A program made the translations under genes and the position numbers. From NCBI GenBank assembly GCA_965209095.1, contig OZ242381.1, positions 3,589,052-3,653,051 of the forward strand: a stretch of DNA of 64,000 nt, in the 5' to 3' direction. The notes below the pieces were generated by a model that was given only the letters and a program-made list of their open reading frames with translations, had not been told where the DNA came from and did not search any database. Source of the stretch: Candidatus Poribacteria bacterium (GTDB lineage Bacteria; Poribacteria; WGA-4E; WGA-3G). Within the stretch, counting starts at the first letter, position 1. Each line of letters starts with the position of its first letter. Shown one piece after another: positions 1 to 64,000 of the stretch.

Positions 1-1
1 T

Positions 2-2047
2 CATGATCCTGATGAGGTAACCCTTATTAACATTGTCGGTGAAATCGCTCCAGATAAGATTACTGAATTGCTTGGCAATTTAAGCAAATTCGGTATGACA
101 GATATTGATCTTGAAGACACGCTGAAGACAGGTGTTGAGCCAAAAGCAGAAAGGGATACCGTTCAAAAAGAGCTTCTCGCTGTCAAAGCAGAAAAACCAC
201 CAAAAATTGACGGTAAACTTGATGACCCATGTTGGAAAACCGCACCTCAAACCGACGGGTTCACGCATGTAGAAACGGAAAAACTTGTCAAAGATCAGAC
301 AATAGTCAAACTCCTTTACACCGACAAAGCGATCTACGTTGCCTGGTACATTTACGATTCTGATCCTAAAACAATCGTAACAGACAAGAAGTTGGATTCT
401 AGCCAGTTCCTTGATGCGGAATCGGTCTGCTTTAGCATAGACCCATTCCATACACATCAATCCAGGCCTCGCATCCGGTTTATGGTCAATCCGTTTGATC
501 AACAAAAATTTGAACGTCTATCATTGGGGAATCAGCAGAAATCTAAAGTGACGAACGATTGGATCGCGATTACGAAAATCGTTGATGATGGATGGGTTGT
601 AGAGATGGAAATTCCTTGGAAGGTGTTAGACTATCCAGATACTTCCGAACCGATTCAGATGGGGATCAACTTCAACAGGAAACAGCAGCGGACAGGTGAG
701 GATTCTTGGTGGTCAAATATAGGTGTTGAGAAGGAATACAAAAACGATGGCAATTGGATACGGGTATTACCACCACGAAAGTCTTCCCGCATGCAAGGAA
801 TGTTAGATGCATTTGAAGAAGGAAAATACAATGCTTCAGGTGTTTTTACACGTGGTAAAGACGGTTCTCCCACAGATAGCGATTTCTTTCGTCTCGTGAA
901 CACCAGCGGCTTAAATCCTATTGATGGGCTTAGACTCGGTGGTGGATTTGAACTCGGCACAGGGTGGAATCCTGATCCGTACTTTTTTGAAAGATCCGGC
1001 GAAACGATTCAACGGAATAGGATTCTAAACACAACATCATTCGGTATTGATGAGAACGAATTCGGTATACGATCAAGCCTATCACCGAAACCTTTCATAT
1101 TCGGTACTATGAGTTATGCACTTCGGACAGAATTCCCTAATTACCGACTTGGTGGTGGTGTCTTATTCGGCGAGAAATCAAGCCTCACTTATAGTGTCCA
1201 AATTCATAGGTTGACATCTGCCAGGGACAGAGATCTCTTATTAAGCGGCAGTGAACAGTTCTTAAGAGCGTTCTTTGATGCAGGTTTTCAAGACTACTAT
1301 ACAAGACAAGGGGGAGTCATGGCATTGCAATGGCAGCATGCATCCTTAAAGCATACGCTTGGACTATCCCTGCTTTTAGAGGAACATGAAAGTATTAGGG
1401 AAGATAGCACCTCTTACTTCAGAATCGGAACTTCAAGCTACCACTTAGGCACAGATCTAAGACCGAATTCTCCCATATACGATGGAAGAATGCATAGCAT
1501 CTCCCTTAAGTACGATTTTGACACCCGTCAGGACACTAAAATCAGCTATAACCTTAGAAACCGAGCGAACAAAAATGAGTGGTATAATACTTTCTTAGTT
1601 GAGCATTCTAATCCTGATTTGGGTTCTACGTATGATTTCACTCGCTTTATAATACATCTTCGCAACTATCACCCAATTGGAGATGATCGGATTGATACAC
1701 GTCTAAAAGTTGGACTTGCATCTACTTCGTATATGCTGCCTTACCAACGTCAATTTGTTCTTGGTGGCACAGGAACACTACGTGGATACTCTCTTTATGA
1801 ATTTGTAGGTAACCACGGATTCCTATTCAATATGGAGTATGCACATAATTTAGCAACTAATATTTACATTGTTCCTTTTGTAGATATAGGACAAACATGG
1901 ATGAATTTGGAAGAGATTAATGATATTTACCCGAAGGTTAATTTGGGTATCGGTTTCCAACTCGGTATCTTCAGATTGAACTTCGCAAGGGCACTTGAGA
2001 GGAGTAGTGAATATCGAGCCAATTTCAAATGGTCCCGCACGTTTTAA
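2..2047 (+). CDS. 5'-truncated multidomain outer-membrane protein: DUF4252-like tail, CBM9/DUF5916-like domain, C-terminal Omp85/BamA-TamA-like beta-barrel
   Basis: Frame is open from base 2 (HDPDEVTLINIVGEIAPDKITELLGNL, like a DUF4252 C-terminus). PPKIDGKLDDPCW...GWVVEMEIPW is the CBM9-like signature. C-terminus has LGGTGTLRGY, amphipathic strands and a terminal F. Confidence 0.65.
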   Translation, partial: HDPDEVTLINIVGEIAPDKITELLGNLSKFGMTDIDLEDTLKTGVEPKAERDTVQKELLAVKAEKPPKIDGKLDDPCWKTAPQTDGFTHVETEKLVKDQTIVKLLYTDKAIYVAWYIYDSDPKTIVTDKKLDSSQFLDAESVCFSIDPFHTHQSRPRIRFMVNPFDQQKFERLSLGNQQKSKVTNDWIAITKIVDDGWVVEMEIPWKVLDYPDTSEPIQMGINFNRKQQRTGEDSWWSNIGVEKEYKNDGNWIRVLPPRKSSRMQGMLDAFEEGKYNASGVFTRGKDGSPTDSDFFRLVNTSGLNPIDGLRLGGGFELGTGWNPDPYFFERSGETIQRNRILNTTSFGIDENEFGIRSSLSPKPFIFGTMSYALRTEFPNYRLGGGVLFGEKSSLTYSVQIHRLTSARDRDLLLSGSEQFLRAFFDAGFQDYYTRQGGVMALQWQHASLKHTLGLSLLLEEHESIREDSTSYFRIGTSSYHLGTDLRPNSPIYDGRMHSISLKYDFDTRQDTKISYNLRNRANKNEWYNTFLVEHSNPDLGSTYDFTRFIIHLRNYHPIGDDRIDTRLKVGLASTSYMLPYQRQFVLGGTGTLRGYSLYEFVGNHGFLFNMEYAHNLATNIYIVPFVDIGQTWMNLEEINDIYPKVNLGIGFQLGIFRLNFARALERSSEYRANFKWSRTF

Positions 2048-2191
2048 ATCAATCTAACAGACCAAACATCGTTTCTAATTATTGAATTGCGCGACTACAA
2101 ACACCGTAAATAAAAGATAAAAGTCATTTCCCATATATATGGGAAATGTTCAATACTATTTCGTCAGAAATCTGAAAAGGAGAATACTGAA

Positions 2192-3511
2192 ATGAAAGCA
2201 ATTTTGACTGTGGCGATGATCCTAAGTTTACCGATGGCTTCTGCAAACGCAGATACACCTGCTGAAAAGCCGAGTGAAGATGTCACCGAGGCGCAGAGCC
2301 AGAAAAACATGGAAATCTGCAAGCAACATTTTCGCGAAATTGGCAAGGCGATTCAGGCATACAAAAAGGAACACGGTGATTTCCCTAAGAGGCTATCAGA
2401 ACTTCACCCGAAATATTTGCCAGATGCAAACCTCTTGCTTTGTCCTGCAGATAAAGAGGGCGGCAAGCCAATCTCTTATTGGAACGCAGACCCGAAAATG
2501 CCTGTGAGTTATGGGTATGAGTTTCTTCCTAAAAACCGAGAGAAGATAAATGAAACCCGTTTTGTGTATGGCGATCACATACCGCTTGTCCGATGTCTAC
2601 ATCACATCAACCCGGATAAAGTCTCTAAAGAAGGTCTGAACTTGAGTTTTTCCTTGAAAATTTACAAGTCAGGTTTTAATTGGAGCGACGAAGATATACA
2701 CGGTAGTCCCGAAGCCGCTATTGCTGCCTTTGAAAACTCGCTTGCGCAATATCCGGATGATCGGCGGTTCTTTGATCTCTACCCGCGGCTTGTCGTACTC
2801 TACACCAAGGTCGGAAACGAAAAATCAGCAGATGCTCTTATTGAACGTTTCAAGTCACCAGGCATGATACCAGACAATAATGGGTACCGCTCAGTATTCG
2901 GGAAACTTAGGCACGTGGGCCTCTATAAGGAGCTGCTTGAGATTTTTAAGGCAGCTGAGCAGCGGCAGCCCGACGAGGGGGTTATCCTCTTTCGCCTTGC
3001 CCACATTTATGAGAAATTAGGCAATGCTGAACTCGCCGAAGTCTACTATCGGAAGTCTGATCCCAAATATGAATTGTGGGGAAAATTGTTGCCCGACTTC
3101 TCTGCGACTGACCTTGATGGCAAACCGATTTCGCTGAAGCAATATCGTGGAAAAGTCGTCTTGCTCGACTTTTGGGGAGTCTGGTGTGGTTTCTGTATTG
3201 ACGAAATGCCCAATCTCAAAAGAGTTTACGCTACCTATAAAGATCAAGGGTTTGACATTATCGGTGTTAGTCTTGACGATGAGGAAGCGGTACTGCGGGA
3301 CTATATTAAAGAGAACAACATCCAGTGGCGGCAGATTTACAGTGGCAAAAGGTCGGAGGAGGATCCACTTGTACAGCAGTTTAAAATTACGAGTGTTCCA
3401 TCACAGTGGCTTATTGACAGGGATGGCAAACTAATCACGCATAAGGCAAGAGGAGAAAAGTTGGAACAACTCGTCATGGAAGCACTCAAGAACAAAACCG
3501 AGAGTAAGTAA
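2192..3511 (+). CDS. Secreted TlpA/AhpC-TSA thioredoxin-family protein with N-terminal pseudopilin-like/DUF1559-like helix and TPR region
   Basis: Signal peptide; CKQHFREIGKAIQAYKKEHGDFP; TPR-like helices; PDFSATDLDGKPISLKQYRGKVVLLDFWGVWCGFC (CxxC). Confidence 0.8.
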   Translation: MKAILTVAMILSLPMASANADTPAEKPSEDVTEAQSQKNMEICKQHFREIGKAIQAYKKEHGDFPKRLSELHPKYLPDANLLLCPADKEGGKPISYWNADPKMPVSYGYEFLPKNREKINETRFVYGDHIPLVRCLHHINPDKVSKEGLNLSFSLKIYKSGFNWSDEDIHGSPEAAIAAFENSLAQYPDDRRFFDLYPRLVVLYTKVGNEKSADALIERFKSPGMIPDNNGYRSVFGKLRHVGLYKELLEIFKAAEQRQPDEGVILFRLAHIYEKLGNAELAEVYYRKSDPKYELWGKLLPDFSATDLDGKPISLKQYRGKVVLLDFWGVWCGFCIDEMPNLKRVYATYKDQGFDIIGVSLDDEEAVLRDYIKENNIQWRQIYSGKRSEEDPLVQQFKITSVPSQWLIDRDGKLITHKARGEKLEQLVMEALKNKTESK

Positions 3512-3538
3512 CCAAATCTATCAAGGATGACGATTAAT

Positions 3539-3565
3539 GTATGCGGGAAATCAATACCCGCATAC
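3539..3565 (+). terminator. Stem-loop after the TlpA gene
   Basis: GTATGCGGG-9nt-CCCGCATAC perfect 9-bp stem just after the stop; weak U-tract. Confidence 0.5.
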
Positions 3566-3599
3566 ATTATAGTGAAATCCAAAAATTGTAACTTTAAGG

Positions 3600-3903
3600 G
3601 GGGGCGTAAAGTTTTTGGCACAGAGATACAAACTTCTGTTTTCTTTAGTCCCGTAGGGACGATATGTTTATAGAAAACGTCATGTACAACCTCTTTAGTC
3701 CCGTAGGGACGATATGTTTATCTTTCTATGCCGTTCCTACGGAACTCAAGAGAGGTGGTCCACATTTTTTCTATAAACATATCGTCCCTACGGGACTGAA
3801 GAACATAATGCAAAAGTTATAGTGTATAAGACAACGCCAAAGTAGGAACAATAAGGCATCCGGCAATATTTACAGATTCTTTTGCCAAAAACTTTACACA
3901 CCC
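3600..3903. mobile_element. MITE, GGGTGTGTAAAGTTTTTGGCA TIR family (IS256/Mutator-like), carrying CCCGTAGGGACGATATGTTTAT REP-like units
   Basis: 21-bp TIRs (left copy slightly degenerate) and a perfect 9-bp TSD ACTTTAAGG at 3591-3599 and 3904-3912; no transposase inside. Confidence 0.85.
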
Positions 3904-3950
3904 ACTTTAAGGTATAAGATTGTAATTTTCCCATACTGAAGGAGAGTCCA

Positions 3951-4478
3951 ATGAAAAAATTGAATCAGTTTTTACCCCTTACCATTTTCACTTTTCTGTT
4001 TATTTTACCTTTTCTTACCGGTTGTGCTGAAACGGAACGTGAAATGATGTTTCCTGATCGTGAACTGCCTGAAAGTGTTACTATTTCAATTGAAGATATA
4101 TCTGAAGGAGCAACATTAAATCTTGCTATTTCCACTGACTACAAAGAACATAGGGACAATTTTGGGAACAAAGTTATTATCCACAATAACGAAGAGAAGT
4201 ACACCGTTACAGAGAATTTCAGTAAGACACTTCCATTAATTGTTCCTGATGAAAGGTCTTTTTCTGTCAAACTTAAATGTACTGCATTTGAATCCGAAAG
4301 CGATGAAGGAACCGACTCGCTTCGTTTGATAATCCAGTTTCATGGTAACGGAAATTTTGATAATGGAAATTACAATCAAGTGCATCCGATTGAACTGGGC
4401 ACATCCATCAACTTACAAAGTGCTTTCAGTCGATATGATGGCACCTCCAAAAGTTGGGAATACTTACCTCCAGATTAG
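3951..4478 (+). CDS. Hypothetical lipoprotein
   Basis: RBS GAAGGAG; lipobox FLTGC; no recognisable domain. Confidence 0.7.
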   Translation: MKKLNQFLPLTIFTFLFILPFLTGCAETEREMMFPDRELPESVTISIEDISEGATLNLAISTDYKEHRDNFGNKVIIHNNEEKYTVTENFSKTLPLIVPDERSFSVKLKCTAFESESDEGTDSLRLIIQFHGNGNFDNGNYNQVHPIELGTSINLQSAFSRYDGTSKSWEYLPPD

Positions 4479-4646
4479 AACTCTTGCGGAGTGCTTTTTC
4501 AACCGATACGAAAGACATCCTTGATATTACAACCACTTTATAGATCTCAGCAGATCTTGCTATAATGTAAACCCTATCCTAATAAAGATAGGGTTTTTGT
4601 CTTGCTCAATATGACCTCATAATATAAATTTCACTAAAATGAAAAA

Positions 4647-4667
4647 AGATGCAACAATTTTGCATCT
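4647..4667. promoter_or_regulatory. Palindrome upstream of the ECF sigma gene, overlapping a candidate ECF promoter (GCAAC-17-GTAGTA)
   Basis: AGATGCAA-CAATT-TTGCATCT perfect 8-bp inverted repeat; the promoter assignment is inference. Confidence 0.4.
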
Positions 4668-4707
4668 CGTTTGTAGTAGCGTTAACTCAAATCGCACGGA
4701 GTTACAA

Positions 4708-5244
4708 ATGACAGAAGATAAATTCCTTGAACTCATCCGAAAACATCAAGATAAAATATATCGTCATGCTTTTTATCTACTGAAAAACAGTGAAGATGCG
4801 AAAGACATGGCACAAGAAACATTTATAAAAGCATGGCAACATCGCGCTAAACTCAGAGAGGACACAGCGCACTCATGGATGCTGAAATGTGTTCAAAATT
4901 TCTGTTTCAATCAACTCAAACGCCGTAAGTTTCAGGTGCATTTAGATGAGGAAGAAGATGAAACGCTTGAGATACTACTGCATTCTTATTCATATCAGTC
5001 AAACCCAACCCCGGATGAAATTGCTATCAGACAAGAACTTAAGCTGTTTGTGAGACAAGCGATTGAAGAATTACCACCAGCCATGCGATCAACAGTCGTC
5101 ATGCGAGAATTTGAGGAAATGAGTTACAAGGAAATCGCGAAGGAATTGAAACAACCTGAAAACAGTGTTAAATCAATGTTATTCCGTGCTCGTAAACAAT
5201 TACGTGAGATATTAGATCGCTTATTAGAGGAGACAGAAGTATGA
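4708..5244 (+). CDS. ECF (sigma-70 group 4) RNA polymerase sigma factor
   Basis: Region 2 AKDMAQETFIKAW...SWM; region 4.2 MSYKEIAKEL...SVKSMLFRARKQL; start moved to the ATG after CGGAG. Confidence 0.92.
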   Translation: MTEDKFLELIRKHQDKIYRHAFYLLKNSEDAKDMAQETFIKAWQHRAKLREDTAHSWMLKCVQNFCFNQLKRRKFQVHLDEEEDETLEILLHSYSYQSNPTPDEIAIRQELKLFVRQAIEELPPAMRSTVVMREFEEMSYKEIAKELKQPENSVKSMLFRARKQLREILDRLLEETEV

Positions 5245-6047
5245 AACCGACAATCATGATACTCGGCAGCGGACATTTAGCAAATCCCGGTAAGGATACA
5301 TTCAATGTAAGAATGGATGATGTGCTTGCTCCAAAACGACAAAAGGAAATCAAACTGCTGGTTTCACAACTTAAAGAATTTCGCCCTACCAAAATTGCAC
5401 TTCAAGCAGACAAAAGATATGATTCAGAGGTCAATACAGACTATCAAAAGTATCTGGAAGACGTTTACCAACTCAAACAGTGGGAACATGATCAGATCGG
5501 CTTTCGGTTGGCGAAGCAGATGGGGCATCCGAAAGTATATTGTGTTGATTTTTGCCCTGAGCATGATCCGTTTTTCCCAGAAGACCTTGACCCAAATTTG
5601 TTAGACATAGACAAATACGCCACAGAAAACAACCAAGAACATCTTCTTCCTAAAATAGAGGATTTTGATATTCCAGAAGGAAAAATCCACCAAGAAGAAG
5701 ATGGAAGAGTCTGGATTGAACCTAAAAAGTATGAATCAATCATTGACATGTATATACGGTATAATCAACCTGAAGGCAGGTTCGCTGATCATCAGTCATA
5801 CTTGCGGATGTCCAAAGTCGGCATAGGCAACCAATATCCTGGAGCGAATTGGGTTGGGAATCACTGGTACCCACGAAATCTCAAAGTCTTTGTCAACCTG
5901 ACGCGAATTACAGAATCTGCTGAGGATAGGATATTAGTGATTATCGGGGCAGGACTTGTCTATCTGATTCAGCAGTTTATTGAGGACTGTGGGGATTACA
6001 TCATTGAAAGTCCCCTAAAATATATAAAATCGGAGGAAGTTAATTAA
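5241..6047 (+). CDS. DUF5694-family protein (TraB/Tiki/ChaN-like fold), probably catalytically degenerate
   Basis: TIMILGSGH, QIGFRLAKQMGH and WYPRNL motifs; ALQ and GAGL where the paralogue has ALE and GGGH. Confidence 0.75.
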   Translation: MKPTIMILGSGHLANPGKDTFNVRMDDVLAPKRQKEIKLLVSQLKEFRPTKIALQADKRYDSEVNTDYQKYLEDVYQLKQWEHDQIGFRLAKQMGHPKVYCVDFCPEHDPFFPEDLDPNLLDIDKYATENNQEHLLPKIEDFDIPEGKIHQEEDGRVWIEPKKYESIIDMYIRYNQPEGRFADHQSYLRMSKVGIGNQYPGANWVGNHWYPRNLKVFVNLTRITESAEDRILVIIGAGLVYLIQQFIEDCGDYIIESPLKYIKSEEVN

Positions 6048-6859
6048 TGAAACATAAAACGAAACCAACAATCATGATTCTTGGCAGCGGACACTTTGCT
6101 AATCCTGGATTTGACGCATACAATTACAGAATGGACGATGTGCTTAGTCCTAAACGTCAAAGCGAGATAAAACAACTGGTTGAGTTACTCAAACCGTTTC
6201 GGCCCACCAAGGTGGCACTTGAAATAGACGAAAGGTTTGACGTTGAAACTCAAACGGATTATCAAGGTTATCTCAACGGCACTTATGAACTCAAACGGGG
6301 TGAAGGGGACCAGATCGGTTTTCGGTTAGCAAAACAGATGGGACATCCGAAGGTATACTGTGTTGATTATTTCCCTGAGAAAGACCCGTTTTTTCCAGAA
6401 GATTTTGACTCAAATTTATTGGATATTGATAAGTTTGCTAATGAACATAATCAAGAACACCTTCTACCCAATGTAGAAGACTTCTTTACTGGTGAAAACG
6501 TGGAATTCCAGGAAGAGGAAGACGGTAGAGTCTGGATTGAACCTAAGGAATACGAATTGATTATCGACATGTTCATACGGGGCAATGAACCTGAAGGAAG
6601 AAGTGCCGAACATCGGCTATACTTACAGATGGCACAAGTTGGATTAGGAAAACAGTATCCTGGAGCGAATTGGGTTGGCCATCAATGGTATACTCGCAAT
6701 CTCAAAGTCTTTGTCAATCTAACACGCATTACTGAATCTACTGATGATCGTATCCTCTTGATTATCGGTGGTGGACATGTCTATTTGGTGCAACACTTTC
6801 TTGAGGCTTCAGGCAATTATATTGTAGAAAATCCACTAAAGTATCTGAAACCGAAATGA
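6047..6859 (+). CDS. DUF5694-family protein, tandem paralogue with intact motifs
   Basis: Collinear with the upstream gene; GSGH, VALE, WYTRN and GGGH present; TAATG overlap. Confidence 0.78.
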   Translation: MKHKTKPTIMILGSGHFANPGFDAYNYRMDDVLSPKRQSEIKQLVELLKPFRPTKVALEIDERFDVETQTDYQGYLNGTYELKRGEGDQIGFRLAKQMGHPKVYCVDYFPEKDPFFPEDFDSNLLDIDKFANEHNQEHLLPNVEDFFTGENVEFQEEEDGRVWIEPKEYELIIDMFIRGNEPEGRSAEHRLYLQMAQVGLGKQYPGANWVGHQWYTRNLKVFVNLTRITESTDDRILLIIGGGHVYLVQHFLEASGNYIVENPLKYLKPK

Positions 6860-7097
6860 GTTAATGCTACCTATCGCAAGACAACAAATCCCGTGCGGTT
6901 AGGAAATCGTACCATCGGTGTCAATTTAGTGGAATTCTCTTTGTCTGAACCAGGATTTGCGGGATTAGTAGATTTTCAAGATTATGTTCGGGGTTAGGAA
7001 ACCTTCCAACAATGGAGTTGGGAACCTTCCAACAATACAAATGCTTGTCAATCAAAAGAATATGTGGTATGATTGTGTTTATCAAAGGAGGAACAAA

Positions 7098-8150
7098 ATG
7101 GCGATAGGATTAGGTGTTATTGGAATCAATCCGACCAATATGGGATCAACGACAACACTGCTAAAAGATGTGCCGGATTTGGATTATGAACTTCGCGGAA
7201 TCTGCGCTAAACGTCCGGATGTGCTTGAAGACTATGCTAAGCAGATCGGTGTTGATTTTTGGACAACAGACTACCGCGAGTTGGTGCATCGAGGGGATAT
7301 CTCTGTTGTTGCTGTGTATTCGCCGGATCATGTGCATGCTGACCATTGCATCGCTGCGATTGAGGCAGGAAAGCATGTAGTTTGCACAAAACCGATGGTA
7401 ACAACATTAGCAGATGCGCAAAAGTTGGTAGATTTAGTCAGAAAGCACGGAGTCAAGTTCCTTGTCGGGCAGACGATGCGTTTTGATCTGCAGTTTCTAA
7501 CTATGAAGCGACTTTTTGACGACGGTGATTTAGGCGACATCATGGTTGCAGATGCCTATTATGTTCATGACTTGCGTGATGTTTATGATTTTACCCCGTG
7601 GCGATTGCAAGTGCCACAAGACCTTATGTTTGGTGGTGTTGTGCATCCTGTTGACATTTTACGTAGTTTTCTCGGTGATGTTGCGGAGGTGCATGCGTAC
7701 GGAACGAAAGGTTCGCTCACACCTGAATTTCCAATCAAAAATAACTTCTTTCTCAATCTGAATTTTGAAGGTGGACAGATTGCCAGAGCGATGGGACTAT
7801 ATGATGTCGTGCACCCACCGATGCCGATGATGCAGGTTTCTATTTACGGTAGTAAAGGCACAATGATTGGCGACTTCACAGATAACAAAGGTGGTCAGGT
7901 TAAACTGATGTTGGACAAGATGTCCGCACGTGAACCCTTTGAAATGACTTGTGCACCTGAAATAGATTCAAGCGTTTATGGGCATGGGCAAACGGTGATA
8001 AGATATATGCGTCATTTTCAACAGTGTCTTGAACAAGATTTGGAACCGTCTCCGAATGTTGTTGATGGTGCGAAGTCTATTGCTGTGGGTGTTGCTGCTT
8101 GGGAATCTATTGAAACGGGTAAACCTGTGAAGGTGTTCAACGATTTTTAA
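7098..8150 (+). CDS. Gfo/Idh/MocA family oxidoreductase
   Basis: AGGAGG RBS; HADHCIAAIEAGKHVVCTKPM and GGVVHPVD family motifs. Confidence 0.9.
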   Translation: MAIGLGVIGINPTNMGSTTTLLKDVPDLDYELRGICAKRPDVLEDYAKQIGVDFWTTDYRELVHRGDISVVAVYSPDHVHADHCIAAIEAGKHVVCTKPMVTTLADAQKLVDLVRKHGVKFLVGQTMRFDLQFLTMKRLFDDGDLGDIMVADAYYVHDLRDVYDFTPWRLQVPQDLMFGGVVHPVDILRSFLGDVAEVHAYGTKGSLTPEFPIKNNFFLNLNFEGGQIARAMGLYDVVHPPMPMMQVSIYGSKGTMIGDFTDNKGGQVKLMLDKMSAREPFEMTCAPEIDSSVYGHGQTVIRYMRHFQQCLEQDLEPSPNVVDGAKSIAVGVAAWESIETGKPVKVFNDF

Positions 8151-8232
8151 TATTGTGAGTGTGGTTGGTATAGACAATCAATCGGGGTTGGAAACCCATC
8201 CTACAGGAAGATGTTACAAAAGGAAGCAAACT

Positions 8233-9990
8233 ATGATGAAGTTGCTACTTTATTCATTAATGTTTTTCATTGTATCTACAATTGCTGTTGCTGACGAGTC
8301 TGATTCTTTTGGGACTCCGCCGTGGCAACCCGCAGGTAAATATACACATCCCGGTATCCGTGAGAGTTCTGGTATCGTTGCGAGTCAGCAGTTTGATGGT
8401 GTCTACTGGACGTTGAATGACTCAGGTAATCCCGCCGTGCTTTATGCGACTAAACGAAATGGGGAATTAATCCAAGAGATCAAAGTGCGCGGCACACGCA
8501 ATTTTGACTGGGAAGCACTCGGAATTGATGACAAAGGGCAACTTTGGATTGGTGACATTGGCAACAATAGTCGTATGCGGTTTGACTTGAATGTAGTCGT
8601 TGTGAAGGAACCAAACCCGTTCTCTGAAACTGAAACGGAGGTAATCGCAAAATATCCTTATCGTTATTCCGATAACAGTGTAGATGCGGAAGGGCTGTTT
8701 ATTGTTAAAGGTATCCCTTACATTGTCTCTAAAGAACAATCAACTGCGGTGCTTTATCGTTTCCCTTTATTGAAAGCGGATGAGAAACAGGTCCTTGAAC
8801 GTGTGGGTGAATTTGCTGAAGCAAGATTGGTTACGGGGGCAGGTATCTCAGCAGATGGGAAGCGGTTGGCTGTCTGCACATATAATTCCTTATGGGTGTA
8901 TGAGGTCACTGGTGATAACTTAGCGCAGACGATAAAAGGTAAACCGTGGATATTGCCTCACAACTTTCAAGGAGAAGCGATCTGTTTTGAAGGACACAAT
9001 CTCTATCTTACAAACGAAGCACGGGATATCTATGCCCTACCACAATTTTGGTATGAAAAGCAGTGGAGATTACCGCCGAAGGACACACAATCTGCGATAT
9101 CCTTATTGGTTGAACAAAAATCGGATGGATATAAGTTGGAAAACTATCGTGATGCGGGTATTGATATAGATGGAGGACATGTTGCATTGAACGCAAAAGC
9201 AGTTGGTGCAGAAATCCATCAAAAGATTGAAGTGCAACACAGGAACCTTTATCAGATCAGTGCAGTGATGACTCGTGGACCTGAATATGGACTTGGTGAA
9301 CTCAGCGTAAATGGAAAAGTTGTCGGACTGCCTTATGATGCCTACTATCCTGAACCGGTTGCTGGAACTTTGGTATTATTTGGCACGGTCGCGTTGAATC
9401 ATGGTGAAAATGCGTTTGTCTTGAAGAATGTTGGCAAATCAACCGAGTCTACAGGATACAAAATTGGGATCGATTCCTATCAGATATTGCATGCCTCCCC
9501 GTTTATTAAACGTTACATGGTTTTAGGTCCAATTCCAAAAACAGATGCAAACACGACTGTTCCAAAGGTTTCTCCTGAAAAGCACCTTAACTTGAACGAG
9601 ACCTACACGGGAATAGATGGCAAAACAATCCGCTGGCGTGAAGCAGACACCAGACAGAGTGGTATGCTGGATTTTAGATCGAACATCGGTATGAGGACAG
9701 GAGTTGTTGGATACGCGGTGACATACATCTATGCTCCAAAAGCGATGGAGACTGCCATGCTGTTAGGTAGCGATGAGACGGTTATGGTATGGCTAAACGG
9801 CACAGAGATTCACAGAAAACGGGTGTACCGTCGTATCACACGGGATGCTGATGTCATTCCGTGCAAGTTGAAAGCAGGATGGAACGAGGTCCTGTGTAGT
9901 GTTGAACAGAATAGTTGGACATGGGCATTGTTTCTGCGTTTTACGGATGCAGATGGTGTGCTGAAATATAGATTGTCTCCCAATAAATAG
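8233..9990 (+). CDS. Secreted multidomain protein: beta-propeller, CBM-like jelly roll, PA14-like C-terminal domain
   Basis: Signal peptide; ESSG, NDSG, DWEA and GEAICF propeller motifs; GSDETVMVWLNG...LKAGWNEVL. Confidence 0.6.
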   Translation: MMKLLLYSLMFFIVSTIAVADESDSFGTPPWQPAGKYTHPGIRESSGIVASQQFDGVYWTLNDSGNPAVLYATKRNGELIQEIKVRGTRNFDWEALGIDDKGQLWIGDIGNNSRMRFDLNVVVVKEPNPFSETETEVIAKYPYRYSDNSVDAEGLFIVKGIPYIVSKEQSTAVLYRFPLLKADEKQVLERVGEFAEARLVTGAGISADGKRLAVCTYNSLWVYEVTGDNLAQTIKGKPWILPHNFQGEAICFEGHNLYLTNEARDIYALPQFWYEKQWRLPPKDTQSAISLLVEQKSDGYKLENYRDAGIDIDGGHVALNAKAVGAEIHQKIEVQHRNLYQISAVMTRGPEYGLGELSVNGKVVGLPYDAYYPEPVAGTLVLFGTVALNHGENAFVLKNVGKSTESTGYKIGIDSYQILHASPFIKRYMVLGPIPKTDANTTVPKVSPEKHLNLNETYTGIDGKTIRWREADTRQSGMLDFRSNIGMRTGVVGYAVTYIYAPKAMETAMLLGSDETVMVWLNGTEIHRKRVYRRITRDADVIPCKLKAGWNEVLCSVEQNSWTWALFLRFTDADGVLKYRLSPNK

Positions 9991-10041
9991 AATAAATTTA
10001 GCAAATTAGACCATTTTTTTGCTTTAATTCCACAAAATTCT

Positions 10042-10193
10042 AGAGCGTATCTCATAAATCTTATGCAGGTCGGGGTCTCTGTGCCCCGCCATGTCTAATA
10101 TACCGAAATAACGGCGGGGCACAGAGACCCCGCCCTACATTGAAGTTGGATTTCTGAGTTGAAATAGGTTAATCTATTTATGAGATACACTGT
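10042..10193. mobile_element. MITE with AGYGTATCTCATAAAT TIRs enclosing an inverted REP pair
   Basis: 16-bp TIRs at 10044-10059 and 10176-10191 with TA close to both ends (IS630-like, inference); internal GGGGTCTCTGTGCCCCGCC and its inverse. Confidence 0.65.
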
Positions 10194-10361
10194 AATAATT
10201 ATCCAAATTTTTGACATTTTTAACTTGACTTTTTTTTGGCATGTTTTAGTATAATCTTGTTATGACATATATTTACACATGCGATTCTAAATGAAGTTTA
10301 TTGCCTAAATGTGATTTAACCAATTTAACCGATCTGTCCAGGATAGTAAGGAGGTATAAGC

Positions 10362-11081
10362 ATGTATCGTGATTTTTTTACCAGTAGGTGGGTTATTGGC
10401 GGATTTGCTTTCCTGATAGTGTTTGGTGTAGGGTGTGTGTTGTGGTATCAATATGATATTGCCCCCTACAAACGGGATGCTGTTGAGACTGCAAATTTAA
10501 CTCATCAATGGCAAAATAGTAAATTGGAAACTCATGATAACGAGATAACCAAGAAATCACTGAAGAATAATATTTCATCTGCAGAGAAATCAGGCACTGA
10601 AACAGACGGTGGAATCTTAGGGGGAATGAACACTAAAGTGAATCCATCAAACATGTCAGATATAACGCATCAAATGGAAAGTAGCGAACTTATACTTGTT
10701 TCGCCCCATGGATTCGGACCGTTTCCAGATGTGCCTGACGATTACATTATACAACCGTTTTCATGGGACTTTTACAAGAATGACCCACCAATTTATGAAT
10801 TAATGGAGCGCGTTCGGATGAAATTGTGGAAGCAAGGGATACGTGCTACAGGTATGCTGCATGCGAATGGATTAGTATACCCAACGATTCCCGGGACCGT
10901 CTTCGTAAAAAAATATAACCGTGATGGAGACGATTTTATTGAAATTCGGGGTTCTCCAAAAGACAATTTAGAATCTATTACAAAATCTTTATTGGATGGT
11001 GTTGTTCCCAGTGGTATTCAGTTACGTGATATGGATGAGGCTGGAATTGATCCCTATAAATTTTTGAACTTAACTAAATAA
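10362..11081 (+). CDS. Hypothetical protein with N-terminal membrane anchor
   Basis: AAGGAGGT RBS; one TM helix; SPHGFGPFPDVPDDY motif. Confidence 0.75.
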   Translation: MYRDFFTSRWVIGGFAFLIVFGVGCVLWYQYDIAPYKRDAVETANLTHQWQNSKLETHDNEITKKSLKNNISSAEKSGTETDGGILGGMNTKVNPSNMSDITHQMESSELILVSPHGFGPFPDVPDDYIIQPFSWDFYKNDPPIYELMERVRMKLWKQGIRATGMLHANGLVYPTIPGTVFVKKYNRDGDDFIEIRGSPKDNLESITKSLLDGVVPSGIQLRDMDEAGIDPYKFLNLTK

Positions 11082-11322
11082 TGATGCCATCGAACCAGCC
11101 AACATTACTTAAATCTTCAACGCCATCATGGTAAATCGTTTTCTGTGTTACATAAGCGATTGAAGTATCGTTAGTGTGCGCAAACAACTGTCTGGCAGAT
11201 TCTTTGCCAACAAGTTTACCTTCCAACCACATCTCAAACTTATCATTTTCAACTTTTTCAGCAGTATCGCGTAGGACTAAGGCGACATGATGCCAGCGAT
11301 CTGATACCGTCTCTATAAATGT
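11074..11322 (-). pseudogene. LamG/concanavalin-A-like domain fragment
   Basis: Not in the ORF track. Reads RWHHVALVLRD...FEMWLEGKLVG...WFDGII*; an in-frame stop lies just upstream and there is no start codon before the domain. Confidence 0.7.
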
Positions 11323-11492
11323 TTATCCCCATTAACATTTGTTAAGAATGTGTTGAATATTGCACAAACTGGAAAGTTTATGCTACGTTAAAAGGGGCAT
11401 TAGTTATTAGAAATACGACTTGTGCCAGTTAACAATGTGTTTATTTTGTGTTCACATGTATTTGATTTAACATATAAACATATCGTCCCTAC

Positions 11493-11550
11493 CAAATCAA
11501 CGCCAAATGCGCTTGGACGAATACGCGTTTGGTATTCGTCATGATTTGTC
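11493..11550. mobile_element. 58-bp YAAATCAACG-headed insertion splitting a REP
   Basis: Removing it restores AAACATATCGTCCCTAC|GGGACT, seen intact at 3775-3796. Confidence 0.7.
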
Positions 11551-11629
11551 GGGACTAAAGAGGGTTCAAACAAAAAGAAATACGGTCAAAACCACTGTTT
11601 GTGTGAATTTATGTTTAACTATTAGTTAT

Positions 11630-11758
11630 TTAGCACAACTCGTTAGAAATGGTATAGTTATCTCGCAAATCCTGGTTCGGACAAGTGGCACAAACTTTAC
11701 ACACCCATTTCGCGTAACATTTGACAGTGAATTCTCTGTGTTTGTCTTGAAGTTTCAT
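11630..11758 (-). pseudogene. Truncated small gene with a DUF2280-like N-terminus, interrupted by a MITE TIR
   Basis: AGGAGG RBS then MKLQDKHREFTVKCYAK; from codon 18 the sequence is a GGGTGTGTAAAG TIR (11686-11706). Family assignment is from recalled similarity only. Confidence 0.45.
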
Positions 11759-11774
11759 TGTAATCTTCCTCCTA

Positions 11775-11816
11775 AAAATCGTACTATATGGTACGATTTT
11801 TCGTACTATAGTACGA
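11775..11816. promoter_or_regulatory. Tandem GTAC palindromes next to the RBS (operator- or arm-site-like)
   Basis: AAAATCGTAC-6-GTACGATTTT and the perfect 16-mer TCGTACTATAGTACGA. Confidence 0.55.
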
Positions 11817-12195
11817 TTTTTCAAATTGCTCTAAACATAGTGTACATAAGGGTTTGTAAGGATAATCTCTAAAATCGAAAAAATTTAAAATAGTACAGTT
11901 TCTATTTTTCGGTTTTTGTCGTGTGAAGTCTGTTTCCTGTTTCAGGCAATTGCCCAATATTTTACTTATGGATACTTGAATGTTGATAAAGGTTAAAATA
12001 GATGTAATAAAAATGCACTTGGTGAATGTGTCCAAGACATTTTCATTGACACTTATTGTTATTGAAATGTCGTTTTTTAGTCCTGGTATTTTATTTATTG
12101 AAAAGGGCCTGTATCGGATAATCGCTGTGCATTGTCCATCGGGATTTGTGTGCATATTTTTTGACCTTTAGAAAAATAAATATGATGTAAAAAAT

Positions 12196-12225
12196 ATTAT
12201 AACATAAATAAATTGTTGATGTCAA
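12196..12225 (-). promoter_or_regulatory. Consensus sigma70 promoter
   Basis: Minus strand TTGACA-18-TATAAT with extended -10 TG. Confidence 0.65.
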
Positions 12226-12348
12226 GTTAATTATTACAATTATTTGATAATTTTTGTGTTTTTTTGTAAAAAGGGAATATTTCCTTGTCCTTTGCGTTTT
12301 TTTTTTCGCTAAGTTTTCATTACTCCAAACAGATATGATTTCTTGAAT

Positions 12349-12805
12349 AACCCAAGTTGCCACTTAAACAATATAACCTCCCGCTAAGATCGTTCAGAAT
12401 TTTGGCACATACCGCTCCGCTGGAGCGGAAGAATGAAACGATGTGCGTGCTATAGACATATCGCTCCGCTGGAGCGAAAGATTGGACATCACGCGTAGAA
12501 AGGGTGAAGCCGTGCAATAGGTGGCAACTTGGGTTTGAATATTATCTTTCTTGACAAAAGCGGAAGAATGAAACGATGTGCGTGCTATAGACATATCGCT
12601 CCGCTGGAGCGAAAGATTGGACATCACGCGTAGAAAGGGTGAAGTCGTGCAATAGGTGGCAACTTGGGTTTGAATATTATCTTTCTTGACAAAAGCGGAA
12701 GAATGAAACGATGTGCGTGCTATAGACATATCGCTCCGCTGGAGCGAAAGATTGGACATCACGCGTAGAAAGGGTGAAGTCGTGCAATAGGTGGCAACTT
12801 GGGTT
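12349..12805. mobile_element. 187-bp MITE (TIR AACCCAAGTTGCYAC, 5-bp TSD TGAAT) whose right part plus flank is tandemly repeated as three 135-bp units
   Basis: TIRs at 12349 and ending 12535; units start at 12431, 12566 and 12701; a single-copy relative lies at 53430-53615. Confidence 0.85.
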
Positions 12806-12812
12806 TGAATAT

Positions 12813-13156
12813 GGGTGTGTAAAGTTTTTGGCAAAGGTTATCTCACATTCAGACACATCGTAGGGGCGAGGGGACCTCGCCCTATAAGCGTCAATTTAGG
12901 GATATATCTTCTTGTGGGAGGGGTTTCTAACCCCGATAAACATTTTAAATTCGGACAAAATCGGGGTTAGAAACCCCTCCCACAAGAGAAAATTCAGCAA
13001 CTTTTTCTTAAATTGACGCTTATGGGGCGAGGTCCCCTCGCCCTCGTTGGAACACAGCCTATCCATCAGCAGGGGTTGGGATGGAAATGTGGCAGGGGTG
13101 GTAATCGGGCGGGGAGACCCCGCCCCTACGTGTAGTGCCAAAAACTTTACACACCC
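12813..13156. mobile_element. GGGTGTGTAAAG-TIR MITE with REP cargo and a nested 142-bp MITE
   Basis: Perfect 21-bp TIRs; flanks TTGAATAT and ATGAATAT (7/8 match); backbone matches the reverse complement of 30960-31144. Confidence 0.85.
12883..13024. mobile_element. 142-bp MITE (TIR CATAAGCGTCAATTTAAG)
   Basis: Near-identical copy of the same length at 37308-37449; both sit beside a GTAGGGGCGAGG REP. Confidence 0.8.
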
Positions 13157-13172
13157 ATGAATATTATCTTCC

Positions 13173-13201
13173 TTGACAAAATACGATATATCCATTATAC
13201 T
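13173..13201 (+). promoter_or_regulatory. sigma70 promoter of the helicase operon
   Basis: TTGACA-17-TATACT about 30 nt before the start codon. Confidence 0.75.
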
Positions 13202-13232
13202 AAATATTGAATTTAATGTTTAGAGGGGATTG

Positions 13233-15686
13233 ATGCAGTATAAAAACTTGGAGTTGGATCTGTTTCAAGAGGAAGCGATTGAAGCGATAAATCGTGAGCA
13301 ATCAGTAATAGTTACAGCTCCTACGGGTGCAGGAAAGACAGTTATCGCAGAATACGCAGTTGAGAAATGCCTTCAGACGAATAGGCGCGTTATCTATACT
13401 GCACCGATTAAAGCCCTAAGCAATCAAAAATATAGAGATTTTCAAGTTGAATATGGTGATAAAATTGGGATTGTCACAGGAGATGTGGTTTTAAATCCTT
13501 TTGCACAAGTTCTATTGATGACGACCGAGATATTCCGAAATACAATTTTTGATGATATAGACAGATTACAGGATGTGTCTTATGTCATCTTTGATGAAAT
13601 ACACTATATCAACGATATTGAGAGGGGTACTGTTTGGGAAGAGAGCATCATTTTTGCCCCACAACATATCAAGTTTGTTTGTCTAAGTGCGACGATGCCG
13701 AATATCGCCTCCTTTGCGGAATGGATGCAAAGTGTCCGAGATATTGACATCAAAGTCATTGAAGAGTTGGAACGTCCTGTTCCATTAGAACACTACATAT
13801 ATTTCAACGGATTTGGTATCGGTAAATTGAACCATCTGAATGATCTACGATTTGTTAACAGGCGAGAGATGCGCCAAGGTAAGAAAATGAAATGGAGTGC
13901 GAACAAATCGTCAGAAAAGAATAAAAACAAGGATTCAAATACAAAACGGACTGAAATACCAAAAGACATTGTAAATGTTGATTTGATACCTTATCTACTG
14001 AAAAAGGGCCGACTTCCCTGTCTCTATTTTTGTTTTAGCCGTAAGCACTGTGAAGCTAACGCGCAAAATTATGCTTCTTATGGTACACATAATTTACTTG
14101 ATGAAGAGAAACAGAAACAGATTTTGGAAATGTTTGACACACTTTGTACACAATTTGATATTGATGAAGAGAGTGTTATTTATGATTTTAGGAAACTTAT
14201 CGCCTGTGGGATCGCCTATCATCATGCGGGTATGTTGCCAACACTAAAAGAAGTTGTAGAACGGTTGTTTACTTCTGGATTGATTCAACTTCTGTTTACG
14301 ACTGAGACATTTGCTGTAGGAATCAATATGCCAGCGTGTACAGTAGTCTTTGATAGTCTTCAGAAGTTTGATGGTGTAAGTTTCCGTTATCTTCAAGCCC
14401 GTGAATATCATCAAATGGCTGGTCGGGCAGGTAGGCGTGGGATTGATCCTGTTGGATATGTATATTCAAAGGTTGATCCGAGGTATTCTATTCAAGGGGA
14501 TGTCGGCAAAGCAGTTTCTGATAAGATAGAACCGATAGCAAGTCAATTCAACCTGTCATATTCCAGTATCCTCAATTTATACGAGAAATATGGTGACGAC
14601 ATTTATGATGTCTATACGATGAGTTTGAGCAACTATCAAAATAAAAAACGGCTTACAGATGTCAATGCACAGATTGAACAGTTTGAAGAAGTTCTTGAAA
14701 TTTTGCCTGTTCCTGTCTGTATTCATGATGACATCAACGGCATGAAACAGATTGAGAAATATTATCGGCACAAGCGGAAAAACAGTGAAAAACGCGACAA
14801 CATATATGCAGAGATAGCACTTGCGAAATCTAGTTCTTCACGGGACAAATCCAAAAAAGCACGAAATAAAAAGTTGAAATTTATGTATAATAAATTGAAT
14901 AACGTCAAAAAAGAACTGAATAATAATCTTTGCCATGATTGTTACAAGCAGGATGAATGTTCTGAAAGATATCAAACAATCAGAAAATTGGAACAAAATA
15001 TAATCAATAGAAAAAACCGGCAGACAAACGTAGAGAATTACCAACGTAATCAGATTGCATCCCGACTTAATGTCCTTGAATCACTCGGATATATTGAAGA
15101 ACTGACCTTACTACCGCGAGGCAACACTGCTTCAAAAATCTACGGCTATGAACTGCAAATAACCCAACTTCTCTTTAGCGGTTTTTTTGAAAGGTTGAGC
15201 GAGGATGAGATCAATTGTTTGATTGTAGCAATCGTTTCTGAACCGAGAAAGGACGGTTATTTTAAGAAGATAAAGGATAGAAGAATGTTATCAATACTCG
15301 GTGCTGCGATGAATGAAATTGCTGATGTCCGACGGGTAGAGAATCAACATGCCGTTTCAGATTTAACACCGTTGATGGAACTGCATTCATGCTCTGCGAT
15401 GCGTGCTTGGAGTCAGGGTTGTGAATTTGAACAGTTGACTGACTATGCGGATATTGATCAGGGAGATTTTGTCAGAACATTTCGACTTGTGATAGATCAA
15501 CTCCGCCAAATAAGACGTGCTATGCCGGCACACACGTCTCTTGTTGATAAGTTAAATCGTTGTATTGGTAAAATAAATCGAGATGTAGTTGATGCTGAAC
15601 GTCAACTGCGAATTGGGCAAGAAAGCCTGTTTGAAAATGAAGAGGATAAACCGTTAGAACAGACTGGAGGAGAAATACATGGATAA
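13233..15686 (+). CDS. helY: Ski2/HelY-like DExH-box RNA helicase with DSHCT domain
   Basis: APTGAGKT, DEIH, SAT, TETFAVGINMPA, QMAGRAGRRG; C-terminal GDFVR...DQLRQI. Confidence 0.9.
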   Translation: MQYKNLELDLFQEEAIEAINREQSVIVTAPTGAGKTVIAEYAVEKCLQTNRRVIYTAPIKALSNQKYRDFQVEYGDKIGIVTGDVVLNPFAQVLLMTTEIFRNTIFDDIDRLQDVSYVIFDEIHYINDIERGTVWEESIIFAPQHIKFVCLSATMPNIASFAEWMQSVRDIDIKVIEELERPVPLEHYIYFNGFGIGKLNHLNDLRFVNRREMRQGKKMKWSANKSSEKNKNKDSNTKRTEIPKDIVNVDLIPYLLKKGRLPCLYFCFSRKHCEANAQNYASYGTHNLLDEEKQKQILEMFDTLCTQFDIDEESVIYDFRKLIACGIAYHHAGMLPTLKEVVERLFTSGLIQLLFTTETFAVGINMPACTVVFDSLQKFDGVSFRYLQAREYHQMAGRAGRRGIDPVGYVYSKVDPRYSIQGDVGKAVSDKIEPIASQFNLSYSSILNLYEKYGDDIYDVYTMSLSNYQNKKRLTDVNAQIEQFEEVLEILPVPVCIHDDINGMKQIEKYYRHKRKNSEKRDNIYAEIALAKSSSSRDKSKKARNKKLKFMYNKLNNVKKELNNNLCHDCYKQDECSERYQTIRKLEQNIINRKNRQTNVENYQRNQIASRLNVLESLGYIEELTLLPRGNTASKIYGYELQITQLLFSGFFERLSEDEINCLIVAIVSEPRKDGYFKKIKDRRMLSILGAAMNEIADVRRVENQHAVSDLTPLMELHSCSAMRAWSQGCEFEQLTDYADIDQGDFVRTFRLVIDQLRQIRRAMPAHTSLVDKLNRCIGKINRDVVDAERQLRIGQESLFENEEDKPLEQTGGEIHG

Positions 15687-16215
15687 TAAAGATTTTGACT
15701 TACAAGGATCAATCATTGTGCGTCCCGCTAAAGAAGAGGATGCAGGAAACCTACAAACATATTGCTTCACAGAAAAATCTAAAGAAGAGGTAGCAGAAGA
15801 ATTAGAAACTGACTTATCTGCAGATAGTCAAACGACCCGTCTTGTTGCTGATTCCAGCGGTTATGCAGTTGGTCATATTTCTGTGAAGAAGCATCCTGTA
15901 GATGATACGGTTGGACAAATTGGTGATCTGGCGGTCTCAGGACCTTTTCGCCTGTTAGGTGTTGCTGATCATCTTATTGAAGCTGCCGAAGCGGCTGCGG
16001 CTGGCAACGGTTTGACCATCCTCGAAATTGAACTTGCCCCATCTGAAAAGTCTGTTATACAAAGGTATAAGGATTGGGGGTTCTCTGAAAAACCGTTAGT
16101 AACGCTTCAGAAATCAGTCAATGCTGAGGTAGAGGAAACTGTTGATGAGGAGCCAGAGACAGAGGTAGATGAAGCTGATGATGCCCCTGTAGAACAACCG
16201 AATCTATTGGAATAA
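15679..16215 (+). CDS. GNAT family acetyltransferase-like protein with acidic tail
   Basis: LAVSGPFRLLGVADHLI (motif A-like), YKDWGF; overlaps the helicase stop. Confidence 0.7.
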   Translation: MDNKDFDLQGSIIVRPAKEEDAGNLQTYCFTEKSKEEVAEELETDLSADSQTTRLVADSSGYAVGHISVKKHPVDDTVGQIGDLAVSGPFRLLGVADHLIEAAEAAAAGNGLTILEIELAPSEKSVIQRYKDWGFSEKPLVTLQKSVNAEVEETVDEEPETEVDEADDAPVEQPNLLE

Positions 16216-16273
16216 TGTGAAACTCTAATAGGGAACAGATGGAAGACTGGACATATTTTTAAGGTATGCATTG

Positions 16274-17173
16274 ATGAAACGGTTTATGAAGAACTTTCTG
16301 CTTATTTTGTGTATGACTTTACTAATCGTTGGATGTGGCAACCAGAATGAACATCTTGCGAAAGGCAAAGAGTTGATAAAATCGGATAAACGTCGGAAAG
16401 AGGAACGCGCTGTGCGTGAGTTTAAGCTTGCCATTCAACAAGAGCGTGACAATGCTGAAGCACATTACCTACTCGGTTTCTACGATTCACAGGACTTCTA
16501 TGAAGTTAATCAACTTGAATGGGAACATGCATCTATTGCCCAACGCGGACAACATCTGTTCAAAGCGTATCAGAACAAGCCTCGGGAATACCTTGAAATC
16601 TTGGTTTTTGATACGCTGCGAGACGATGATGTTAATGTGCAAAACGCTGCATTAGAGGCATTAACCTTGGTATATCAACAAGGGGATCGTAAACAGTTGC
16701 TCAATCAGCTTGAAAAAGCGATTAAGTCTAAAGATAATCGTGACAGACATGATGCGCATTGGGTGATGTCAAACATCGGCAAATCCGATCCAACAACGAT
16801 GGTGCCGATATTAATTGAACTATTAGAGCACAATCAGACGGGTACGCGTTTGAATGCTGTGAAGGCACTTGGTGAAATTGGCAGTGAAAAAGCAATTCCA
16901 GTATTAGCTGCGTTGATTGAATCGGGTTCAGCAAAGCGGGAGGGTGATCGTGAGGTGGCGGAGGTAAGACAGATGGCTGTTGCTGCACTTGGGAAAATTG
17001 GTGGAAAAGCTGTTCTGGAGCTTGTCAAAATCACACAAAACAAAGGTTCTTCGCTTCGGGTGGATGCAATCCGGGCTTTATCTTCACTTGGCGATGAAAA
17101 GGCAGTGCAACCACTTTTGGATGCTTTGAAAGAGAAAAGCAGCAGAGAAATCGTTGTGGATTTGAAAAATTAA
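16274..17173 (+). CDS. Lipoprotein with TPR and HEAT/PBS-lyase repeats
   Basis: Lipobox IVGC; AEAHYLLG; repeated RxxAxxALGxIG. Confidence 0.8.
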   Translation: MKRFMKNFLLILCMTLLIVGCGNQNEHLAKGKELIKSDKRRKEERAVREFKLAIQQERDNAEAHYLLGFYDSQDFYEVNQLEWEHASIAQRGQHLFKAYQNKPREYLEILVFDTLRDDDVNVQNAALEALTLVYQQGDRKQLLNQLEKAIKSKDNRDRHDAHWVMSNIGKSDPTTMVPILIELLEHNQTGTRLNAVKALGEIGSEKAIPVLAALIESGSAKREGDREVAEVRQMAVAALGKIGGKAVLELVKITQNKGSSLRVDAIRALSSLGDEKAVQPLLDALKEKSSREIVVDLKN

Positions 17174-17201
17174 TAGGACTCTATCGTCAAAAGGAATGAG
17201 A

Positions 17202-18626
17202 ATGTCTAAGAATGTATTGCTGGTTTTGATTTATATCATTGTCCTTCTTGCCCTTGGATGTGATAATGTTTATTACGATGAACATCTGAAAATGGAAGTG
17301 CAACAACTTGATAGTGATCTTGAAAATCGATGGTCTACAACTGGGGTTGTTGTTAGTTCTATTGCGTTGAACGGACCTGCCGAGAAAGCGAATCTTGCAG
17401 AAGGCGAACTCATTTCTTATGTGATTGGGGAATATCCTATTCAGAATGCTAATGCCTTCAATAAAGCAGTCAAAAAGGCGATGGCAGACGACAATAATAT
17501 GCTGCTTTATCTCAAAGACAAGGAACCGATCCGTATTGCAACACGGAAAATGGGAGATAAGGTCGGTTTAGAGGTTGAGAACGTTGATGCTGTCCGTATT
17601 AGAACTATTACCCCTGGAACCCCAGCAGCAAATACAAACACTATTCAAGAGGGTGATGTTGTTGAAAAGATTGTTGATGAAAGGAAAATTCAAGGATTAG
17701 ATGACTATAAAAAATCTGTGAATGAATTTGCAGAATTAAATGCTACGGTGACCTTCCGCACAACTGAATTGATTGGTGTGAAAATCGCTGCTGTTACTGC
17801 CCTTGGAAATTTAGGAGATGCACGCGCTGTTGATGCGTTGATTGACATACTAAAAAATACGCGTGAACTTGCCCTTCGCAAAGCTGCTGCCCGAAGTTTA
17901 GAACGGCTTGTGGCATTGAGCGAACTCAACCCACTCTTTCAGCAATTCCAACTACAAGATTTGAATCAACTCCCCGCAGATACACTTGATACAGATCAAC
18001 TTGCATCCGCAGAAATTCTGAGTTTGCTGCTTGTAGACGCAAAAGCAAATACTGCAACGCTTGAAGCACCATTTGGGATTCAATTCCGACACCGATCTGA
18101 AGCACTGCATTTGAAGGTCAATGAAGGGCAACTTGTGGAACTCGCAGAACACTATATCCAAAAAGTTTATGAACCAGAACAAGAAATCCGCCGTGCATGT
18201 CTTTCTATCATTGCTAATCTCAAACCAGTTTCTGCTATTGAACCACTTGTTCAGGTGCTTAGGGATCAGGAAGAGATACCGGGTATTCGATTTCAAGCTG
18301 GGTTAGGTCTGAGTCGTATTGGCACGCCTGCAATTGATGCCTTGATCGCGGCATTTAATGAAGCGGATTCCACAGCACAAGACATCGCTGCTTCAGCACT
18401 GGGTAATATCGGTGGAATCCAGACACGTGACTTCCTAATAAATGCTTTAGAGACGACAAAGGATCCCGCAACACAATTAACGCTCGTGGATGCACTCGCA
18501 AAAATTGGAGATGAACATTCGCTAAGTGCCCTTGAACGTCAGAGAAAACGTTTTCAAGAAGATAATTCTGCTATACGCATATTTCTTGATGAGGTGTTTA
18601 GCAGCTTGTCAACGCCAACAGAGTAG
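17202..18626 (+). CDS. Lipoprotein with two PDZ-like domains and HEAT repeats
   Basis: Lipobox ALGC; GVVVSSIALNGPAEKANLAEGE and ITPGTPAA...QEGDVV; HEAT repeats after. Confidence 0.75.
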   Translation: MSKNVLLVLIYIIVLLALGCDNVYYDEHLKMEVQQLDSDLENRWSTTGVVVSSIALNGPAEKANLAEGELISYVIGEYPIQNANAFNKAVKKAMADDNNMLLYLKDKEPIRIATRKMGDKVGLEVENVDAVRIRTITPGTPAANTNTIQEGDVVEKIVDERKIQGLDDYKKSVNEFAELNATVTFRTTELIGVKIAAVTALGNLGDARAVDALIDILKNTRELALRKAAARSLERLVALSELNPLFQQFQLQDLNQLPADTLDTDQLASAEILSLLLVDAKANTATLEAPFGIQFRHRSEALHLKVNEGQLVELAEHYIQKVYEPEQEIRRACLSIIANLKPVSAIEPLVQVLRDQEEIPGIRFQAGLGLSRIGTPAIDALIAAFNEADSTAQDIAASALGNIGGIQTRDFLINALETTKDPATQLTLVDALAKIGDEHSLSALERQRKRFQEDNSAIRIFLDEVFSSLSTPTE

Positions 18627-18700
18627 TTGTTAGTTCTATTCTGTCAATAGTTTTGGAATACAACATTATTCAGTGTATAGTCTGATATTTTCAAGCAATA

Positions 18701-18868
18701 CAGGACTTACGCAGTTTCTCTTAAAGTCCCCTTGATAAGGGGGATTTAGTAAATCAACGCTACAAATGCCATTAAGGCATTTGGCGGGGTTAAATCACTA
18801 AAATATCATTGAAATTATGCCTTTTTAACCCCCCTACCCCCTTATCAAGGGGGAATGCGTAAGTCCTG
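18701..18868. mobile_element. CAGGACTTACGCA-TIR MITE (132 bp plus a 36-bp insertion)
   Basis: Perfect 13-bp TIRs; 5-bp TSD CAATA. Confidence 0.9.
18750..18785. mobile_element. 36-bp YAAATCAACG hairpin element
   Basis: Absent from the sister MITE at 20944-21075, which is exactly 36 bp shorter; stem CAAATGCC/GGCATTTG. Confidence 0.85.
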
Positions 18869-18895
18869 CAATAGTTATCCTCTCACAGAAAATTC

Positions 18896-19744
18896 ATGAA
18901 AATTGGACTGATTTCAGACTTGCATACTGATGCTTCCGAAGCAAATAAGGCAATTGTTTCCCACATTATCAACGTTGTCCGAGATGCTAATCTTGATATT
19001 TTTATCCTTGCGGGTGATGTAACCCCCAAATTATCTGAATTCTATGAAGTCCTTGGTGAATTTGCCAATGCAGGTTTGGCAGGTCAAAAGTTGTTTGTTC
19101 CGGGAAACCACGATATTTGGGTCGGCAAGAACGCAAACATGACGAGTGAACAAAAGTGTGGTGTCATTTCAGAAATATGTGAAGACCACGGGTTTCATTC
19201 TCTTATGGATGCCCCTTATATCGTTGGACAGACAGGTTTCTGCGGTACTATCGGTTGGTATGATTATACCTTTGCCTCGGATGAATATGACTTTTCAACA
19301 GAGCAGTATGCAGAAAAACAGTTGATGAAATCAATCTGGAGCGACAAACTATATGCGAAATGGCCTGATACAGACGAGAATATAGCACACCGATTTGAGA
19401 AAGAACTTGATCAACAGATTGAATCCATAAAAGACAAACTACAACGTATCATTGTCGTCACACATCACGTTCCTTTTCGTGATTGTATACGTTATCGTGG
19501 AGAATTGCCTTGGGACTATTTCCGTGCGTTTATGGGAAGTGAGGGACTTGGAAGGATATGTCTGCAGGAACCACTTGTCACACACGTTCTTTTTGGTCAT
19601 GTCCATTATGCTATTAATCAGCAGGTTGAGAACGTGAAGGCAATCTGTGCCCCAATCGGTTATCTGCATAAAACATCATTTGAAGAACTGCAGGCTTTTG
19701 TTGAACAGAGATTTGCTTGTTTTTCTTTACCAAACGAATTCTAA
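18896..19744 (+). CDS. Calcineurin-like metallophosphoesterase
   Basis: SDLH, AGD, PGNHD, THHVP and FGHVH motifs. Confidence 0.9.
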   Translation: MKIGLISDLHTDASEANKAIVSHIINVVRDANLDIFILAGDVTPKLSEFYEVLGEFANAGLAGQKLFVPGNHDIWVGKNANMTSEQKCGVISEICEDHGFHSLMDAPYIVGQTGFCGTIGWYDYTFASDEYDFSTEQYAEKQLMKSIWSDKLYAKWPDTDENIAHRFEKELDQQIESIKDKLQRIIVVTHHVPFRDCIRYRGELPWDYFRAFMGSEGLGRICLQEPLVTHVLFGHVHYAINQQVENVKAICAPIGYLHKTSFEELQAFVEQRFACFSLPNEF

Positions 19745-19771
19745 TAAAGAAGAAATATTTAGGAGAACATA

Positions 19772-20131
19772 ATGGATATAACACTAACAAATAGTAATGA
19801 AGCTGGAGTCCTTGAATTTCCGTGGGGTGCAATAAAATGGCTCTGTAATGATCAGATTGATCCAGAAGCAGAGATGACATTTGGTGTCGTCTACATCAAC
19901 GCAGGTGAAGGAAATCCCACCCATTATCATCCGAACTGTGAGGAGTTAATCTATGTGTTATCTGGTGAGTGTGATCATAAGTTAGGGGATGAGATAATTC
20001 CGCTCAGACCTGGGAATATGTTGCGTATTCCGCGCAATGTCAAACACAATGCTGTCAACACCGGATGGCAACCCGTGACGATGATTATCTGCTATTCTGA
20101 TGCTGATAGACAGACCGTTTTTTGTGAATAA
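19772..20131 (+). CDS. Cupin domain protein
   Basis: HYHPNCEELIYVLSG...IPRNVKH. Confidence 0.9.
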   Translation: MDITLTNSNEAGVLEFPWGAIKWLCNDQIDPEAEMTFGVVYINAGEGNPTHYHPNCEELIYVLSGECDHKLGDEIIPLRPGNMLRIPRNVKHNAVNTGWQPVTMIICYSDADRQTVFCE

Positions 20132-20150
20132 GGAAAGGATTGGAAACATT

Positions 20151-20840
20151 ATGTCTGAAGAAACAAGATGCAAAGTAAAAATCTGCGGCATAACATCAGT
20201 CCACGATGCTTGTCTTGCTGCTGATGCAGGGGCAGATTACATCGGTGTATTGGTTGACGTTGCAGCATCAGAACGAACGATGAAAACTACACAGGCAGTA
20301 GAAATCGCCAGAGGTAGTCCTATCCCAACGGTATTGTTGTTATATAACCGCTCTACGTCTGAAATACAAGACGCAGTATCACAAATTCAAACCTTTGCAG
20401 TGCAACTGCTTGGACAGGAGACACCACAACAGGTTGAAGAACTCAAACGTGATGCATCATGTCAGTTCTGGAAATCTGTCTATCTGCCGGCAGGAAGTCC
20501 AGAAAATGTTGACAAATCAGCAGTGCATGCACAGATGCAAGCATACCAGAATGCTGGTGCGGATTATCTCCTGTTTGATACGGTTGACATAAGTGTTGAT
20601 CCACCTCGCTATGGTGGTACGGGGAAAAGATATGATTGGGGCCTCGCTGCAGAACTGATTTCGGAAAGTCCGTTGCCTGTTTTCTTAGCTGGCGGGATTC
20701 GTCCTAATAACGTCATAGCTGCTATTGAAAACATAAATCCTTACGGGATAGACCTCTGTTCAGGTGTTGAAGCCTCAAAAGGTGTGAAAGATAAACAGAA
20801 ACTGGAACAACTCATGGAACAAGTGAGAAATACTGATTGA
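20151..20840 (+). CDS. trpF: Phosphoribosylanthranilate isomerase
   Basis: VKICGIT, GGTGKRYDW, FLAGGI, DLCSGVE. Confidence 0.9.
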   Translation: MSEETRCKVKICGITSVHDACLAADAGADYIGVLVDVAASERTMKTTQAVEIARGSPIPTVLLLYNRSTSEIQDAVSQIQTFAVQLLGQETPQQVEELKRDASCQFWKSVYLPAGSPENVDKSAVHAQMQAYQNAGADYLLFDTVDISVDPPRYGGTGKRYDWGLAAELISESPLPVFLAGGIRPNNVIAAIENINPYGIDLCSGVEASKGVKDKQKLEQLMEQVRNTD

Positions 20841-20943
20841 TAGAAATGACTTTTGTTTTATAAAATCCTTGAATTCAGACATGAAAATAAGATATACTTT
20901 TAGAGTATTTACGATGTGAAAAACGCGAATATCCTGAGTATAT

Positions 20944-21075
20944 CAGGACTTACGCATTCCCCCTTGATAAGGGGGGTAGGGGGGTTAAAAGTCGTGATTT
21001 CAATGATATTTCAGTGATTTAACCCCCTAAATCCCCCTTATCAGTGGGACTTTAAGAAAGACTGCGTAAGTCCTG
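20944..21075. mobile_element. CAGGACTTACGCA-TIR MITE, 132 bp
   Basis: Perfect TIRs; 5-bp TSD TATAT; internal CCCCCTAAATCCCCCTT-type REP pair. Confidence 0.9.
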
Positions 21076-21112
21076 TATATAACAAACTTTTTTATAACCT
21101 AAGGAGCCTAAC

Positions 21113-21880
21113 ATGAAATTTAAGGCATTTCAGTTTACTATTATTTTTCTTATAATGGGGATAATTTCTATTTTCGCACCTTCTACTGTTTTAGCAGATG
21201 CACATGAGACAGAAGGTGAGATGGCACCAGAAGCCGAAGCAATGGAAGAGAAACCGGGTGTTTCGGGATGGTTTCAAATTGATATAGATAGTTTAGGTAG
21301 TTATTTCTTGATTGGAGCAAGTCATCCAGTCGGCGGTCTCTCAATCGCTTCTAATATTTATGTGAATGAAAAACACGATTATAATTTTGAAGATGGTAGT
21401 CACAGTCACAGATACTTAGGTGAATTTGATCTCGGTGTGACAGTTCCTGTCGTATCTTCTGATAGTTTATCGTTAGCATTGCAGCCGATGGTAGGTATTG
21501 GTTTTGATTATACTGGAGCAGATGGACCTCATGCACTTTATCCGCAGGTTTTTGCTTTCCTTAATGCAAATGATTTCTTCCTCTTCCACTGGACCATCAG
21601 TACGATCTATTCCATATTTGAAGAAGATAGTATTGATGAATTATACAATCGCACTTATCTCACCTATGCTCTGAATGATACAATTGCTATTGGACCTCAA
21701 GTTGAGTCAGTGCTTGGTCTCGGAGAAAAGGGGGAGTTATGGGCATTCAATTTCGGTGCACGTCTCAATATCGGCTACGGTACGGCAAATACACTTGGGA
21801 TATATGTCGGTTATGAAACAAAGAAAGGTGATGATGAAACGGGCCTTACTGGTAGAATGAACTTTACCCGTTTCTGGTAG
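21113..21880 (+). CDS. Putative outer-membrane beta-barrel/porin, paralogue 1
   Basis: Signal peptide, alternating strands, terminal aromatic (FTRFW); collinear with 23739-24524. Confidence 0.65.
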   Translation: MKFKAFQFTIIFLIMGIISIFAPSTVLADAHETEGEMAPEAEAMEEKPGVSGWFQIDIDSLGSYFLIGASHPVGGLSIASNIYVNEKHDYNFEDGSHSHRYLGEFDLGVTVPVVSSDSLSLALQPMVGIGFDYTGADGPHALYPQVFAFLNANDFFLFHWTISTIYSIFEEDSIDELYNRTYLTYALNDTIAIGPQVESVLGLGEKGELWAFNFGARLNIGYGTANTLGIYVGYETKKGDDETGLTGRMNFTRFW

Positions 21881-21891
21881 AACAGATTTGA

Positions 21892-21922
21892 ATAGAGGCG
21901 CGGTTGTTCACTGCGTCTCTAT
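21892..21922. terminator. Probable bidirectional terminator between convergent genes
   Basis: 12-bp stem (two G-U pairs) with a 7-nt loop and T-rich flank. Confidence 0.6.
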
Positions 21923-23347
21923 TTATTTCCTTAACAGATAGATATGTATTGTCCTATCCTTTGCCCGTGAGAATGCGGGGAATGATTCAATCAAACGACC
22001 TCTCTGGCGAACCCAATTACGGACTGCCTTATCCGCATCAAAAACGTTAAAACTTGCGACATCAACGAGAAACCATAGTCGTTCCATCTCAGTAGATTCC
22101 CACCGTTTTTCAAAATCCTCCTGATTATCTAACAGTTCCTCAACATAAACTTGATCCATTTCTGGCAAATAAAATACACCCATTCGTGGTTCGGAAAGAA
22201 CTATCTTATCAGTTGGTTGCATCTGTAATTCAACAAAATTGAATGCTTCTCTCCATTTAGGTCGCCCTCCATTTTCGTATTGAAAATAGAGATAATTTTG
22301 TGATAACAACACGATAATAAGCAGAGCAGGTAAAAGTGCTTTAAATAGCGTGTTTTTGTCTGCCTTTATAGCACACCAAACTTGTTCACAGGTAACTGCG
22401 GCAAGTATGAAATATGCAGGAGTTGTCCAAAACAGATAGTAACCCGCGACGTTCTGCAGTTGAGATGCAATCAATAGTAGTCCCAAAGGCACCCCTGCGA
22501 AACAGATTAAAAACCGTGTGGGACGGTTCTGCCGATCTACCATAGCAGTAAAAAATGCAGTAACAGCAATAGGAATGCTAACCCCCTGAACGATTGTTAG
22601 AATCACATAAATCGGACTCCTTCCCCATTCATTGTGTCCCCATCCTGATGAAATATAATCACGAACCTGTGGCAGTGCAAGCATAAGTACAGGGATAGTA
22701 AACGGAAGGAAGAATATAATCAGATTACCCCACCGTTTTTTGTTACGTTTTTCTGAAAGTTGAAGGATCGAATAGACTGCTAAAGCAGGAACAATCGCTG
22801 CAGCCAAGAGATGTGATAAAATAAGACAGATACTGGTAATTAGCGCGCCTATTGTTAAAAGTGTTGAATCGTTTTCAAGACTTCGGTAGAAAAACCAAGC
22901 TGCCAATATTCCAAACAGAAAGGTGAGGATGTATGAACGCGCATTTTGCGACCAAAAGAGATGCCAGTTTGACATCGCAACGAAAGTAGACGCGAATAAC
23001 CCAACTCTATTGTTGTATAAGGTCTTTCCCAGACTAAAGACTATCGGTATTGATATAATCCCCGCAATACAGAAAATAAGACGACTATTCCACTCACTAC
23101 CTCCATTAAATAAGAAAGACAAGTTTTGACCAATAAAAATAGAAAACTTCGCTGCGATATAAGGAATTGGGTTAATTGGTGAATTGGAGAGAGAAAATTC
23201 TTTTGCATCAAGTACGGTAAGGACCTCGTCAATCCAAAAACTCCATGTGCCAAGGTGCCAAAATCGTAGGAATGCCCCGATGCCGACTATGCAGACAAGG
23301 AATATATGCTTATTTTTTAGGCAATTTTGTGATGAAAATTTCAGCAT
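21923..23347 (-). CDS. GT-C fold glycosyltransferase (GT39/PMT-ArnT-like)
   Basis: SFWIDE lumenal motif, SQNARSY, many TM helices. Confidence 0.85.
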   Translation of the reverse strand: MLKFSSQNCLKNKHIFLVCIVGIGAFLRFWHLGTWSFWIDEVLTVLDAKEFSLSNSPINPIPYIAAKFSIFIGQNLSFLFNGGSEWNSRLIFCIAGIISIPIVFSLGKTLYNNRVGLFASTFVAMSNWHLFWSQNARSYILTFLFGILAAWFFYRSLENDSTLLTIGALITSICLILSHLLAAAIVPALAVYSILQLSEKRNKKRWGNLIIFFLPFTIPVLMLALPQVRDYISSGWGHNEWGRSPIYVILTIVQGVSIPIAVTAFFTAMVDRQNRPTRFLICFAGVPLGLLLIASQLQNVAGYYLFWTTPAYFILAAVTCEQVWCAIKADKNTLFKALLPALLIIVLLSQNYLYFQYENGGRPKWREAFNFVELQMQPTDKIVLSEPRMGVFYLPEMDQVYVEELLDNQEDFEKRWESTEMERLWFLVDVASFNVFDADKAVRNWVRQRGRLIESFPAFSRAKDRTIHIYLLRK

Positions 23348-23580
23348 TTTTACCAGAAACCGATCTGTATAAACATTGATAAAAAGAACATAGAAATAAC
23401 TAATTCTGGTGCCAATTATGGTCTATCGGGGTTAGAAACCCCTCCTACAAACCGTAGGTGGCAACTTAGGTTATATAGTTGAAAGATAAAATTTTATGAA
23501 AGGTGATACATAAGGATAAAACTACTGTTTGTCTCATGTATAAGGTATCTCAACATCGTAAGATACCCGTACATGCTTAA

Positions 23581-23597
23581 TTGGCACATATATTGCT
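23581..23597 (+). promoter_or_regulatory. sigma54 (-24/-12) promoter
   Basis: TTGGCAC-ATATA-TTGCT matches TGGCAC-N5-TTGC; lies ahead of porin and amt. Confidence 0.8.
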
Positions 23598-23738
23598 TTA
23601 AGACAAGCAGTGCAACTAAGCACAGATTTTATCACAGGTTGATGCCAGAATCAAGCACAAGCGTTCACAAACTGGCATAAACACTCTTTTTGCACGATGA
23701 TGATTCGTGCTGAAATAAATAAATCTAAGGAGATTTAA

Positions 23739-24524
23739 ATGAAAATCAAAGCGTTTTGGTTACCCTTATTTCTTGCAATAGTTGGTATGCTCGTAGTTGG
23801 TAGTGTTCCGATGGTTTATGCGGATGGCCACGAAGCGGGTGAAGAGATGGAAATGGAAGAGGAATCAGGTGTTTCCGGTTGGTTTCGTACTGACACAGAT
23901 AGTCTTGGAACACAAATCTGGTTTGGTGGCAGTTATCCAATGGGAAGTGTCTCTATAGACAGTGACATATATGTTGTTGGCACCTTCGCAGAATTTGATC
24001 TTGGAGTAGGTATCCCTGCTATTGATAGTGATTCACTTTCACTTACTTTTCTACCTATGGTCGGTATTGGATTTGACTATGAGTCGGCAAATGGACCTTC
24101 TTCTCTGATCGCTCCGCAGCTATTTACCTATCTTGAAGCGGGTTCTATCTATTTTGAATCGTGGATTCAAGGATTCTTCAATTCACCTTTTAATGAAGAC
24201 GGTCAAGTTGTCAACCATGAAATTGGAGATGATGAAAGTGTTGAGCATATGGTTGAGGATGATATAGTAGTAGATTCAATCTACACAAGGGATTTTGTCC
24301 TCTATTCTGTTACTGACAACATTGCTATCGGTCCGCAAGTTGAAGCAACAATTAATTTAGGTGACGATGGTGGTCTTGGAAGTCTCGTTGTTGGTGGGCG
24401 GATCAATATGGCTTATGGTGAAAACAACACGCTCGGTCTGTTTGTTGGTTATGAAACACAACTTGATGAGGATTCGGAAGATACGGGACTTACCGGTAGA
24501 ATGACATTCGTTCGTACTTGGTAG
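23739..24524 (+). CDS. Putative outer-membrane beta-barrel/porin, paralogue 2
   Basis: AAGGAG RBS, signal peptide, terminal FVRTW; directly upstream of amt. Confidence 0.65.
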   Translation: MKIKAFWLPLFLAIVGMLVVGSVPMVYADGHEAGEEMEMEEESGVSGWFRTDTDSLGTQIWFGGSYPMGSVSIDSDIYVVGTFAEFDLGVGIPAIDSDSLSLTFLPMVGIGFDYESANGPSSLIAPQLFTYLEAGSIYFESWIQGFFNSPFNEDGQVVNHEIGDDESVEHMVEDDIVVDSIYTRDFVLYSVTDNIAIGPQVEATINLGDDGGLGSLVVGGRINMAYGENNTLGLFVGYETQLDEDSEDTGLTGRMTFVRTW

Positions 24525-24696
24525 TTCATTGTATTAGGGCAGCAATCGTGCTGTTTTATCTATAGTATACATCGCGAATCTATGATGGACTATTCCTTGA
24601 TGATTCGCGATGACACAATATATTATTCAACGGATAACATCTCTCAGTTCTTCAAAGTATTGAAAAGCAATTTTATTGAAATATAGGAGATATTAA

Positions 24697-26076
24697 ATGA
24701 CAAAAAAGGTTGTTGTAGCAATCTTTGTCCTCACCTGCTTGGTAAGTATTAACGTTTTCGCTCTAAATGGGTTGATAGAAGGTGAAGACGGAAACCTTAC
24801 AAAGGTAGAGGATTCAAAGTATATGGGAGACACACTCTGGGTGCTGGTTGCTGCGTTTCTGGTATTCTTTATGCAGGCTGGTTTTGCTATGGTGGAGTCT
24901 GGGTTCACACGGGCAAAAAATGCTGTGAACATTCTCATGAAAAACCTGATGGACTTTTCAATGGGTTCAATTGCTTATTGGGCAATCGGTTTTGCGATAA
25001 TGTTCGGTGCTGGTAATGCGTTCATGGGGACAAGCGGTTGGTTTGTTCCTTCCGAAGAACTTTCTGCTGGAGCAGCAGCTAGTTCCAGTGTGTTTAGTTC
25101 GTTAGAATGGAGTTCTGTTCCAACCTATGCAGCGTGGTTATTCCAACTTGTATTCGCCGCAACAGCAGCAACTATCGTCTCTGGTGCAATGGCAGAACGG
25201 ACACAGTTTAAGAGTTATTTGATTTATAGTATTTTCATCACAGGTATCATCTACCCGATTGTTGGTCACTGGGTGTGGGGTGGCGGTTGGCTATCAAGTT
25301 TAGGTATGTCTGACTTTGCTGGCTCAACCGTTGTTCATTCAACAGGTGGCTGGCTTGCCTTAACTGGTGCTATCGTCTTAGGTCCACGGCTTGGAAAATT
25401 TGATGGTGAAGGTAAACCGAGACCGATTGCCGGTCACAACCTACCACTTGCAGCACTCGGTGTGTTCATCTTGTGGCTCGGTTGGTTCGGGTTTAATCCT
25501 GGGAGCCAAATGGGTGCAGATGCCCTTGATATCGCTCATATCGCTATCACCACAAATCTTGCAGCCGCTGCAGGTGCAATAACTGCCATGATTACCGCTT
25601 GGATTATGCTTGGCAAACCTGATGCTGGTATGTCCCTTAATGGTGCACTCGGTGGATTGGTAACAATTACCGCTGGTTGTGCCTCTGTCAGTCCGACATC
25701 CGCTGCAATAATGGGAGCGATTGGTGGAATCGTCGTTGTTCTCAGTGTCTTGTTGATTGAAAATCTACGGATTGACGATCCTGTTGGGGCAATTTCAGTT
25801 CACGGGACGTGCGGTGCATTAGGTACACTCCTGCTTGGATTCTTTGACAGTTCATCTGGTGTTTTCTTTGGTGGTGGATTTTCACTACTCTGGGCACAGT
25901 TCGTGGGTGTTGTTGCTGTTTTCGCATGGTGTCTTGTTACAGGCTTTATTCTTTTCTATGCAATTAAAGCAGCTACAGGATTGCGGGTTACACAAGAAGA
26001 AGAACAAGCTGGACTTGACTATGAAGAGCATGGTGCAAGTGCCTATCCAGACTTCAATGTCTCTTCAATTCGTTAA
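24697..26076 (+). CDS. amt: Ammonium transporter (Amt1-type)
   Basis: FMQAGFAMVESG, SGAMAER, DFAGSTVVH, GWFGFNPG, DDPVGAISVHG. Confidence 0.95.
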   Translation: MTKKVVVAIFVLTCLVSINVFALNGLIEGEDGNLTKVEDSKYMGDTLWVLVAAFLVFFMQAGFAMVESGFTRAKNAVNILMKNLMDFSMGSIAYWAIGFAIMFGAGNAFMGTSGWFVPSEELSAGAAASSSVFSSLEWSSVPTYAAWLFQLVFAATAATIVSGAMAERTQFKSYLIYSIFITGIIYPIVGHWVWGGGWLSSLGMSDFAGSTVVHSTGGWLALTGAIVLGPRLGKFDGEGKPRPIAGHNLPLAALGVFILWLGWFGFNPGSQMGADALDIAHIAITTNLAAAAGAITAMITAWIMLGKPDAGMSLNGALGGLVTITAGCASVSPTSAAIMGAIGGIVVVLSVLLIENLRIDDPVGAISVHGTCGALGTLLLGFFDSSSGVFFGGGFSLLWAQFVGVVAVFAWCLVTGFILFYAIKAATGLRVTQEEEQAGLDYEEHGASAYPDFNVSSIR

Positions 26077-26328
26077 TAATTTTATGGATAACCATTAATA
26101 TTTAGGTTTAGGTTACAGATCAATTAGGTTCGCCCATAGGAAGTTTAGCATATCCCTGAGTTATACTTCTTGACATGTGGGCGTTCCTATCTTACTGTTG
26201 CCATAAATTGCAATTACTTGATACCATCTCTATATTTTGATAAAATGCTTTACCAATACTTGAAGAATTGAGATTTTTGAGATACGTTAACAAGTTAGTT
26301 TATTTCGTGTAAAGAATAAGAAATGATA

Positions 26329-26348
26329 GATTGACAAAGTTGTCAATC
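26329..26348. promoter_or_regulatory. Perfect palindrome overlapping a TTGACA box upstream of amtB
   Basis: GATTGACAA-AG-TTGTCAATC. Confidence 0.6.
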
Positions 26349-26404
26349 TGCATAGTTACAACAAACAAGCATTATCGCTTGTAAGAAGAACAAGGAGGCT
26401 AAAG

Positions 26405-27826
26405 ATGCAACAACGAAGTGCATCGCATTGGACAAAGAAGCGTTTTAGTTATCCACTAATTGGAACGCTTATATTAATATTATTGTTATCTGGTGTGTCA
26501 AGTCTTATGTTGACTTATGATGTGTTTGCAGACCAGCATGAAGCAGCTGAACAGGCGGCGGATGGAGATGCCGCAGAAGCAGAATCTGCTATAGATTCTG
26601 GTGATACTGCGTGGATGCTTACTTCAACGGCACTTGTGCTGTTTATGACGATTCCTGGGCTTGCTCTTTTCTATGGCGGTCTTGTACGTGTTCAAAACGT
26701 GCTATCTGTGTTAATGCAGTGTTTTGCACTGACAGGGATAATCACGGTCGTATGGATTGTCTGTGGGTATAGCCTCGCATTCAATACCGCAGGTATGGAA
26801 GCGGGTAAAATAACATTTAACTCATTCGTTGGTGGACTTGGAACAATTTTCCTGAAAGGTGTTAGTTTAAAAAGCGAAAGTGGCACGATCCCCGAAACCG
26901 TTTTTGTTGTTTTCCAAATGACATTTGCAATTATCACACCAGCCCTCATCGTAGGTGCGTTTGCAGAACGGATGAAGTTTTCTGCTATGCTGATCTTTTC
27001 GGTAATTTGGTCAATAATCGTCTACGCACCTATTTGCCACATGGCATGGTCAGGAGAAGGTGCTCTATTTCATACGATTGGAGCACTTGATTTTGCGGGT
27101 GGAAATGTCGTGCATATTAACGCAGGTATTGCAGCGTTAGTCGCCGCTATCTTAGTTGGTAAACGACTGGGTTATGGAACGACAGCGATGCCACCGCACA
27201 GCTTAACGCTCACCGTTGTCGGTGCGTCAATGCTCTGGGTAGGTTGGTTCGGTTTCAATGCTGGCAGTGCTGCTGCCGCAAACGATCAAGCTGGCATGGC
27301 TATGCTTGTCACGCAGGTTTCAACCGCAACCGCAGCAATTACATGGATGTTTATTGAATGGATCAAACATGGTAAACCGAGTGTTTTAGGTATTGTTACG
27401 GGTGCCGTCGGTGGACTTGTTGCGATTACACCTGCTTCAGGTTCAGTCGGTCCGATGGGGGCACTCGTTATCGGATTTGCCTCTGGAGCCATCTGTTTCT
27501 GGGGTGCTACCAGTTTGAAAGCGAAACTCGGTTATGACGATTCATTGGATGCGTTCGGTGTTCACGGGATCGGTGGTATTGTCGGTGCGTTATTGACAGG
27601 TGTTTTCACAGCAAGTGCATTAGGTGGTGCGGGTATGGATGTTGGCATCGGTATGCAGGTGTGGAAACAGTTTCTGAGCATTGTTATCACTATCATTTGG
27701 AGTGGTGTGCTTTCATTTATTATCCTTAAAATCGTTGATGCTATTGTTGGCTTACGCGTTGAAGAGGATGATGAACGGATGGGTCTTGACCTGTCGCAAC
27801 ACAATGAACGTGGGTATAATCTATAA
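26405..27826 (+). CDS. amtB: Ammonium transporter (AmtB-type)
   Basis: FMTIPGLALFYGG, GAFAER, DFAGGNVVH, DDSLDAFGVHG. Confidence 0.95.
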   Translation: MQQRSASHWTKKRFSYPLIGTLILILLLSGVSSLMLTYDVFADQHEAAEQAADGDAAEAESAIDSGDTAWMLTSTALVLFMTIPGLALFYGGLVRVQNVLSVLMQCFALTGIITVVWIVCGYSLAFNTAGMEAGKITFNSFVGGLGTIFLKGVSLKSESGTIPETVFVVFQMTFAIITPALIVGAFAERMKFSAMLIFSVIWSIIVYAPICHMAWSGEGALFHTIGALDFAGGNVVHINAGIAALVAAILVGKRLGYGTTAMPPHSLTLTVVGASMLWVGWFGFNAGSAAAANDQAGMAMLVTQVSTATAAITWMFIEWIKHGKPSVLGIVTGAVGGLVAITPASGSVGPMGALVIGFASGAICFWGATSLKAKLGYDDSLDAFGVHGIGGIVGALLTGVFTASALGGAGMDVGIGMQVWKQFLSIVITIIWSGVLSFIILKIVDAIVGLRVEEDDERMGLDLSQHNERGYNL

Positions 27827-27851
27827 ATGATTTAGATTCACTTATCAAGAT

Positions 27852-27956
27852 TAGGTGCACTTTGATGAAGATTAAGTTTTTAATTCGGTGATATTCGGGC
27901 GGGGAAACCCCGCCCCTACGATAATTTTTATTTAATCTTCATCAAAGCGTGCCTAC
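27852..27956. repeat. Inverted-repeat element enclosing a GGGCGGGGAAACCCCGCCCCTAC REP between convergent genes
   Basis: About 25-bp imperfect IRs containing CTTTGATGAAGATTAA. Confidence 0.65.
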
Positions 27957-27980
27957 GAATATTCAATCAACAAAGACAGA

Positions 27981-29990
27981 TTATTCTTCCACTATTCTTC
28001 CCGCAATCTCGGCATCTGGCATTAAATCCTTCCGTATCAGTAGACTTTCTTCTGCTCCGAGATTTTGGTATACTTCTTCTATCCACGATGTGGTAAATAC
28101 ATCCCCTGTGTTGTGAATGATCAGATTACGAGGTGCTACAAGTGTTCCTGCAGTGCGGAAATCCCCGACCTTCCTTAAACTTGGGATTGGCAAAGTTTTC
28201 AAATATGCTTCAGCATGACTGTTATCAAATTTTGCTGCATCAACGATAATGTTCTTAATATTCGTGAATCCCGCAGCAAACAGAGCCCACAAACCTGCTT
28301 CACCTATGCCGATGAGACTTACTTCAGAGACATCTCCTCTGGATGTAAAATAGAGTAATGTTGTCATAATGTCCTGAATACGCAATGCCGCTGTTGTTCG
28401 GTTGTAGGTTGTGAAGTAATTCGTCTCCTCTGATCTCTCATATTCTCCATGTTCTCCTGTTCCGAATACATCAATAATTAGAACCTTACGGTCTGCATTT
28501 ATCAACGCTTTGATCATTCGCGAAGGTTGTCCTGTTTCAGAGTTGATCAACTTTTCTTTTCCTTTGGGATGCACAACCACAACTACTGGATCGTGTCCAA
28601 CCAAAGGCTCTGTTCGAAATAAGACAGCAGGGATTGCGTCTCCAATTCCTTTCCTACCAATGACAACGTGACGTGCTGAAAAGTCAGGGTGATATGTCGT
28701 TGGAAAAGCACCCTCTGGCTCAACGAGTGTTACCTCGCTGCCATCTGGCAAGTGCAAACCGAGTGAATGTTGGAGTGCGCTGCCCATTTCTTCTCTAAAC
28801 TGATGATGTTCTTCAGTATTTGTCGGTTTACGGTTTTCAATAGCTTTATTAGATAACATCGCCCAGGAACGTAGAATGTCGTCCTGTTTCAATGCATGCT
28901 CTGGGAGATCACGATCTGAGAAAACTAACAGATCATCATCGGATTCAACTTCAAAAGGAACTTCTTTATATTTGGATGCGTCATCATCATTCAAAAACCA
29001 TTTTGCAAACCACGTATATACTGCTTCACGACTCTCTTTATTGTAGTTGTGGTCTGCGTCTACTTGCACCTGATGAATCTTATCTTCAGCATCAAAATGA
29101 GCATAAATGCTTCGGATAGCAGGATACTCAACTGTTGGTGTGTTTGAGGTCCAATCACCCGTGCATGATACAAGTAGCAGTGGACGTGGTGCCATCAATG
29201 CTCCTATTTCAAGATTGCTTGATTCCAATCGCAAATTCGGTGTGTTTTCACATAGGCATCCTCCCTGCATTGTCGCAGAAATCATATTGACAGGTGCAGA
29301 GACTTTTATGCGTTCATCAACAGCCGTGAGAATGAATGTTTGCGTTCCCCCACCCGACGCGCCTGTACAACCGATTCGTTCATTATCCACATCCTCAAGG
29401 TTTTGTAAGAAATCGATAGCGCGAATACCGTTCTGGAGTTGGAGTCCCATCGCGCTTAATCCCCATAGAGCTTCTTTTGCTCCACCGAAACGGTGGTCAA
29501 GCTGCTTTCCACTGTCGTTGTAACCTATCATATCGTAAGCAAAGATGACGTAACCCTGTTTAGCAAAGTTGATACATCTGCCAGGAATCGAACCGCGTTC
29601 GATATCTTCTAACCGTCCGCGTCCCCAATGTCCATGCGGGCTTACAATGCCTGGGAATGGTCCGGTTTTCCCTTTTGGACGATAGAGATTACCTGTTGTG
29701 AAGAAACCGGGGAATGGTTCAAAATGCACCTTTTCTACGGTATAGTCTTCTCGTTCAATTTTTCCAAAGATTTGGGCGTTGAGCGGTGTCGGTTCATGTG
29801 CTGGGACTATACCGTTTGCTACTCGGATCTGCTGCCGTAATGATTTGGCTTTTTCAGTCCACTCCGCTTTGGTATAGTTTGGGAAGGTGTAAGGTGTGTT
29901 GAGATCGCGTGATGCGGCACCTCGTGCGTCGTTAACTGTCTGTGATGGATCGGTGAAAACGTGTGCAAGTTCGTGGTGTTGTTCAGCCAT
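27981..29990 (-). CDS. Acetylxylan-esterase-like alpha/beta hydrolase with duplicated fold
   Basis: PHGHW, GCTGASGGGTQT nucleophile elbow, HNY; the second domain looks degenerate. Confidence 0.8.
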   Translation of the reverse strand: MAEQHHELAHVFTDPSQTVNDARGAASRDLNTPYTFPNYTKAEWTEKAKSLRQQIRVANGIVPAHEPTPLNAQIFGKIEREDYTVEKVHFEPFPGFFTTGNLYRPKGKTGPFPGIVSPHGHWGRGRLEDIERGSIPGRCINFAKQGYVIFAYDMIGYNDSGKQLDHRFGGAKEALWGLSAMGLQLQNGIRAIDFLQNLEDVDNERIGCTGASGGGTQTFILTAVDERIKVSAPVNMISATMQGGCLCENTPNLRLESSNLEIGALMAPRPLLLVSCTGDWTSNTPTVEYPAIRSIYAHFDAEDKIHQVQVDADHNYNKESREAVYTWFAKWFLNDDDASKYKEVPFEVESDDDLLVFSDRDLPEHALKQDDILRSWAMLSNKAIENRKPTNTEEHHQFREEMGSALQHSLGLHLPDGSEVTLVEPEGAFPTTYHPDFSARHVVIGRKGIGDAIPAVLFRTEPLVGHDPVVVVVHPKGKEKLINSETGQPSRMIKALINADRKVLIIDVFGTGEHGEYERSEETNYFTTYNRTTAALRIQDIMTTLLYFTSRGDVSEVSLIGIGEAGLWALFAAGFTNIKNIIVDAAKFDNSHAEAYLKTLPIPSLRKVGDFRTAGTLVAPRNLIIHNTGDVFTTSWIEEVYQNLGAEESLLIRKDLMPDAEIAGRIVEE

Positions 29991-30231
29991 TATATGCTCC
30001 TTCTAAAATATTATTTGAGGGATGTGCATAATTATTTGACACATCAATACAGACAGGGACAGACCTCAGGTTCCGTTTAGTTTTTAGAGATGCTGTTTGT
30101 AGTAGCACAATTCATTGTGCGTTTTTGACCTTTTGGACGGCACACGGAGTGTGCCTACTACTTTTAAGAACATTCTATGAGATTGAATTCTTTATGCACA
30201 CCCCTCAACTAATTAACCAATACCCTATTTT

Positions 30232-30876
30232 TTATGAATCTGCTGTTGCTTCCTCAGTTGTTAAAGTTGTTTCAATTTTTCTTAAGTTTGTTGCCATATC
30301 TACAAACAGATTGATCAATTCTGCTAAACAATAACTGAAAATCAGGCCTACAGCACCATAAGAAACAGAAACCACTAACGAGATAACACCGAAAATAAAA
30401 CTGACACTTCCGCGTATTGCCAGATCAGTCAGGACAATTTCCATTAAATCAGGGATTCCTGATCCGAAGATAGAAGCAACCAGTACTTGCATACCAGTAG
30501 CAATCAAATAGAGGAAACCTAATTCTCCGCATAGTCGGATTAAGATAACTGCCATGGGTAACAGAGCAAAATGTGCCTTATCTCCAAGCGCGCTGATTTT
30601 TTTTGACCTATTCCAAAATAACATGATTAGGACTAAACCGGCAGCAATATTGATACAAAGAGATATGAGTGAACCTATGACAACAAGTGTCCCTGAAATA
30701 GTTCCTAAAAAATCGCTCGCAGTTATTGATCCTACACAAATTGCAATACCCCAGACAATGGCACCAATCAAAGCAAGCACGCCCAGAATTTTTAGAAGAA
30801 TTGATACCCACTTCCGAAACTGGTTACCTGATTCAAATGAATCAATCCAAGTTACAATATTGCGTAAATATTTCAA
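30232..30876 (-). CDS. Hypothetical membrane protein
   Basis: GGAGG RBS, four hydrophobic segments. Confidence 0.75.
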   Translation of the reverse strand: MKYLRNIVTWIDSFESGNQFRKWVSILLKILGVLALIGAIVWGIAICVGSITASDFLGTISGTLVVIGSLISLCINIAAGLVLIMLFWNRSKKISALGDKAHFALLPMAVILIRLCGELGFLYLIATGMQVLVASIFGSGIPDLMEIVLTDLAIRGSVSFIFGVISLVVSVSYGAVGLIFSYCLAELINLFVDMATNLRKIETTLTTEEATADS

Positions 30877-30959
30877 AATTTATCCTCCAAAGATGTTGAA
30901 GTTTAGTGTGGGTATAGCATAACAGATTTCATGATTAATCTCAATTGTTTACCATTTTG

Positions 30960-31144
30960 GTGTGTGTAAAGTTTTTGGTACTGTACGTAGGGCGGGGTCT
31001 CCCCGCCCGATTACCACCTCTTGCTACATTTCCATCCCAAACCACTGCTGATGGATAGGAAGTGTTCCAACGAGGGCGAGGCGACCTCGTCCCTACGATG
31101 TGTCTGAATGTGAGATGACCTTTGGCCAAAAACTTTACACACCC
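30960..31144. mobile_element. GGGTGTGTAAAG-TIR MITE (185 bp) with REP cargo; its TIR overlaps the end of the adjacent gene
   Basis: TIRs at both ends; homologous to 12813-13156 without the nested MITE; no clean TSD. Confidence 0.8.
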
Positions 31145-33300
31145 TTTGTAGAATGTTCTTTGGGTTCATCAAACTCAGCAAGCACCTTTGTGCCAACTTT
31201 GAGAAATCTACCATTGAGCATCACAAATTTATTTCCACGCAAGAACAGATATTCTCCTTCAAATTCAATCTTATGTTCGGTATCAGAAGTTGACATCTCG
31301 GCATAACCATCATCAGAGATTAGGAATGTATCTGTTACACCCTTGGATTTCACTGTAAAACCAGTAGCTAATACATCTGCATTCGAATTGACAGCAATTG
31401 ATTGAACCGTTGGAATTTCCTCAAAGTCAACTTTCATTGAAAACAACACAACATTCAGGACAGTTGGCAGTTCACGATGCGTGGAAAAAGTCAACATTTT
31501 GCCATCTAAGTGAATAGAAAGATCTTCAGCATCTGCAGTACCGATAAAGATATTACTTTGTCCCGTTTCCTGTGTCCATACTTGGTTCCCATTCTGTATG
31601 TTGTGTGAGGTATTGAGGTGAAAAATCTGTTCCACCGAATGTTTTCCTTCACCAAGAACGGTATCATGTAGAATATAATATTCTCCCTTCACATAGAAAA
31701 TAGAACGTTTGTGGTGATATTTCTCTGCCTTATACCACCCTTCTACAAAATCATAGGTAGTTGTGGCAATCCAGCGTGCATCTGGGTCAGGAATTATCTC
31801 ATGCTCTGATGATTGCCCGCGCATTTGCCCTTTACCGTCTACCAAGAGACTATTAAATGACTTGCTGGTTCGGTGTTCTTTATCAGCACTGTTATTGTCA
31901 AGGTTGTGTGTAATAAGTTGCTGTCCATGTGCGGACAACACGAAACTCAACTTATCTTCATAATCCTGTTTTCCCAATGGACCGCTGTCAAAACACATGT
32001 ATTGTCCATCACTTTCCCAACTATCTCTCATAACATAGTAACCTGAATAAGGCAATGCATGTGAAAACACTTTGATTTCTTTATCTTTCAGAATTATATT
32101 TCTAATATCGTCTTTCTCAACAAAGTCTAACTTTTCTGTTCCGGCCTCAGTGACAAATGGAGGAAATGACAGATCGGGTAGACTAAGATATATACATGCT
32201 TTCGTCTGTTCTTCTAAACACTTCTTCATCTCTGAGATACATGCAGGATGAGTGATCTGCTGCGTTTTTTCGTAGATATGTAGGAATCTTGATAAATCTG
32301 ACATCGATGCTGCTTGTGATCGCACCAATAAGTCTTTGTGGAAACCGTCGGGATAGAAGAACGCACTGACTATCCATTTGTAGCGACGAAATGCCAAATT
32401 GAGCAGTTGTTCACTGATACGAAATTCTGGAAAGAGAAGTGCTGCAATACCGATTTCTGTTGTTGCATAGATTGCTGGTGTCGGATGTATTGATAATTTT
32501 AGTAGACAATCAAGGTGCTGTTTTGCTGAGATAATATCATCAGTATTTTCTATATCTGAGGTGAGTTCAAAAGACTCTATATAATCTTTACGAAATTTCG
32601 TATATTCAGATTTTGCTGAGGATAAGTCTCCTTGTAAATATGCAAATTTAACATCTTCTAAACCTTCATATTCCAAATTAAGATTGTCAAAGAACTCTTT
32701 ATCACTCAGTGGAAACTTAAGACTATTGTGTTGTGTAAAGTCATTATTCAGCGTTGTGTTATAGGACTCAATCGCAGTTTTCAGAATAGGTAAATTGAGG
32801 ATATCTGCCAGTTGAAATGCAGCTATAATTGGTTGTAGGATATGTGAATCGGATGGTGAGGGAGACACTTCAGGGAGATTTAACGCAATGCGACCAAACC
32901 CAGCAAGTCGCCAAAGTTCAGCTTGCGATAGTCCATTGCATACGCAACTTGCCATAGCCAACGCACTCGCAGCTGCCAGTCTTTCACGTGCTGTTGGTGC
33001 ATCGAGATATGTAAAGAGATATTGTATATGTTCTAACAGTATTTTTGCTAACGGTTCCCATTCCGATGTATCAAGAGTTTCGTGTGAAGCGATTGCAAGT
33101 GCCTCAACGACACGTGCAGCAACAGATTCCAACTGCCAAGCAGGATGTTGATCTGCATATTCAATTGGTGTGGGGTTTGCTTCGGTAAAGGTGAGTAGTT
33201 CTTCAAAATCGGCAATCGGTTCAAATTGATCAATAACTGGTAGATCTTGTCTGTCAAGTTTTTGTGCTAACAAAGTAATGTGTTCAGAATGTACTGACAT
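31135..33300 (-). CDS. Heparinase II/III-like protein
   Basis: YPDGFH, ALPYSGYYVMRDSW, FDSGPLG...DKLSFVLSAHG, HKRSIFYVKGEYYILHD; several His positions look altered. Confidence 0.75.
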   Translation of the reverse strand: MSVHSEHITLLAQKLDRQDLPVIDQFEPIADFEELLTFTEANPTPIEYADQHPAWQLESVAARVVEALAIASHETLDTSEWEPLAKILLEHIQYLFTYLDAPTARERLAAASALAMASCVCNGLSQAELWRLAGFGRIALNLPEVSPSPSDSHILQPIIAAFQLADILNLPILKTAIESYNTTLNNDFTQHNSLKFPLSDKEFFDNLNLEYEGLEDVKFAYLQGDLSSAKSEYTKFRKDYIESFELTSDIENTDDIISAKQHLDCLLKLSIHPTPAIYATTEIGIAALLFPEFRISEQLLNLAFRRYKWIVSAFFYPDGFHKDLLVRSQAASMSDLSRFLHIYEKTQQITHPACISEMKKCLEEQTKACIYLSLPDLSFPPFVTEAGTEKLDFVEKDDIRNIILKDKEIKVFSHALPYSGYYVMRDSWESDGQYMCFDSGPLGKQDYEDKLSFVLSAHGQQLITHNLDNNSADKEHRTSKSFNSLLVDGKGQMRGQSSEHEIIPDPDARWIATTTYDFVEGWYKAEKYHHKRSIFYVKGEYYILHDTVLGEGKHSVEQIFHLNTSHNIQNGNQVWTQETGQSNIFIGTADAEDLSIHLDGKMLTFSTHRELPTVLNVVLFSMKVDFEEIPTVQSIAVNSNADVLATGFTVKSKGVTDTFLISDDGYAEMSTSDTEHKIEFEGEYLFLRGNKFVMLNGRFLKVGTKVLAEFDEPKEHSTKGV

Positions 33301-33422
33301 AAATTCACCTAAAGCTACGTCCAGCAGGGTTATTTACAGCGAATTTCATAATATTTTAACCTTATTCACATCAGAAATCCACCTCATTATAATGCGGGGT
33401 CTGTATGTCCCGCCATCCTAAT

Positions 33423-33549
33423 TGTCTGAACCAGGATTTTCAGGATAAGAAACTGAAAAATCAAAGTGCTATTCTTGGGATAAAGTTCAAACTTTAGATA
33501 GGAACTTTGGATTAGCAAACTCCTAATCCTGAAAATCCTGGTTCAGACA
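33423..33549. mobile_element. MITE-like element with TGTCTGAACCAGGATTTTCAGGA TIRs
   Basis: 23-bp IRs; relative at 57764-57884; half copies near 6942 and 11668. Confidence 0.7.
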
Positions 33550-33639
33550 TAAAGAAAATAACCCTCCCATATTTTTATGCGATTTTAATTGTTAATGTGA
33601 TATACTAAATTATTATGAAATCAATACAAGACAAAGGAA

Positions 33640-34452
33640 ATGAGCATGATTCATGTAGTAGTTAATGGTGCATGTGGACGTATGGGAAGACTCATAACAC
33701 AAGGCATTACACAACAAGAGGATATGCAGCTTGTTGGTGCAACTGAATTTGCTACGCATCCAGAGATTGGCACTGATGTCGGTGTCGTAGCAGGTATTGG
33801 AGAACTTGGTATTGCTATCACAAGTGATCTCAATGGTGTGATTACAAAAGCAGATGTTGCCATTGAATTTTCAACCCCTGAAGCTTCATTAGAACATCTT
33901 AAACAAGTTGTAGAAGCGGATAAAGCGATGGTTCTTGCCACGACAGGATTCAACACAGACGAGTTAGCAGAAGTCCATCAACTCGCTTCAAAGATAAAAT
34001 GTGTCATGGCTCCAAATATGAGCCTTGGAGTAAACGTCATGATTCAGGCTTTGGAATTGGTTGCAAAGGCACTTGGCGATGACTATGATATAGAAGTAAT
34101 TGAAGCACATCACAATCATAAAGCGGATTCCCCCAGTGGAACTGCACTGAGATTAGCGGAGACTGTAGCTGCAGCCGTAGGACGTGATTTAGATGAAGTA
34201 GGTGTCTATGGACGACATGGGATAATCGGACCGCGTCCAAAAAACCAGATTGGGGTTCATGCCATTCGTGGTGGCGACATCGCAGGTGACCATACTGTCA
34301 TGTTTGCTACAGAAGGTGAAACATTGAGTGTTGTCCATCGCGCGCACAGTCCGGAGGCGTTTGCAAAAGGGGCAATCCGTGCCGCGAGATGGGTGGTTAA
34401 TGCGCCGCGAGGGTTACATGATGTTAGCGAAGTCCTTTTTGGAAAAAATTAA
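33640..34452 (+). CDS. dapB: 4-hydroxy-tetrahydrodipicolinate reductase
   Basis: GACGRMG, ATTG, APNMSLG, IEAHHNHKADSPSGTA, RGGDIAGDH. Confidence 0.95.
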   Translation: MSMIHVVVNGACGRMGRLITQGITQQEDMQLVGATEFATHPEIGTDVGVVAGIGELGIAITSDLNGVITKADVAIEFSTPEASLEHLKQVVEADKAMVLATTGFNTDELAEVHQLASKIKCVMAPNMSLGVNVMIQALELVAKALGDDYDIEVIEAHHNHKADSPSGTALRLAETVAAAVGRDLDEVGVYGRHGIIGPRPKNQIGVHAIRGGDIAGDHTVMFATEGETLSVVHRAHSPEAFAKGAIRAARWVVNAPRGLHDVSEVLFGKN

Positions 34453-36487
34453 TAAGTCCGCAAATGGAATACTTATATGTTTTTTTCTATTGCATCTTGT
34501 CGCATTTTCTTTCGTTCTCGGATGCAAAAACACTCCGAAACATACTATAGGGACCTGGAAAACAGTTTTAGAAGGAGACTGGAGTGCCCGGTTATACGAT
34601 GTCCATTTTATTTCTGAAACACATGGATGGGCAGTAGGTAATTCAGTCGGATTAGTATCGGAGCACAGCATCAATGAAGCCGATAATTCCTACACCGATG
34701 GAGCAGAGAGCATTATCCTGCATACTGCGGATGGTGGCAAAAATTGGCATAGACAACATAGTACAGTCTTTGGAAATCCACTCAGGAAAGTGTTTTTTCG
34801 TAATAGTAATGAAGGGTGGTCTGTCGGTGAAGGCGGCGTTATTATACGGACAACCGATGGTGGAAAAACATGGCTAAAGATTGAATCAGGAACACAACAC
34901 GATTTACACAGTCTTCATATTGGTAAGGACATCTGCTGGATAGTTGGCGATTGGGGAACACTACTCAAATCTGTAGACGGTGGAAAAACTTATGAAATCC
35001 TTGGTACCGATTTTGGAAAAAAATCCATAAAAGGAATACAATTTGTTGACAACACACACGGTTGGATTATCACCTACAGCACACCGAATGAACCAGAGAA
35101 CGCTGGCTATATCTACCATACTCAGGATGGTGGACAGACTTGGAAAGAACAGTTCAAAACGAAACCCGCGCTCTTTAGTCTACATTTCGTTGATAGGATG
35201 ACAGGATGGGTTGTTGGAGATAGAAGGAGCATCTATTTAACAAATGATGGCGGAAAAACTTGGAGATTTCTCACTGAAGGAAGTAACGAACGACACACAG
35301 AAAAATACGGACAACCCGAATATCTTGGTAATGAACCATTACATACCTTTACGCTCTATGATGTTGACTTCGCTGACAATCAGCACGGGTGGATTGTGGG
35401 AGATTTGGGTGTAATTCTCCATATTGCATCGGGTGTGAAGAAAGATGGCAGTAGTTTATGGAAACACCAACGCGGCGGACCACGCTTTCACAACAGTGCC
35501 GATGCTCTTTTATTAGGCGTTGACTTTGTTTCCGATAAGCTCGGTTGGGCAGTTGGTGAAAACGGGACGATACTGCATACACGCAACGGTGGTATTACAT
35601 GGAAAGCACAATCAAGTCCAACACACTTACTATTTGATATATGCATCACTGCCGATAATAAAGGATATGTCGTCGGGGATCGAGGTGCTATTTTACAAAC
35701 AGAGGATAGCGGTACTACTTGGCAAGCACAAGATAGCAGAACAACCGAATGCTTTGGTGGTACACATTTTGTGACGCCGAAAAAAGGATGGGCGGTTGCT
35801 GAGGCAGGTGTAATTTTACACACAACAAACGGTGGTATAGTCTGGCAACGACAAACCTCTAACACAACACAAGACCTACTCGCCGTGTTCTTTATTGATG
35901 AACATACAGGGTGGTGTGTTGGGAGTGCAGGTGAAATAGTACATACTTCCAATGGAGGTAAAACTTGGTTCCAACAAAAAAGTGGCGTTACATTTAACCT
36001 ATTTGACATTCATTTTACGTCTAAAACTGAAGGATGGGTAGTCGGACTGTTTGGGACTCTTTTGTACACGAATGATGGCGGTAAACAGTGGCAACTTTCT
36101 ACGCTCACACACCAACTCAAGAGAATGAACATTACACAAAATGCCTGGTTGAATGCTGTCTATTTTGTGAATTCACAAATAGGGTGGGTAGTCGGTGTGG
36201 ATGGGTTGATTTTTCACACTGATGATGGTGGAAAAAGTTGGTCACGACAAAATAGTAATACACTCAATTTTCTTTACGATGTGTTTTTTATCTCAATAGA
36301 AGAAGGGTGGATCGTAGGAAAAGAAGGACTTGTTTTACATACAAGAGATGGGGGAACGAACTGGAGGCCCCAACGAACAGAGACACGAACAGACCTAACG
36401 GCTATACACATGAGCAGTTCCATCTCTGGATTAGTTACGGGACAAGGTGGAACCATTCTAAAGTATGAGGTGCTTGAGTATAAATGA
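34418..36487 (+). CDS. YCF48-like BNR-repeat beta-propeller lipoprotein; start uncertain
   Basis: Many GWxVG...TxDGGxTW repeats; lipobox VLGC. Confidence 0.85.
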   Translation: MMLAKSFLEKINKSANGILICFFLLHLVAFSFVLGCKNTPKHTIGTWKTVLEGDWSARLYDVHFISETHGWAVGNSVGLVSEHSINEADNSYTDGAESIILHTADGGKNWHRQHSTVFGNPLRKVFFRNSNEGWSVGEGGVIIRTTDGGKTWLKIESGTQHDLHSLHIGKDICWIVGDWGTLLKSVDGGKTYEILGTDFGKKSIKGIQFVDNTHGWIITYSTPNEPENAGYIYHTQDGGQTWKEQFKTKPALFSLHFVDRMTGWVVGDRRSIYLTNDGGKTWRFLTEGSNERHTEKYGQPEYLGNEPLHTFTLYDVDFADNQHGWIVGDLGVILHIASGVKKDGSSLWKHQRGGPRFHNSADALLLGVDFVSDKLGWAVGENGTILHTRNGGITWKAQSSPTHLLFDICITADNKGYVVGDRGAILQTEDSGTTWQAQDSRTTECFGGTHFVTPKKGWAVAEAGVILHTTNGGIVWQRQTSNTTQDLLAVFFIDEHTGWCVGSAGEIVHTSNGGKTWFQQKSGVTFNLFDIHFTSKTEGWVVGLFGTLLYTNDGGKQWQLSTLTHQLKRMNITQNAWLNAVYFVNSQIGWVVGVDGLIFHTDDGGKSWSRQNSNTLNFLYDVFFISIEEGWIVGKEGLVLHTRDGGTNWRPQRTETRTDLTAIHMSSSISGLVTGQGGTILKYEVLEYK

Positions 36488-36499
36488 GGAAATAAGATT

Positions 36500-37243
36500 A
36501 TGACAGGTGAACAAAAATATCTTTTTGATTTACAAGGGTACATTGTCTTGAAAGGTGTTGTGCCTCGTGATGTCATTGAGGCATGCAACGCGGTGCTTGA
36601 CAGGTATGAGAAGATGAACCCTAATGACTATCCCGATCCTTTATGTTTGGGAACAGAACGGACAGAGAAGGAACTTTACATCTCAAATATATTGGAAGCA
36701 GATAGTGCATTTAATCCACTCGTTGATATACCTGAAGTGCTTGATGTGGTTGCGGGGGTAACAGGTGGACCCTACCGTCTAAATCATACCTATACAATAT
36801 ATCGGTGGGGTGGTGGATATACCGGGTTGCACATGCATGGCACGCCTATTATACCGAAGTGTCAGTATCACTGCAAAAACGGTGAGATGGTCTCTACGTT
36901 AACAAAGGCAGTATTTCCAATGCTGGATTGCGATGTTAATGATGGATGTTTCGCTGTAATTCCTGGGGCACATAAGAGCAACTTTCCTAAACCGTGGGGA
37001 AGTCATCCAGATGAAAACCCTGTGCTGATGCCTATTCCCTCTAAAGCAGGCGATGCAATAATATTTACAGAAGCACTTACACACGGCTCCGTCATCAATG
37101 TATCAGGAAAACCACGCAGAACACTTTACTACTGCTATAGCGTAGGTTATATGCCTGACTGGGGTGGACAAGGATTGCATTTTAGCCCAAACATCATGAA
37201 CCAACTCAATGAAACACAACAAGCTATCTTACATCTTAAATAA
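36500..37243 (+). CDS. Phytanoyl-CoA dioxygenase (PhyH) family Fe(II)/2OG enzyme
   Basis: QGYIVLK, GCFAVIPGAHKS, AGDAIIFTEALTHG. Confidence 0.85.
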   Translation: MTGEQKYLFDLQGYIVLKGVVPRDVIEACNAVLDRYEKMNPNDYPDPLCLGTERTEKELYISNILEADSAFNPLVDIPEVLDVVAGVTGGPYRLNHTYTIYRWGGGYTGLHMHGTPIIPKCQYHCKNGEMVSTLTKAVFPMLDCDVNDGCFAVIPGAHKSNFPKPWGSHPDENPVLMPIPSKAGDAIIFTEALTHGSVINVSGKPRRTLYYCYSVGYMPDWGGQGLHFSPNIMNQLNETQQAILHLK

Positions 37244-37307
37244 GAACGTGAGTTTGATAAAAACAAGATGACGGACTTTTGTAGGGGCGAGGTCGCCTCG
37301 CCCCATA

Positions 37308-37449
37308 CATAAGCGTCAATTTAAGGATATATCTTCTTGTGGGAGGGGTTTCTAACCCCGATTAACATTCTAAATTCGGACAAAATCGGGGTTAGAAACC
37401 CCTCCCACGAGAGAAAATTCAGCGATTTTTACTTAAATTGATGCCTATG
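37308..37449. mobile_element. 142-bp MITE, copy of 12883-13024
   Basis: Same TIR and internal GGGAGGGGTTTCTAACCCCGA pair; flanked by REP halves. Confidence 0.8.
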
Positions 37450-37546
37450 GATTAGGAAACCTAACCCCTACGAAAATAGGTTTCCTTTATGTTCAGAATG
37501 TGCTATATATCAAACTCACGTTAAATAATAAGGAGAAGACATTACT

Positions 37547-38725
37547 TTGATTACAATTGCAGAAAGGTTACAGAAACTTCCACCCTATCTCTTTGTGGAT
37601 TTACGACAAAAAATGGCAGCTGCTAAAGAACGAGGTATTGATGTTATCAGTCTTGGCATCGGCGACCCTGATTTTCCTACACCCGACCCAGTAGTACAAA
37701 CTTTATGTGACACAATCCAAAATCCTCAAGACTCTGACAGACATCGTTACGGATGCGATAATCCTGTCACAGAATTCCCAGAGGCAGTAAGTGGATTTTA
37801 TAAAAATCGCTTCGGTGTTTCCCTACAGGAGAATCAGATTGTAACAACACTCGGCAGCAAAGATGCAATTGTCAAAATGGCATTAGGCATACTAAATCCT
37901 GGTGATATAGGCATTGCTGCAAGTCCAGGGTATCCAACATATAACATCGGACATGTATTTGCGAGTGCAACCACATACTATGCTCCGCTCTTAAGAGAAA
38001 ACGATTTCTATGTTGACTTTAATGCTATTCCCGTTGAGGTGAAACGTCTTGCTAAAGTGCTTTGGATAAATTATCCAAACAATCCTACGACTGCTGTTGC
38101 TGATTTAGACTTTTTTGAACGTGCAATTGAATTTGGAAGAGAGAACGACATACTCATTGCCCATGACAACGCATATAGTGAAAATACCTATGATGGCTAT
38201 ACGTCACCAAGCATACTTCAGGTGGATGGAGCGGATGAAGTCGCCGTTGAGTTCTTCTCCTTAAGCAAAGCATTCAATATGACAGGGTGGCGATTGGGGT
38301 TTGTCGTTGGCAATGGTCCTGCTGTTGAAGCTGTGAAAAAGGTAAAAGACAATATTGACAACGGTTCATTACGTGCATTACAATACTCTGGAGCGAAGGC
38401 ACTTTCTATTGCAGACGAAGTAACACCAAAACTCAATAACATATATCAAAAACGTAGAGACATGGTGATTGATGCCCTAAAACAGAGTGGATGGTCTATT
38501 GAAAAACCGAAAGCGACTATGTACGTATGGGCCCCAGTGCCAGAACGTTTTGATGGTTCAAGTCGGGGTTTTGCTACTGCTCTACTTGAAGATGCGGGTG
38601 TCGTTGTAACGCCCGGCCTCGGTTATGGACAGTGGAGTGAAGGTTATTTCAGGATTTCATTGACATATCCCGATAAAGTAATTGAAGAGGCGATTACGCG
38701 AATTAGAGATTTTTCCTCACAATAA
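37547..38725 (+). CDS. dapL: LL-diaminopimelate aminotransferase (class I/II PLP enzyme)
   Basis: LGIGDPD, GSKD, NYPNNPT, HDNAYSE, SLSKAFNMTGWRLG; near dapB. Confidence 0.8.
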   Translation: MITIAERLQKLPPYLFVDLRQKMAAAKERGIDVISLGIGDPDFPTPDPVVQTLCDTIQNPQDSDRHRYGCDNPVTEFPEAVSGFYKNRFGVSLQENQIVTTLGSKDAIVKMALGILNPGDIGIAASPGYPTYNIGHVFASATTYYAPLLRENDFYVDFNAIPVEVKRLAKVLWINYPNNPTTAVADLDFFERAIEFGRENDILIAHDNAYSENTYDGYTSPSILQVDGADEVAVEFFSLSKAFNMTGWRLGFVVGNGPAVEAVKKVKDNIDNGSLRALQYSGAKALSIADEVTPKLNNIYQKRRDMVIDALKQSGWSIEKPKATMYVWAPVPERFDGSSRGFATALLEDAGVVVTPGLGYGQWSEGYFRISLTYPDKVIEEAITRIRDFSSQ

Positions 38726-38727
38726 AC

Positions 38728-41700
38728 ATGAGGTGGTTTGTTTTGATTCGATTGCTAAAATTTGTTTACATTTTATCATTGGTTTTCTGCATTAATATAG
38801 TTGAGTACGCAGCAGCATTTGAACAGATGAAAAGTTACACTGTAGCAGATGGTCTGGTAGGTCCTATAGTACCTATTATTTACCAAGATAGTCGTGGTGT
38901 TCTTTGGTTTGGTTCAGATAGAGGTGGTGTCAGTAGCTATGATGGTAATAATTTTGTTCCTTATACTGACTTTGTTGTTAATGATAATGAGAAAACCGAA
39001 GAGTTCCGCGGCAGAACTAAAACTATTGTTGAGGATAAGTGGGGGTATATTTGGTGTTTGAGTAAACATCCGGCAGAAGGTAGCGGTGTTATCAGTAGAT
39101 ATAATGGAACAGATTTTGAAAAGATATCTGTTGGCAATTGCTTAGCTGTAGATAATGGTGGAGATATTTGGGTTGGTAGTGACAATGCAATTACACGTTA
39201 TAAATCACTCAACATGCAAGATCCTCCATTAGAATTTACACAAGTTATTAGTGGTGCTTCTGTTGCCATAATCAATGTAATTTTTCAAAGTAAAGACGGC
39301 ACATACTGGATAGGTGGACACGATGCAAAAGGTGCGCTAATTATGAAGTTCCACACTGATCTGAATATGTGGCAAATTGGAAACTTAGAACGGGTTGAAA
39401 ATATTCCAAATGCTCCAAAAGACCGTGCGATACAGACGATTATGCAAGACCGGAATGACGTTCTCTGGTTTGGGGGGCAATCACTACTATTTAGTTATGA
39501 TGGCGATCAATTCAAGGATATACTTAGCACATCTACAGAGACACAAAGCGGGAAACCTCAAACGACTACTTTTAATGATGAGACAAATGTATCGGTAAAG
39601 AGCGATGTATACGGAAGAATATGGTACAGTGATAATAGACAATTGAGTTGGTGGGATGGTAATACACTAAAACGTTTTAGAAAATATAACCCAAATTCAA
39701 CCCAAAATATGTATATGCAAGGTTCCTTTGAAATTGAAGATGCGTGGAACAATCTATGGTTTGCATCTGAAATGGGAGCTCATGCTTATGACAGCAAGTA
39801 TTTTGAAGAAGAAGAGAACAGCCTCTTTCAATTGGAGGCAGCACAAACTGAGTCTACAGCGTTACAACCGAAAGTATACGGAGTTGACCGTGGACTCGGC
39901 AGTGACAATATTATCACAATTTTTGAGGCGTTGGACGGTAAAATATGGTTCGGTCATGACAACGGTGTGACATCTTATGAACAACAACCTGTCATTGTGA
40001 ACCACACAACCCGAACAATATTGGGCAGCAATAGTGTTAGATTGATGGAATCAGATAGTACTGGAACTTTATGGCTAAGCATTCCGGGCGGTGTAGCACA
40101 ATATCTTGAAAGTGAAGATTTACTTACGCAACACAATTTAACAAACTTTGTTTATAGGTCTGAATCATTCAGTATTGAGATTAACTTTGATAACAATCCG
40201 AATTTAAATAGACGCACAGAGATATCACATATTTTTGAAGCAGATGGTTATATCTGGTTTATTGATAAACCTATTTTATCTCAAGAGCCACTTACATTAT
40301 ACAGAATTTTCCGATATAAAGATGGAAAATTTGAAAAGCACTCACTTTTCATACAGGCAGATATTGGTCCTGGAGGAGATACAATTCACGTTGATTCGGA
40401 ACCAATTGTTACTTCAAGCAAGGCCCCTTGGATTGTAATAGGAGGGTGGGTTTTCTTACCAAGAGGGAACGGGATGCACCGTCTTTTACCAGATGGCAAA
40501 ATCCGAAGAACATCGTTTAATTCCACAGAAGCATTACCCTCACCATCTGCAGCAGTAACTGCACTTCACACTGACAAACAAGATAGACTATGGTGCTATT
40601 ATGACGATGGAAATGTCAAACGATTTTCAAATATAACGAGACGTGAAAATTATGTGGGAGGTAATATCCACACCGAAGTACTGCAACTCAGTTCTGTCCT
40701 TCCTGTTATAGGTAATTCTGAAACGAATGTAGTCCAATGGTTTTACAATACAGTGAGTGGACAGTTGATGTATTGGCAGAATCCTGACAACAGAAATACA
40801 TTGACAGAACTTCCCGGAGCCGCAAGCGGTGCACCACTATTGGCTATTCAAACTACTTCATCTTCTCAAGGCACTTCTGAATCAGTTATTTTAGTTTTTC
40901 ATGACGGTATTAAAACATATCAAGGTGCAGAGTTGAGAAACGCTGTTTCTGTTGTAATTGAAAAGGTTAATGGGGCAATCACATCTACTGATGGTAATCT
41001 TTGGTTAGCTACATCACAAGGAGCCATCCAGTATAATGAACAGGAAGCCATAACATACACAACAACTACAGACGGTTTCCTTGTTGATGACTTACGTGAT
41101 GTCCATGAAGACCATTGGGGTAATATATGGTTTGCTACATGGGGTGGTGGTGTTGTCAGATATGATGGCAACGCATTCCAATCTGTTACGACCAAGGACG
41201 GGCTCATCCACAATAACGTATCAAGTATCCATGCTGCAAACGAAAAGGAATTGTGGTTTGGTACTGAAGGTGGAGCAACGCAGTATCGTGCAAATCTTGG
41301 GGCACTACCGTTTTGTCGTATCGTCTCTGTTGATGCAGGCAAGTCGTTCACTGAACCGTTTAGTAAAGAAACTGGTAATCAGATGATTACTGAAATTGAA
41401 GAACTGCTTCCCGCACACCTTAAAGATATAACTATCCATTTTCAAGGTATAAATCCACTCCGAGATGAAATGGAATATAAATTTAGATTAATTGGAATTG
41501 ATGACATTGTATGGTCAAGCATTCTATCTGCTGAGCAACAGGTTTCCAGTGAAAGAACTTTAGGTGGAGATGTACAGCAGTTTTATCAGCCACAACAGAT
41601 AGGTGAAACGGGCAGCTTTCCAAATATTCGTTATGAAGGCTTAAAATCAGGGAAATATACTTTTATGATAAAAGCGTTTCGTAAAGGGTGGCCCTATACA

Positions 41701-42621
41701 CAACAACCTGCGGTCCTAAATTTTACCATTGATCAGCCAATTTGGTCTCGATGGCGTAATTATCTCCCAACTCTGATTTTTGTGGCCGCAGTGGGTTCAT
41801 TGCTCTTTAGATTGATCGTAAATAGAAGACAGACGGCTCAATTACAACTTGAAATGCGTGAGAAAGAAGAGGCAGAAGTTCAACGAATACGGGCTGAGTT
41901 GAATGAAGCACAAAATATACAAACGGGGCTCCTGCCTATTGAAGCTCCAGATACAAGTGATTTTGATATTTCAGGTAGATCAATTCCCGCTACACAAGTG
42001 GGCGGTGATTTCTTTGACTATTTGACTGTGGCAAACGGGCAAACTGCAATCGCTGTTGCTGATGCTGCTGGTAAAGGTATCCGTGGTGCCATGAATGCGG
42101 TGTTAACAAACGGTATGCTACACGAAGTCGCACGATATAAATCTGAGGCGGATGTCATACTGACCGATCTCAATGCAGGTTTGTCCCCACGTATGTACGG
42201 CCCCAGTTTTATTGCTCTCAACTTAGCAGTCCTGAATGAATCCGATAAAAGTGTCGATTATGCAAACGGTGGACAACCTTATCCTATTCTCAAAAGAGGG
42301 GATCAAATCATTGAAATTGAGACCAGCGATCTTCCGTTGGGAAGTAGGAAAAACGTCGAATATGAATCTGCTACATTTGATCTAAATGAGAATGAATTTT
42401 TGATCTTTCATTCCGACGGTTTGATTGAAGCCCTCAACTCACAACAGGATATGTACGGAACAGAAAGACTAAACGATCTGATTGCAAAGGTCCCAAGTGA
42501 AAGTAGTGCTGAAGAAATGATACAGCATATCTTTGACGATGTGCAGGAATTTGTTCAGGAGGCAGAACAATACGATGATATGACGCTTGTCGTTCTCAAG
42601 CGGATATCGGTGTCTGAATAA
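38728..42621 (+). CDS. Membrane sensor: two-component-regulator beta-propeller, Y_Y_Y-like domain, TM helix, PP2C/SpoIIE phosphatase
   Basis: Repeated DxxGxLWFG; YEGLKSGKYTFMIKA; VGGDFFDY, ADAAGKG, SDGLIEA, DDMT. Confidence 0.88.
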   Translation: MRWFVLIRLLKFVYILSLVFCINIVEYAAAFEQMKSYTVADGLVGPIVPIIYQDSRGVLWFGSDRGGVSSYDGNNFVPYTDFVVNDNEKTEEFRGRTKTIVEDKWGYIWCLSKHPAEGSGVISRYNGTDFEKISVGNCLAVDNGGDIWVGSDNAITRYKSLNMQDPPLEFTQVISGASVAIINVIFQSKDGTYWIGGHDAKGALIMKFHTDLNMWQIGNLERVENIPNAPKDRAIQTIMQDRNDVLWFGGQSLLFSYDGDQFKDILSTSTETQSGKPQTTTFNDETNVSVKSDVYGRIWYSDNRQLSWWDGNTLKRFRKYNPNSTQNMYMQGSFEIEDAWNNLWFASEMGAHAYDSKYFEEEENSLFQLEAAQTESTALQPKVYGVDRGLGSDNIITIFEALDGKIWFGHDNGVTSYEQQPVIVNHTTRTILGSNSVRLMESDSTGTLWLSIPGGVAQYLESEDLLTQHNLTNFVYRSESFSIEINFDNNPNLNRRTEISHIFEADGYIWFIDKPILSQEPLTLYRIFRYKDGKFEKHSLFIQADIGPGGDTIHVDSEPIVTSSKAPWIVIGGWVFLPRGNGMHRLLPDGKIRRTSFNSTEALPSPSAAVTALHTDKQDRLWCYYDDGNVKRFSNITRRENYVGGNIHTEVLQLSSVLPVIGNSETNVVQWFYNTVSGQLMYWQNPDNRNTLTELPGAASGAPLLAIQTTSSSQGTSESVILVFHDGIKTYQGAELRNAVSVVIEKVNGAITSTDGNLWLATSQGAIQYNEQEAITYTTTTDGFLVDDLRDVHEDHWGNIWFATWGGGVVRYDGNAFQSVTTKDGLIHNNVSSIHAANEKELWFGTEGGATQYRANLGALPFCRIVSVDAGKSFTEPFSKETGNQMITEIEELLPAHLKDITIHFQGINPLRDEMEYKFRLIGIDDIVWSSILSAEQQVSSERTLGGDVQQFYQPQQIGETGSFPNIRYEGLKSGKYTFMIKAFRKGWPYTQQPAVLNFTIDQPIWSRWRNYLPTLIFVAAVGSLLFRLIVNRRQTAQLQLEMREKEEAEVQRIRAELNEAQNIQTGLLPIEAPDTSDFDISGRSIPATQVGGDFFDYLTVANGQTAIAVADAAGKGIRGAMNAVLTNGMLHEVARYKSEADVILTDLNAGLSPRMYGPSFIALNLAVLNESDKSVDYANGGQPYPILKRGDQIIEIETSDLPLGSRKNVEYESATFDLNENEFLIFHSDGLIEALNSQQDMYGTERLNDLIAKVPSESSAEEMIQHIFDDVQEFVQEAEQYDDMTLVVLKRISVSE

Positions 42622-42625
42622 AATT

Positions 42626-42759
42626 CGGGACTTAGGCATTTCCCCCTTGATAAGGGGGGCAGGGGGGTTAAATAGTGCGAAATTTCAGTGTCTTTAGTCT
42701 TGTTAACCCCCTAAATCCCCCTTATCAAAGGGACTTTAAGAGAAAATGCGTCCGTTCCG
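42626..42759. mobile_element. CAGGACTTACGCA-family MITE variant
   Basis: Internal sequence matches the 132-bp copies; flanked by a TAAAATT direct repeat. Confidence 0.75.
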
Positions 42760-42771
42760 TAAAATTTTAAT

Positions 42772-42799
42772 TTGACAAAACTGAACTTTTTTATATAAT
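42772..42799 (+). promoter_or_regulatory. sigma70 promoter
   Basis: TTGACA-16-TATAAT. Confidence 0.65.
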
Positions 42800-43052
42800 T
42801 TTGAACAAAATTCGTAAAAATATTGCCCTTTTCTTGAAAAATAATTTGACATTAATCGAGATTTAGGTAATAATAACTAAAATTGCAAGTTTAATATAGG
42901 GGTTTTTGAGATGAAGAAGCGACATGTGAACACCACAATTCAGATTCAGAAAATGTCCGCGCCGAGTGTTCATGACATGTCCATGCTTCAGTTTAACTAT
43001 AAGTTAATACCCCCCGTACTTCACATTCGTTAATTTTACAGAACAATATCTT

Positions 43053-43082
43053 ATCGCAGGAATTCTATGCTGCGATTTTTTT
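43053..43082 (+). terminator. Intrinsic terminator upstream of the methyltransferase
   Basis: ATCGCAG-10nt-CTGCGAT followed by a T run. Confidence 0.55.
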
Positions 43083-43228
43083 ATGCCCGCACGATATATT
43101 TCGTCGCGGGCTATTGTTGTTGCATCACACTTTTTTTGGACAAGTGATGCAACTTTTTTGTTTGAAAATAACAGGAGAACATGGTACTATATTCACATCT
43201 CCTGTTATTGTTATAAATAAAGGAAGAC

Positions 43229-43810
43229 ATGAAAGGTTCACACAACGGTAAATTTGAAACGTTTCCGAGAACACCTGTAGATCGCTTTCTTGAATCACTG
43301 CGATTTGCGAAAGCAAAACCGCATATCCCACAAGGGGCATGCCTCTTAGATATAGGCGCGGGAGACGGTGCATTCTTACGGTCCCTCAGCGGACATATCC
43401 ATTCCGGTGTAGGTATCGAAGCAAATTTAACGCAATCTGTTGAATTTGAGGATTACCGTCTTGTGAAAGGAGACTTTCCGAAAGACTTCTCCGAAGACAG
43501 AACCTTTGATGTCATTACGATGTTAGCAACTGTTGAACATATCCCGATGGACAGCCTCCCAGAGGTCGCAGATGTATGTTGGGATTACCTCAAACCGGGT
43601 GGGCAGGTTGTTATCACTGTGCCTCACCCCCGAATGGATGGACTTCTCATGTTGCTGAAGAAACTCCAATTAGTTGAGGGATTCTCAATGCATCAGCATT
43701 ACGGATTTGATCCGGAATGTCTACCAGATATTTTCAACCGTTGGCAACTTGTGAAAAGAGAACGTTGGGGATTCGGATGCAATAACCTTTTCCTTTTTGG
43801 AAAACCTTGA
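43229..43810 (+). CDS. Class I SAM-dependent methyltransferase
   Basis: LLDIGAGDG, FDVITMLATVEH, LKPGGQVVITVP. Confidence 0.9.
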   Translation: MKGSHNGKFETFPRTPVDRFLESLRFAKAKPHIPQGACLLDIGAGDGAFLRSLSGHIHSGVGIEANLTQSVEFEDYRLVKGDFPKDFSEDRTFDVITMLATVEHIPMDSLPEVADVCWDYLKPGGQVVITVPHPRMDGLLMLLKKLQLVEGFSMHQHYGFDPECLPDIFNRWQLVKRERWGFGCNNLFLFGKP

Positions 43811-43907
43811 TTGCTACCCCGACTATGGTGTCCTAAGACACTGCATTTTATAACAAAATGGACTGTGGAAGATGTCCAACGGTCCACTGATAATAAGGAG
43901 ATAGAAA

Positions 43908-44372
43908 ATGCGTTTTAAGAATTTTACAATTACTTTAACTCTTATTTGTTTGTCTGTTATAGCATTTGCTGGATTGGTACTTCTGCCGATTACAAATGGA
44001 ATATGTGCTTCGTGGACATATAAGAGTGTTGGTAGGGTTAATTCTGGAGTTTTAAATGTTAATTATAAGATGGACTTAGTTGGTCGGGGTTGGAGTCTAA
44101 CTGGACATTTGAGTGCTGGGCCTGGTGCTGCTATAGCTTCTGCCGCTCCAGAGATTGATGGAGAAAATGATTTCACAGAAACACATGCTTGGATCGGATA
44201 TGCAAATGCTTATGCAAGTAGAGAGAAATGTCATGAATATAGATTGAAATCGTGGTCTATAAGGTATCACGAAAAAGTTACCATTCCCGCGAAAGAAAGT
44301 TATTCCACTGGCGATCTTCGGGCAAAAGTAGTTGTTGGAACGCGGGCATGGGCAACGGGTGAGGTAAAATAA
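43908..44372 (+). CDS. Hypothetical secreted protein
   Basis: AAGGAG RBS, long signal peptide or anchor. Confidence 0.65.
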   Translation: MRFKNFTITLTLICLSVIAFAGLVLLPITNGICASWTYKSVGRVNSGVLNVNYKMDLVGRGWSLTGHLSAGPGAAIASAAPEIDGENDFTETHAWIGYANAYASREKCHEYRLKSWSIRYHEKVTIPAKESYSTGDLRAKVVVGTRAWATGEVK

Positions 44373-44464
44373 GATCCAATCCAGATACGAAAATTAGTCT
44401 GACTGCACCACTGGGAGTATTTGGGGGAGTAGGAAGTGAGATTAACTTCTCTGGAGGTATCTAC

Positions 44465-44743
44465 GTGCAAATTGACCAGGTAGAGGTAACTGGTCACATT
44501 GACACTCCCGTGGATGTTTCTGAGGTTCAGATAGCTCAGGTATTAGGTTCGTCACGTGCCAGAAAGAGTGCCAAGATAAACTCCTTCTGGTTTGGCACGC
44601 AATCGATAGATGCTGGAGAACAAGTAGTTGATACAACGCTTCGTGAAAATCATGATAATGGCAGTGTAAACTACGTACCTCCACCTCGAGACGTTATTTT
44701 TGTTGAAGGTAGTAGGGGATGGATAGCTATACCTGTACATTAA
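44465..44743 (+). CDS. Small hypothetical protein
   Basis: GGAGGT RBS with GTG start; beta-rich composition. Confidence 0.55.
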   Translation: MQIDQVEVTGHIDTPVDVSEVQIAQVLGSSRARKSAKINSFWFGTQSIDAGEQVVDTTLRENHDNGSVNYVPPPRDVIFVEGSRGWIAIPVH

Positions 44744-44788
44744 GAGTCTAATACACATTCAACAATGCCTGAATTAAAGATACATGAA

Positions 44789-44966
44789 GAGTGTGCATAA
44801 ATAATGTAATTTCAGAATACAGTTAAAAGTGGTAGGTATACACCGTGTACTGTAACAAAAATTCAAAACTGACAATGAATTCTGCTACAAATGGGATATA
44901 TACGATAAAGATCCATTTGAAATACGACACTGTCTATGTTGATTGACCATGTATTTATGCACACCC
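44789..44966. repeat. Possible degenerate MITE
   Basis: 13-bp perfect IR GTGTGCATAAATA / TATTTATGCACAC; no TSD. Confidence 0.4.
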
Positions 44967-45254
44967 TCAGTTACATAGTATTTCTAATAGTGGTTATTTT
45001 TTTACCTAAACAGAATGTATAGTGAACATTGAGAATAACGATACAGATTTTCCGCAGGACGATCTCCGAATCGCGACATAACTCAGCGATAGACGGAAAT
45101 TGGAGTCCTCTCCTACATCCCATAACGTCCTGTTAATCCTAAAGATTACTAATAGGAGAATATGAGGTAAATTGTAGGTCAATACATAGATGTAAACCAC
45201 TGCAAACGGTTTTGGTCTTCCTAAATCGTATAGTATTTAGAAGGAAAATGAAAA

Positions 45255-46829
45255 ATGAAACATAAAAGGTTATATATATTATTTCTAATTTTATTAACAA
45301 TGGGGACCGCTCTTCTTTTATACTTCCGTTCGGATTCACGCACTGCTTTGGTGAAACGTGTTCTTCCCTTCTCACAGGATAACAGTGAGGCAGCCCTTTT
45401 ACGGTTACATCCGCTTGCATCAGACGCAGCAATTAAGGCTACACACAAGCAGACCGTGGAGACATGGGAAGAATGGATTGACGCAAGAACTGAAGCCTGG
45501 TTAGGCGTTCAGGTAAAACACGGTGTATTAAAGACACAAGCAGAGATCGCAGCAAAACGTCCAGAGATCCGTGAAAGAGTAGCGAAGCTGGCAGAAATGT
45601 TCAAACCCTATTTAGACAAACCACCGACAGTAGGTGGAAAACCTCCGTGGCACTTGATACCAGGAGTGATATCACCGATAATCGTTCCTCCTAAGAAGTA
45701 TGAAGGACCACAAACAGTGGAAGGACTTATGGAGGCATTTGATGCAAAATATGTGAAATTCTACCCTGATGCTAGTTCCTATGATGCCTATTACTCCCGA
45801 TCTGAATGGCTTCAGATGCTTTTTGATAAAGGTATGCATTTTGAAAATCGAGACGATTACAACGTACTCCTTAACATCCGGGGATGGGTGATTAATGCCG
45901 AATCACACCCAGAATGGTGGAAGGAAGGAAAGGGTGGTGTTTCACCAACAAATAACTTTGAAACATATAAAAATGAGTATATTGACCGTCAGATATGGCA
46001 ACAGGAAATCTATAAACGTGTCACTACAGAAGACCCGACAGCAACTGGGATTCGCTTCTTTGATGACCGTCCAGATAAGTATCTGGTGACGTACCCTAAT
46101 ACATTATATGTAAATAGAGATGGTTCTGCGACAAGGTTTTGGGGAACGGGTGATAAGGCACGGCTTACCGACGAACAACAGAGGTTACTCATTGAGGAAG
46201 GAGTTCACCCCGAAGGTGTCGATGTTTTCTATGTTGATAATGATTACAATATCCTATCAGAAAAGCCTCCACCTTTTGATATGGAAACCTATATTCGTTC
46301 TCATATAACCGATGAACAACAAGAAGAAGAAGCGATAGAGTTAGAGGAATTTGGGGAAAGGTTGGAATCGGTTGAAGATGGTACAACGTTATCAGAAGAA
46401 CAGTTTAGAGGGAGTGATGAAGAAGTTTGGAGTAGCAGGTTTGATGCTGAGGCAGCCACTCGCGAAGCGACAGCAAAAGCCGAATTTGAAAGATTTCAGA
46501 ACGACATGCGGCAACGCAAAGAATTTGAAACGATGGTAGATAAGGAGGTCTCGCGGGAACTTGCAAAGCAATTTAGTCAACAATTTCTGTCTAAATATTC
46601 GTTGAAGCAGGGTACTTCTAAACAACTTGAAAATGCGTTACAACTCATGTTTCAACACGGGTTTGAGGAAGGTTTCCGCAGAGTCCGGCAGGATAGTCCC
46701 TCAATAGCAGATCAATTAGAGCGTTACTTGGCAGAGACAGAGAGACCATCTGCACCACAGAAAAGACCGCAAAGATCTTCGCCACCAAAGCCATCAGAAT
46801 CAGGACCACCTGAAACTGAAGCACCATAA
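45255..46829 (+). CDS. Hypothetical membrane-anchored protein with Pro-rich tail
   Basis: N-terminal TM; shares a domain with the next gene. Confidence 0.8.
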   Translation: MKHKRLYILFLILLTMGTALLLYFRSDSRTALVKRVLPFSQDNSEAALLRLHPLASDAAIKATHKQTVETWEEWIDARTEAWLGVQVKHGVLKTQAEIAAKRPEIRERVAKLAEMFKPYLDKPPTVGGKPPWHLIPGVISPIIVPPKKYEGPQTVEGLMEAFDAKYVKFYPDASSYDAYYSRSEWLQMLFDKGMHFENRDDYNVLLNIRGWVINAESHPEWWKEGKGGVSPTNNFETYKNEYIDRQIWQQEIYKRVTTEDPTATGIRFFDDRPDKYLVTYPNTLYVNRDGSATRFWGTGDKARLTDEQQRLLIEEGVHPEGVDVFYVDNDYNILSEKPPPFDMETYIRSHITDEQQEEEAIELEEFGERLESVEDGTTLSEEQFRGSDEEVWSSRFDAEAATREATAKAEFERFQNDMRQRKEFETMVDKEVSRELAKQFSQQFLSKYSLKQGTSKQLENALQLMFQHGFEEGFRRVRQDSPSIADQLERYLAETERPSAPQKRPQRSSPPKPSESGPPETEAP

Positions 46830-47410
46830 TGAAAAAACGGATACTTGGAGGTGTTATAGCACTTTTCATTGTTGCCGTGGTGGCAGCCTTCTATCACCAT
46901 AAAACCGATATTGAAGAATTCCAGTGGTATCGGCATTGGGATGAAATAGACCTCTCTACCATCAAAAGAGATTATCAACCTTTCACCGTCCCAGAAATGC
47001 AAGAAATGTGGTCCGATGAGCTGATTATTAAATATGGTGGATCAGAAAGATTCGGACAGTCAATCGGGAAGGCAGTTGACGTTTACCCGCAAAACACGTT
47101 TCTTGCACGCATGCTTGAATTAGGTAGACCTTTTGTTGACTTTTCGGATTATGAAGATACCCTGACAAATCAACGGGTAACGTTATATTCCACACGGGTT
47201 TACTGGGAAAGTATGAGTGCAGCAGAACGGGCAATTTATCTTGCACAGCGCGGTTTTCCACCTGATGCAACTTGGGAACACTATGAGGAAGTCCTGCTTA
47301 AAAATGAAGTTGTTCACAGTATCAATTTCTGGCTTTCAATTGAGCAGGACCCTTATATGAATGGTACAATATTGACAGGACGGACGCAGTTTCTCTTAAA
47401 GTCCCACTGA
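46829..47410 (+). CDS. Hypothetical membrane-anchored protein; C-terminus encoded by a MITE
   Basis: TAATG coupling; last codons lie within the element starting at 47376. Confidence 0.75.
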   Translation: MKKRILGGVIALFIVAVVAAFYHHKTDIEEFQWYRHWDEIDLSTIKRDYQPFTVPEMQEMWSDELIIKYGGSERFGQSIGKAVDVYPQNTFLARMLELGRPFVDFSDYEDTLTNQRVTLYSTRVYWESMSAAERAIYLAQRGFPPDATWEHYEEVLLKNEVVHSINFWLSIEQDPYMNGTILTGRTQFLLKSH

Positions 47411-47493
47411 TAAGGGGATTTAGGGGTTAAATACCTGAAATAACGACTTTTTAACCCCCTAACCCCCTTATCAAGGGGGATGCGTCCGTTTTG
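47376..47493. mobile_element. CAGGACTTACGCA-family MITE variant
   Basis: CAGGACGGACGCA...TGCGTCCGTTTTG ends with the same internal REP pair. Confidence 0.7.
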
Positions 47494-47520
47494 ATAAAGT
47501 TGCTTTGATTATTTCCCACG

Positions 47521-50043
47521 ATGAAAACACTTATGGCAAAGAGGAACCAGCACTATAAAAGCGAAAAGACTGTGCGATTTTACCGCATTGCCAAACATTT
47601 CGGGGCATTCGTCCTGTTGACTTTGCTTCTGATCGTAGGTGGCAAAGTCCGCCTGCAAGGCATCCCAAACATTCCTCCTGGTCAGTTTGCTTCCAACGAT
47701 GCATTTCTCTATCTTTTGCAAGCACAAACAATTGTCGAGGATGGGACGTTACCGGAAGTAGAGATGCATCGCTGGGTTCCGCTCGGTAGAGATTTAAGAG
47801 AAACACTGAACGGTTACCCATACACTATTGCTTATACGTACAAGGTCCTAAAGATATTCTTTCCAGACATCACGATCTACCAGGTGTTGCTTTACGCGCC
47901 AACTGTCTGCTTTCTCATCGGTCTGGCGGTGTTGTGTCTTTTCCTCTATATCCGTTTCGGCTTTGGTGCTGCTGCCATCGTTGGGACGTTTCTGGTCATC
48001 ATGCCCGGTAGCATTGAACGGAGTGCCGCAGGATTCAGTGATAGAGACGGTTGGTGTTGGATGCTCGGTACCCTCGCCGTAACAACATATCTGTGGAAGG
48101 AAGACACAACAAGCAAACGGCTTAGATACCTTTGCACAGTCCTATCAGGTTTCTTTGTGTTCCTCGGCGGTTTAAGTTGGGAGGGGTTCGGTGGATTTGC
48201 CCTTGTGATCGTTATCGTTGAACTCTGGCGTTTTCTCACCACAGATGCTGAAGAACGTTTATTGGAATATGTGTTATGGGTGTTAATGTTTGTACCAACA
48301 CTTTACGTCCTTTCACCCGCTTATCACAGTGGCAGCGGGTTTACAACCCACGTCACAGCATTTTTACTGCTCCCATCTCTCATCATGCTACTGTTACGCA
48401 GTCTACGATATTTTCTGACACGCGGGCAACATGCTGTTTCAAAGTTTGTTGTTGAACAGATTTCTGCGCGTGCTGTCTCTCTTGTTTTTTGTGCAGTGTG
48501 TCTTCTCATCGGCATTGCGTATCTTGCACTTCAACGTGAAACGTTTGCACAAAGTATCGTGCCTTTCAGCGGTACCGATGTGATGGAAGATGTAGGTGAA
48601 CTTAAGACACCCCATGATATTTTCTGGTACGGTCGTTATGGACACGTGCTGCTTATTGCTTGTATAAGTCTCATTGTGGGATGTGTCAGGATTTGGGGTG
48701 CGAAAGCACTTATTCTCGCTTTCACACTTTTACTATTTACTGCTGCAACCTTTCTGCGTCAGTATTTATACTATATTCTGTCTCCTGCTATCTGTGAGTA
48801 TCTTTTCTACGGTGCAATCGCATTCACACCGATTGCTGCGTTGGGTATTGCTGCGCTTCGCAATCAACCGATCAAGCATGAACGGATTTACGTCGCTTTT
48901 GCGTTCTGGCTGCTCTTTTGGCTTGGTCTTGCCCGGGATGCACTCCGCTACGATTTCTTTATCGGAGTGCCACTTGCATGTTTCGCAGCCATCGCTATAC
49001 AGACAACCGCGGCGGACACTACACGCCGTATCACAGAGAAAATAGGAGATAAATGGAAAAAATATAACACAACAGTCCATCCATTGACAAAGACTGTTAT
49101 AACCACCGCAGCCATCCTTCTTATATTGTTTTGGGAACCTCCAGGTAACAAACCGCTACCAGCACTCGCCACAAGAGGTTTCAATACACATATCCAACCT
49201 GAACAGGTCTTCCCCGGAAAAAATACACCCATGGCAAACGCCTGTCAATGGATCCGCAAAAATCTTTCAACAGAAAAGGTTGTTGCGGCACCTTGGAGTT
49301 ACGGACACATGCTTAACGTCCTCGGTGGTGTCAAAACCGTCATCGGTCCGGACCATTTCATTTTACATTGGATAGACCTTTATGAAAAACATGTTTTAGC
49401 TGCAACCTCCGAACACGAAGCGTTAGAGTTTCTCAAAACACACCACGTAACCCATCTGTTATTATCAGAAAACGATGTCTTTCATAATGCCTTGCAACCG
49501 ATACACGTTGACGAAGTCCCGGAGCATGCGCCATATATGGTCCCGCTTGTACCACGTTCACCGTTCGGCAGTGCACACTACCGTATGGTCCCAGTACACA
49601 AAAACACACCTATCAAATTTGTTGAGATTGACTTCCATCGCAATCCTGTAACTGCCACTGCACGCCTAAAAAACGGCGAAACAGTCCATCTTCCATACTA
49701 TAAATACGATAGCTCAGAAGAATCGCCCCATACAGACCGGACACATGAGCAACATACTGTCGAGGCTCACCCTGTGGAATCCAATGACAGAAACGGCGGC
49801 ATCCTCCACCTATTCGACGCAAAAACGCACCAAGAAGCCATTCACTACCTTTCTCCACGTAGTTGGAACAGTCTCGCTGTTAGATTATTCCTTCGCGATG
49901 AACACAGTGAGGCGTTTGTTCCTGCATATCCAGGACAAGATAGTGCATCTACTAAAGTAAAAATATGGGAATTACATTATCCACCTGACATAAAAGAAAA
50001 TCTGGAATATCTTGCAAAGTTCCCAAAAAAGAAAGAGAAATGA
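47521..50043 (+). CDS. STT3/AglB/PglB-like oligosaccharyltransferase with divergent WWD motif
   Basis: NDAFLY, ERSAAGFSDRD, DVGE, about 13 TM helices, VVAAPWSYGHML at the WWDYG position. Confidence 0.8.
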   Translation: MKTLMAKRNQHYKSEKTVRFYRIAKHFGAFVLLTLLLIVGGKVRLQGIPNIPPGQFASNDAFLYLLQAQTIVEDGTLPEVEMHRWVPLGRDLRETLNGYPYTIAYTYKVLKIFFPDITIYQVLLYAPTVCFLIGLAVLCLFLYIRFGFGAAAIVGTFLVIMPGSIERSAAGFSDRDGWCWMLGTLAVTTYLWKEDTTSKRLRYLCTVLSGFFVFLGGLSWEGFGGFALVIVIVELWRFLTTDAEERLLEYVLWVLMFVPTLYVLSPAYHSGSGFTTHVTAFLLLPSLIMLLLRSLRYFLTRGQHAVSKFVVEQISARAVSLVFCAVCLLIGIAYLALQRETFAQSIVPFSGTDVMEDVGELKTPHDIFWYGRYGHVLLIACISLIVGCVRIWGAKALILAFTLLLFTAATFLRQYLYYILSPAICEYLFYGAIAFTPIAALGIAALRNQPIKHERIYVAFAFWLLFWLGLARDALRYDFFIGVPLACFAAIAIQTTAADTTRRITEKIGDKWKKYNTTVHPLTKTVITTAAILLILFWEPPGNKPLPALATRGFNTHIQPEQVFPGKNTPMANACQWIRKNLSTEKVVAAPWSYGHMLNVLGGVKTVIGPDHFILHWIDLYEKHVLAATSEHEALEFLKTHHVTHLLLSENDVFHNALQPIHVDEVPEHAPYMVPLVPRSPFGSAHYRMVPVHKNTPIKFVEIDFHRNPVTATARLKNGETVHLPYYKYDSSEESPHTDRTHEQHTVEAHPVESNDRNGGILHLFDAKTHQEAIHYLSPRSWNSLAVRLFLRDEHSEAFVPAYPGQDSASTKVKIWELHYPPDIKENLEYLAKFPKKKEK

Positions 50044-50542
50044 AAATGAAACGTCCTTTGAAACGCGTTTTTATTGTCGGTGCCGTCCTGTTTTTCTGTC
50101 TTGTACTCACGCACGCAACGTGGCAACGTTTTCAGAAGCACACGCCCAAAAAGGTCTATGTGGTACCCGAAATTGAACACAAAAAATCTGTTAAGAAAAA
50201 TGAAAACTTTACGCACATCTTAAACCGAAACCCGTTGACCAAAAAGAACTTTTTTATAGCACAATTATTGAGAACAATATCTTTGCACCATTGGGGTGGA
50301 AACCGAAAAAACCTACACCTATCTATCGCCTAATCGGGACCCGTATACCGATAGGACAGGAAATCAAGGCAACTGCTATCTTACAAGAAACATCGGGAAA
50401 GTCAGTGTTAAGGGTTGTATCTATTGGCACACAACTTGGCGAAGACACCTTTGTTGTTGATATCCAACCAAAACAGGTAGTCCTTAAAAAAGGGAATCTC
50501 CGAACACCTATCCGAATGAAAACAATGCCATTCCTAAAATAA
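50040..50542 (+). pseudogene. GspC-like (type II secretion C N-terminal-like) gene split by a -1 frameshift
   Basis: Frame 1 gives the TM anchor. The -1 frame is open from 50204 and reads KELFYSTIIENNIFAPLGW...YRLIGT...VVDIQPKQVVL. Confidence 0.6.
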
Positions 50543-50547
50543 TAACT

Positions 50548-51135
50548 ATGACCGCCAACATCATCACACTCACACGTATTGCTCTCACATTCACTCTCAT
50601 CGCACTCTTCGGAAAAAACAGGTCCATAGACATCGCAGCCATCGCCATAATTCCACTCATTTTCGGGCTCGATGCTGTAGACGGGTATATCGCACGAAAA
50701 TATAATCAGACAAATGCACTCGGGGCAGTTTTGGATATTGCAGCAGACAGGATCATTGAAAATGTTTTTTGGATATACTTTGCTACACACCAAGTCATAC
50801 ACGTCTGGATGCCCATCGCTGTCCTCACACGCGGAATCATCACAGATACAATACGAAGCTTCGCTCTTAAAGATGGGGACACACCCTTTGAAATGAACAC
50901 ATGCACATGGGCACGTGCAATCACAAGTTCCCGAATCTCGCGATTGGTCTCTGGCGTATCAAAGATGGGTGCATGCTTCGCAATGGCAGTCTCACTCACT
51001 CTCAAAACGCATCAGATACACACAACAACACAAATTCTCGCTACCCTTGCAGTTGCCATCTGTATCATTCGCGGGATACCAGTATTGATTGAAGGCAGAA
51101 AATACGTCACTGCTACGTTTCTCGAGCAACAGTGA
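50548..51135 (+). CDS. CDP-alcohol phosphatidyltransferase family protein
   Basis: ANIITLTR, DAVDGYIARKYNQTNALGAVLDIAAD signature. Confidence 0.9.
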   Translation: MTANIITLTRIALTFTLIALFGKNRSIDIAAIAIIPLIFGLDAVDGYIARKYNQTNALGAVLDIAADRIIENVFWIYFATHQVIHVWMPIAVLTRGIITDTIRSFALKDGDTPFEMNTCTWARAITSSRISRLVSGVSKMGACFAMAVSLTLKTHQIHTTTQILATLAVAICIIRGIPVLIEGRKYVTATFLEQQ

Positions 51136-51217
51136 AAACACAGAAAAAGCAGTAACACCCCTTATACCAAATTAACTTGATTAGAAGTTTTTTGCTAAAG
51201 TTAGCATTGCAAGGCAC

Positions 51218-51253
51218 CAAATCAACGGTATGAATGCCATTTAGGCATTCCCC
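51218..51253. mobile_element. 36-bp YAAATCAACG hairpin element
   Basis: Removal restores GGCAC|GGAGACCTCGCGCTAC, similar to GGCACAGAGACCCCGCCCTAC near 10118; stem GAATGCC/GGCATTC. Confidence 0.8.
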
Positions 51254-51281
51254 GGAGACCTCGCGCTACAAATCGGGTTAA

Positions 51282-53201
51282 TTACGCATTTCTAAAGTCT
51301 ATCACTGTTTGCCGATATTCTTCGGGTAGACCGATATCAAACCTTCGTCCTTTTACAACATATCCAGAGAAACCATCTGCCTTCCGCAAATCGTCTAAAC
51401 AAGATGTGAGTTGAAATTCACCGCGTTCACGGAAGTTGTGTTCTATGTTCTGCTCAAGGAAACCGAAAACCTGCGGTTCAATTACATATATTCCGAATAC
51501 TGTGAGGAAACTATCATCATCCATACCATCTACATGTAAGTGTTCCCTTGCGTATTCAGGATCAGGTTTTTCATAGAACTCAGTTACCGATAGCATTGAT
51601 GCTTCTTCACTCCATACACCTGTAACACACCCAAAATTAGACAGTTCATCTATCGGTGTCTCCTTTAGTCCAACAACACTATGCCCTACCCGTTCATAAG
51701 CATCTAAGACCTGTTTTGTACAAGAATATGCTTCATCGGAGGCGTAAAGGTGATCTCCTAACATTAACAAGAACGGTTCCCCGTTGACCCAATCCTTAGC
51801 ACAGTAAACGGCGTGTCCGAAACCTTCCTGAACATCCTGTGTGACAAACGATATACGACTTCCCAATTCGGTTAGATAGTCACAGTATGTCTTATTTTCC
51901 TTGCTCAGTTTGTTATAGTGTTCAATACGAGGCGGTGTTTTAAAATAAGATTCAAACAGCTCAATATCTCTGCTTTGAACGATTAGACATACTTCCTCAA
52001 TACCTGCATTGACTGCTTCTTCAACAATCGCCATGATGGCTGGCTTAGCACGCCCTGTCCGGTCTATAACCGGAAATAACTCTTTTTTCATCGCTTTTGA
52101 TGCGGGGAAAAGGCGAGTACCAAATCCAGCTGCAGGGATAACCGCTTTACGCACATGCTTACTTGCTTCAATGACAAGTTTTAGGCAGGACATCTGCAGA
52201 TCACGTTCTATTATTTCAATTACCTTTCGCTGGCTCTCTTCATCTTTTACGATAAATTGTGCAGAACCATCACCTTGGGAACCGACCCCTTTACCACCCC
52301 AAATATAGGGTTGTATCGGTTCATAGTTGAGTACCTTATGAAGGACAGGGGCTGTTAATTGTGAGGGACAAGCGGGAATCAAGTGCTCATCAAACGCATG
52401 TTGTGCACGGGACATTAACCTACCGACAGCCTCTGCATTTCCAAGTCTCAGTGCCTCATGGGCAGATTGTGTAATTTCTTTACTCAAGGGACCGAGAAAA
52501 TGCTGGACTTTATTTTGTAGTTCATTTTCAGCGAAAGGGTAACAGTCATTCAACTGATTAAGTATCAGACGTGTATCTTTTCCAACTCCCAAGTCAACAA
52601 TCACCATGTATAGGTTTGATGGCACACTGAATTCTCTGACATCAATATTATCCCCATCAAAAACCATTAAGATAGGATGTTGATAAGCACATCCCTGGTC
52701 CATCCTACCACAACGCGAAGGTGTCTTGATCTCACCTTGATAAGCATACTCCATTTCATCGCGAGTTGTCATTTTTAAGTCGTAAATTCGATTAAATGCT
52801 CGTGCAACTAAAACGCAGATTGCCGCACTGGAGGATAGTCCTTTTTTCACTGGTAAATCTGTTAGGTAGTTGTCAATTTCTAACCCTTGGACGCGATAAT
52901 TCGTAAGAATTTGATATGCAACCCCCGCAGCATAACTGAAAAAACTACCTTTTTCAGCTTCCTCAAGTAAAGCAGCGGGTTCCATGGGTAATGTAAATGG
53001 ACCGTGACGTATCCCATCGCTCAGACTGGTTTTCAAAATAAGACTTGTTGGGTGCGGTTGTATTTCGGCATAGACTCCTTGGTTCGTGCTTGTGATGAGG
53101 GTATATCCTTTTTCAAGTTCAGCATTTGTCCGTCTATGCCCACCCGCCCAATCGCTGTGTTCTCCGAAGAGACATATACGTCCTGGAACAAAAAGTTTCA
53201 T
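51282..53201 (-). CDS. Bifunctional GHMP-family sugar kinase / UTP-sugar-1-phosphate uridylyltransferase
   Basis: PGRICLFGEHSD and PVKKGLSSSAA, then KAVIPAAGFGTRLFPASKAMKKELFP and GFGHAV. Confidence 0.88.
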   Translation of the reverse strand: MKLFVPGRICLFGEHSDWAGGHRRTNAELEKGYTLITSTNQGVYAEIQPHPTSLILKTSLSDGIRHGPFTLPMEPAALLEEAEKGSFFSYAAGVAYQILTNYRVQGLEIDNYLTDLPVKKGLSSSAAICVLVARAFNRIYDLKMTTRDEMEYAYQGEIKTPSRCGRMDQGCAYQHPILMVFDGDNIDVREFSVPSNLYMVIVDLGVGKDTRLILNQLNDCYPFAENELQNKVQHFLGPLSKEITQSAHEALRLGNAEAVGRLMSRAQHAFDEHLIPACPSQLTAPVLHKVLNYEPIQPYIWGGKGVGSQGDGSAQFIVKDEESQRKVIEIIERDLQMSCLKLVIEASKHVRKAVIPAAGFGTRLFPASKAMKKELFPVIDRTGRAKPAIMAIVEEAVNAGIEEVCLIVQSRDIELFESYFKTPPRIEHYNKLSKENKTYCDYLTELGSRISFVTQDVQEGFGHAVYCAKDWVNGEPFLLMLGDHLYASDEAYSCTKQVLDAYERVGHSVVGLKETPIDELSNFGCVTGVWSEEASMLSVTEFYEKPDPEYAREHLHVDGMDDDSFLTVFGIYVIEPQVFGFLEQNIEHNFRERGEFQLTSCLDDLRKADGFSGYVVKGRRFDIGLPEEYRQTVIDFRNA

Positions 53202-53328
53202 TGTGCGTCCTTATTTAATTTAATGTGAGATGATGTTAAAGTTTTCCAATGTATATTATATTATGAATATGTGCTATGGTCAAGATGACTTTAAATCTGA
53301 TTATTTTTATGCAATTCTCCCGTAGGTC

Positions 53329-53364
53329 CAAATCAACGGTATGAATGCGCGTATGGCATTCACC
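53329..53364. mobile_element. 36-bp YAAATCAACG hairpin element
   Basis: Removal restores the GTAGGTC|GGGTAGAGGAACGAAACCCGAC hairpin; an uninterrupted inverse relative is at about 53965-53993. Confidence 0.85.
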
Positions 53365-53429
53365 GGGTAGAGGAACGAAACCCGACATGATAACCACAAG
53401 CAATTTGCCCAGTTACTTTTCATTAGATT

Positions 53430-53615
53430 AACGCAAGTTGCTACCTAAACAATATAATCTCCTACTAAGAGCGTTCAGAATTTTGCACATACCGCTCCGC
53501 TGGAGCGGAAGAATGAAACGATGTGCGTGCTATAAACATATCGCTCCGCTGGAGCGAAAGATTGGATATCACGAGTAGAATGGCTGAAACTGTGCAATAG
53601 GTAGCAACTTGGGTT
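53430..53615. mobile_element. 186-bp MITE (AACCCAAGTTGC-type TIR)
   Basis: 5-bp TSD AGATT; homologous to 12349-12535. Confidence 0.85.
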
Positions 53616-53618
53616 AGA

Positions 53619-53873
53619 TTACTCCATTAATCCCTTGATTAGCCATTTCACAATTAGGAAGATAAACCAATATACGACTAACGCTAACCATGTGCTTACA
53701 AAGCCTATGAAACCAACGATACATGGAATAACTAACCAGTCGAATGGGAAATCAAAACCGTACTCATGTAAGTTGTTCCATCCAATCATAAAGCAGATAA
53801 CTGCAATTATTATAGAGATTATCCATGTCAATCTAATCGTGAATTTACGCCAATTCAAATTGCGGATGTTCAT
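53619..53873 (-). CDS. Small hypothetical membrane protein
   Basis: Two hydrophobic helices; start uncertain. Confidence 0.55.
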   Translation of the reverse strand: MNIRNLNWRKFTIRLTWIISIIIAVICFMIGWNNLHEYGFDFPFDWLVIPCIVGFIGFVSTWLALVVYWFIFLIVKWLIKGLME

Positions 53874-54036
53874 AAAGATATCAGGGGCGGTTGCATGCCC
53901 ATTCCTCACTTATAAAGGTTAGTAGGGTTTCATGTGTCTTATCTTCCATGCTCTGTCACGCAACATGTCGGGTTTCATTCCTCTACCTGTCCTGCGAAGA
54001 ATCGTATAATATGATATGATATATAGATGACAACGA

Positions 54037-56370
54037 CTAAGGTTTTGTCATTCTTGCCCACTTGCACCGATCTACCCAAACTTGTGCCTCATGCGCATCT
54101 CCTAATGAAAGTGACTTATCTGCAGCAATATCAGAAAATATCCTTTCTGCTATTGCATAGTCATTCTTACGATAAGCATTCACACCTAACATCCTCAGTG
54201 TAGTTATACGAATCTTATGTGGCATTTTATCTGTATCCTTTACGTCCCCTAAATTTCTCGCATGATGTAGGTATTGTGAGCTGAGTTCCCATTCACTTTC
54301 CTGATGCAGTAATTCCCCTGCTGAATAATAGGTCAACCAACTATGCGGTTCAGTATTTATAATCCGTAATAGTAGAGACATTTTAGATCCGTTATAAGTG
54401 CGACCAAGACTATCATTACGAATAAGTACCCTTCGCAACCAATTTTTGGATTCAGGTGAAAAACTTGAGGATAGTGCTGCAATGCGTAACATCAACCTTT
54501 GTTCAATTGATGCGCGTATCGCAAACTTAGAAGCATCATTATATCTCGTCAAGGCTTCTTCAGTATCCCCTTGAAGCCAATAGATATCTCCAAGCAACTG
54601 TGCTGCTTCTGCTCTGAAGTGTGAATTCTTGTCAGAAATGATTCGCTTTGCTATTGAAATTGTAGATTGAAAATTGCCAGTATGATAAGTGCTATACATT
54701 AATCCTCGTGCGTTTCTCGTATTCTCAGGTTCATAAGATAACAATTTTTGGAATGATTCAACAGCAGTTGTATAATCTTGACGATAATATGCAGTCCAAG
54801 CGTCATTTCGTAATGATGCCATTTCGTGCGCGCACACTTGTTCAAAGATTCCGCCACGTTTTAGTCGTTGTGTAGCATATGTTAATTCATCTTCTCTTAG
54901 TAGCACTTCATTTTTTAGATATAAACGCCATTCTCCCTCCAAACCACGTAGATCCTTTCCGTAGATTTTTGACAAATTTCCAATTGGAAATGCCTGTTTA
55001 CACTTTTCGATTCCGTATTTATCAATCAGGAAACGGACATAAGAACCTGCCATCAAGTAACTGCGTGATCCGGCATGTTTCCAGAAGCCGAGACTCATCA
55101 CACTTGAGAGTGGTGGCGCGACATTTAATTCTTGCATAGCCTTTGCCCATTGATGGACGGTTAATTTATCTTCCTCCCAATCCGCAGCGACAGCGACTCC
55201 TTCATGCATCCCAACATTTAGACTAACTTTCCAAGGTGACCAATCAGCAGTCAGGACATGTGCAAGTTCATGTTTTAGGACTGGATGGGGGAAACCCAGT
55301 GAATGAACATGAAAGCCGTAGCCAAAAGGGTCTTCAACGAATGTATCTCCAGCACCTATCAGTCGTTTTTTCTGTTCAGGTGAAGCATATAAGTATACAC
55401 GAACCTTACGCGAACTTTCTGTTTGCAAATACTCTGACAACTGATCATAACGGAATTCACAGTCGTCTGCAAATAAGTCAATTTCGTTTTCAAGTTCTCT
55501 GGCATAGTATAACTCAAAGTGCTCAGTTTCCTTATACCCCCCTAAAGTTTCAGCAATGTCTTGACGGGAGGGACGAATTCCTAACTTTCCAGAATAGAGT
55601 TCAATGCCTATTATTGCTAGGACCATCAAAGGGACAGCAGTGACACGCAGAAGTGAGAATTGTGAAGATGATTTGATAAGTCTACGCCATCTCATTTTGG
55701 GGATCAGGGCAGTTGTTCTATTTACTTCGCATGTAAAAACTGGAATAGTCATAAAGACTAATCCCCATAATATAGTCTCTGTCCGTGAAATCAGTAGTGT
55801 CGGTGTGATTGAGATTACGAAATCATAAATCGGACCCGGAAAATAACCGAGTATTGGGTGAAATGCAAATACTGGTGGATGAAAAATAAGGTTTGTAATT
55901 GTTGGAACACACGACACAATTAGGAAAATCAGATATACTAAGTAAGCGAGCCAACGTCTTCGTATCCATAAATTGAAAAATATGCCTGCAGCAGTTACTG
56001 TAAAACAACTGAAGGTTGGCAATATTAAGTAGAAAAGAAATCCCTCTATGAGATTGCAATTTTTGATGCGGAGTGTGTTTGCCAGAATAATAATCAGTGG
56101 GATCAATAGTAGTATGCCGTTTGATATAAGTGCCCGATAGAGACATCTCAGGATTACGTTGTGTGATGATCCAGCGAGTTTATCCGGGTCCTTTTTCATC
56201 ACATGGAATTCGGTCATTGCTACATGAGCCCCAGCGAATGCGATGAAAAGCGTAATTACAGCACAAAACTCAAAGGCAAGGAGATTAAATAGAGGTACTG
56301 TGGCAAGCACCAATGACAAAACACCGATTGTTAAAATCCACAACCCATAAGAAAATGTTCTGTATATCAT
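54037..56370 (-). CDS. Polytopic membrane protein with gluzincin-like HExxH domain and TPR repeats
   Basis: About 7 TM helices, then VLKHELAHVL...MHEGVAV and C-terminal TPRs. Confidence 0.75.
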   Translation of the reverse strand: MIYRTFSYGLWILTIGVLSLVLATVPLFNLLAFEFCAVITLFIAFAGAHVAMTEFHVMKKDPDKLAGSSHNVILRCLYRALISNGILLLIPLIIILANTLRIKNCNLIEGFLFYLILPTFSCFTVTAAGIFFNLWIRRRWLAYLVYLIFLIVSCVPTITNLIFHPPVFAFHPILGYFPGPIYDFVISITPTLLISRTETILWGLVFMTIPVFTCEVNRTTALIPKMRWRRLIKSSSQFSLLRVTAVPLMVLAIIGIELYSGKLGIRPSRQDIAETLGGYKETEHFELYYARELENEIDLFADDCEFRYDQLSEYLQTESSRKVRVYLYASPEQKKRLIGAGDTFVEDPFGYGFHVHSLGFPHPVLKHELAHVLTADWSPWKVSLNVGMHEGVAVAADWEEDKLTVHQWAKAMQELNVAPPLSSVMSLGFWKHAGSRSYLMAGSYVRFLIDKYGIEKCKQAFPIGNLSKIYGKDLRGLEGEWRLYLKNEVLLREDELTYATQRLKRGGIFEQVCAHEMASLRNDAWTAYYRQDYTTAVESFQKLLSYEPENTRNARGLMYSTYHTGNFQSTISIAKRIISDKNSHFRAEAAQLLGDIYWLQGDTEEALTRYNDASKFAIRASIEQRLMLRIAALSSSFSPESKNWLRRVLIRNDSLGRTYNGSKMSLLLRIINTEPHSWLTYYSAGELLHQESEWELSSQYLHHARNLGDVKDTDKMPHKIRITTLRMLGVNAYRKNDYAIAERIFSDIAADKSLSLGDAHEAQVWVDRCKWARMTKP

Positions 56371-56515
56371 AGGAATTTTAGGTGGTTATTGCCCCATTGA
56401 TGTAAGGACTGTGTATATTGTGATATTGATGATTACTACGGATCAAATCAACTTATGTTAGAATTAACAATTCTATATGAATCATCATAAGTCTGTCAAT
56501 TGAAATTCAAATCTG

Positions 56516-56552
56516 GGGTGTGTAAAGTTTTTGGCACTAACTTTACATACCC
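56516..56552. mobile_element. 37-bp minimal member of the GGGTGTGTAAAG family
   Basis: GGGTGTGTAAAGTT...AACTTTACATACCC with perfect 9-bp TSD TCAAATCTG. Confidence 0.85.
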
Positions 56553-57489
56553 TCAAATCTGTCCAAAACAAATGACACGATTTATAATTGTTAATCCGAT
56601 ATAGTATAGACTTTGTTTATTTCTCATAAATTCATTGATTCTTTGTGTCTTTGAAATCGTACCGTATTGTGCGTTTTTTCGGATTACGGTACGGTTTTGG
56701 TGCGGTTTTTCGTACCGGGTTGTGAGTCCAGTCTGTGTATGGGTTTGTGATTGATTTTTTGTGCGAATTTCTGGCAAATTCAATTTTTTAAAACGGTACG
56801 TTTTGTGATTTAAGTTTTTGGTGTTTTGAAATGTATTATTCATAGTATAGGTAGATAGCATCACAACCAATGTGATGAACGTATCATTTATAGAGTCAGT
56901 TTGTGTAGTTCTTTTTACGTATTGTGTTAACATTGCATTTCACCTACGGGATTTGATTTTATGCGATAAGAACTGCAACTGGGCAGCAAAAAGTGGACAA
57001 AACGTGGAATGCAAAACCCAAATTGGCTTGACAAGTTCCAGTTTTACAGACTGGTATTTTCGCAACAAAGGCATGGATTGACCAATTGCTGAGATGCTGC
57101 GTTTTCTCAGAAACTTCCATGACTCTATGAGATTTTAGATGACATATTCGTACGGGTATGTCCGTAATATCACATGGATCCTGTTGTAATTGTATTTTAA
57201 ACCCCCATTCAAAAGAAATTACAATTGGGATTTTAATGTTAATCAGTTTATGACGAGACTGATTTGCATTTATGTGAAAGTTTTTTGGACATTAGATTAG
57301 GTTCCGTTGCTGTCATCAGTCAACGGTGGACCTCCCGCGACTTCGTGAGAATTTTTGCGATGTTTTTCGTGTTATTTTTACCATTCTATAGATAATTATC
57401 TCATTTAGGATTGCAATTCTTCGGGACACAAACTATGAAGTTTGTGCTACAAAAATGATCTATTATATATTAGAAATAGTATTATTGCG

Positions 57490-57660
57490 TCTCTGTTGGT
57501 TTCGCGCTCCGAAGAGACTGCCCACGACTTTTTGTCAAGTTTTCGAGCGACAGTTTCGGTTGTAAATTTGCGTTCCCGTGTTGTCGCTTCTTCAGGGAAC
57601 TGCGCCGCCTCTTAGAGTTTCTAAACTTGCGTAGCCGATTTGGGCTTGCATTCTAAACAC
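57490..57660 (-). ncRNA. Candidate structured ncRNA or leader, unassigned family
   Basis: Directly downstream of a perfect promoter; hand-folds into a long interrupted rod plus a 3' hairpin; no family match recognised. Confidence 0.45.
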
Positions 57661-57666
57661 GTGTTA

Positions 57667-57695
57667 ATTATACCATTCTTAATTGTGGTTGTCAA
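57667..57695 (-). promoter_or_regulatory. Perfect consensus sigma70 promoter
   Basis: Minus strand TTGACA-17-TATAAT with extended -10 TG and AT-rich upstream DNA. Confidence 0.8.
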
Positions 57696-57763
57696 GTAAA
57701 AATGTAATAATTATGATATTTTTTTGTGAATTTGTTGAAAATTGTTGATTTTTTGATTTAATT

Positions 57764-57884
57764 TGTCTGAATTAGGATTTTTCTCATCAAGTCCTATTTC
57801 AAAAGACGACACCAAACCTGCATCAAAAAACCTGGATATGGTAATCCTTGTAATCTATAAATCCTGAAAATTCTGGTTCAGACA
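57764..57884. mobile_element. TGTCTGAACCAGG-type MITE-like element
   Basis: Imperfect TIRs homologous to 33423-33549. Confidence 0.6.
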
Positions 57885-57911
57885 AGTGAAAATAACTGGA
57901 CACACAATTTA

Positions 57912-57932
57912 TGCCAAAAACTTTACACACCC
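57912..57932. repeat. Solo TIR of the GGGTGTGTAAAG family
   Basis: Exact TGCCAAAAACTTTACACACCC; no partner found. Confidence 0.7.
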
Positions 57933-58186
57933 CTTAACCTTTAAAATCGGGGGTTGTGAATCCCTTCAACAAGAGGAAATCTTCTTAAGTTGACACTTAC
58001 GAGTTCAATCAAGAATAACTAAACTTTAAAGCCTGAATTGCGTCAAAATTCATAATACATTAGACCAAAATATATCACTGAGAATTGTTCTGAACTTTAA
58101 ATTGATTATTGTCAAATAGAAAAGACTACATACTTATAATACCAATCTTCAGCAGGAATAGTTTATGTCGTTTTAAGGAGATGCTA

Positions 58187-59521
58187 ATGCTTCGATGGAA
58201 TATCAGGTTATTACTTTTTTTAGTTATAATTCAATGTGCAGCGTTGGTGTGTGTGGACGCACAAGAACCGCAGGAAATAGACTTGTCTCAGCCGCTAACC
58301 CTTGAGCAGTGTATTGAACTGGGATTAGAAAAGTCAACAAGTATGCGTAATGCACGACTGAGTTTGGCTATTCAACAACTACGGGTTAAAAATGCACGAG
58401 CAGATTATTTCCCTATAGTTACCTCTTCTGGGAGTTACAACTTTAATGACCGGCTTGACTTCGGTTTTGAACCTGAGAACTACGATTTAGGGTTGACAGG
58501 ACGGTATACCCTCTGGGATAATGGTCAACGTGAAGTGGGTTTTGCACAAGCGAAGGAAGGTTTGAAAGCAACAACAAATAGGAATGAAGGGATAAAACAG
58601 AGTGTAATTCTGCAAATTACACAAGCATATTATGATGTGCTTAAAGATACTGAGCTTGTTAAGGTGAGTGAAGATGTGTTGGCACGTTCAATAGAAGATA
58701 CCCAACAGACTATTGCTTTGAAAGAAGCGGGAGTGCTTATTCCTGCTGATGTAGCAACTGCGACAGTTCGTCAAGCAAACAACGAATTATCATTGCTGAA
58801 TAATCAAAATGCGTTACAAATCTCACAAGCAACCTTGCCACGACTCATGGGGTTAGACCCGGGGTTGCTTATTACCGTAGCAGTTGACGAATCCTTCCAA
58901 CTCTATCTGGATAGAGGAACGATTGAGAAGATACAGATTTCTGTTGAAGAAGCGATACAAACGGCATTTGATAATCGCCCTGAATTTAAGGAAACCGAAG
59001 CAACACTAAAACAACAAGAATGGAGTTTAACGTTATCAAAATTACAACGTTGGCCACGATTGAGTGCAAATGCCAACTATAATGTCTACCTTGATGATTA
59101 CCTTCGCGAACGTATAAATTTCTCTGACTTTCGGAGTTGGAGTGTTGGGGCATCTCTCAACTTTACACTTTATGATGGTGGGGTTTTAGGTAATGTAGTC
59201 AAGGAACGGAGTATGCAGTTAGAACAAGCACGTGAAAATGCGAGCGACTTAGAGCGGTCAGTGGCACTTGATGTCAGACAAAGTTATCTCAATCTAAAAC
59301 GGAGTGAAAGGGCAGTAGAAATCTCCAACACACAGGTAGAAAACGCACAATTAAGTTTAGATGTCATTCAAGGACGGTATAGAGTAGGAAAAGCAATTCT
59401 GCTTGAGGTGCTTGATGCCCAGACAAGTTACGCACAGGCGTTGACAAATCAAGTTAATGCGTTTTACGATTACAAAATTGCCCTGGCACGATTACAGGAT
59501 GCAATGGGAGTTTTACAGTAA
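58187..59521 (+). CDS. tolC: TolC family outer membrane efflux protein
   Basis: LTLEQCIELGLE, duplicated OEP repeats, YRVGKAILLEVLDAQ. Confidence 0.9.
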   Translation: MLRWNIRLLLFLVIIQCAALVCVDAQEPQEIDLSQPLTLEQCIELGLEKSTSMRNARLSLAIQQLRVKNARADYFPIVTSSGSYNFNDRLDFGFEPENYDLGLTGRYTLWDNGQREVGFAQAKEGLKATTNRNEGIKQSVILQITQAYYDVLKDTELVKVSEDVLARSIEDTQQTIALKEAGVLIPADVATATVRQANNELSLLNNQNALQISQATLPRLMGLDPGLLITVAVDESFQLYLDRGTIEKIQISVEEAIQTAFDNRPEFKETEATLKQQEWSLTLSKLQRWPRLSANANYNVYLDDYLRERINFSDFRSWSVGASLNFTLYDGGVLGNVVKERSMQLEQARENASDLERSVALDVRQSYLNLKRSERAVEISNTQVENAQLSLDVIQGRYRVGKAILLEVLDAQTSYAQALTNQVNAFYDYKIALARLQDAMGVLQ

Positions 59522-59523
59522 TC

Positions 59524-61479
59524 ATGAAGATAGGTAAAAAGTGGTTTATTTTTGGCTCAATCGCAATAGTAGTGATTGTAGTGATTGTGATTAGGGTGAT
59601 TGGTGCGACCCAAAATGGTAATAATGATGAAGAGGACAAGCGAGAGGTAGTCCGACGGGGTGAATTTCTTGTAAAAGTTCAGGAGTCTGGTAGACTTCGT
59701 TCTCTTATTGAGGTAGATGTCCGTTCAAATGTAGAGGGTGAAATTCTTGAGATTTTTGTTGAAGAATCGGATCTTGTTCAAGAGGGTGCCCGGTTGCTAA
59801 AAATTGACGATGAACAGATATTAGAGGATATGAATCAGGCAAAAGCGTATCGGGATGCGCGGCAGGCAGAATTTGAACAAGCAGAACTCCGAATTCAGAT
59901 CGCTGAAAAACGAGAAACAAGCGATCTGCTTCAGGCGAAAAATGCAGTTGCTAAAGCTGAGGCTAACCTCCAATCCTTTGCTGCGAACAAACAACAACGC
60001 ATTACTGAAGCGGAAACCCTTGTTGCAACTACACAAAACTTGCTGGACCGAGATCAAATCTCACTGAAGCGGGCGGAAATCTCTCTAACACAGGCAAACT
60101 TGACACTTGATCGGGCAAAGGCAAGCGTTACATCCGCAAAAATCACCTTTGAGACAACCCAGACCGAACACAAACGTAATGAAGAATTGCACGGAAAGGA
60201 ATTAATATCAGATCAGGCATTAGAGCAATCCCAAAAACAGCTCGCTTCGACTAAATCCCAATATGAAACTGCACAGAAAGCGGTTGAATCCCAAAATGAA
60301 ACAATTAAATCCGAAGAAGAAAACATCAAGCGGGAGAAAGTGGCAATACAGAGTCGAGAAGCAACACTTGCTCTGAATAAAAAGAATGTTGAAACAGTTA
60401 AGAAGTCACAAGATGCTCAGGAAAAGCAGTTAATAGCGGATTTAGAAAACACGCGCACCCGCCTCAAACAGACTGAGGAAACGACCGAAGAAGAAAAAGA
60501 TTTGACAAAGCATGCGAAAGTGAGTGCACAAGCGAATTTACTTCAAGCAAAAAGCCGCCTCAAATCTCAGCAGGAAAGGTATGAATGGACGACGGTGAAA
60601 GCCCCTATGTCTGGGACAATTACCCGCATATCTGTGGAAGAGGGTGAGATTATTACCTCTGGACGTTCTGCGTTTTCACGGGGAGAGGCAATCATGCGTA
60701 TTGCCGACCTCACCCAGATGATAGTCACAACACATATCAATCAGGTAGAAATTGGAAAAATAAAAGAGGAGCAGCGCGTAGAAATCCGTGTAGATAGTTA
60801 TCGGAATAAAGTATTTAATGGAAGAGTAAGTGAAATATCTCCCAGTTCCACACATAATCCACAAGGTGGCAATGCCGTGATTAGATTTGAGGTGGAAATT
60901 GAGGTAGATATTCCTGAGGAAGAATTTCAACTATTACCGGGTATGTCTGCAGATGTGGATATAATCGTCTTTGAAAAACCTGATATTCTTCAAATTCCGA
61001 TAGCAGCAGTATTAAGTCCGGAGGTATTTACCGTCAAAGCAACAGTAAATCCGGAAATGCTTGGGCAGTTCCAACAGGGACAGCGGTTAAAAGTCCAAAA
61101 TTTGATTGGCAATCAGTTTGGTGGACAAGTTAGTAAAATTGAACCTTCCGAAAGACGTGGTAACCTTGAAATTTTGTTTGACGAACCACCAAAGGGTATG
61201 CGTCCAGGTCCCACAGAAATTGTAATTGTGATATCTGAAAACAATCGGTTATCTAATATTGAAGCGGAGATTAGGAGTGAACGACAGCATTTTGTCAAAC
61301 TTGATACTGGTGAGCCTTCAAAGAAGAAGAACGGAGAAAAGGGTGTCAAAACACATATTAGAGTTGGGAAACGTAATAAAACGCACTTTGAAGTAGTCCA
61401 CGGACTCAAAGAAGGTGATCGCGTGTTTGTGCCTTCAATGATGGAATTGACAAAGGGAGAAAAAAATAAAGATAAATAG
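59524..61479 (+). CDS. HlyD/RND-type periplasmic adaptor with long coiled coil
   Basis: VRSNVEGEILEIFVEE, VKAPMSGTIT, LLPGMSADV, GLKEGDRV. Confidence 0.88.
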   Translation: MKIGKKWFIFGSIAIVVIVVIVIRVIGATQNGNNDEEDKREVVRRGEFLVKVQESGRLRSLIEVDVRSNVEGEILEIFVEESDLVQEGARLLKIDDEQILEDMNQAKAYRDARQAEFEQAELRIQIAEKRETSDLLQAKNAVAKAEANLQSFAANKQQRITEAETLVATTQNLLDRDQISLKRAEISLTQANLTLDRAKASVTSAKITFETTQTEHKRNEELHGKELISDQALEQSQKQLASTKSQYETAQKAVESQNETIKSEEENIKREKVAIQSREATLALNKKNVETVKKSQDAQEKQLIADLENTRTRLKQTEETTEEEKDLTKHAKVSAQANLLQAKSRLKSQQERYEWTTVKAPMSGTITRISVEEGEIITSGRSAFSRGEAIMRIADLTQMIVTTHINQVEIGKIKEEQRVEIRVDSYRNKVFNGRVSEISPSSTHNPQGGNAVIRFEVEIEVDIPEEEFQLLPGMSADVDIIVFEKPDILQIPIAAVLSPEVFTVKATVNPEMLGQFQQGQRLKVQNLIGNQFGGQVSKIEPSERRGNLEILFDEPPKGMRPGPTEIVIVISENNRLSNIEAEIRSERQHFVKLDTGEPSKKKNGEKGVKTHIRVGKRNKTHFEVVHGLKEGDRVFVPSMMELTKGEKNKDK

Positions 61480-61539
61480 GGATATGAAACCTAATGTAAT
61501 CATTTCAACATATAAGCGAAAGGAGAGGAATAGGGCAAA

Positions 61540-62220
61540 ATGTTAATTGATGTCAAGGACATAACAAAAGTCTATGAGATGGGCGATGTGCAGGTGCATG
61601 CATTACGTGGTGTAACCTTCACTGTAGAGTCCGGTGAGTTTATTGCAATTATGGGACCTTCAGGTTCTGGCAAATCCACGTTGATGGATATTTTAGGTTG
61701 CCTCGCGACTCCAACTGATGGAGATTATCTTCTTGAAGGTGAAGAGGTCGGCAAACTCTCCGATAACAGATTAGCGGATATACGGAATAAGAAGATCGGT
61801 TTTGTGTTTCAATCCTTCAATCTGCTGCCACGGACGAGTGCGCTCCACAACGTTGAATTGCCATTGATTTATTCAGGTTTAGGTAGAAAAGAGCGCAAAC
61901 GTAGAGCCTTTGAATCGTTGGAGGCAGTTGGATTAGCGGATCGTGTTGACCACAAATCGACAGAACTTTCAGGTGGACAGGTTCAACGTGTTGCGATTGC
62001 GCGCGCGCTTGTCAATAGTCCCTCAATGATCTTTGCAGATGAACCGACAGGTAACTTGGATACGCGTTCTGGTGCGGAGATTCTTGCGATTTTTGACCGC
62101 CTAAATGAAGAAGGAAATACGATAATCATGGTTACGCATGAACCAGAGGTGGCAGAACATGCGCGACGTGTCCTCCACATTCGGGATGGACTCATTGAGC
62201 AAGATGAAAGGCGCGACTAA
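61540..62220 (+). CDS. ABC transporter ATP-binding protein (MacB/LolD-like)
   Basis: [36 protein letters not shown]. Confidence 0.95.
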
Positions 62221-63205
62221 AACTGCATTCAAAGAAGTCAGAATCACCACTCCCTCCAGACTTCATTTTTCTTTGATGGATTTGAATGGTCAACTCGGAC
62301 GGATTGATGGCGGATTTGGGTTAGCCATCAATGAACCGAATTTCCAAATTGTTGCTGAACCATCAAATGAAATCCATGTTGAGTCAATTGCCTACAGGGA
62401 ACGAGCATATCAAATCCTCACACGTCTCCAACATATCTATCAGTTCCCAGGTATCAAGTTAAAACTACTCTCTGAAATACCAACGCATAGTGGTTTCGGT
62501 TCAGGAACACAACTCTCTCTCGGCATTGCTTCTGCAGTGAACACGTTTTACGATCTGAATTTGAATGTCTTGGAATTGGCTGCCGCTGTGGGACGTGGTG
62601 GCACTTCTGGCATTGGTATTGCTGCTTATGATACGGGTGGTTTCATAGTAGATGGCGGACATCGTTTCCCCGAACAGAAATCTTCTTTTCTCCCATCTGC
62701 TGCCACCGAAAATATCCCACCCCCCCCAATTTTGTTCCGACACACATTTCCTGAATGGCAACTCCTCATTGTGCTGCCAAATTGTTCACGTATTTACGGT
62801 GAAGAAGAATTAAACCTATTCCGGACCCTGTGTCCTCAACCCGCATCAGTTGCCTCGAAGTTGTCTCATCTTCTGCTTTTTAAAATATTGCCTGCGATTC
62901 TTGAAGATGATATGCAGAGTTTCGGCGAGGGATTGAATCAAATTCAGACATTCGGTTGGAAAAAGGTAGAGATTGATGCACAAGGTGCTGAATTGCAGCA
63001 GACACTTGAATTTTTGCAAAACAACGGAGCATTAGGGGCAGGTGTTAGTAGTTGGGGGCCGGCGATCTGTGCTGTGAGCGATGATATTGGAGGGTTGAAA
63101 CGGAAAGCAGAGGAATTCTTAAGTAAGTTGCCGAGTGGTGGCACATGCTTTATTACATTAGCGAATAACACTGGCGCGGAGATAAAAAAAATGGTTGAAG
63201 ACTAA
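62204..63205 (+). CDS. mptG: Beta-ribofuranosylaminobenzene 5'-phosphate (RFAP) synthase-like GHMP protein
   Basis: [14 protein letters not shown]...[42 protein letters not shown]. Confidence 0.8.
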
Positions 63206-63302
63206 TGCTTCAACCAACTATCCAACAATCAATCAACAATTAAATCAAATGATATGTAATCTACTTTCAGTTAAATTTCACAAGTGCTTTTGAACTGTAC
63301 GG

Positions 63303-63815
63303 TTACAAATTTGCTTTGAGTTCTGAAAGTGCGTTTTGCTTGACTCTAAGCCCTTCATCAAGAAGGACGATGTTTTTTTCCAACTCTGCAATAGTGTCTT
63401 TCCTACTTACAAAATCTTGTTCAAGTTGAGAGAACGTTGTTTCGATCTCGTTTAAATTGTTTTGTCTTCCTTTTAATCCTTCCTCAAAATGTGTGATAAT
63501 CTTTTGCGAATTAGCAATGCGTTCCTTTAACCATGCTTTTTTCTCAGTTGAAGTTGTATCACGCATTTGACTCCGGAGCAATTCTTGTTCCGATTTTTTC
63601 GCATCTATTGCGTTTTGAATTTGATTGATGGATTCTTTAAACTCGGTTTCCATTTCAGTTCTTTTCTTTCTTTTTTCCTCTTGAAACGTCGTATTCCTTT
63701 CTTCCAAGATTGATATCATAGCAGTTTTTTCAACTATTGCTACTTGAATTTGGTAGATGGATTGTTCTAATTCAGCAATTTGCTGAGTTGCTTGTGGATA
63801 TTTTTTAGTTGCCAT
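63303..63815 (-). CDS. Hypothetical coiled-coil protein
   Basis: GGGAG RBS; continuous heptad pattern. Confidence 0.7.
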   Translation of the reverse strand: MATKKYPQATQQIAELEQSIYQIQVAIVEKTAMISILEERNTTFQEEKRKKRTEMETEFKESINQIQNAIDAKKSEQELLRSQMRDTTSTEKKAWLKERIANSQKIITHFEEGLKGRQNNLNEIETTFSQLEQDFVSRKDTIAELEKNIVLLDEGLRVKQNALSELKANL

Positions 63816-63862
63816 CGTCTCATCTCCCTTGAAATGATACGTTTACTAAATTCAGAGACACC

Positions 63863-64000
63863 CTATCCTTTTCCAGAAGCATAGTAAGGATTAGTTCCTG
63901 ATGCGTGGTCGGTAGTATCAATGACCTGTTTTATCTCAGGGAACACTTCCTGTATCATGGCTTCAATACCGTGTTTGAGCGTAACATTAGCCATACCACA
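63863..64000 (-). CDS. nfuA: C-terminal fragment of a NifU/NfuA Fe-S biogenesis protein; runs off the window
   Basis: Not in the ORF track; reads CGMANVTLKHGIEAMIQEVFPEIKQVIDTTDHASGTNPYY. Confidence 0.85.
   Translation of the reverse strand, partial: CGMANVTLKHGIEAMIQEVFPEIKQVIDTTDHASGTNPYYASGKG

Follow-up and report, generated by a model that had tools for sequence, protein, structure and literature searches.

A family of 34-36-nt hairpin elements in Poribacteria that very likely inserts precisely and without target duplication

The 36-nt sequence at positions 18750-18785 of the window, a 64,000-nt stretch of Candidatus Poribacteria bacterium DNA, very likely belongs to a family of non-autonomous insertion elements, 34-36 nt in length, that is abundant and Poribacteria-wide. 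With similar assurance, insertion of these elements is precise and oriented and occurs without target duplication immediately 5' of a G, mostly at C^G (the caret marks the cut). A sequence-only reading of the window had proposed a distinct mobile element of minimal size, its mobiliser unknown, and this proposal is supported, having survived every test that was run. That the elements move is inferred from lineage-specific hosts and paralogous empty sites; no orthologous filled/empty polymorphism was found, and recent activity is therefore not shown.

The four features listed by that reading, three 36-nt copies and a 58-nt variant, were all confirmed where it had placed them, each on the plus strand. 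The first copy (18750-18785) consists of a T at 18750, which occupies a variable position designated x, the head AAATCAAC (18751-18758) and a 27-nt hairpin (18759-18785; G-C, TA bulge, CAAATGCC / ATTAA / GGCATTTG, G-C). It reads TAAATCAACGCTACAAATGCCATTAAGGCATTTGGC followed by GGGG, lies within a MITE at tag^gggg, and scores 54.7 bits (E = 1e-13) against covariance model R1. The second copy (51218-51253; CAAATCAACGGTATGAATGCCATTTAGGCATTCCCC followed by GGAG; x = C; 56.9 bits) has the commonest sequence of the 36-nt family and sits at cac^ggag within a GTAG-type REP-like hairpin, whose loop it interrupts and whose GTAG is on the minus strand. The third copy (53329-53364; CAAATCAACGGTATGAATGCGCGTATGGCATTCACC followed by GGGT; x = C; 59.4 bits) possesses a 7-nt loop, GCGTATG, and a T-A closing pair, and interrupts the 5' arm of a GTAG REP-like hairpin at gtc^gggt (cGTAGgtc^gggtagagg...aaacccgac). 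The 58-nt variant (11493-11550; x = C, head at 11494-11501; 25.9 bits), at ccctac^ggga, is a nested composite rather than an extended form of the element: its head and terminal stem are those of the other copies, the outer stem is GCCAAAT...ATTTGTC, GGGA lies 3' of the element, and its loop holds a second, head-less hairpin of 25 nt (GACGAATAC GCGTTTG GTATTCGTC, 11516-11540). Repeat grouping of the window placed the three 36-mers in one family (D12). A covariance model built from relatives gave E = 2e-5 for the 58-mer and values from 5e-15 to 1e-13 for the 36-mers, and a covariance-model scan of the window revealed no further members. A fifth exact AAATCAACG, at 47167, was rejected as a chance match, lying within a coding region and lacking a hairpin. 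When folded as single-stranded DNA, the window hairpins yield -5.7 to -8.4 kcal/mol (z = -1.7 to -4.7). A known RNA family was also considered and rejected, as the window contains no Rfam match at the gathering threshold.

The MITE hosting the first copy (18701-18868, plus strand; TIR CAGGACTTACGCA) is 168 nt long, or 132 + 36, and a sister MITE of 132 nt (20944-21075, minus strand), uninterrupted at GATTTAG^GGGGTT, provides a paralogous empty site. The claim that the host is exactly 36 bp longer than this sister held, and the boundary at tag^gggg is unambiguous and without a TSD. A partial third copy of the MITE (D16; 42703-42761, minus strand) is uninterrupted at the same sequence. Both a one-nucleotide TSD and the assignment of the 3' G to the element are excluded by the window copy (tag/T...C/gggg versus tagggggtt). 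Clear paralogous empty sites also exist for the 58-mer, in four uninterrupted copies of CGTCCCTAC^GGGACT at 3647-3797. An uninterrupted relative within the window had been claimed for every host; this is clear for the MITE and the 58-mer, acceptable for the third copy (53967-53996, minus strand; 4 mismatches in 30 nt) and weak for the second, for which the window holds only a relative with 8 mismatches (10111) and better ones are found at other Poribacteria loci. In relatives L120-L123 the host MITE of the first copy is wholly missing at the orthologous site, and the sister MITE is likewise missing from its orthologous site in L122; the relatives lacking either MITE share 93-95% protein identity with the window.

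Analysis of 308 non-redundant copies, from 1.86 Mb of DNA around elements, shows a common anatomy: one variable nucleotide x, the head AAATCAAC and a hairpin of 25-27 nt that begins with G, ends with C and, in most copies, contains a TA bulge. Total length is 36 nt in 228 copies, 35 nt in 39 and 34 nt in 41, and canonical copies have no TIR. The head is essentially invariant in 66 distinct model-aligned copies, and in a hairpin search performed independently of the head, the exact head preceded 134 of 161 matches. Covariation of the stem is also shown. Changes on both sides occur in six of the ten stem pairs and 90.8% of cells are paired; none of 500 shuffles matched the observed covariation score, the share of paired cells or the counts of double changes, and 49 of the 500 reached the observed count of further pair types. 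Pairing dropped to 30-46% in slid controls. Pair 10-34 was present as GC (18), CG (14) and AU (4), and the stem is almost purely Watson-Crick (582 Watson-Crick pairs, 9 G-T and 2 A-C). The compensatory change (A-T/G-C) pointed out in the window copies held and belongs to this family-wide covariation.

The insertion boundaries and target preference are shown by comparison of filled sites with empty ones. Excision of exactly x, head and hairpin restores a paralogous site, defined as no more than 2 mismatches in 24 nt, for 173 of the 308 copies, 141 of them within 1 mismatch. Frames of any other net length score 55 or less in this boundary scan, as opposed to 173, and the insertion is therefore of fixed length and without a TSD; the claimed absence of both TIR and TSD thus held for canonical copies. 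The flanks cluster into 84 contexts, many of which are singletons in unrelated repeats. By cluster, C^G is the commonest target (45), with A^G at 15, T^G and C^C at 6 each, G^G at 5 and the remaining kinds at 7; C precedes the cut in 53 of the 84, and the 3' flank is G in 260 of the 308 copies. The proposal would have been refuted had the element been a constitutive part of its host repeats, or had it lacked a fixed length or junction motif; neither proved to be the case, given the diverse contexts and exact empty sites on the one hand and the near-fixed length and 3' G on the other. Two details of the junctions as originally described required revision. The junction given as C^GGR held in part and is essentially C^G, since CGG, CGC and CGT are all found. 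The assignment of an initial Y to the element failed: the first nucleotide is not fixed and varies with the preceding target base, x being C (47), G (5) or T (1) after C, and G (10), T (8), C (1) or A (1) after A. In addition, a G follows the element at sites whose paralogous empty counterparts have A or C in that position (AA^ACC, CGC^ACC, CCG^ACC, TAT^AGG, AGG^AGG).

The targets comprise GTAG-type REP-like hairpins, MITEs, the element's own loop (GCGC^GTATG) and its own head, and most copies stand alone, in direct tandem arrays or nested. Nesting is shown by arrays of the form x-AAATCAA-G-AAATCAA-C-hairpin-G-hairpin, in which AAATCAAG-AAATCAA occurs 29 times and AAATCAAC-AAATCAA never; the octamer stutter of the head takes the form (AAATCAAG)n. 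Head-less G+hairpin units are found only directly after another hairpin, with the exception of three bearing degenerate heads, and a 72-nt array is present as a whole at a canonical GC^GT site in two loci (L042 and L100). At some junctions G flanks the element on both sides (G core G), and only one clearly symmetric form was seen, a full-length palindrome in L036. Tandem host arrays contain filled units next to empty ones (e.g. L016). All copies of the type 'gcgaggttaggaaG...' have G at x, and all 'cattgtagcgc' hosts carry an element with a GCTTATG loop; several large flank clusters thus contain one subtype, indicating that composites amplify as units. A resemblance to integron attC sites was rejected: AATCAAC matches six of the seven positions of RYYYAAC, but the elements do not insert at G^TT. 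Between co-directional genes, 49 copies are antisense and 28 sense, a weak bias among copies that are not independent, and no clean switch in replication-strand bias was evident among 13 copies on OZ244889.1, the origin of which was not located.

The distribution of the family is shown by scans of genomes and metagenomes. In a collection containing one genome per species, a 19-base pattern matched at least 113 loci in 31 assemblies, 30 of them named Poribacteria, and the family is present in at least 30 species-level Poribacteria genomes as well as in sponge metagenomes. At least 120 metagenome loci, with 134 canonical copies, matched the same pattern on contigs from a few metagenome series, and some contigs bearing the element are identical to Poribacteria MAG contigs; 12 non-canonical metagenome matches lack the closing stem pairs and come mostly from other sample types. 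No matches to the element were found in a viral contig collection. The same consensus is found in species whose genes are about 75% identical. The covariance model yielded 208 matches in 776 kb, and 152 of 157 copies lie outside ORFs of at least 150 aa, in keeping with an intergenic location. Proteins of the window are 93-100% identical to Poribacteria proteins, and a cyanobacterial origin of the window is ruled out by the genome scan and the protein matches, which point to Poribacteria. No description of the element sequence or of Poribacteria repeats was found in the open-access literature searched.

Current activity of the element remains an inference. The flanks of the first copy are uninformative, as relatives L120-L123 lack the entire MITE and permit no filled/empty comparison of the 36-mer, and at the GHMP kinase flanks relatives L114-L119 (93-96% protein identity) lack the whole repeat block. 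Species-level loci, at about 75% identity, are too diverged for such a comparison, and synteny breaks between L049 and L095. Among near-identical metagenome and MAG contigs no element indel was detected and 58 of 58 aligned head matches were identical; most of these pairs consist of assemblies that are 100% identical, and some head matches arose by chance. The informative contig pairs (97.5-99.9% identity) contained seven head matches, all seven conserved and none polymorphic. Nothing found identifies the mobiliser. A phmmer search of 8,773 ORFs, in 1.86 Mb around more than 260 seed copies, revealed no Y1/RAYT-like ORF at E <= 1; the probes (IS200 TnpA, E. coli RAYT and COG1943-like) were approximate sequences, and about one RAYT locus would be expected in the sample. 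Clustering of the ORFs around elements revealed no recurrent transposase, Pfam analysis of 10 small window ORFs no mobiliser candidate, a repeat-dense stretch (L053:3400-4560) no gene, and the DNA adjoining elements no recombinase gene.

The mechanism we favor, handling of the element in trans by an HUH/Y1-like enzyme, is inferred by analogy and is less likely than not to be the correct one. In this view, one strand would fold while the DNA is single-stranded, and a chromosomally encoded, trans-acting enzyme would read the head and bulged hairpin by shape, on the model of the HUH/Y1 nucleases of IS200/IS605-RAYT type, which use a guide at the 5' foot of an imperfect hairpin. Both the single-stranded substrate and the enzyme class are inferences. 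One cut would follow the element's closing C and the other a C of the target, itself single-stranded; the ends would then be rejoined, so that no TSD arises. The head would serve as the sequence-specific handle of the protein, which would account for its invariance across species while the stem covaries. In support of this view, the ends of IS200/IS605 elements, like REPs, form imperfect hairpins that carry a conserved guide or tag just 5' of the foot, are acted on as single-stranded DNA and leave no TSD (PMC3479197); both cuts follow a C, and many of the targets would fold as single-stranded DNA. Several observations weigh against it. The element has a single hairpin, whereas IS200/IS605 requires distinct left and right hairpins, and REPs are thought to move as inverted doublets, whereas the element is mostly single or in direct arrays. 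Beyond the C, no bases are conserved upstream of the cut. The target-dependent x, the 3' G found where empty sites have A or C, the nested G arrays and the head-less units are unexpected of conservative cut-and-paste, the approximate probes detected no Y1/RAYT-like ORF in 1.86 Mb around elements, the gene-orientation bias is weak and near-identical contigs showed no filled/empty polymorphism. IS608-style pairing of guide and target was rejected on inspection, as target base -2 follows neither position 10 nor position 34 of the stem. A copying mechanism is a better fit to the variable 5' junction, the stutter of the head and the G-flanked nested arrays.

Such copying is possible: a polymerase or reverse transcriptase, priming from a nick in the target, would copy the element from a template of RNA or single-stranded DNA. 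A primer annealing to the terminal G of the template would fix the 3' end, and the 5' end would be finished imprecisely. Consistent with this alternative, the junctions are asymmetric, the closing C being followed by G in 260 of 308 copies at the 3' end while the extra 5' nucleotide varies with the target base, and filled sites carry G even where their paralogous empty counterparts have A or C. The (AAATCAAG)n stutter and the head-less G+hairpin units resemble 5'-truncated or template-switched copies, and a weak bias on the head strand favors G-T mismatches over A-C ones (9 versus 2). Elhai et al. reportedly favored an RNA intermediate for cyanobacterial SDR elements. Against copying, no reverse transcriptase or other candidate has been identified, wobble pairs are rare (about 1.4%), unlike typical structured RNAs, truncation is all-or-none for the head and not graded, and the window lacks an Rfam match; the odd junctions may instead stem from uncommon target variants or from composites that were later amplified as units, such as the 72-nt array of L042 and L100. 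A bolder reading, also no more than possible as a joint claim, is that an undescribed enzyme or RNA-protein complex inserts a hairpin cassette of about 35 nt at CpG in folded single-stranded DNA, and that a copying or priming reaction writes the 3' G and the target-dependent 5' nucleotide. If true, the same class of mechanism might explain cyanobacterial SDR elements, and the element would rank with the smallest self-contained substrates for insertion known, its head and hairpin forming a handle of a size that could be engineered.

It is unlikely that the element is not independently mobile, being instead a structural or protein-binding module that entered a few repeats once and spread by host amplification and recombination or gene conversion. 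Several large flank clusters of one subtype, the conservation of sites between near-identical contigs (seven head matches, none polymorphic) and a consensus shared at about 75% gene identity, which fits selection on function, are in keeping with this idea. Against it stand the 84 flank contexts, many of them singletons in unrelated repeats, the exact restoration of 173 of 308 empty sites, insertion into the element's own loop and head, and filled and empty neighbors in one tandem array; gene conversion does not account for a block of fixed length at a CG dinucleotide in non-homologous contexts. Double-stranded site-specific recombination in trans, by an IS110/IS1111-type or a tyrosine/serine recombinase targeting REP hairpins, is very unlikely: IS110/IS1111 elements do insert without a conventional TSD, some into REPs (Tobes and Pareja 2006, cited in PMC3116915), and the G core G junctions resemble a 1-nt crossover core, but a 36-bp double-stranded circle is too short to form, the 5' junction is C and not G in most copies, the covariation of the hairpin points to a folded single strand, and no recombinase gene was seen beside elements.

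Whichever of these mechanisms operates, the Poribacteria provide a better data set for addressing it, with hundreds of copies per genome, an invariant 8-nt head, a simple CG target, dozens of species-level genomes and several complete chromosomes, and the question of the mobiliser is now testable by phyletic profiling and oligonucleotide biochemistry. The elements and their GTAG-REP and MITE hosts comprise much of the intergenic length variation among close Poribacteria and will confound the assembly of sponge-symbiont MAGs and strain comparison.

Comparison with known systems places the element near several, each of which it resembles in part. MITEs (Nezha, Correia/NEMIS and the CAGGACTTACGCA-TIR host MITE) are likewise non-autonomous, intergenic, multi-copy and foldable, but they have TIRs and TSDs and measure 70-300 bp, whereas the element has neither, is 36 nt long and uses MITEs as targets. 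Like the element, IS200/IS605 members lack TIRs and TSDs, have imperfect hairpins that are subterminal and strand-specific, with a guide on the 5' side of the foot, and move by single-stranded 'peel and paste' with integration next to a short specific sequence (PMC3479197). They differ in having two different end hairpins and a length of at least about 100 nt even in miniature forms, whereas the element has one hairpin whose foot is its right end; their target is a defined tetra- or pentanucleotide on the 5' side only, and in the targets of the element conservation is limited to the base before the cut, mostly C, and the G after it, with a variable 5' junction. REPs and REPINs resemble the element in being intergenic, imperfect palindromes of 20-40 nt, present in hundreds per genome, with a single-stranded tag 5' of the foot, a compensated stem, mosaic arrays and vertical persistence across species (PMC3479197; PMC3733652). 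The element's tag is AAATCAAC (8 nt) with a C/G foot, in contrast to the GTAG or CGTC of REPs; REPINs and BIMEs are inverted doublets, whereas the element is mostly single, direct or nested; clean insertion into other repeats with empty sites is not described for REPs; and no RAYT gene was found near element copies with approximate probes in 1.86 Mb. GTAG-tagged REP-like hairpins coexist with the element in Poribacteria genomes, as its targets.

The SDR elements of cyanobacteria (Elhai et al. 2008, Genome Res 18:1484; PMC4390886; PMC5861425; bioRxiv 10.64898/2026.06.24.733823) are reported to be 21-27 nt long and to occur in minitransposons, in tandem short repeats and nested in themselves, and some families reportedly share a hairpin with compensatory changes. 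SDR5 is inserted between nucleotides 3 and 4 of HIP1, precisely and without a TSD. SDRs have been found only in Nostocaceae (PMC5861425), and their mobiliser and function were still unknown in 2026 (bioRxiv 10.64898/2026.06.24.733823). The 36-nt element meets their description in being dispersed, shorter than 100 nt, precisely inserted without a TSD, nested and endowed with a compensated hairpin, and differs in length (34-36 versus 21-27 nt) and in host (Poribacteria versus Nostocaceae); no SDR is known to have an invariant 8-nt head, a G...C-closed bulged hairpin or a CG target. The comparison with small, TSD-free cyanobacterial repeats drawn by the sequence-only reading is therefore one of analogy, because the genome is that of a poribacterium and not of a cyanobacterium, and kinship is not shown by sequence. 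The Nostocaceae SDR elements and REPs are the closest analogues, and the element fails the defining features of both. To our knowledge, clearly inserting elements of such size have not been known beyond the Nostocaceae SDRs of 2008, and the finding of exact, TSD-free insertion, self-nesting and a covarying hairpin in a second, unrelated phylum suggests that the phenomenon is a general one.

The 36-nt repeat at 18750-18785 is very likely a member of a phylum-wide, self-nesting family of 34-36-nt insertions whose head is invariant, whose hairpin covaries, and which target CG in other repeats. Across 1.86 Mb of collected DNA and the window we recovered 308 canonical non-redundant copies, each comprising a single nucleotide x, the head AAATCAAC, and a hairpin starting with G and ending with C. 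The total length is 36 nt in 228 copies, 35 nt in 39, and 34 nt in 41, and x is C in 184, G in 74, T in 46, and A in 4. The common hairpin is 27 nt long and runs from G-N through a TA bulge and a stem-loop to N'-C; the stem is 8 bp with a 5-nt loop or, alternatively, 6-7 bp with a loop of 7 nt. In a second form, of 25 nt, the bulge is missing, and a MAFFT alignment puts the 2-nt gap of this shorter class exactly there. The head is near-invariant, no single position varying in more than 3 of the 66 distinct copies aligned, and its exact form precedes 134 of the 161 matches to a hairpin search that ignored it. Among 40 distinct sequences, 90.8% of cells are paired and both sides change in 6 of 10 pairs; pair 10-34, for example, occurs as GC (18), CG (14), and AU (4), and pair 13-33 as UA (16) and CG (10). 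The observed covariation score, paired percentage, and double-change counts were reached by none of 500 shuffles, the count of further pair types was reached by 49 of 500, and sliding the partner by 1-3 columns lowered pairing to 30-46%. Stem pairs are nearly all Watson-Crick (582, with 9 G-T and 2 A-C), and loop-flip variants are present (e.g. ATTAA/TTAAT and, in Poribacteria locus L001, GCTATATGGC versus GCCATATAGC). At another Poribacteria locus (L036:1990-2034) a perfect 45-nt palindrome is formed by the head, the 5' stem, and their reverse complement (AAATCAACGGTATGAATGCC TAAAT GGCATTCATACCGTTGATTT), possibly a snap-back or inverted-duplication derivative of the element.

A sequence-only reading had placed 36-nt copies at 18750, 51218, and 53329 and a 58-nt variant at 11493; all were confirmed, and the finding as a whole held and proved larger in extent than could be seen from the window. 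Repeat finding within the window grouped the three 36-nt copies as a single family, D12 (77-85% identity over 39 nt), and a search of the window with R1, the covariance model built from the element alignment, returned the four reported members and no others. The fifth of five exact AAATCAACG matches, at 47167, lies within a coding region without a hairpin and was rejected as a chance match. Folded as single-stranded DNA, the window hairpins range in energy from -5.7 to -8.4 kcal/mol; relative to shuffled sequences, their z-scores lie between -1.7 and -4.7. The 58-nt variant shares the usual head and outer stem, and its loop encloses a further 25-nt hairpin that has no head; in the fold, the variant's head pairs with the 3' end. 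Two-tier forms of this kind were seen at nine other loci.

The focal copy resides in a 168-nt MITE (18701-18868; TIR CAGGACTTACGCA) that, as had been claimed, is exactly 36 nt longer than its 132-nt sister (20944-21075). Removal of the 36 nt leaves 132 nt to compare with 132 nt, with 13 mismatches, and because the junction tag^gggg (^, insertion point) permits no other boundary, the insertion occurred without a TSD. A third, partial MITE (42703-42761) is uninterrupted. The further claim that every host has an uninterrupted relative in the window held for three of the four hosts, the relatives of the fourth being found only in other genomes. The 132-nt MITE family also carries internal CCCCTTGATAAGGGGG palindromes.

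Boundaries were examined for every copy by joining the 12 nt on either side of the element, its limits being set in 25 alternative ways, and seeking each resulting 24-mer elsewhere in the data. The best definition, x plus head plus hairpin, yielded an uninterrupted paralogue for 173 of the 308 copies with at most two mismatches, and for 141 with at most one. Comparable scores, 165 and 171, were obtained only by frames of equal net length, as is anticipated where an element both starts and finishes with C; no frame that implied a TSD or another length scored above 55. The element is thus an insertion and not a constituent of its host repeats. Two outcomes that would have refuted the earlier claim, a motif constitutive of its hosts or one lacking a fixed length or junction motif, were not met: the copies are spread over 84 flank clusters, the length is 34-36 nt, and G follows the 3' end of 260 of the 308 copies, the remainder mostly adjoining another element. 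In one tandem array of a single host repeat (locus L016), two units are filled and three empty.

By cluster, the target is C^G in 45 cases, A^G in 15, T^G and C^C in 6 each, G^G in 5, and another site in 7. A proposed C^GGR junction was therefore too narrow, C^G being commonest and sites such as AC^GCC and GC^GTA also being used. Examples include gtccctAC^GGGact, acaaagcAC^GCC, cgtaggTC^GGGtag, gttcctAC^GGAact, cagcacAC^GGC, and cattccCC^GGG, as well as gaatgcGC^GTAtgg, the element's own 7-nt loop. Nearly all copies (152 of 157) lie outside long ORFs. Many hosts are GTAG-headed REP-like hairpins in BIME-like mosaics (e.g. L053:3480-4540), and others are MITEs. Such GTAG-headed hairpins (CGTCCCTACGGGACT, cattGTAGcgcggggtctccgtgccccgcc, cGTAGgtcgggtagagcg...aaacccgac) are abundant, both in that locus and at 3647-3797 of the window, and therefore imply a RAYT-type system in Poribacteria, none of which was located.

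Several features of the junctions and arrays constrain the mechanism. (a) The 3' end is invariant, a closing C followed by G. (b) The nucleotide x is not simply inherited and varies with the target base before the cut: counted in clusters, x is C 47, G 5, and T 1 after C; G 10, T 8, C 1, and A 1 after A; and T 3 and C 2 after G. (c) In some empty paralogues the base after the cut is A or C (AA^ACC, CGC^ACC, CCG^ACC, TAT^AGG, AGG^AGG), and their filled counterparts have G at that position. (d) The order x-AAATCAA-G-AAATCAA-C-hairpin-G-hairpin is shared by about 24 arrays; AAATCAAG-AAATCAA was seen 29 times and AAATCAAC-AAATCAA never, and if an inner G-head-hairpin is taken out, the outer element that is left has a head with G, not C, as its last base. 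These arrays are not local duplications, since the hairpins within one array usually differ in subtype. Head-less G+hairpin units occur only directly 3' of another hairpin, apart from three exceptions with degenerate heads. Composites can act as units, because whole composites occupy canonical GC^GT sites (loci L042 and L100). An octamer stutter, (AAATCAAG)n, also precedes the head at L001:4695-4840, L076, L042, and about 20 other loci, often matched by additional head-less hairpins behind the element.

A scan of one genome per species for AAATCAACG-N5-AATGC-N7-GCATT matched at least 113 loci in at least 31 assemblies, of which 30 carry the name Candidatus or uncultured Poribacteria; a further match, in a Clostridiales MAG, lacked the stem. 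The identical pattern matched at least 120 loci in a metagenome collection, with at least 134 canonical copies. The contigs that hold them come from a small number of metagenome series, and part of these contigs match Poribacteria MAG contigs exactly. Twelve non-canonical matches, mostly from other sample kinds (e.g. a human-gut assembly), lacked the closing stem pairs and were dismissed as chance, and viral contigs scanned for the pattern gave no match. Across the 776 kb of the first 100 loci, R1 returned 208 matches with E <= 0.001. Extrapolation from the window density (4 per 64 kb) would give a few hundred copies per 5.4-Mb genome. The best matches of window proteins are Poribacteria (the GHMP kinase is 96% identical to a CAXXTN01 protein, and a PDZ/HEAT protein of the window is itself recorded, on a 5.44-Mb contig), as are the pattern loci; a cyanobacterial origin of the window was rejected. 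The window GC content, 41%, is similar to that of the collected loci.

Past insertion of the element is shown; present-day mobility is not, and the earlier designation as a mobile element was upheld only to that extent. Both full window MITEs, whose insertion sites are marked by TA/TATA-type duplications, are absent from the orthologous intergenic regions of four relatives (L120-L123; 93-95% protein identity), so the focal copy's host arrived recently in the lineage; the 36-mer is in one of these two ~90%-identical MITEs. No orthologous site differing solely by the element was found, the relatives lacking the whole host and species-level loci being too diverged. In near-identical contig pairs, mostly 100% identical assemblies, all 58 head matches in aligned stretches (some of them chance) were identical, with no element indel; the informative pairs (97.5-99.9% identity) provided seven sites, all conserved. 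The 36-nt consensus is identical in species whose genes are only ~75% identical, which points to a conserved trans-acting partner. A different small repeat, a 149-nt MITE-like block (aacctaagttactacc...ggtggcaacttaggtt), shows strain-level presence/absence polymorphism between L114 (3790-3940) and L115, relatives encoding an identical GHMP kinase.

The window bears other repeats and rearrangements. A 135-nt unit containing the hairpin CGCTCCGCTGGAGCG (window families D1 and D6) is present three times in tandem at 12424-12828, the later copies 99% and 88% identical to the first, and again 40 kb away at 53504-53638 (84%); the overlying ORF (12394-12834) has no credible Pfam match. Upstream of the GHMP kinase, the intergenic stretch (53202-54036) measures 835 nt versus 119-279 nt in relatives, the extra sequence being mostly nested repeats, and the SpoIIE-domain gene (38728-42621), which adjoins this locus in relatives, lies ~9 kb away, reflecting local rearrangement. 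Inverted GGGTGTGTAAAGTTTTTGGCA pairs (D8, D14) spaced ~170-330 nt (3598-3622/3883-3908, 12811-12835/13136-13161, 30958-30982/31124-31149, and 56514-56557) might be TIRs of another MITE family. A direct repeat of ~820 bp (5243-6803; 73-76% identity) spans adjacent paralogous genes (5241-6047 and 6047-6859).

How the element inserts is best approached by analogy. HUH/Y1 enzymes of the IS200/IS605-RAYT type read a tag-plus-hairpin architecture on single-stranded DNA (PMC3479197), and such an enzyme would read the element likewise, because its imperfect, bulged hairpin covaries and carries an invariant single-stranded tag at the 5' foot, and because insertion is TSD-free, strand-specific, and prefers foldable sequences. 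This enzyme class is our best single guess, one we place just on the doubtful side. Against it, each element has a single hairpin, the target is unconserved beyond CG, and features (b)-(d) are unexpected from conservative cut-and-paste. A search of the 1.86 Mb with three probe sequences (IS200 TnpA, E. coli RAYT, and a COG1943-like protein) returned no Y1-like ORF, a weak negative because a gene present once per genome and bordered by a few of ~400 copies should turn up only about once in a sample of this size. Conceivably, the element is instead copied or primed from an RNA or single-stranded DNA template, its 3' end set by annealing to G and its 5' end completed imprecisely. This accounts for features (a)-(d) better than HUH/Y1 cut-and-paste, but has no candidate enzyme, and wobble pairs are nearly absent, unlike RNA structure. 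Pure hitch-hiking on host repeats fits poorly and is unlikely, and double-stranded site-specific recombination, also a poor fit, is more improbable still. The mobiliser and chemistry are undetermined, and the unexplained junction asymmetries are the most interesting lead.

Among known systems, the literature searched contains neither the element sequence nor any description of Poribacteria repeats. Classification as a MITE was rejected, as there is no TIR and no TSD, and as a miniature IS200/IS605 element, as it has a single hairpin. In structure REP comes closest, from which the element differs in lacking the GTAG/CGTC tag and doublet organisation, GTAG-type REP-like hairpins being its targets. 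The closest behavioural analogues are the SDR elements, whose function was still unknown in 2026. SDR5 inserted precisely within HIP1 without a TSD, and SDR elements reportedly share with the element both nesting and hairpins with compensatory changes. They are shorter (21-27 nt versus 34-36 nt) and are reported only in Nostocaceae (PMC5861425), whereas the element is found in Poribacteria. It is likely, then, that the element belongs among the very small hairpin repeats that insert without a TSD.

Follow-up and report, generated by a model that had tools for sequence, protein, structure and literature searches.

A Poribacteria family of STT3/AglB-type transferases with kept catalytic residues and a degenerate WWDYG motif

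Results

An STT3-like gene lies in a conserved Poribacteria operon

The stretch of DNA analyzed here (the window) spans 64,000 nt of Candidatus Poribacteria bacterium GCA_965209095.1 (contig OZ242381.1, 3,589,052–3,653,051, forward strand); the genome is that of a sponge-associated member of the Poribacteria. The window carries an intact gene for an STT3/AglB-like GT-C transferase, which forms part of a conserved operon of the form E-A-A'-STT3L-B-(CDP-OH_P_transf), in which stop and start codons overlap (Table 1). Family loci were collected by scanning genomes with a clade-only alignment and profile (A1); 84 loci were examined and 73 transferase copies were aligned. The family is expanded in Poribacteria, with at least four to five transferase paralogues per genome, and the same architecture is kept in dozens of species and paralogues. 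Comparison of the window gene with its orthologues gave dN/dS values of 0.13–0.23, i.e., purifying selection, the value being 0.23 (at a dS of 0.25) against locus L001, the closest orthologue compared in this way.

Among the partner genes, the partner A family was present in 38 of the 84 loci, usually as the gene that immediately precedes the transferase, and partner B in 36. Partner A had no match in Pfam or NCBIfam and no structural neighbor in the PDB (best E 1.1) despite the confident core of its model, and the idea that it is a known oligosaccharyltransferase (OST) subunit or a recognizable domain was therefore rejected. The C-terminal domain of partner B is weakly GspC (T2SSC)-like. A CDP-alcohol phosphatidyltransferase gene was found in 20/84 loci, 17 times as the first or second gene after the transferase (+1 or +2), and its weak NCBIfam matches include inositol-phosphate-type synthases. 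At L001, the STT3-like/B/CDP-OH_P_transf module appears to be tandemly duplicated, with the first STT3-like copy only partly inside the locus. In 12 paralogue loci there is also a gene for an AglJ-like polyprenyl-phosphate hexosyltransferase (TIGR04182, E 4e-46), which directly follows the transferase gene in eight of them. The window operon itself contains no gene for a GT2 enzyme, a GtrA-like protein, an initiating phosphoglycosyltransferase, or a flippase.

We also considered the operon partners as sequon-rich substrates. Family E contained 58 N-X-S/T sites against 48 expected from shuffled sequences, while the other families were at expectation; with no enrichment over shuffled sequences, this role was rejected, and the partners carry no detectable substrate signature. 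In the window strain, two partners are frameshifted, B by a 1-nt deletion at 50202 and E by a 1-nt deletion near 44366. Both deletions sit in or beside an A-run, and both were confirmed by public reads. For partner B, the sequence of the window recurs in independent contigs of two samples and studies, so an assembly error can be discarded. Since both E and B are disrupted, the system may be decaying in this strain.

Table 1. Genes of the operon and sequence motifs of the transferase (positions in nt of the window; residue numbers are those of the transferase)
Feature	Position	Strand	Description
Partner E	43908..44743	+	~265 aa in relatives; signal or anchor sequence; first gene of the conserved operon
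Partner A	45255..46829	+	524 aa; N-terminal anchor; orphan fold; stop overlaps the A' start
Partner A'	46829..47410	+	193 aa; anchored; domain common to A and A'
STT3/AglB-like GT-C transferase	47521..50043	+	intact ATG-to-stop ORF, 840 aa
N59-D60-A61	47695..47703	+	first acidic motif, external loop 1 (EL1); D60 invariant (A1, A2), aligns with STT3A D49
R84-W-V-P-L-G-R90	47770..47790	+	EL1 motif; matches RAWYPLGR of eukaryotic STT3
D174-R175-D176	48040..48048	+	second DXD motif; aligns with STT3A D167-N-E169
D357-V-G-E360-L	48589..48603	+	TIXE/SVSE-position motif, EL5; E360 invariant, aligns with STT3A S-V-S-E351
R476	48946..48948	+	invariant Arg; aligns with STT3A R405
P591-W592-S593-Y594-G595	49291..49305	+	degenerate WWDYG at the aligned position (phmmer and profiles)
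T606-V-I-G-P-D611-H612-F	49336..49359	+	segment at the DGGK / DNXTZNX[T/S] position (profile alignment)
Partner B	50040..50542	+	normally 165 aa; membrane-anchored; start overlaps the transferase stop
CDP-alcohol phosphatidyltransferase	50548..51135	+	divergent; CDP-OH_P_transf

The transferase belongs with STT3, AglB, and PglB

Searched on its own, the window protein had no Pfam match at E ≤ 1, STT3 (PF02516) included, and its sole NCBIfam match was to the archaeal TIGR04154, at 46 bits against a cutoff of 450. The clade-only profile A1 returned one weak match in the PDB, to the C-terminal domain of yeast Stt3 (E 5e-4). Whereas the single protein gave nothing in Pfam, strong homology emerged with a superfamily alignment and profile that includes it (A2). 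This profile matched human STT3A (E 4e-41), yeast STT3 (1e-36), Archaeoglobus fulgidus AglB (AfAglB; 1.5e-19), and Campylobacter lari PglB (8e-9), and all motifs lined up in these alignments; the STT3 C-terminal core also aligned, with yeast Stt3 2lgz at E 3e-11. Pfam STT3 (PF02516) was matched at E ≤ 0.001 by 22 of 32 superfamily members, Poribacteria paralogues among them, and STT3-PglB_core by 11 of the 32.

The AlphaFold (AF2) model of the transferase (pLDDT 82, pTM 0.83) has two parts, a GT-C membrane domain of multiple helices and, C-terminal to it, a periplasmic alpha/beta domain in which the STT3-specific core is kept; as in STT3, this core begins with a strand that is followed by W-x-x-G and a helix. 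The top 19 Foldseek matches of the model in the PDB were all AglB, STT3, or PglB (E 9e-16 to 3e-11), with AfAglB 7e9s first (E 9e-16) and human STT3A, yeast Stt3, and PglB 5ogl (6e-12) also present. DPY19 entries (E 2e-9 to 8e-8) ranked below all of these and ArnT followed at 2e-5, so that the structure is matched far better by STT3, AglB, and PglB than by ArnT, PMT, AftA, or Emb. By fold and by profile comparison, the window protein is an STT3/AglB/PglB-type GT-C transferase.

Comparison with the individual systems places it closest to the eukaryotic and archaeal enzymes. Eukaryotic STT3 and TACK/Asgard-type AglB (CAZy GT66) gave the best profile match and have the same fold; the EL1 sequence R-W-x-P-L-G-R resembles RAWYPLGR, and the D-x-D/E, the x-V-x-E, and the conserved Arg each line up with their counterparts. 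Unlike STT3, the window protein has PWSYG for WWDYG, G-P-D-H-F for the double-sequon DNXTZNX[T/S], and an extra C-terminal beta-rich extension, closed by a family-specific K-I-W-E-x-x-Y-P-x-D; moreover, it is bacterial and apparently single-subunit, and its partners resemble no known OST subunit. The top structural neighbor, A. fulgidus AglB-L (7e9s, 3waj, 5gmy), was aligned at E 9e-16 over 763 columns with a TM of 0.56. The two proteins are alike in size (840 vs. ~870 aa), and both carry additional units in a large periplasmic domain, but they share only ~14% identity, and AfAglB has the canonical WWDYG, DGGK, and DK-variant motifs that form its Ser/Thr pocket (PMC3703281, PMC8342417). Campylobacter PglB (3rce, 5ogl) is likewise bacterial and single-subunit with the same fold, and its profile match spans the region from the Arg to WWDYG, yet it is far more distant than STT3 or AglB; PglB also has WWDYG, an MI motif, and the pgl cluster for assembly of the lipid-linked oligosaccharide (LLO), while the window gene lacks WWDYG, a recognized MI motif, and such a cluster. 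Finally, DPY19 and the Gtr/ArnT-type enzymes have the GT-C fold and the EL1 acidic residue in common with the window protein, but lack two features that it keeps, the periplasmic core of STT3 and a motif of the TIXE type.

Catalytic and carrier-binding residues are retained

A preliminary description of the locus had placed NDA, DRD, and VGE at the catalytic acidic positions, and the profile alignments bear this out for residues 59–61, 174–176, and 358–360. D60, E360, and R476 are conserved in the 73 Poribacteria copies and across the superfamily, and R84, P87, and G89 are invariant throughout A2. The second DXD motif, which phmmer alone pairs with the DNE of STT3A, is kept in 72/73 copies, the exception being L030, a truncated copy without the region. 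We take the position of R476 and STT3A R405 to be that of the phosphate-contacting Arg of OSTs. In AfAglB, R426 has been placed near the phosphate site (PMC8342417). At the EL5 motif, the clade consensus is T-V-x-E-L, and the window protein has Asp rather than Thr or Ser at the first position. In AfAglB, the TIXE motif pairs with the backbone of the sequon (PMC8342417), and retention of x-[VI]-x-E argues somewhat for a peptide or protein acceptor.

The WWDYG position is degenerate throughout the Poribacteria family

The segment AAPWSYGH (residues 589–596, nt 49285–49308) was paired by phmmer alone with SWWDYGY of human STT3A and AAWWDYGY of yeast Stt3. The correspondence of PWSYG to WWDYG is based on sequence and profile alignment together with secondary structure (a strand at 587–589 and a helix from 592), and phmmer and profiles agree in putting APWSYGH where STT3, PglB, and AglB have WWDYG, as had been proposed. 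The role earlier ascribed to WWD, binding of the +2 Ser/Thr, likewise agrees with published structures, in which WWD and the DK/MI motif together make the +2 Ser/Thr pocket (PMC8342417, PMC3703281).

Conservation of WSYG in the clade, a point raised in the preliminary description, holds only in part: PWSYG is kept in 11/11 of the immediate orthologues, but across the family the motif is x-W-x-x-G, and its flanking positions vary more than any others in the region. The family is invariant at W592, G595, and N599. By contrast, between-group identity drops to 0.24 at position 591, 0.14 at 593, and 0.16 at 596, compared with a regional mean of 0.52. No column of the region varies more than position 593, that of the Asp, where S, G, D, N, E, I, T, and P all occur; some paralogues retain W-D-Y-G (e.g., ANWDYG and ADWDYG). 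The first Trp is absent from all 73 Poribacteria copies. Loss of WWDYG thus marks the whole paralogue family and is not peculiar to the window gene.

The DGGK or DNXTZNX[T/S] motif, as defined in PMC8342417, is missing; the clade consensus at this place is D-x-D-H-[FY], with G609 replacing the first Asp in the window protein, and distant superfamily relatives carry D-G-G-N there. Neither a DK (DXXKXXX[MI]) nor an MI (MXXIXXX[IVW]) motif was recognized, the mapping being tentative as the segment falls outside the HMM and structural alignments. With the same tentative mapping, other paralogues show G-S-D-x-x-x-D-R near the expected place, and this sequence is absent from the orthologue group of the window gene.

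Relatives in LLO-type gene clusters keep WWDYG

In all, 753 representative relatives of the transferase were collected. More distant bacterial and uncultured members of the superfamily (e.g., P0155, P0159, P0174, and P0214) keep AAWWDYG or AHWWDYGYW. Relatives of this type are 21–27% identical to the window protein over the full length and share with it the catalytic motifs and a C-terminal K-I-W-E-I-x-Y-P-x-D. Two of their loci were examined, and in both the neighboring genes are of the kind needed for LLO-type biosynthesis: a Glycos_transf_4 phosphoglycosyltransferase, GT2 and GT4 enzymes, and DegT at P0214, and GT2 enzymes with a Polysacc_synt (Wzx-like) flippase at P0159. Since WWDYG is strictly kept in these relatives, the motif is normally constrained. 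Judged from these alignments, WWDYG is the ancestral state of the superfamily and the WWD-less form is derived.

Discussion

The catalytic residues of the window protein are kept while its sequon-reading motif is mostly lost, and it therefore probably acts on a different target. With a probability that we put at roughly 55%, the gene product is a catalytically competent STT3/AglB-type OST from a WWD-less subfamily specific to Poribacteria, in which the choice of site would be sequon-independent. The donor of such an enzyme would be a glycan linked to polyprenyl phosphate or polyprenyl diphosphate on the outer side of the inner membrane, its mechanism would be the usual metal-dependent one, and its acceptor would be a polypeptide that is exported or anchored in the membrane. 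The clamp on the +2 Ser/Thr hydroxyl, formed by the first Trp and the Asp of WWD together with the DK/MI segment, would be gone, and site selection would consequently not be canonically N-X-S/T-dependent. Specificity would probably come from the hypervariable positions flanking W592, from partners A, A', and B, which are lineage-specific and coupled to it in translation, or from both; these partners could act as subunits that set specificity or could themselves be its dedicated substrates. An enzyme with an STT3-like fold that acts on a site other than Asn has a precedent in DPY19, which modifies Trp. The preliminary description had proposed an active GT-C enzyme with a different acceptor, be it a non-sequon protein site, a lipid, or a glycan. 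Its structural part stands, in that the protein is STT3-type, keeps its catalytic residues, is under purifying selection, and has PWSYG at the WWDYG position; activity and a changed acceptor are what these sequence features would predict.

More tentatively, the Ser/Thr clamp may have become a hypervariable specificity site, with each paralogue having its own orphan anchored partners. The outcome could be a sequon-independent, modular protein glycosylation, or else the decoration of a non-protein acceptor in the envelope.

To our knowledge, the bacterial N-OSTs characterized so far are essentially those of Campylobacterota and Desulfobacterota, and every one has WWDYG. The Poribacteria family differs from them in several respects: it belongs to another phylum, resembles the STT3 of eukaryotes and archaea more closely than PglB, has several copies per genome, and has systematically lost the N-X-S/T clamp with its catalytic residues under selection. 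Searches of the literature on Poribacteria with STT3 or OST, and on STT3-like bacterial families, returned nothing specific. If active, these transferases would be a natural experiment on how the acceptor specificity of OSTs is encoded, and possible enzymes for glyco-engineering with relaxed or new site preferences. They would also point to surface glycosylation in dominant sponge symbionts, whose envelope likely matters to recognition by the host.

An ordinary N-OST acting on N-X-S/T would be a simpler account, although we think it rather unlikely. Here W592 and the hydroxyl of S593, perhaps with H596, would bind the +2 residue, and the variation around them would be tolerated drift. W592 corresponds to the second Trp and S593 could hydrogen-bond the +2 hydroxyl, so some sequon recognition may survive. 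This account counts all other OST motifs as kept, and it is consistent with the invariance of the second Trp and the Gly, with the paralogues that have W-D-Y-G, and with the structural plasticity of the WWDYG segment among AglBs (PMC3703281). Against it, however, stand the lack of the first Trp in every aligned copy and the low identity of the Asp column, as well as the DK/MI-region segment that, on tentative mapping, is missing from the orthologue group of the window gene. The PglB double mutant W458A/D459A is the standard inactive form of that enzyme, and the relatives in LLO clusters hold strictly to the canonical motif.

The other account to which we give a similarly low probability is a non-protein acceptor. 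The transferase would then be a GT-C enzyme that uses a polyprenyl-phosphate sugar to extend a glycan or a phospholipid-anchored glycolipid, modeled on the Gtr-type three-component systems or on lipoglycan assembly of the PIM/LAM type, with the CDP-alcohol phosphatidyltransferase making the lipid acceptor. The presence of this co-operonic gene fits a lipid acceptor at least as well as a protein one, and its recurrence next to the transferase, its weak resemblance to inositol-phosphate-type synthases, and the tandem module at L001 point the same way. So do the number of paralogues per genome, which is typical of glycan-modifying GT-Cs, and the loss of the Ser/Thr pocket. Gtr/ArnT-type enzymes offer the precedent for non-protein acceptors; three-component, glycan-modifying GT-C systems are documented (PMC11127046), and a polyprenyl-phosphate-sugar synthase (the AglJ/GtrB-like GT2) adjoins some of the Poribacteria paralogues. 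The three-component set of a GT-C, a GT2, and a small flippase is nevertheless not found in the window operon. Euryarchaeal AglBs use AglJ-type enzymes and monophosphate carriers in true N-glycosylation, so the GT2 neighbor does not discriminate between protein and non-protein acceptors. What argues against a non-protein acceptor is that the protein retains the periplasmic core specific to STT3 as well as the x-V-x-E that pairs with peptide, that STT3, AglB, and PglB fit the fold better than ArnT, PMT, AftA, or Emb, and that the most conserved partners are the membrane-anchored A and B rather than enzymes of glycan synthesis.

That the gene is instead a noncatalytic or decaying relic (a pseudoenzyme or scaffold in an operon degenerating in the window strain) is very improbable, for although the read-confirmed deletions in E and B and the degenerate recognition motif would suit it, the ORF is intact, every catalytic residue is conserved, dN/dS is low, and the architecture persists across dozens of species and paralogues.

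Identity of the Transferase

The STT3-like transferase is encoded by one ATG-to-stop ORF of 840 aa, present as a single copy within the 64-kb window and unremarkable in GC content (~0.44–0.46 vs. 0.36–0.46 elsewhere in the window). The protein alone was too diverged for Pfam, giving no match at E ≤ 1, and it scored 46 bits with the archaeosortase-A-associated STT3 model of NCBIfam (TIGR04154) against a cutoff of 450. With phmmer, alignments to PDB sequences were weak (E 0.002–0.17); in these, DRD paired with D-N-E of human STT3A, and AAPWSYGH with SWWDYGY of STT3A and AAWWDYGY of yeast Stt3. A word-indexed protein search returned 370 relatives, several with a precomputed PF02516 match and the named ones all "Candidatus Poribacteria hypothetical protein," and an exhaustive search returned 753 related representative clusters (E ≤ 1e-3). 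We aligned the window protein with 11 Poribacteria paralogues and 20 distant relatives (alignment A2, 32 members), and the resulting profile matched STT3A (E 4e-41), STT3B (1e-37), yeast STT3 (1e-36), Archaeoglobus fulgidus AglB-L (1.5e-19), and Campylobacter lari PglB (8e-9). Among the A2 members, Pfam found STT3 in 22 of 32 and STT3-PglB_core in 11 of 32. With these homologues in hand, we regard STT3 identity and motif correspondence as settled.

From 30 clade sequences, AlphaFold2 gave a confident model (mean pLDDT 82.3, pTM 0.83). Its best 19 PDB neighbours were all AglB, STT3, or PglB (E 9e-16 to 3e-11), with DPY19 (2e-9), ArnT (2e-5), ALG9, AftA, and PMT ranked lower. In it a strand (587–589) is followed by a helix (592–602), a strand–motif–helix order also known around WWDYG in solved oligosaccharyltransferases (OSTs) (PMC3703281). 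Profile and model neighbours thus bear out the STT3-like GT-C assignment of the preliminary description, whose NDA, DRD, VGE, and PWSYG motifs all lie in the ORF; in the sequence alignment, PWSYG falls, as it had proposed, at the WWDYG position.

The PWSYG-bearing protein is a real feature, and by descent and fold it is a member of the STT3/AglB/PglB superfamily, closer to eukaryotic/archaeal STT3 than to PglB. Unlike that family, it lacks WWDYG and DGGK/DNXT, and probably DK/MI too. Because two or three defining periplasmic motifs fail, we class it as a WWD-less STT3-like subfamily and not as a canonical OST. Our literature search found no paper on STT3 homologues in Poribacteria or on a WWD-less bacterial STT3 family; an evolutionary survey (PMC4973528) notes, inside the archaeal radiation, no more than "a few bacterial homologues."

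Coordinates of the features, with human STT3A counterparts read from the A2 profile columns holding each window residue
Feature	Residues	Position (nt; window unless a locus is named)	Strand	Counterpart or content
STT3-like gene		47521..50043	+	
NDA	59-61	47695-47703	+	first acidic motif; D60 = STT3A D49
R84-W-x-P-L-G-R90	84-90			STT3A R-A-W-Y-P-L-G-R
DRD	174-176	48040-48048	+	second acidic motif; D174-x-D176 = STT3A D167-N-E169
VGE, inside DVGEL (357-361)	358-360	48589-48603 (DVGEL)	+	x-V-x-E360 = STT3A S-V-S-E351
R476	476			STT3A R405
AAPWSYGH	589-596	49285-49308	+	W592-x-x-G595 = second W and G of STT3A W-W-D-Y-G
E		43908..44743		
A		45255..46829		
A'		46829..47410		
B		50040..50542		
GHMP kinase-GalU fusion		51282..53201	-	639 aa
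1297-aa protein		38728..42621	+	
P0159 locus		L084 8001..14790		STT3, two GT2 genes, Wzx-like flippase
P0214 locus		L085 5352..10631		two tandem STT3, Glycos_transf_4 phosphoglycosyltransferase, GT2/GT4, DegT, epimerase
AglJ-like GT2 at gene +1		L031, L036, L037, L040, L044, L046, L050, L064		

A Paralogue Family without the WWD Motif

A scan of species-representative genomes gave 280 relatives, of which the best 80 were from Poribacteria MAGs throughout, bar one labelled "uncultured bacterium." Several genomes hold multiple copies: at least five in CBDBFT010000001 (L015, L047, L051, L068, L083) and SB0670_bin_33, and at least four in OX638351 and PCPOR2a. In 73 copies extracted from the scanned loci, D60, D174-x-D176, E360, and R476 were essentially invariant, the first Trp of WWD occurred in none, and the motif read x-W-[S/G/D/N/E/I/T/P]-[Y/F/H/D/S/L/A]-G. 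When the copies were clustered at ≥55% identity into 19 groups, W592, G595, and N599 were invariant across groups, and positions 591, 593, and 596 were the region's most variable (between-group identity 0.24, 0.14, and 0.16 vs. a mean of 0.52). Conservation of WSYG in the clade, raised in the preliminary description, thus holds locally, P-W-S-[Y/F]-G-H being fixed in 11/11 members of the window's orthologue group, but family-wide just x-W-x-x-G is kept. Where OSTs carry DGGK or DNXTZNX[T/S], the clade reads D-x-D-H-[FY] and the window protein G-P-D-H-F. A G-S-D-x-x-x-D-R segment of other paralogues, tentatively at roughly the place of the STT3 DK motif, is absent from the window's orthologue group.

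More distant superfamily members, which share a C-terminal K-I-W-E-I-x-Y-P-x-D signature, form a graded series from AHWWDYGYW with D-G-G-N, through AAWWDYGS with D-E-D-H, to A[D/E/S]W[S/T/E/D][Y/F]G. By this series, PWSYG is a derived state whose ancestor had canonical WWDYG. P0214 and P0159, two of the relatives that keep WWDYG, are located in gene clusters of the lipid-linked oligosaccharide type. Locus L085 additionally encodes a RuBisCO-like and an IF-2B-like protein, a combination that we take to suggest a CPR/DPANN-type organism.

Activity and Acceptor

In OSTs, the Glu of TIXE and a pair of DXD motifs make up the site that binds metal and activates the amide; the acceptor peptide is paired, in antiparallel orientation, with the TIXE segment; and WWD plus DK/MI form the +2 Ser/Thr hydroxyl pocket (PMC8342417, PMC3703281). 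The window protein has the STT3 fold with the full set of catalytic and phosphate-binding residues; its gene is under purifying selection (dN/dS 0.13–0.23 at dS 0.25–1.08 against seven orthologues), with a degenerate, derived WWDYG and conserved operon partners. At the sequence level, low dN/dS and invariant catalytic residues argue for an active enzyme, as previously proposed, and make a relic very improbable.

We infer that the enzyme would still work by the standard OST mechanism, its donor being a glycan linked to polyprenyl-(di)phosphate. Its acceptor would most likely be a polypeptide, because x-[VI]-x-E-L is retained. With the +2 hydroxyl clamp gone, site choice would have to rest on something else, candidates being the hypervariable residues around W592 or co-encoded partners. 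To this reading as a whole we give a probability of roughly 55%. A still-canonical sequon OST, which the retained catalytic set would suit, is unlikely given the missing clamp. It is similarly doubtful that the acceptor is a glycan or lipid, as in Gtr/ArnT-type or lipoglycan systems: a CDP-alcohol phosphatidyltransferase neighbour, GT2 neighbours, and a precedent (PMC11127046) favour this, and the retained x-[VI]-x-E-L speaks for a polypeptide.

Operon Partners and Genomic Context

Loci of the orthologue group are arranged as (methyltransferase)–E (~265 aa)–A (~530)–A' (~195)–STT3-like–B (165)–CDP-alcohol phosphatidyltransferase (~205), with stop and start codons overlapping at A/A' and STT3-like/B. 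A-type proteins occur in 38, B in 36, and the CDP-alcohol phosphatidyltransferase in 20 of 84 loci. Twelve of the 84 loci, in paralogue groups other than the window gene's, carry an AglJ-like polyprenyl-phosphate hexosyltransferase, a GT2 whose best match is archaeal AglJ/dolichyl-phosphate hexose transferase (TIGR04182, E 4e-46); in 8 loci it is the gene at +1. Further groups have a MacB/FtsX-type permease, WD40 proteins, and small Cys-rich proteins upstream of the transferase.

A, A', and E had no Pfam or NCBIfam match, and B matched GspC/T2SSC weakly (E 1e-3). The partners showed no enrichment in N-X-S/T. A and A' are members of one family that is confined to Poribacteria, has several paralogues in each genome, and carries a common D-L-x-x-I-K-R-D-Y-Q-P-Y-T-V motif. 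Since the confident core of the A model had no PDB structural neighbour (best E 1.1), A looks like an orphan fold.

Two partners are frameshifted in this strain. In B, an A-run at 50202 is one nucleotide shorter than in L001 and L005 (GAAAA instead of GAAAAA), which breaks the gene into two ORFs; this 1-nt deletion was confirmed in independent contigs from two hosts/studies (X1 and X2 at 74–80x, X5 at 9x); in X6, a marine metagenome population ~97% identical, the extra A is present and the frame intact. This could be recent pseudogenization or homopolymer-length variation. E, ~265–275 aa in relatives, has a 1-nt deletion beside an A-run near 44366, which a contig from run X1 (73x) confirms. 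In the close relative L005, E has lost a nucleotide at another place, so the gene seems to have been disrupted repeatedly.

On the opposite strand, a fusion joins an N-terminal GHMP kinase resembling galactokinase/mevalonate kinase to a C-terminal GalU-type UTP-glucose-1-phosphate uridylyltransferase (TIGR01099, E 2e-53). From its domains, it could supply UDP-hexose as a one-protein sugar-salvage route; it is kept near the transferase in orthologous loci L001, L008, L009, L018, and L021. In L001 (1..11628), from a related 6.4-Mb Poribacteria contig, the STT3-like/B/CDP-alcohol phosphatidyltransferase module appears twice in tandem, ~10 kb apart, the first STT3-like copy lying just partly inside the locus. 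The B copies are 93% and the transferase copies 95.5% identical, with two A-type and several E-type genes between the modules. Elsewhere in the window, the 1297-aa protein combines beta-propeller repeats of the Reg_prop type and a Y_Y_Y domain with a SpoIIE/PP2C phosphatase domain at its C-terminus, which gives it the look of a large sensor phosphatase; it is probably unrelated to the transferase.

Follow-up and report, generated by a model that had tools for sequence, protein, structure and literature searches.

A dispersed, self-promoted repeat module of Candidatus Poribacteria that probably represents a new family of mobile-element-borne non-coding RNA

A gap between protein genes in Candidatus Poribacteria DNA harbors a copy of a dispersed repeat module that probably represents a new family of mobile-element-borne non-coding RNA in these sponge symbionts, matching no known RNA family. 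We analyzed a stretch of 64,000 nucleotides (the window, to which positions refer) and found this copy among nested MITE-like repeats, within a 1.4-kb unit that is bounded by terminal inverted repeats (TIRs) and lacks a transposase. A dispersed non-coding RNA module with its own promoter is the best explanation of the data in our judgment, and one that we hold with moderate confidence. A reading of the window made from its letters alone (the sequence-only reading) had proposed a candidate novel non-coding RNA here. This proposal stands in that the promoter is conserved, the segment is non-coding and belongs to no family, conservation is mosaic, compensatory changes are present, and five of six RNA libraries cover the locus downstream of the predicted start only. 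It does not stand as a unique, stand-alone small RNA gene, since the locus is a copy of a repeat module.

Results

A consensus promoter in a gene-free gap

The gap between the flanking genes (56371-58108, 1.74 kb) contains short ORFs only in the ORF listing. Its six-frame translations gave no match to Pfam and no decayed transposase, in agreement with the earlier statement that no credible protein gene is present for more than 1 kb, and the indels between the window and L001 copies have lengths that are not multiples of three. The minus-strand TTGACA-17-TATAAT promoter seen by the sequence-only reading scores 12/12, the best among the 10 promoter-like sites of the gap, and has in addition the TG of an extended -10 element at 57675-57674 on the minus strand (TGnTATAAT). 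Transcription is predicted to start at ∼57660-57662 on this strand. The -35 hexamer is 100% identical to that of L001, the -10 hexamer 83% and the spacer 24%, with the spacing retained; in both L001 and L002 the -35 hexamer is identical and the -10 element matches at five of six positions. The module's promoter is thus a consensus extended -10 sigma-70 promoter whose two hexamers and spacing are kept between lineages. The upstream boundary of the repeat lies at ∼57744-57755, where the loose ends of many contigs fall. No minus-strand terminator was detected.

The module lies in a nest of transposase-less repeats

The 22-bp TIR of the 1.4-kb unit occurs in nine copies in the window, where none is expected, and it also delimits the L001 and L002 elements. 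Terminal inverted repeats common to a multicopy family, as in MITEs, are thus present; the unit, at 1419 bp, is larger than usual MITEs, and it is a composite of at least four repeat families, with no transposase ORF or Pfam signal. Sibling elements show target duplications of ∼8 bp (ACTTTAAG at 3599/3904, TGAATAT at 12812/13157 and TCAAATCT around 56515-56552). The flanks of the 1.4-kb unit itself differ (CAAATCT versus TTAACCT), so that it has no matching target duplication. The nested second family has seven copies in the window versus 0.3 expected. The ∼8-bp duplications, together with a match to the IS1595-family domain PF12762 at the edge of locus L010, make an IS1595-like family a candidate for the autonomous parent with GGGTGTGTAAAGTTTTTGGCA ends. 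The unit resembles mobile insertion cassettes in its size, its perfect 22-bp TIRs, the missing transposase and the 96%-identical pair of copies at two loci of chromosome OY282386.1. Mobile insertion cassettes carry protein genes as passengers, whereas the window unit carries a non-coding RNA module and, unlike them, combines several repeat families in a mosaic and lacks a matching target duplication. The sequence-only reading had missed that the region consists of repeat DNA present in many copies and enclosed in TIR-bounded elements.

The RNA module and the GTAC-rich module next to it (Table 1) behave as separate repeats. Depth in X1 is 500-2900 over 56981-57690 and 3000-6200 over the GTAC-rich module, versus 67-78 in the flanks; over the RNA module as a whole it is ∼10-40-fold that of the flanking genes, in many contigs with 85-99% identity. 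The GTAC-rich module carries an annotated 126-aa pseudo-ORF (56933-56553). The L001 version of this module has no RNA module beside it at six of the seven other loci recovered by the L001 pseudo-ORF, and a relative of the window's own version stands alone in L011. No RNA module was found in L004-L011, the eight loci recovered via GTAC-module pseudo-ORFs.

Table 1. Coordinates of the RNA module, its parts and the neighboring repeats in the window
Feature	Position	Strand	Remarks
A/T-rich upstream part of module (UP-like)	57696..57755	-	77% identity to L001
Sigma-70 promoter	57667..57695	-	-35 TTGACA 57695-57690; 17-nt spacer; -10 TATAAT 57672-57667
Conserved 5' transcript domain	57490..57662	-	92% identity to L001
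Invariant hairpin GUUCCCUG...CACGGGAAC	57600-57572	-	5' domain; GTTCCC/GGGAAC
Enclosing helix	57608-57604 / 57560-57556	-	5' domain
Alternative or pseudoknot helix	57588-57582 / 57552-57546	-	5' domain; includes GCGACA 57587-82 / TGTCGC 57552-47
Outer helices	57645-41 / 57524-20; 57637-33 / 57529-25; 57629-23 / 57542-36	-	5' domain; GCCCA/TGGGC; CGGCT/AGTCG; CAAGTTT/AAACTTG
Hairpin, conserved loop with CGCGAAACCAAC	57518-13 / 57494-89	-	5' domain; GTCTCT/AGAGAC
Variable insert	57372..57489	-	includes REP palindrome 57426-57447; absent or replaced in other copies
Conserved block M3 (AUCGC..AAAUUCUCACGAAGUCGCGGG)	57336..57371	-	94% identity to L001; recognizable in L003
Optional 219-nt middle domain	57117..57335	-	conserved hairpins 57335-57297, 57264-57241, 57225-57181, 57162-57141
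Conserved 3' block	56981..57116	-	found in L001, L002, L003
Hairpin CUGAGA/UCUCAG	57110-57089	-	3' block
Hairpin CCAGU...ACUGG	57054-57038	-	3' block
Long-range helix, 3' arm	57039-57002	-	pairs with transcript 5' end 57662-57624, ∼32 bp over 44 nt
U-rich tract, then conserved UUGCUGCCC	56989-56981	-	end of 3' block
GTAC-rich repeat module	56553..56979	-	downstream of RNA module; highest-copy piece
Nested 119-bp mini-MITE, second family, TIR GTCTGAAYYAGRATTTT	57765..57883	.	between TIR and RNA module
MITE-like family TIR GGGGTGTGTAAAGTTTTTGGCA	57912..57933	-	right end of 1.4-kb unit; 22/22 complementary to 56515-56536
Left TIR	56515..56552	+	also readable as 38-bp TIR-TIR mini-element with 8-bp direct repeat TCAAATCT on both sides
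Probable native promoter of 777-aa TPR/peptidase gene	56470..56499	-	TTGACA-18-TAGAAT, 11/12

Copies in other lineages share a mosaic architecture

The module spans ∼57755-56981 on the minus strand and comprises the promoter and ∼680 nt downstream. The unit that matters is thus not the 140 nt of the sequence-only reading; it measures ∼680 nt in the window copy and has a core of ∼350 nt in L003. We compared the window copy to two copies on the chromosome of another Poribacteria (OY282386.1; L001 and L002), which occupy unrelated loci and share 96% identity with each other and 81% with the window. L003, a shorter and diverged core copy on a Poribacteria-type metagenome contig, was recovered from JGI metagenomes as the sole match to a degenerate hairpin pattern, and scores 63 bits (E 6e-14) with covariance model R1. 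An exact 20-mer found no copies in JGI metagenomes, viral contigs gave either no copies or chance matches that fail the covariance model, a search with an antisense pseudo-ORF gave no further copies, and plasmids and phages showed no similarity to the module. The neighboring genes differ at every locus (TPR/peptidase, TolC-like, ArsA, HslV/U-like, E1 dehydrogenase, HepT, DUF6785, PhyH and sulfatase), and no copy has a protein partner encoded beside it. L003 has no TIR within 4 kb. One transposase gene alone was found near any copy, a decayed rve-type gene that ends just upstream of L003. We rejected a link between the module and this IS3/rve-type transposase: the GGTAT..TTAACAC match scores below the shuffle mean, and there is no significant similarity to the upstream region of the window.

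Conservation between the window and L001 is a mosaic, in which the 5' domain and M3 (Table 1) and the hairpins of the middle domain (88-97% identity) stand against linkers of 44-62%. The variable insert has 54% identity to L001 and is missing from L003. It is skipped, with joints from 57371/57376 to 57482, in X1, X5, X23, X24, X25 and X26, and replaced by 63 different letters in X27 and X28. The middle domain occupies the place of a hairpin loop that in L003 has just 2 nt; M3 contains a UUCUCA able to pair with UGAGAA at 57110-57105. Homology to L001 stops at 56980, beyond which identity drops to 28%. The two paralogues of OY282386.1 are uninformative on RNA selection because their untranscribed upstream part is conserved as much as the transcript part.

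Compensatory changes, but no excess stability of the 5' domain

The pairings folded by hand in the sequence-only reading are all present, from the outer helices to the invariant hairpin, the alternative helix and the GTCTCT/AGAGAC hairpin (Table 1), as are the REP-like palindrome and the long hairpin at 57299-57335. Over the first ∼140 nt, however, this fold is not more stable than chance: over the first ∼176 nt, the minimum free energy (MFE) is -43.4 versus -41.4 ± 4.2 for shuffles (z = -0.46). Across the three lineages the 5' domain has z values from -0.5 to -1.4, and the L003 core has z ∼0. In thermodynamic terms, the claim of a highly structured region holds only for the whole ∼690 nt (z -4.1 to -5.3), where the signal is equal on both strands and stems mostly from the palindromic inserts, which L003 (z ∼0) lacks.

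Of 54 proposed pairs, 11 retain pairing although both partners differ, compared to 3.2 ± 1.5 in shuffles (none of 500 reaches 11) and 0-3 in slid controls. Overall, 90.7% of cells pair, in an alignment built to fit the structure through the covariance model, which inflates pairing, and that holds three independent lineages only; other placements of L003 shift the compensations between helices. At two of the pairs, 57607/57557 and 57602/57571, the window has C-G where L001-type copies have U-A, and these changes co-occur in the same RNA-run contigs. The pseudoknot pairs change from A-U to G-C and from C-G to U-A in L003. The hairpins of the middle domain vary in their loops only and show no covariation.

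The most serious alternative is that the locus is selfish junk, a decaying MITE-like nest with a chance outward promoter and a by-product transcript, in which the hairpins are DNA palindromes (transposase sites, REP-like inserts). In its favor, the locus holds several repeat families that are nested in one another and have TIRs and target-site duplications, the 5' domain and L003 core give no MFE signal, both strands are equally stable, and the middle-domain hairpins differ in their loops without covarying. The modules also recombine freely, and GTAC-rich modules exist without the RNA module. We nevertheless consider this explanation rather improbable. The linkers and the promoter spacer are near saturation, while hexamers, 5' domain and hairpins taken together keep 88-100% identity (the -10 element alone 83%), and the compensatory changes exceed the controls. 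The core persists in the far more diverged L003, with no TIR nearby. The long-range inverted repeat lies within the conserved unit rather than at its edges, which argues against a transposon TIR; we also ruled out that it terminates a nested MITE, since inter-lineage homology extends beyond both arms. Selection on the transcript as an RNA appears reasonably likely to us, in keeping with a dispersed non-coding RNA module.

RNA-derived coverage stops near the predicted start in five of six libraries

The module is likely transcribed, and most of the RNA libraries that we examined include it. In unstranded contigs assembled from RNA libraries, those of X24-X28 (five of the six libraries) cover 56910-57660, and depth is zero over 57691-57832 and over the GTAC-rich module at 56555-56767, two segments with DNA copy number equal to or higher than that of the covered part. 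The 5' limits of the contigs lie at 57542-57660 in five of the six libraries, close to the start predicted from the promoter. In the sixth library, X23, the promoter is covered as well, and one X25 contig extends ∼1 kb past the proposed 3' end (beyond 56999).

This last contig would be expected if the module were a mobile promoter that delivers strong transcription and a long 5' leader to the gene downstream, here the 777-aa TPR/peptidase gene that starts at 56370 on the minus strand. A same-strand gene follows in L001 too (an ArsA-like ATPase starting at 2888), and promoter-bearing repeats that alter the expression of neighbors are known. Correia elements are non-autonomous multicopy intergenic repeats that may carry functional promoters and alter neighbor expression, and their transcripts fold into helices that are bound or cut by RNase III, according to PMC2649163 and the review PMC10969869. 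Like Correia, BOX, ERIC and RUP repeats, our module is multicopy, associated with inverted repeats and promoter-bearing. Correia elements, however, measure ∼100-155 bp, with promoters arising at the element ends, whereas the module has a full consensus promoter and a conserved ∼350-680-nt transcript with its own domains; it is also separable from TIRs, as L003 illustrates. The 777-aa gene lies 1.3 kb away and has its own probable promoter (Table 1), so the promoter at 57695 is not needed for it. In RNA runs X25-X28 depth is zero between 56342 and 56767, no gene on the same strand follows the module in L002 and L003, and promoter delivery alone requires no conservation of a 680-nt transcript. 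We thus regard promoter delivery as very unlikely.

The module differs from known RNA families

As the sequence-only reading had suspected, the RNA belongs to no recognizable family. Rfam 15 (including HEARO, group I/II introns, 6S, tmRNA, RNase P, OLE, GOLLD and ROOL) gave no match at gathering score in the whole window. At E ≤ 10 there were three chance-level matches in the gap, all with E ≥ 3, nothing consistent in L001-L003, and no match to the HEARO and group II models. ARAGORN likewise detected neither tRNA nor tmRNA. A hammerhead ribozyme was rejected: the loop reads CUGAUGAG in L003 and CUGAAGA in the window and L001, and there is no GAAA element. The RNA has no stretch longer than 9 nt that is complementary to the TIRs or to neighboring 5' UTRs.

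HEARO/omega-RNAs and bridge RNAs are structured, often pseudoknotted, multicopy and borne by mobile DNA, and orphan copies without a protein exist. The module could be such an RNA, a guide for or partner of a mobile-element enzyme whose gene lies elsewhere in the genome (an orphan omega-RNA/HEARO, a bridge or seek RNA, or a retron-like RNA), being itself multicopy, associated with mobile elements, structured, self-promoted and possibly pseudoknotted. The two ends of the RNA pair with each other (57662-57624 with 57039-57002) like the a1/a2 repeats of retrons, the internal segment 57372-57489 differs among copies, and the decayed rve-type gene adjoins L003. The chance of this is slimmer still, in our view. 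No TnpB, IscB, IsrB, DEDD recombinase or reverse transcriptase stands beside any of the four copies, so that neither the adjacent protein of omega-RNAs and bridge RNAs nor the downstream reverse transcriptase of retrons (nor another ORF in its place) is found, and the L003 transposase remnant finds no counterpart upstream of the window module. The 5' end of the transcript is conserved and not guide-like; unlike omega-RNAs and bridge RNAs, the module has no terminal guide-like variable segment and no Rfam HEARO match. IS200/605 and IS110 elements are without TIRs and target duplications, whereas the module's carrier has TIRs and its siblings have duplications.

A small protein gene is extremely unlikely: for the 19-codon ORF at 57651-57592 (MQAQIGYASLETLRGGAVP), three of four differences between the window and L001 are synonymous, but these three C-to-U changes are equally explained by the pairs 57607/57557 and 57602/57571, many copies have a stop at 57612 or a deletion of 57614, and the ORF is not conserved in frame across copies, L003 being in a different frame with no equivalent; the 126-aa ORF was called by genome annotators and has at least nine paralogues with the same start codon, but it lies outside the module, has no Pfam match, variable C termini and a 1-nt deletion in a high-depth copy, and no Shine-Dalgarno sequence supports a small protein.

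Discussion

We propose that the dispersed module is transcribed constitutively from near G57660. The ∼175-nt 5' domain would fold around the invariant GUUCCCUG/CACGGGAAC hairpin, which would either be enclosed by the 57608-04/57560-56 helix or have its loop (57588-82) pseudoknotted to 57552-46. These two helices are mutually exclusive, so a conformational switch is possible. The first ∼40 nt of the transcript may pair with 57039-57002 to form a ∼32-bp clamp, followed by the U-rich tract, and optional hairpin domains would be inserted in loops and linkers. Such a clamp may mark the ends of a stable RNA of ∼660 nt and shield it, or present a site for RNase III on it. Precursors of rRNA have a long-range processing stem and are processed by RNase III. 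The module resembles them in its strong promoter and in the duplex between 5' leader and 3' segment (∼32 bp over 44 nt) that would enclose the RNA, whereas it has no sequence similarity to rRNA or to any stable RNA. We advance the clamp or processing role as a tentative possibility.

Since no copy has a protein partner encoded beside it, we propose that the RNA acts in trans, possibly as a structured protein-binding RNA that is tied to the carrier repeats and that titrates or assists a transposase or a host factor. An element-related function of this kind is, in our estimate, unlikely. On the analogy of HEARO before IsrB, one might go further and imagine a large (350-700 nt), pseudoknotted RNA of a new, Poribacteria-specific class that is borne by mobile elements and works with a distantly encoded protein as a guide, scaffold or ribozyme-like cofactor in transposition or defense, with the variable segment 57372-57489 or the exclusive helices as its programmable or switching part; we consider this a long shot.

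If the locus is junk, it is still a clear case of nested MITEs with a consensus promoter. Multicopy, element-borne RNAs have repeatedly proved functional, HEARO/omega-RNAs and bridge RNAs as parts of RNA-guided enzymes and Correia elements as regulators. If the dispersed non-coding RNA module is real, it would be a long, self-promoted and constrained RNA, outside the curated families, carried and spread by defective transposons in an uncultivated phylum of sponge symbionts, and it would explain kilobase-long gene-free gaps in such genomes and the annotated pseudo-ORFs inside them.

An RNA module of no known family in a gene-free gap

The sequence-only reading had proposed a perfect minus-strand promoter driving a gene-free, highly structured region (56870-57695), a candidate novel ncRNA. 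The TTGACA-17-TATAAT promoter is present as claimed; at 57695-57667, it is the sole 12/12 match among 10 promoter-like sites in the 1.74-kb gap without genes (56371-58108). The claimed absence of a credible protein gene also holds: ORFs in the gap have no protein character, and the entire 1.4-kb unit, translated in all six frames, gave no Pfam match. A 19-codon ORF (57651-57592) seems conserved between the window and L001, a copy described below, but many copies have it broken and the diverged copy L003 lacks it; it was rejected as a protein gene. An intrinsic terminator was not detected on the minus strand. That the RNA resembles no recognized family is borne out by Rfam 15, which gave no match in the whole window at gathering thresholds and, at E<=10, only three chance-level matches (E>=3) in the gap; tRNA and tmRNA were not found. 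Searches of plasmids, phages and viral contigs returned nothing similar.

Coordinates of features and their identity to L001
Feature	Position	Strand	Identity to L001
777-aa TPR/peptidase-MA protein gene	one flank of gap	minus	
TolC-like outer-membrane efflux gene, then HlyD-type gene	other flank of gap	plus	
Promoter -35, TTGACA	57695-57690	minus	100%
Promoter spacer, 17 nt		minus	24%
Promoter TG	57675-57674	minus	
Promoter -10, TATAAT	57672-57667	minus	83%
5' domain	57490-57662	minus	92%
Variable insert	57372-57489	minus	54%
M3	57336-57371	minus	94%
Four hairpins			88-97%
Linkers between hairpins			44-62%
3' arm			92%
Beyond 56980			28%
GGGTGTGTAAAGTTTTTGGCA inward-facing pairs	3599/3904, 12812/13157, 30959/31145		
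Further GGGTGTGTAAAGTTTTTGGCA family sites	56515-56552; 11686-11707		
GTCTGAACCAGGATTTT mini-MITE family sites	33424-33548, 57765-57883, 6943, 11666		

In a species-representative collection, the conserved 22-mer occurs in one genome only, the Candidatus Poribacteria chromosome OY282386.1. Two 1.4-kb units (L001 and L002) are found there at unrelated loci, 96% identical to each other, both bounded by the window's TIR GGGTGTGTAAAGTTTTTGGCA, and sharing 81% identity with window positions 57781-56980 (minus strand). A degenerate hairpin pattern recovered one further copy, L003, on metagenome contig LXNI01008793.1, with PhyH and sulfatase genes as neighbors. Retained in L003 are M3, the 5' domain and the 3' block; the variable insert (118 nt) and the middle domain (219 nt) are missing, and exactly where the latter sits in the window and L001, L003 has 2 nt within a hairpin loop. 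It is detected with 63 bits (E 6e-14) by a covariance model for which the window, L001 and L002 served as input. The 4 kb of L003 contain no TIR. Each of the four loci has different neighboring genes, and no cis-encoded partner was found.

L003 also contains, at 3992-3640 (minus strand), the 3' portion of a transposase gene of rve/IS3 type with in-frame stops (HSDQGVQY...PWENGYAE*...RPHSALGYLTP), which ends ~40-60 nt upstream of the RNA copy and has a TTGAGC-17-TATAAC promoter-like site in its last codons. This remnant may have inserted in place of the module's own promoter. As a linked gene it was rejected, the window's upstream region having no significant similarity to it.

The module as probable cargo of MITE-like units

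A perfect 22-bp inverted repeat lies inside the gap (56515-56536 and 57912-57933). Its sequence, GGGTGTGTAAAGTTTTTGGCA, occurs in nine copies in the 64-kb window versus 0 expected, several pairs are bordered by ~8-bp direct repeats, and the family is MITE-like. Its interiors are highly dissimilar and range from 38 bp to 1.4 kb. A second TIR family, GTCTGAACCAGGATTTT (seven copies versus 0.3 expected; elements of ~120 bp), supplies a 119-bp mini-element at 57765-57883. In X1, a DNA run from a sponge or coral holobiont that carries the window's strain, depth is 67-78 in the flanks versus 500-6200 in the interior, confirming the high copy number of the latter; the interior depth is scattered across many short contigs of 85-99% identity. 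The main rival explanation, that the locus consists entirely of selfish repeat remnants that happen to include a strong promoter, is in our estimate unlikely.

The GTAC-rich module (56553-56979), located downstream of the RNA module, has the highest copy number of the repeats, with an X1 depth of 3000-6200 versus ~70 in the flanks. An annotated 126-aa ORF within it (56933-56553, minus strand) has at least nine paralogues on the same 5.44-Mb chromosome, which share a Met start and 65-99% protein identity and vary at their C termini; it has no Pfam match and is probably a pseudo-ORF, despite its conserved frame. The L001-type GTAC-rich module lacks an accompanying RNA module in 6 of the 7 loci recovered by its pseudo-ORF, and L011, a TARA metagenome scaffold, has a relative of the window's GTAC-rich module, again with the RNA module absent. 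Hence the RNA module can be separated as cargo and does not belong permanently to one transposon. In L011, the GTAC-module relative is preceded by a different sequence with TTGACA-17-TAGAAT (276-305), and strong promoters thus seem to recur beside GTAC-rich repeats. A parent transposase for the GGGTGTGTAAAGTTTTTGGCA family was not found; at L010, another GTAC-module locus, an IS1595-family domain match is present at the edge, and an IS630-type transposase gene adjoins the repeat.

A degenerate family TIR, TGTGAAAGTTTTTTGGACAT, lies within the RNA module at 57268-57292, in a linker unlike that of L001, and may be the scar of an earlier insertion. A second gene-free gap (11081-13230, 2.1 kb) likewise consists of such repeats, with a TIR copy at 11686, a GTAC tandem repeat spanning 11779-11822, and palindromic units that also occur at 3620-3800. 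The stretch 12424-12812 holds 2.9 copies of a 135-bp unit at 99% identity, all terminating in TGAATATTATCTTTCTTGACAAAA, a sequence also found ahead of the promoter of the 13230 gene. Here a promoter-proximal segment has been duplicated in tandem, and the MITE at 12812-13157 interrupts the array.

Conservation and compensatory changes

Between the window and L001, hexamers and spacing are kept, the spacer is randomized and the linkers have diverged. At the sequence level, this pattern points to selection on the promoter and a folded transcript, and such a mosaic would not be expected from neutral decay of a recent repeat.

All hand-drawn pairings are present at their claimed positions. The description as highly structured is only partly upheld: the first ~176 nt fold no better than dinucleotide shuffles (MFE -43.4 versus -41.4 +/- 4.2 kcal/mol; z = -0.46), but the full ~690 nt do (z -4.1, versus -4.4 on the opposite strand, so that stability is found on both). 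We examined a structure combining RNAalifold helices, the GUCUCU/AGAGAC hairpin and, treated as pseudoknotted, the alternative GCGACA/UGUCGC pairing of the sequence-only reading; 90.7% of cells in it are paired. Eleven of 54 pairs are altered on both sides yet still paired, versus 3.2 +/- 1.5 in shuffles (0/500 reach 11) and 0-3 in slid controls, counts that come from three independent lineages and an alignment fitted to the covariance model; sequence-based placement of L003 shifts compensations from helix 57637-33/57529-25 to helix 57645-41/57524-20. The window's C-G pairs 57607/57557 and 57602/57571 are U-A in L001-type copies, and both changes co-occur within single RNA-run contigs. At 57556, the A of the window produces a G.A mismatch; most other copies have C there and form G-C. 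In L003, pseudoknot pairs change from A-U to G-C and from C-G to U-A. The pseudoknot and the hairpin-enclosing helix would be sterically exclusive.

At its start, the predicted transcript has ~40 nt (57662-57624) that can pair with 57039-57002 over ~32 pairs, including G.U. This helix, a putative long-range clamp, is kept in L001, where the window's lone C.A mismatch becomes C-G; in L003, GCCCA/UGGGU becomes GUCUA/UAGAC. Homology between lineages extends beyond both arms, into the promoter upstream and, downstream, a U-rich tract and conserved UUGCUGCCC, which makes the arms internal features and not the ends of a transposon.

Transcription

RNA data consist of assembled, strandless contigs. 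In five of six libraries (X24-X28), these are confined to 56910-57660, except for one X25 contig extending ~1 kb beyond 56999, and their 5' limits lie at 57660 (X24), 57649 (X26), 57628 (X27) and 57542 (X25 and X28). Depth in these libraries is zero across the promoter and upstream part (57691-57832) and at 56555-56767 in the GTAC module, with mere traces up to 56909; over the GTAC-rich module at 56553-56979, it is zero in four libraries. The sixth library, X23, covers the promoter as well. The 777-aa gene carries its own 11/12 promoter (56499-56470) and RNA depth between it and the module is zero; the module is thus probably not its leader. DNA contamination is an unlikely source, because X1 depth at 57691-57832 and 56555-56767 equals or exceeds that of the RNA module.

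Interpretation

The ncRNA candidate is real and probably represents a new RNA family, but it is a mobile-element module with many copies and not a single, unique sRNA gene. Promoter and transcript are probably functional: we consider transcription of the module likely, and lean toward its being selected as an RNA. The closest known systems are MITEs that bear promoters and are transcribed, such as Correia elements (PMC2649163; review, PMC10969869), and element-borne structured RNAs such as HEARO/omega-RNAs, from which membership tests separate the RNA module. The evidence best supports a new family of self-promoted ncRNA modules that is restricted to Poribacteria and carried as cargo of MITE-like units. 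Transcription from the module's promoter might be constitutive, the 5' domain could alternate between two mutually exclusive helices, and the 5'/3' clamp may delimit the RNA or expose it to processing. The RNA might then act in trans on an element-related factor.
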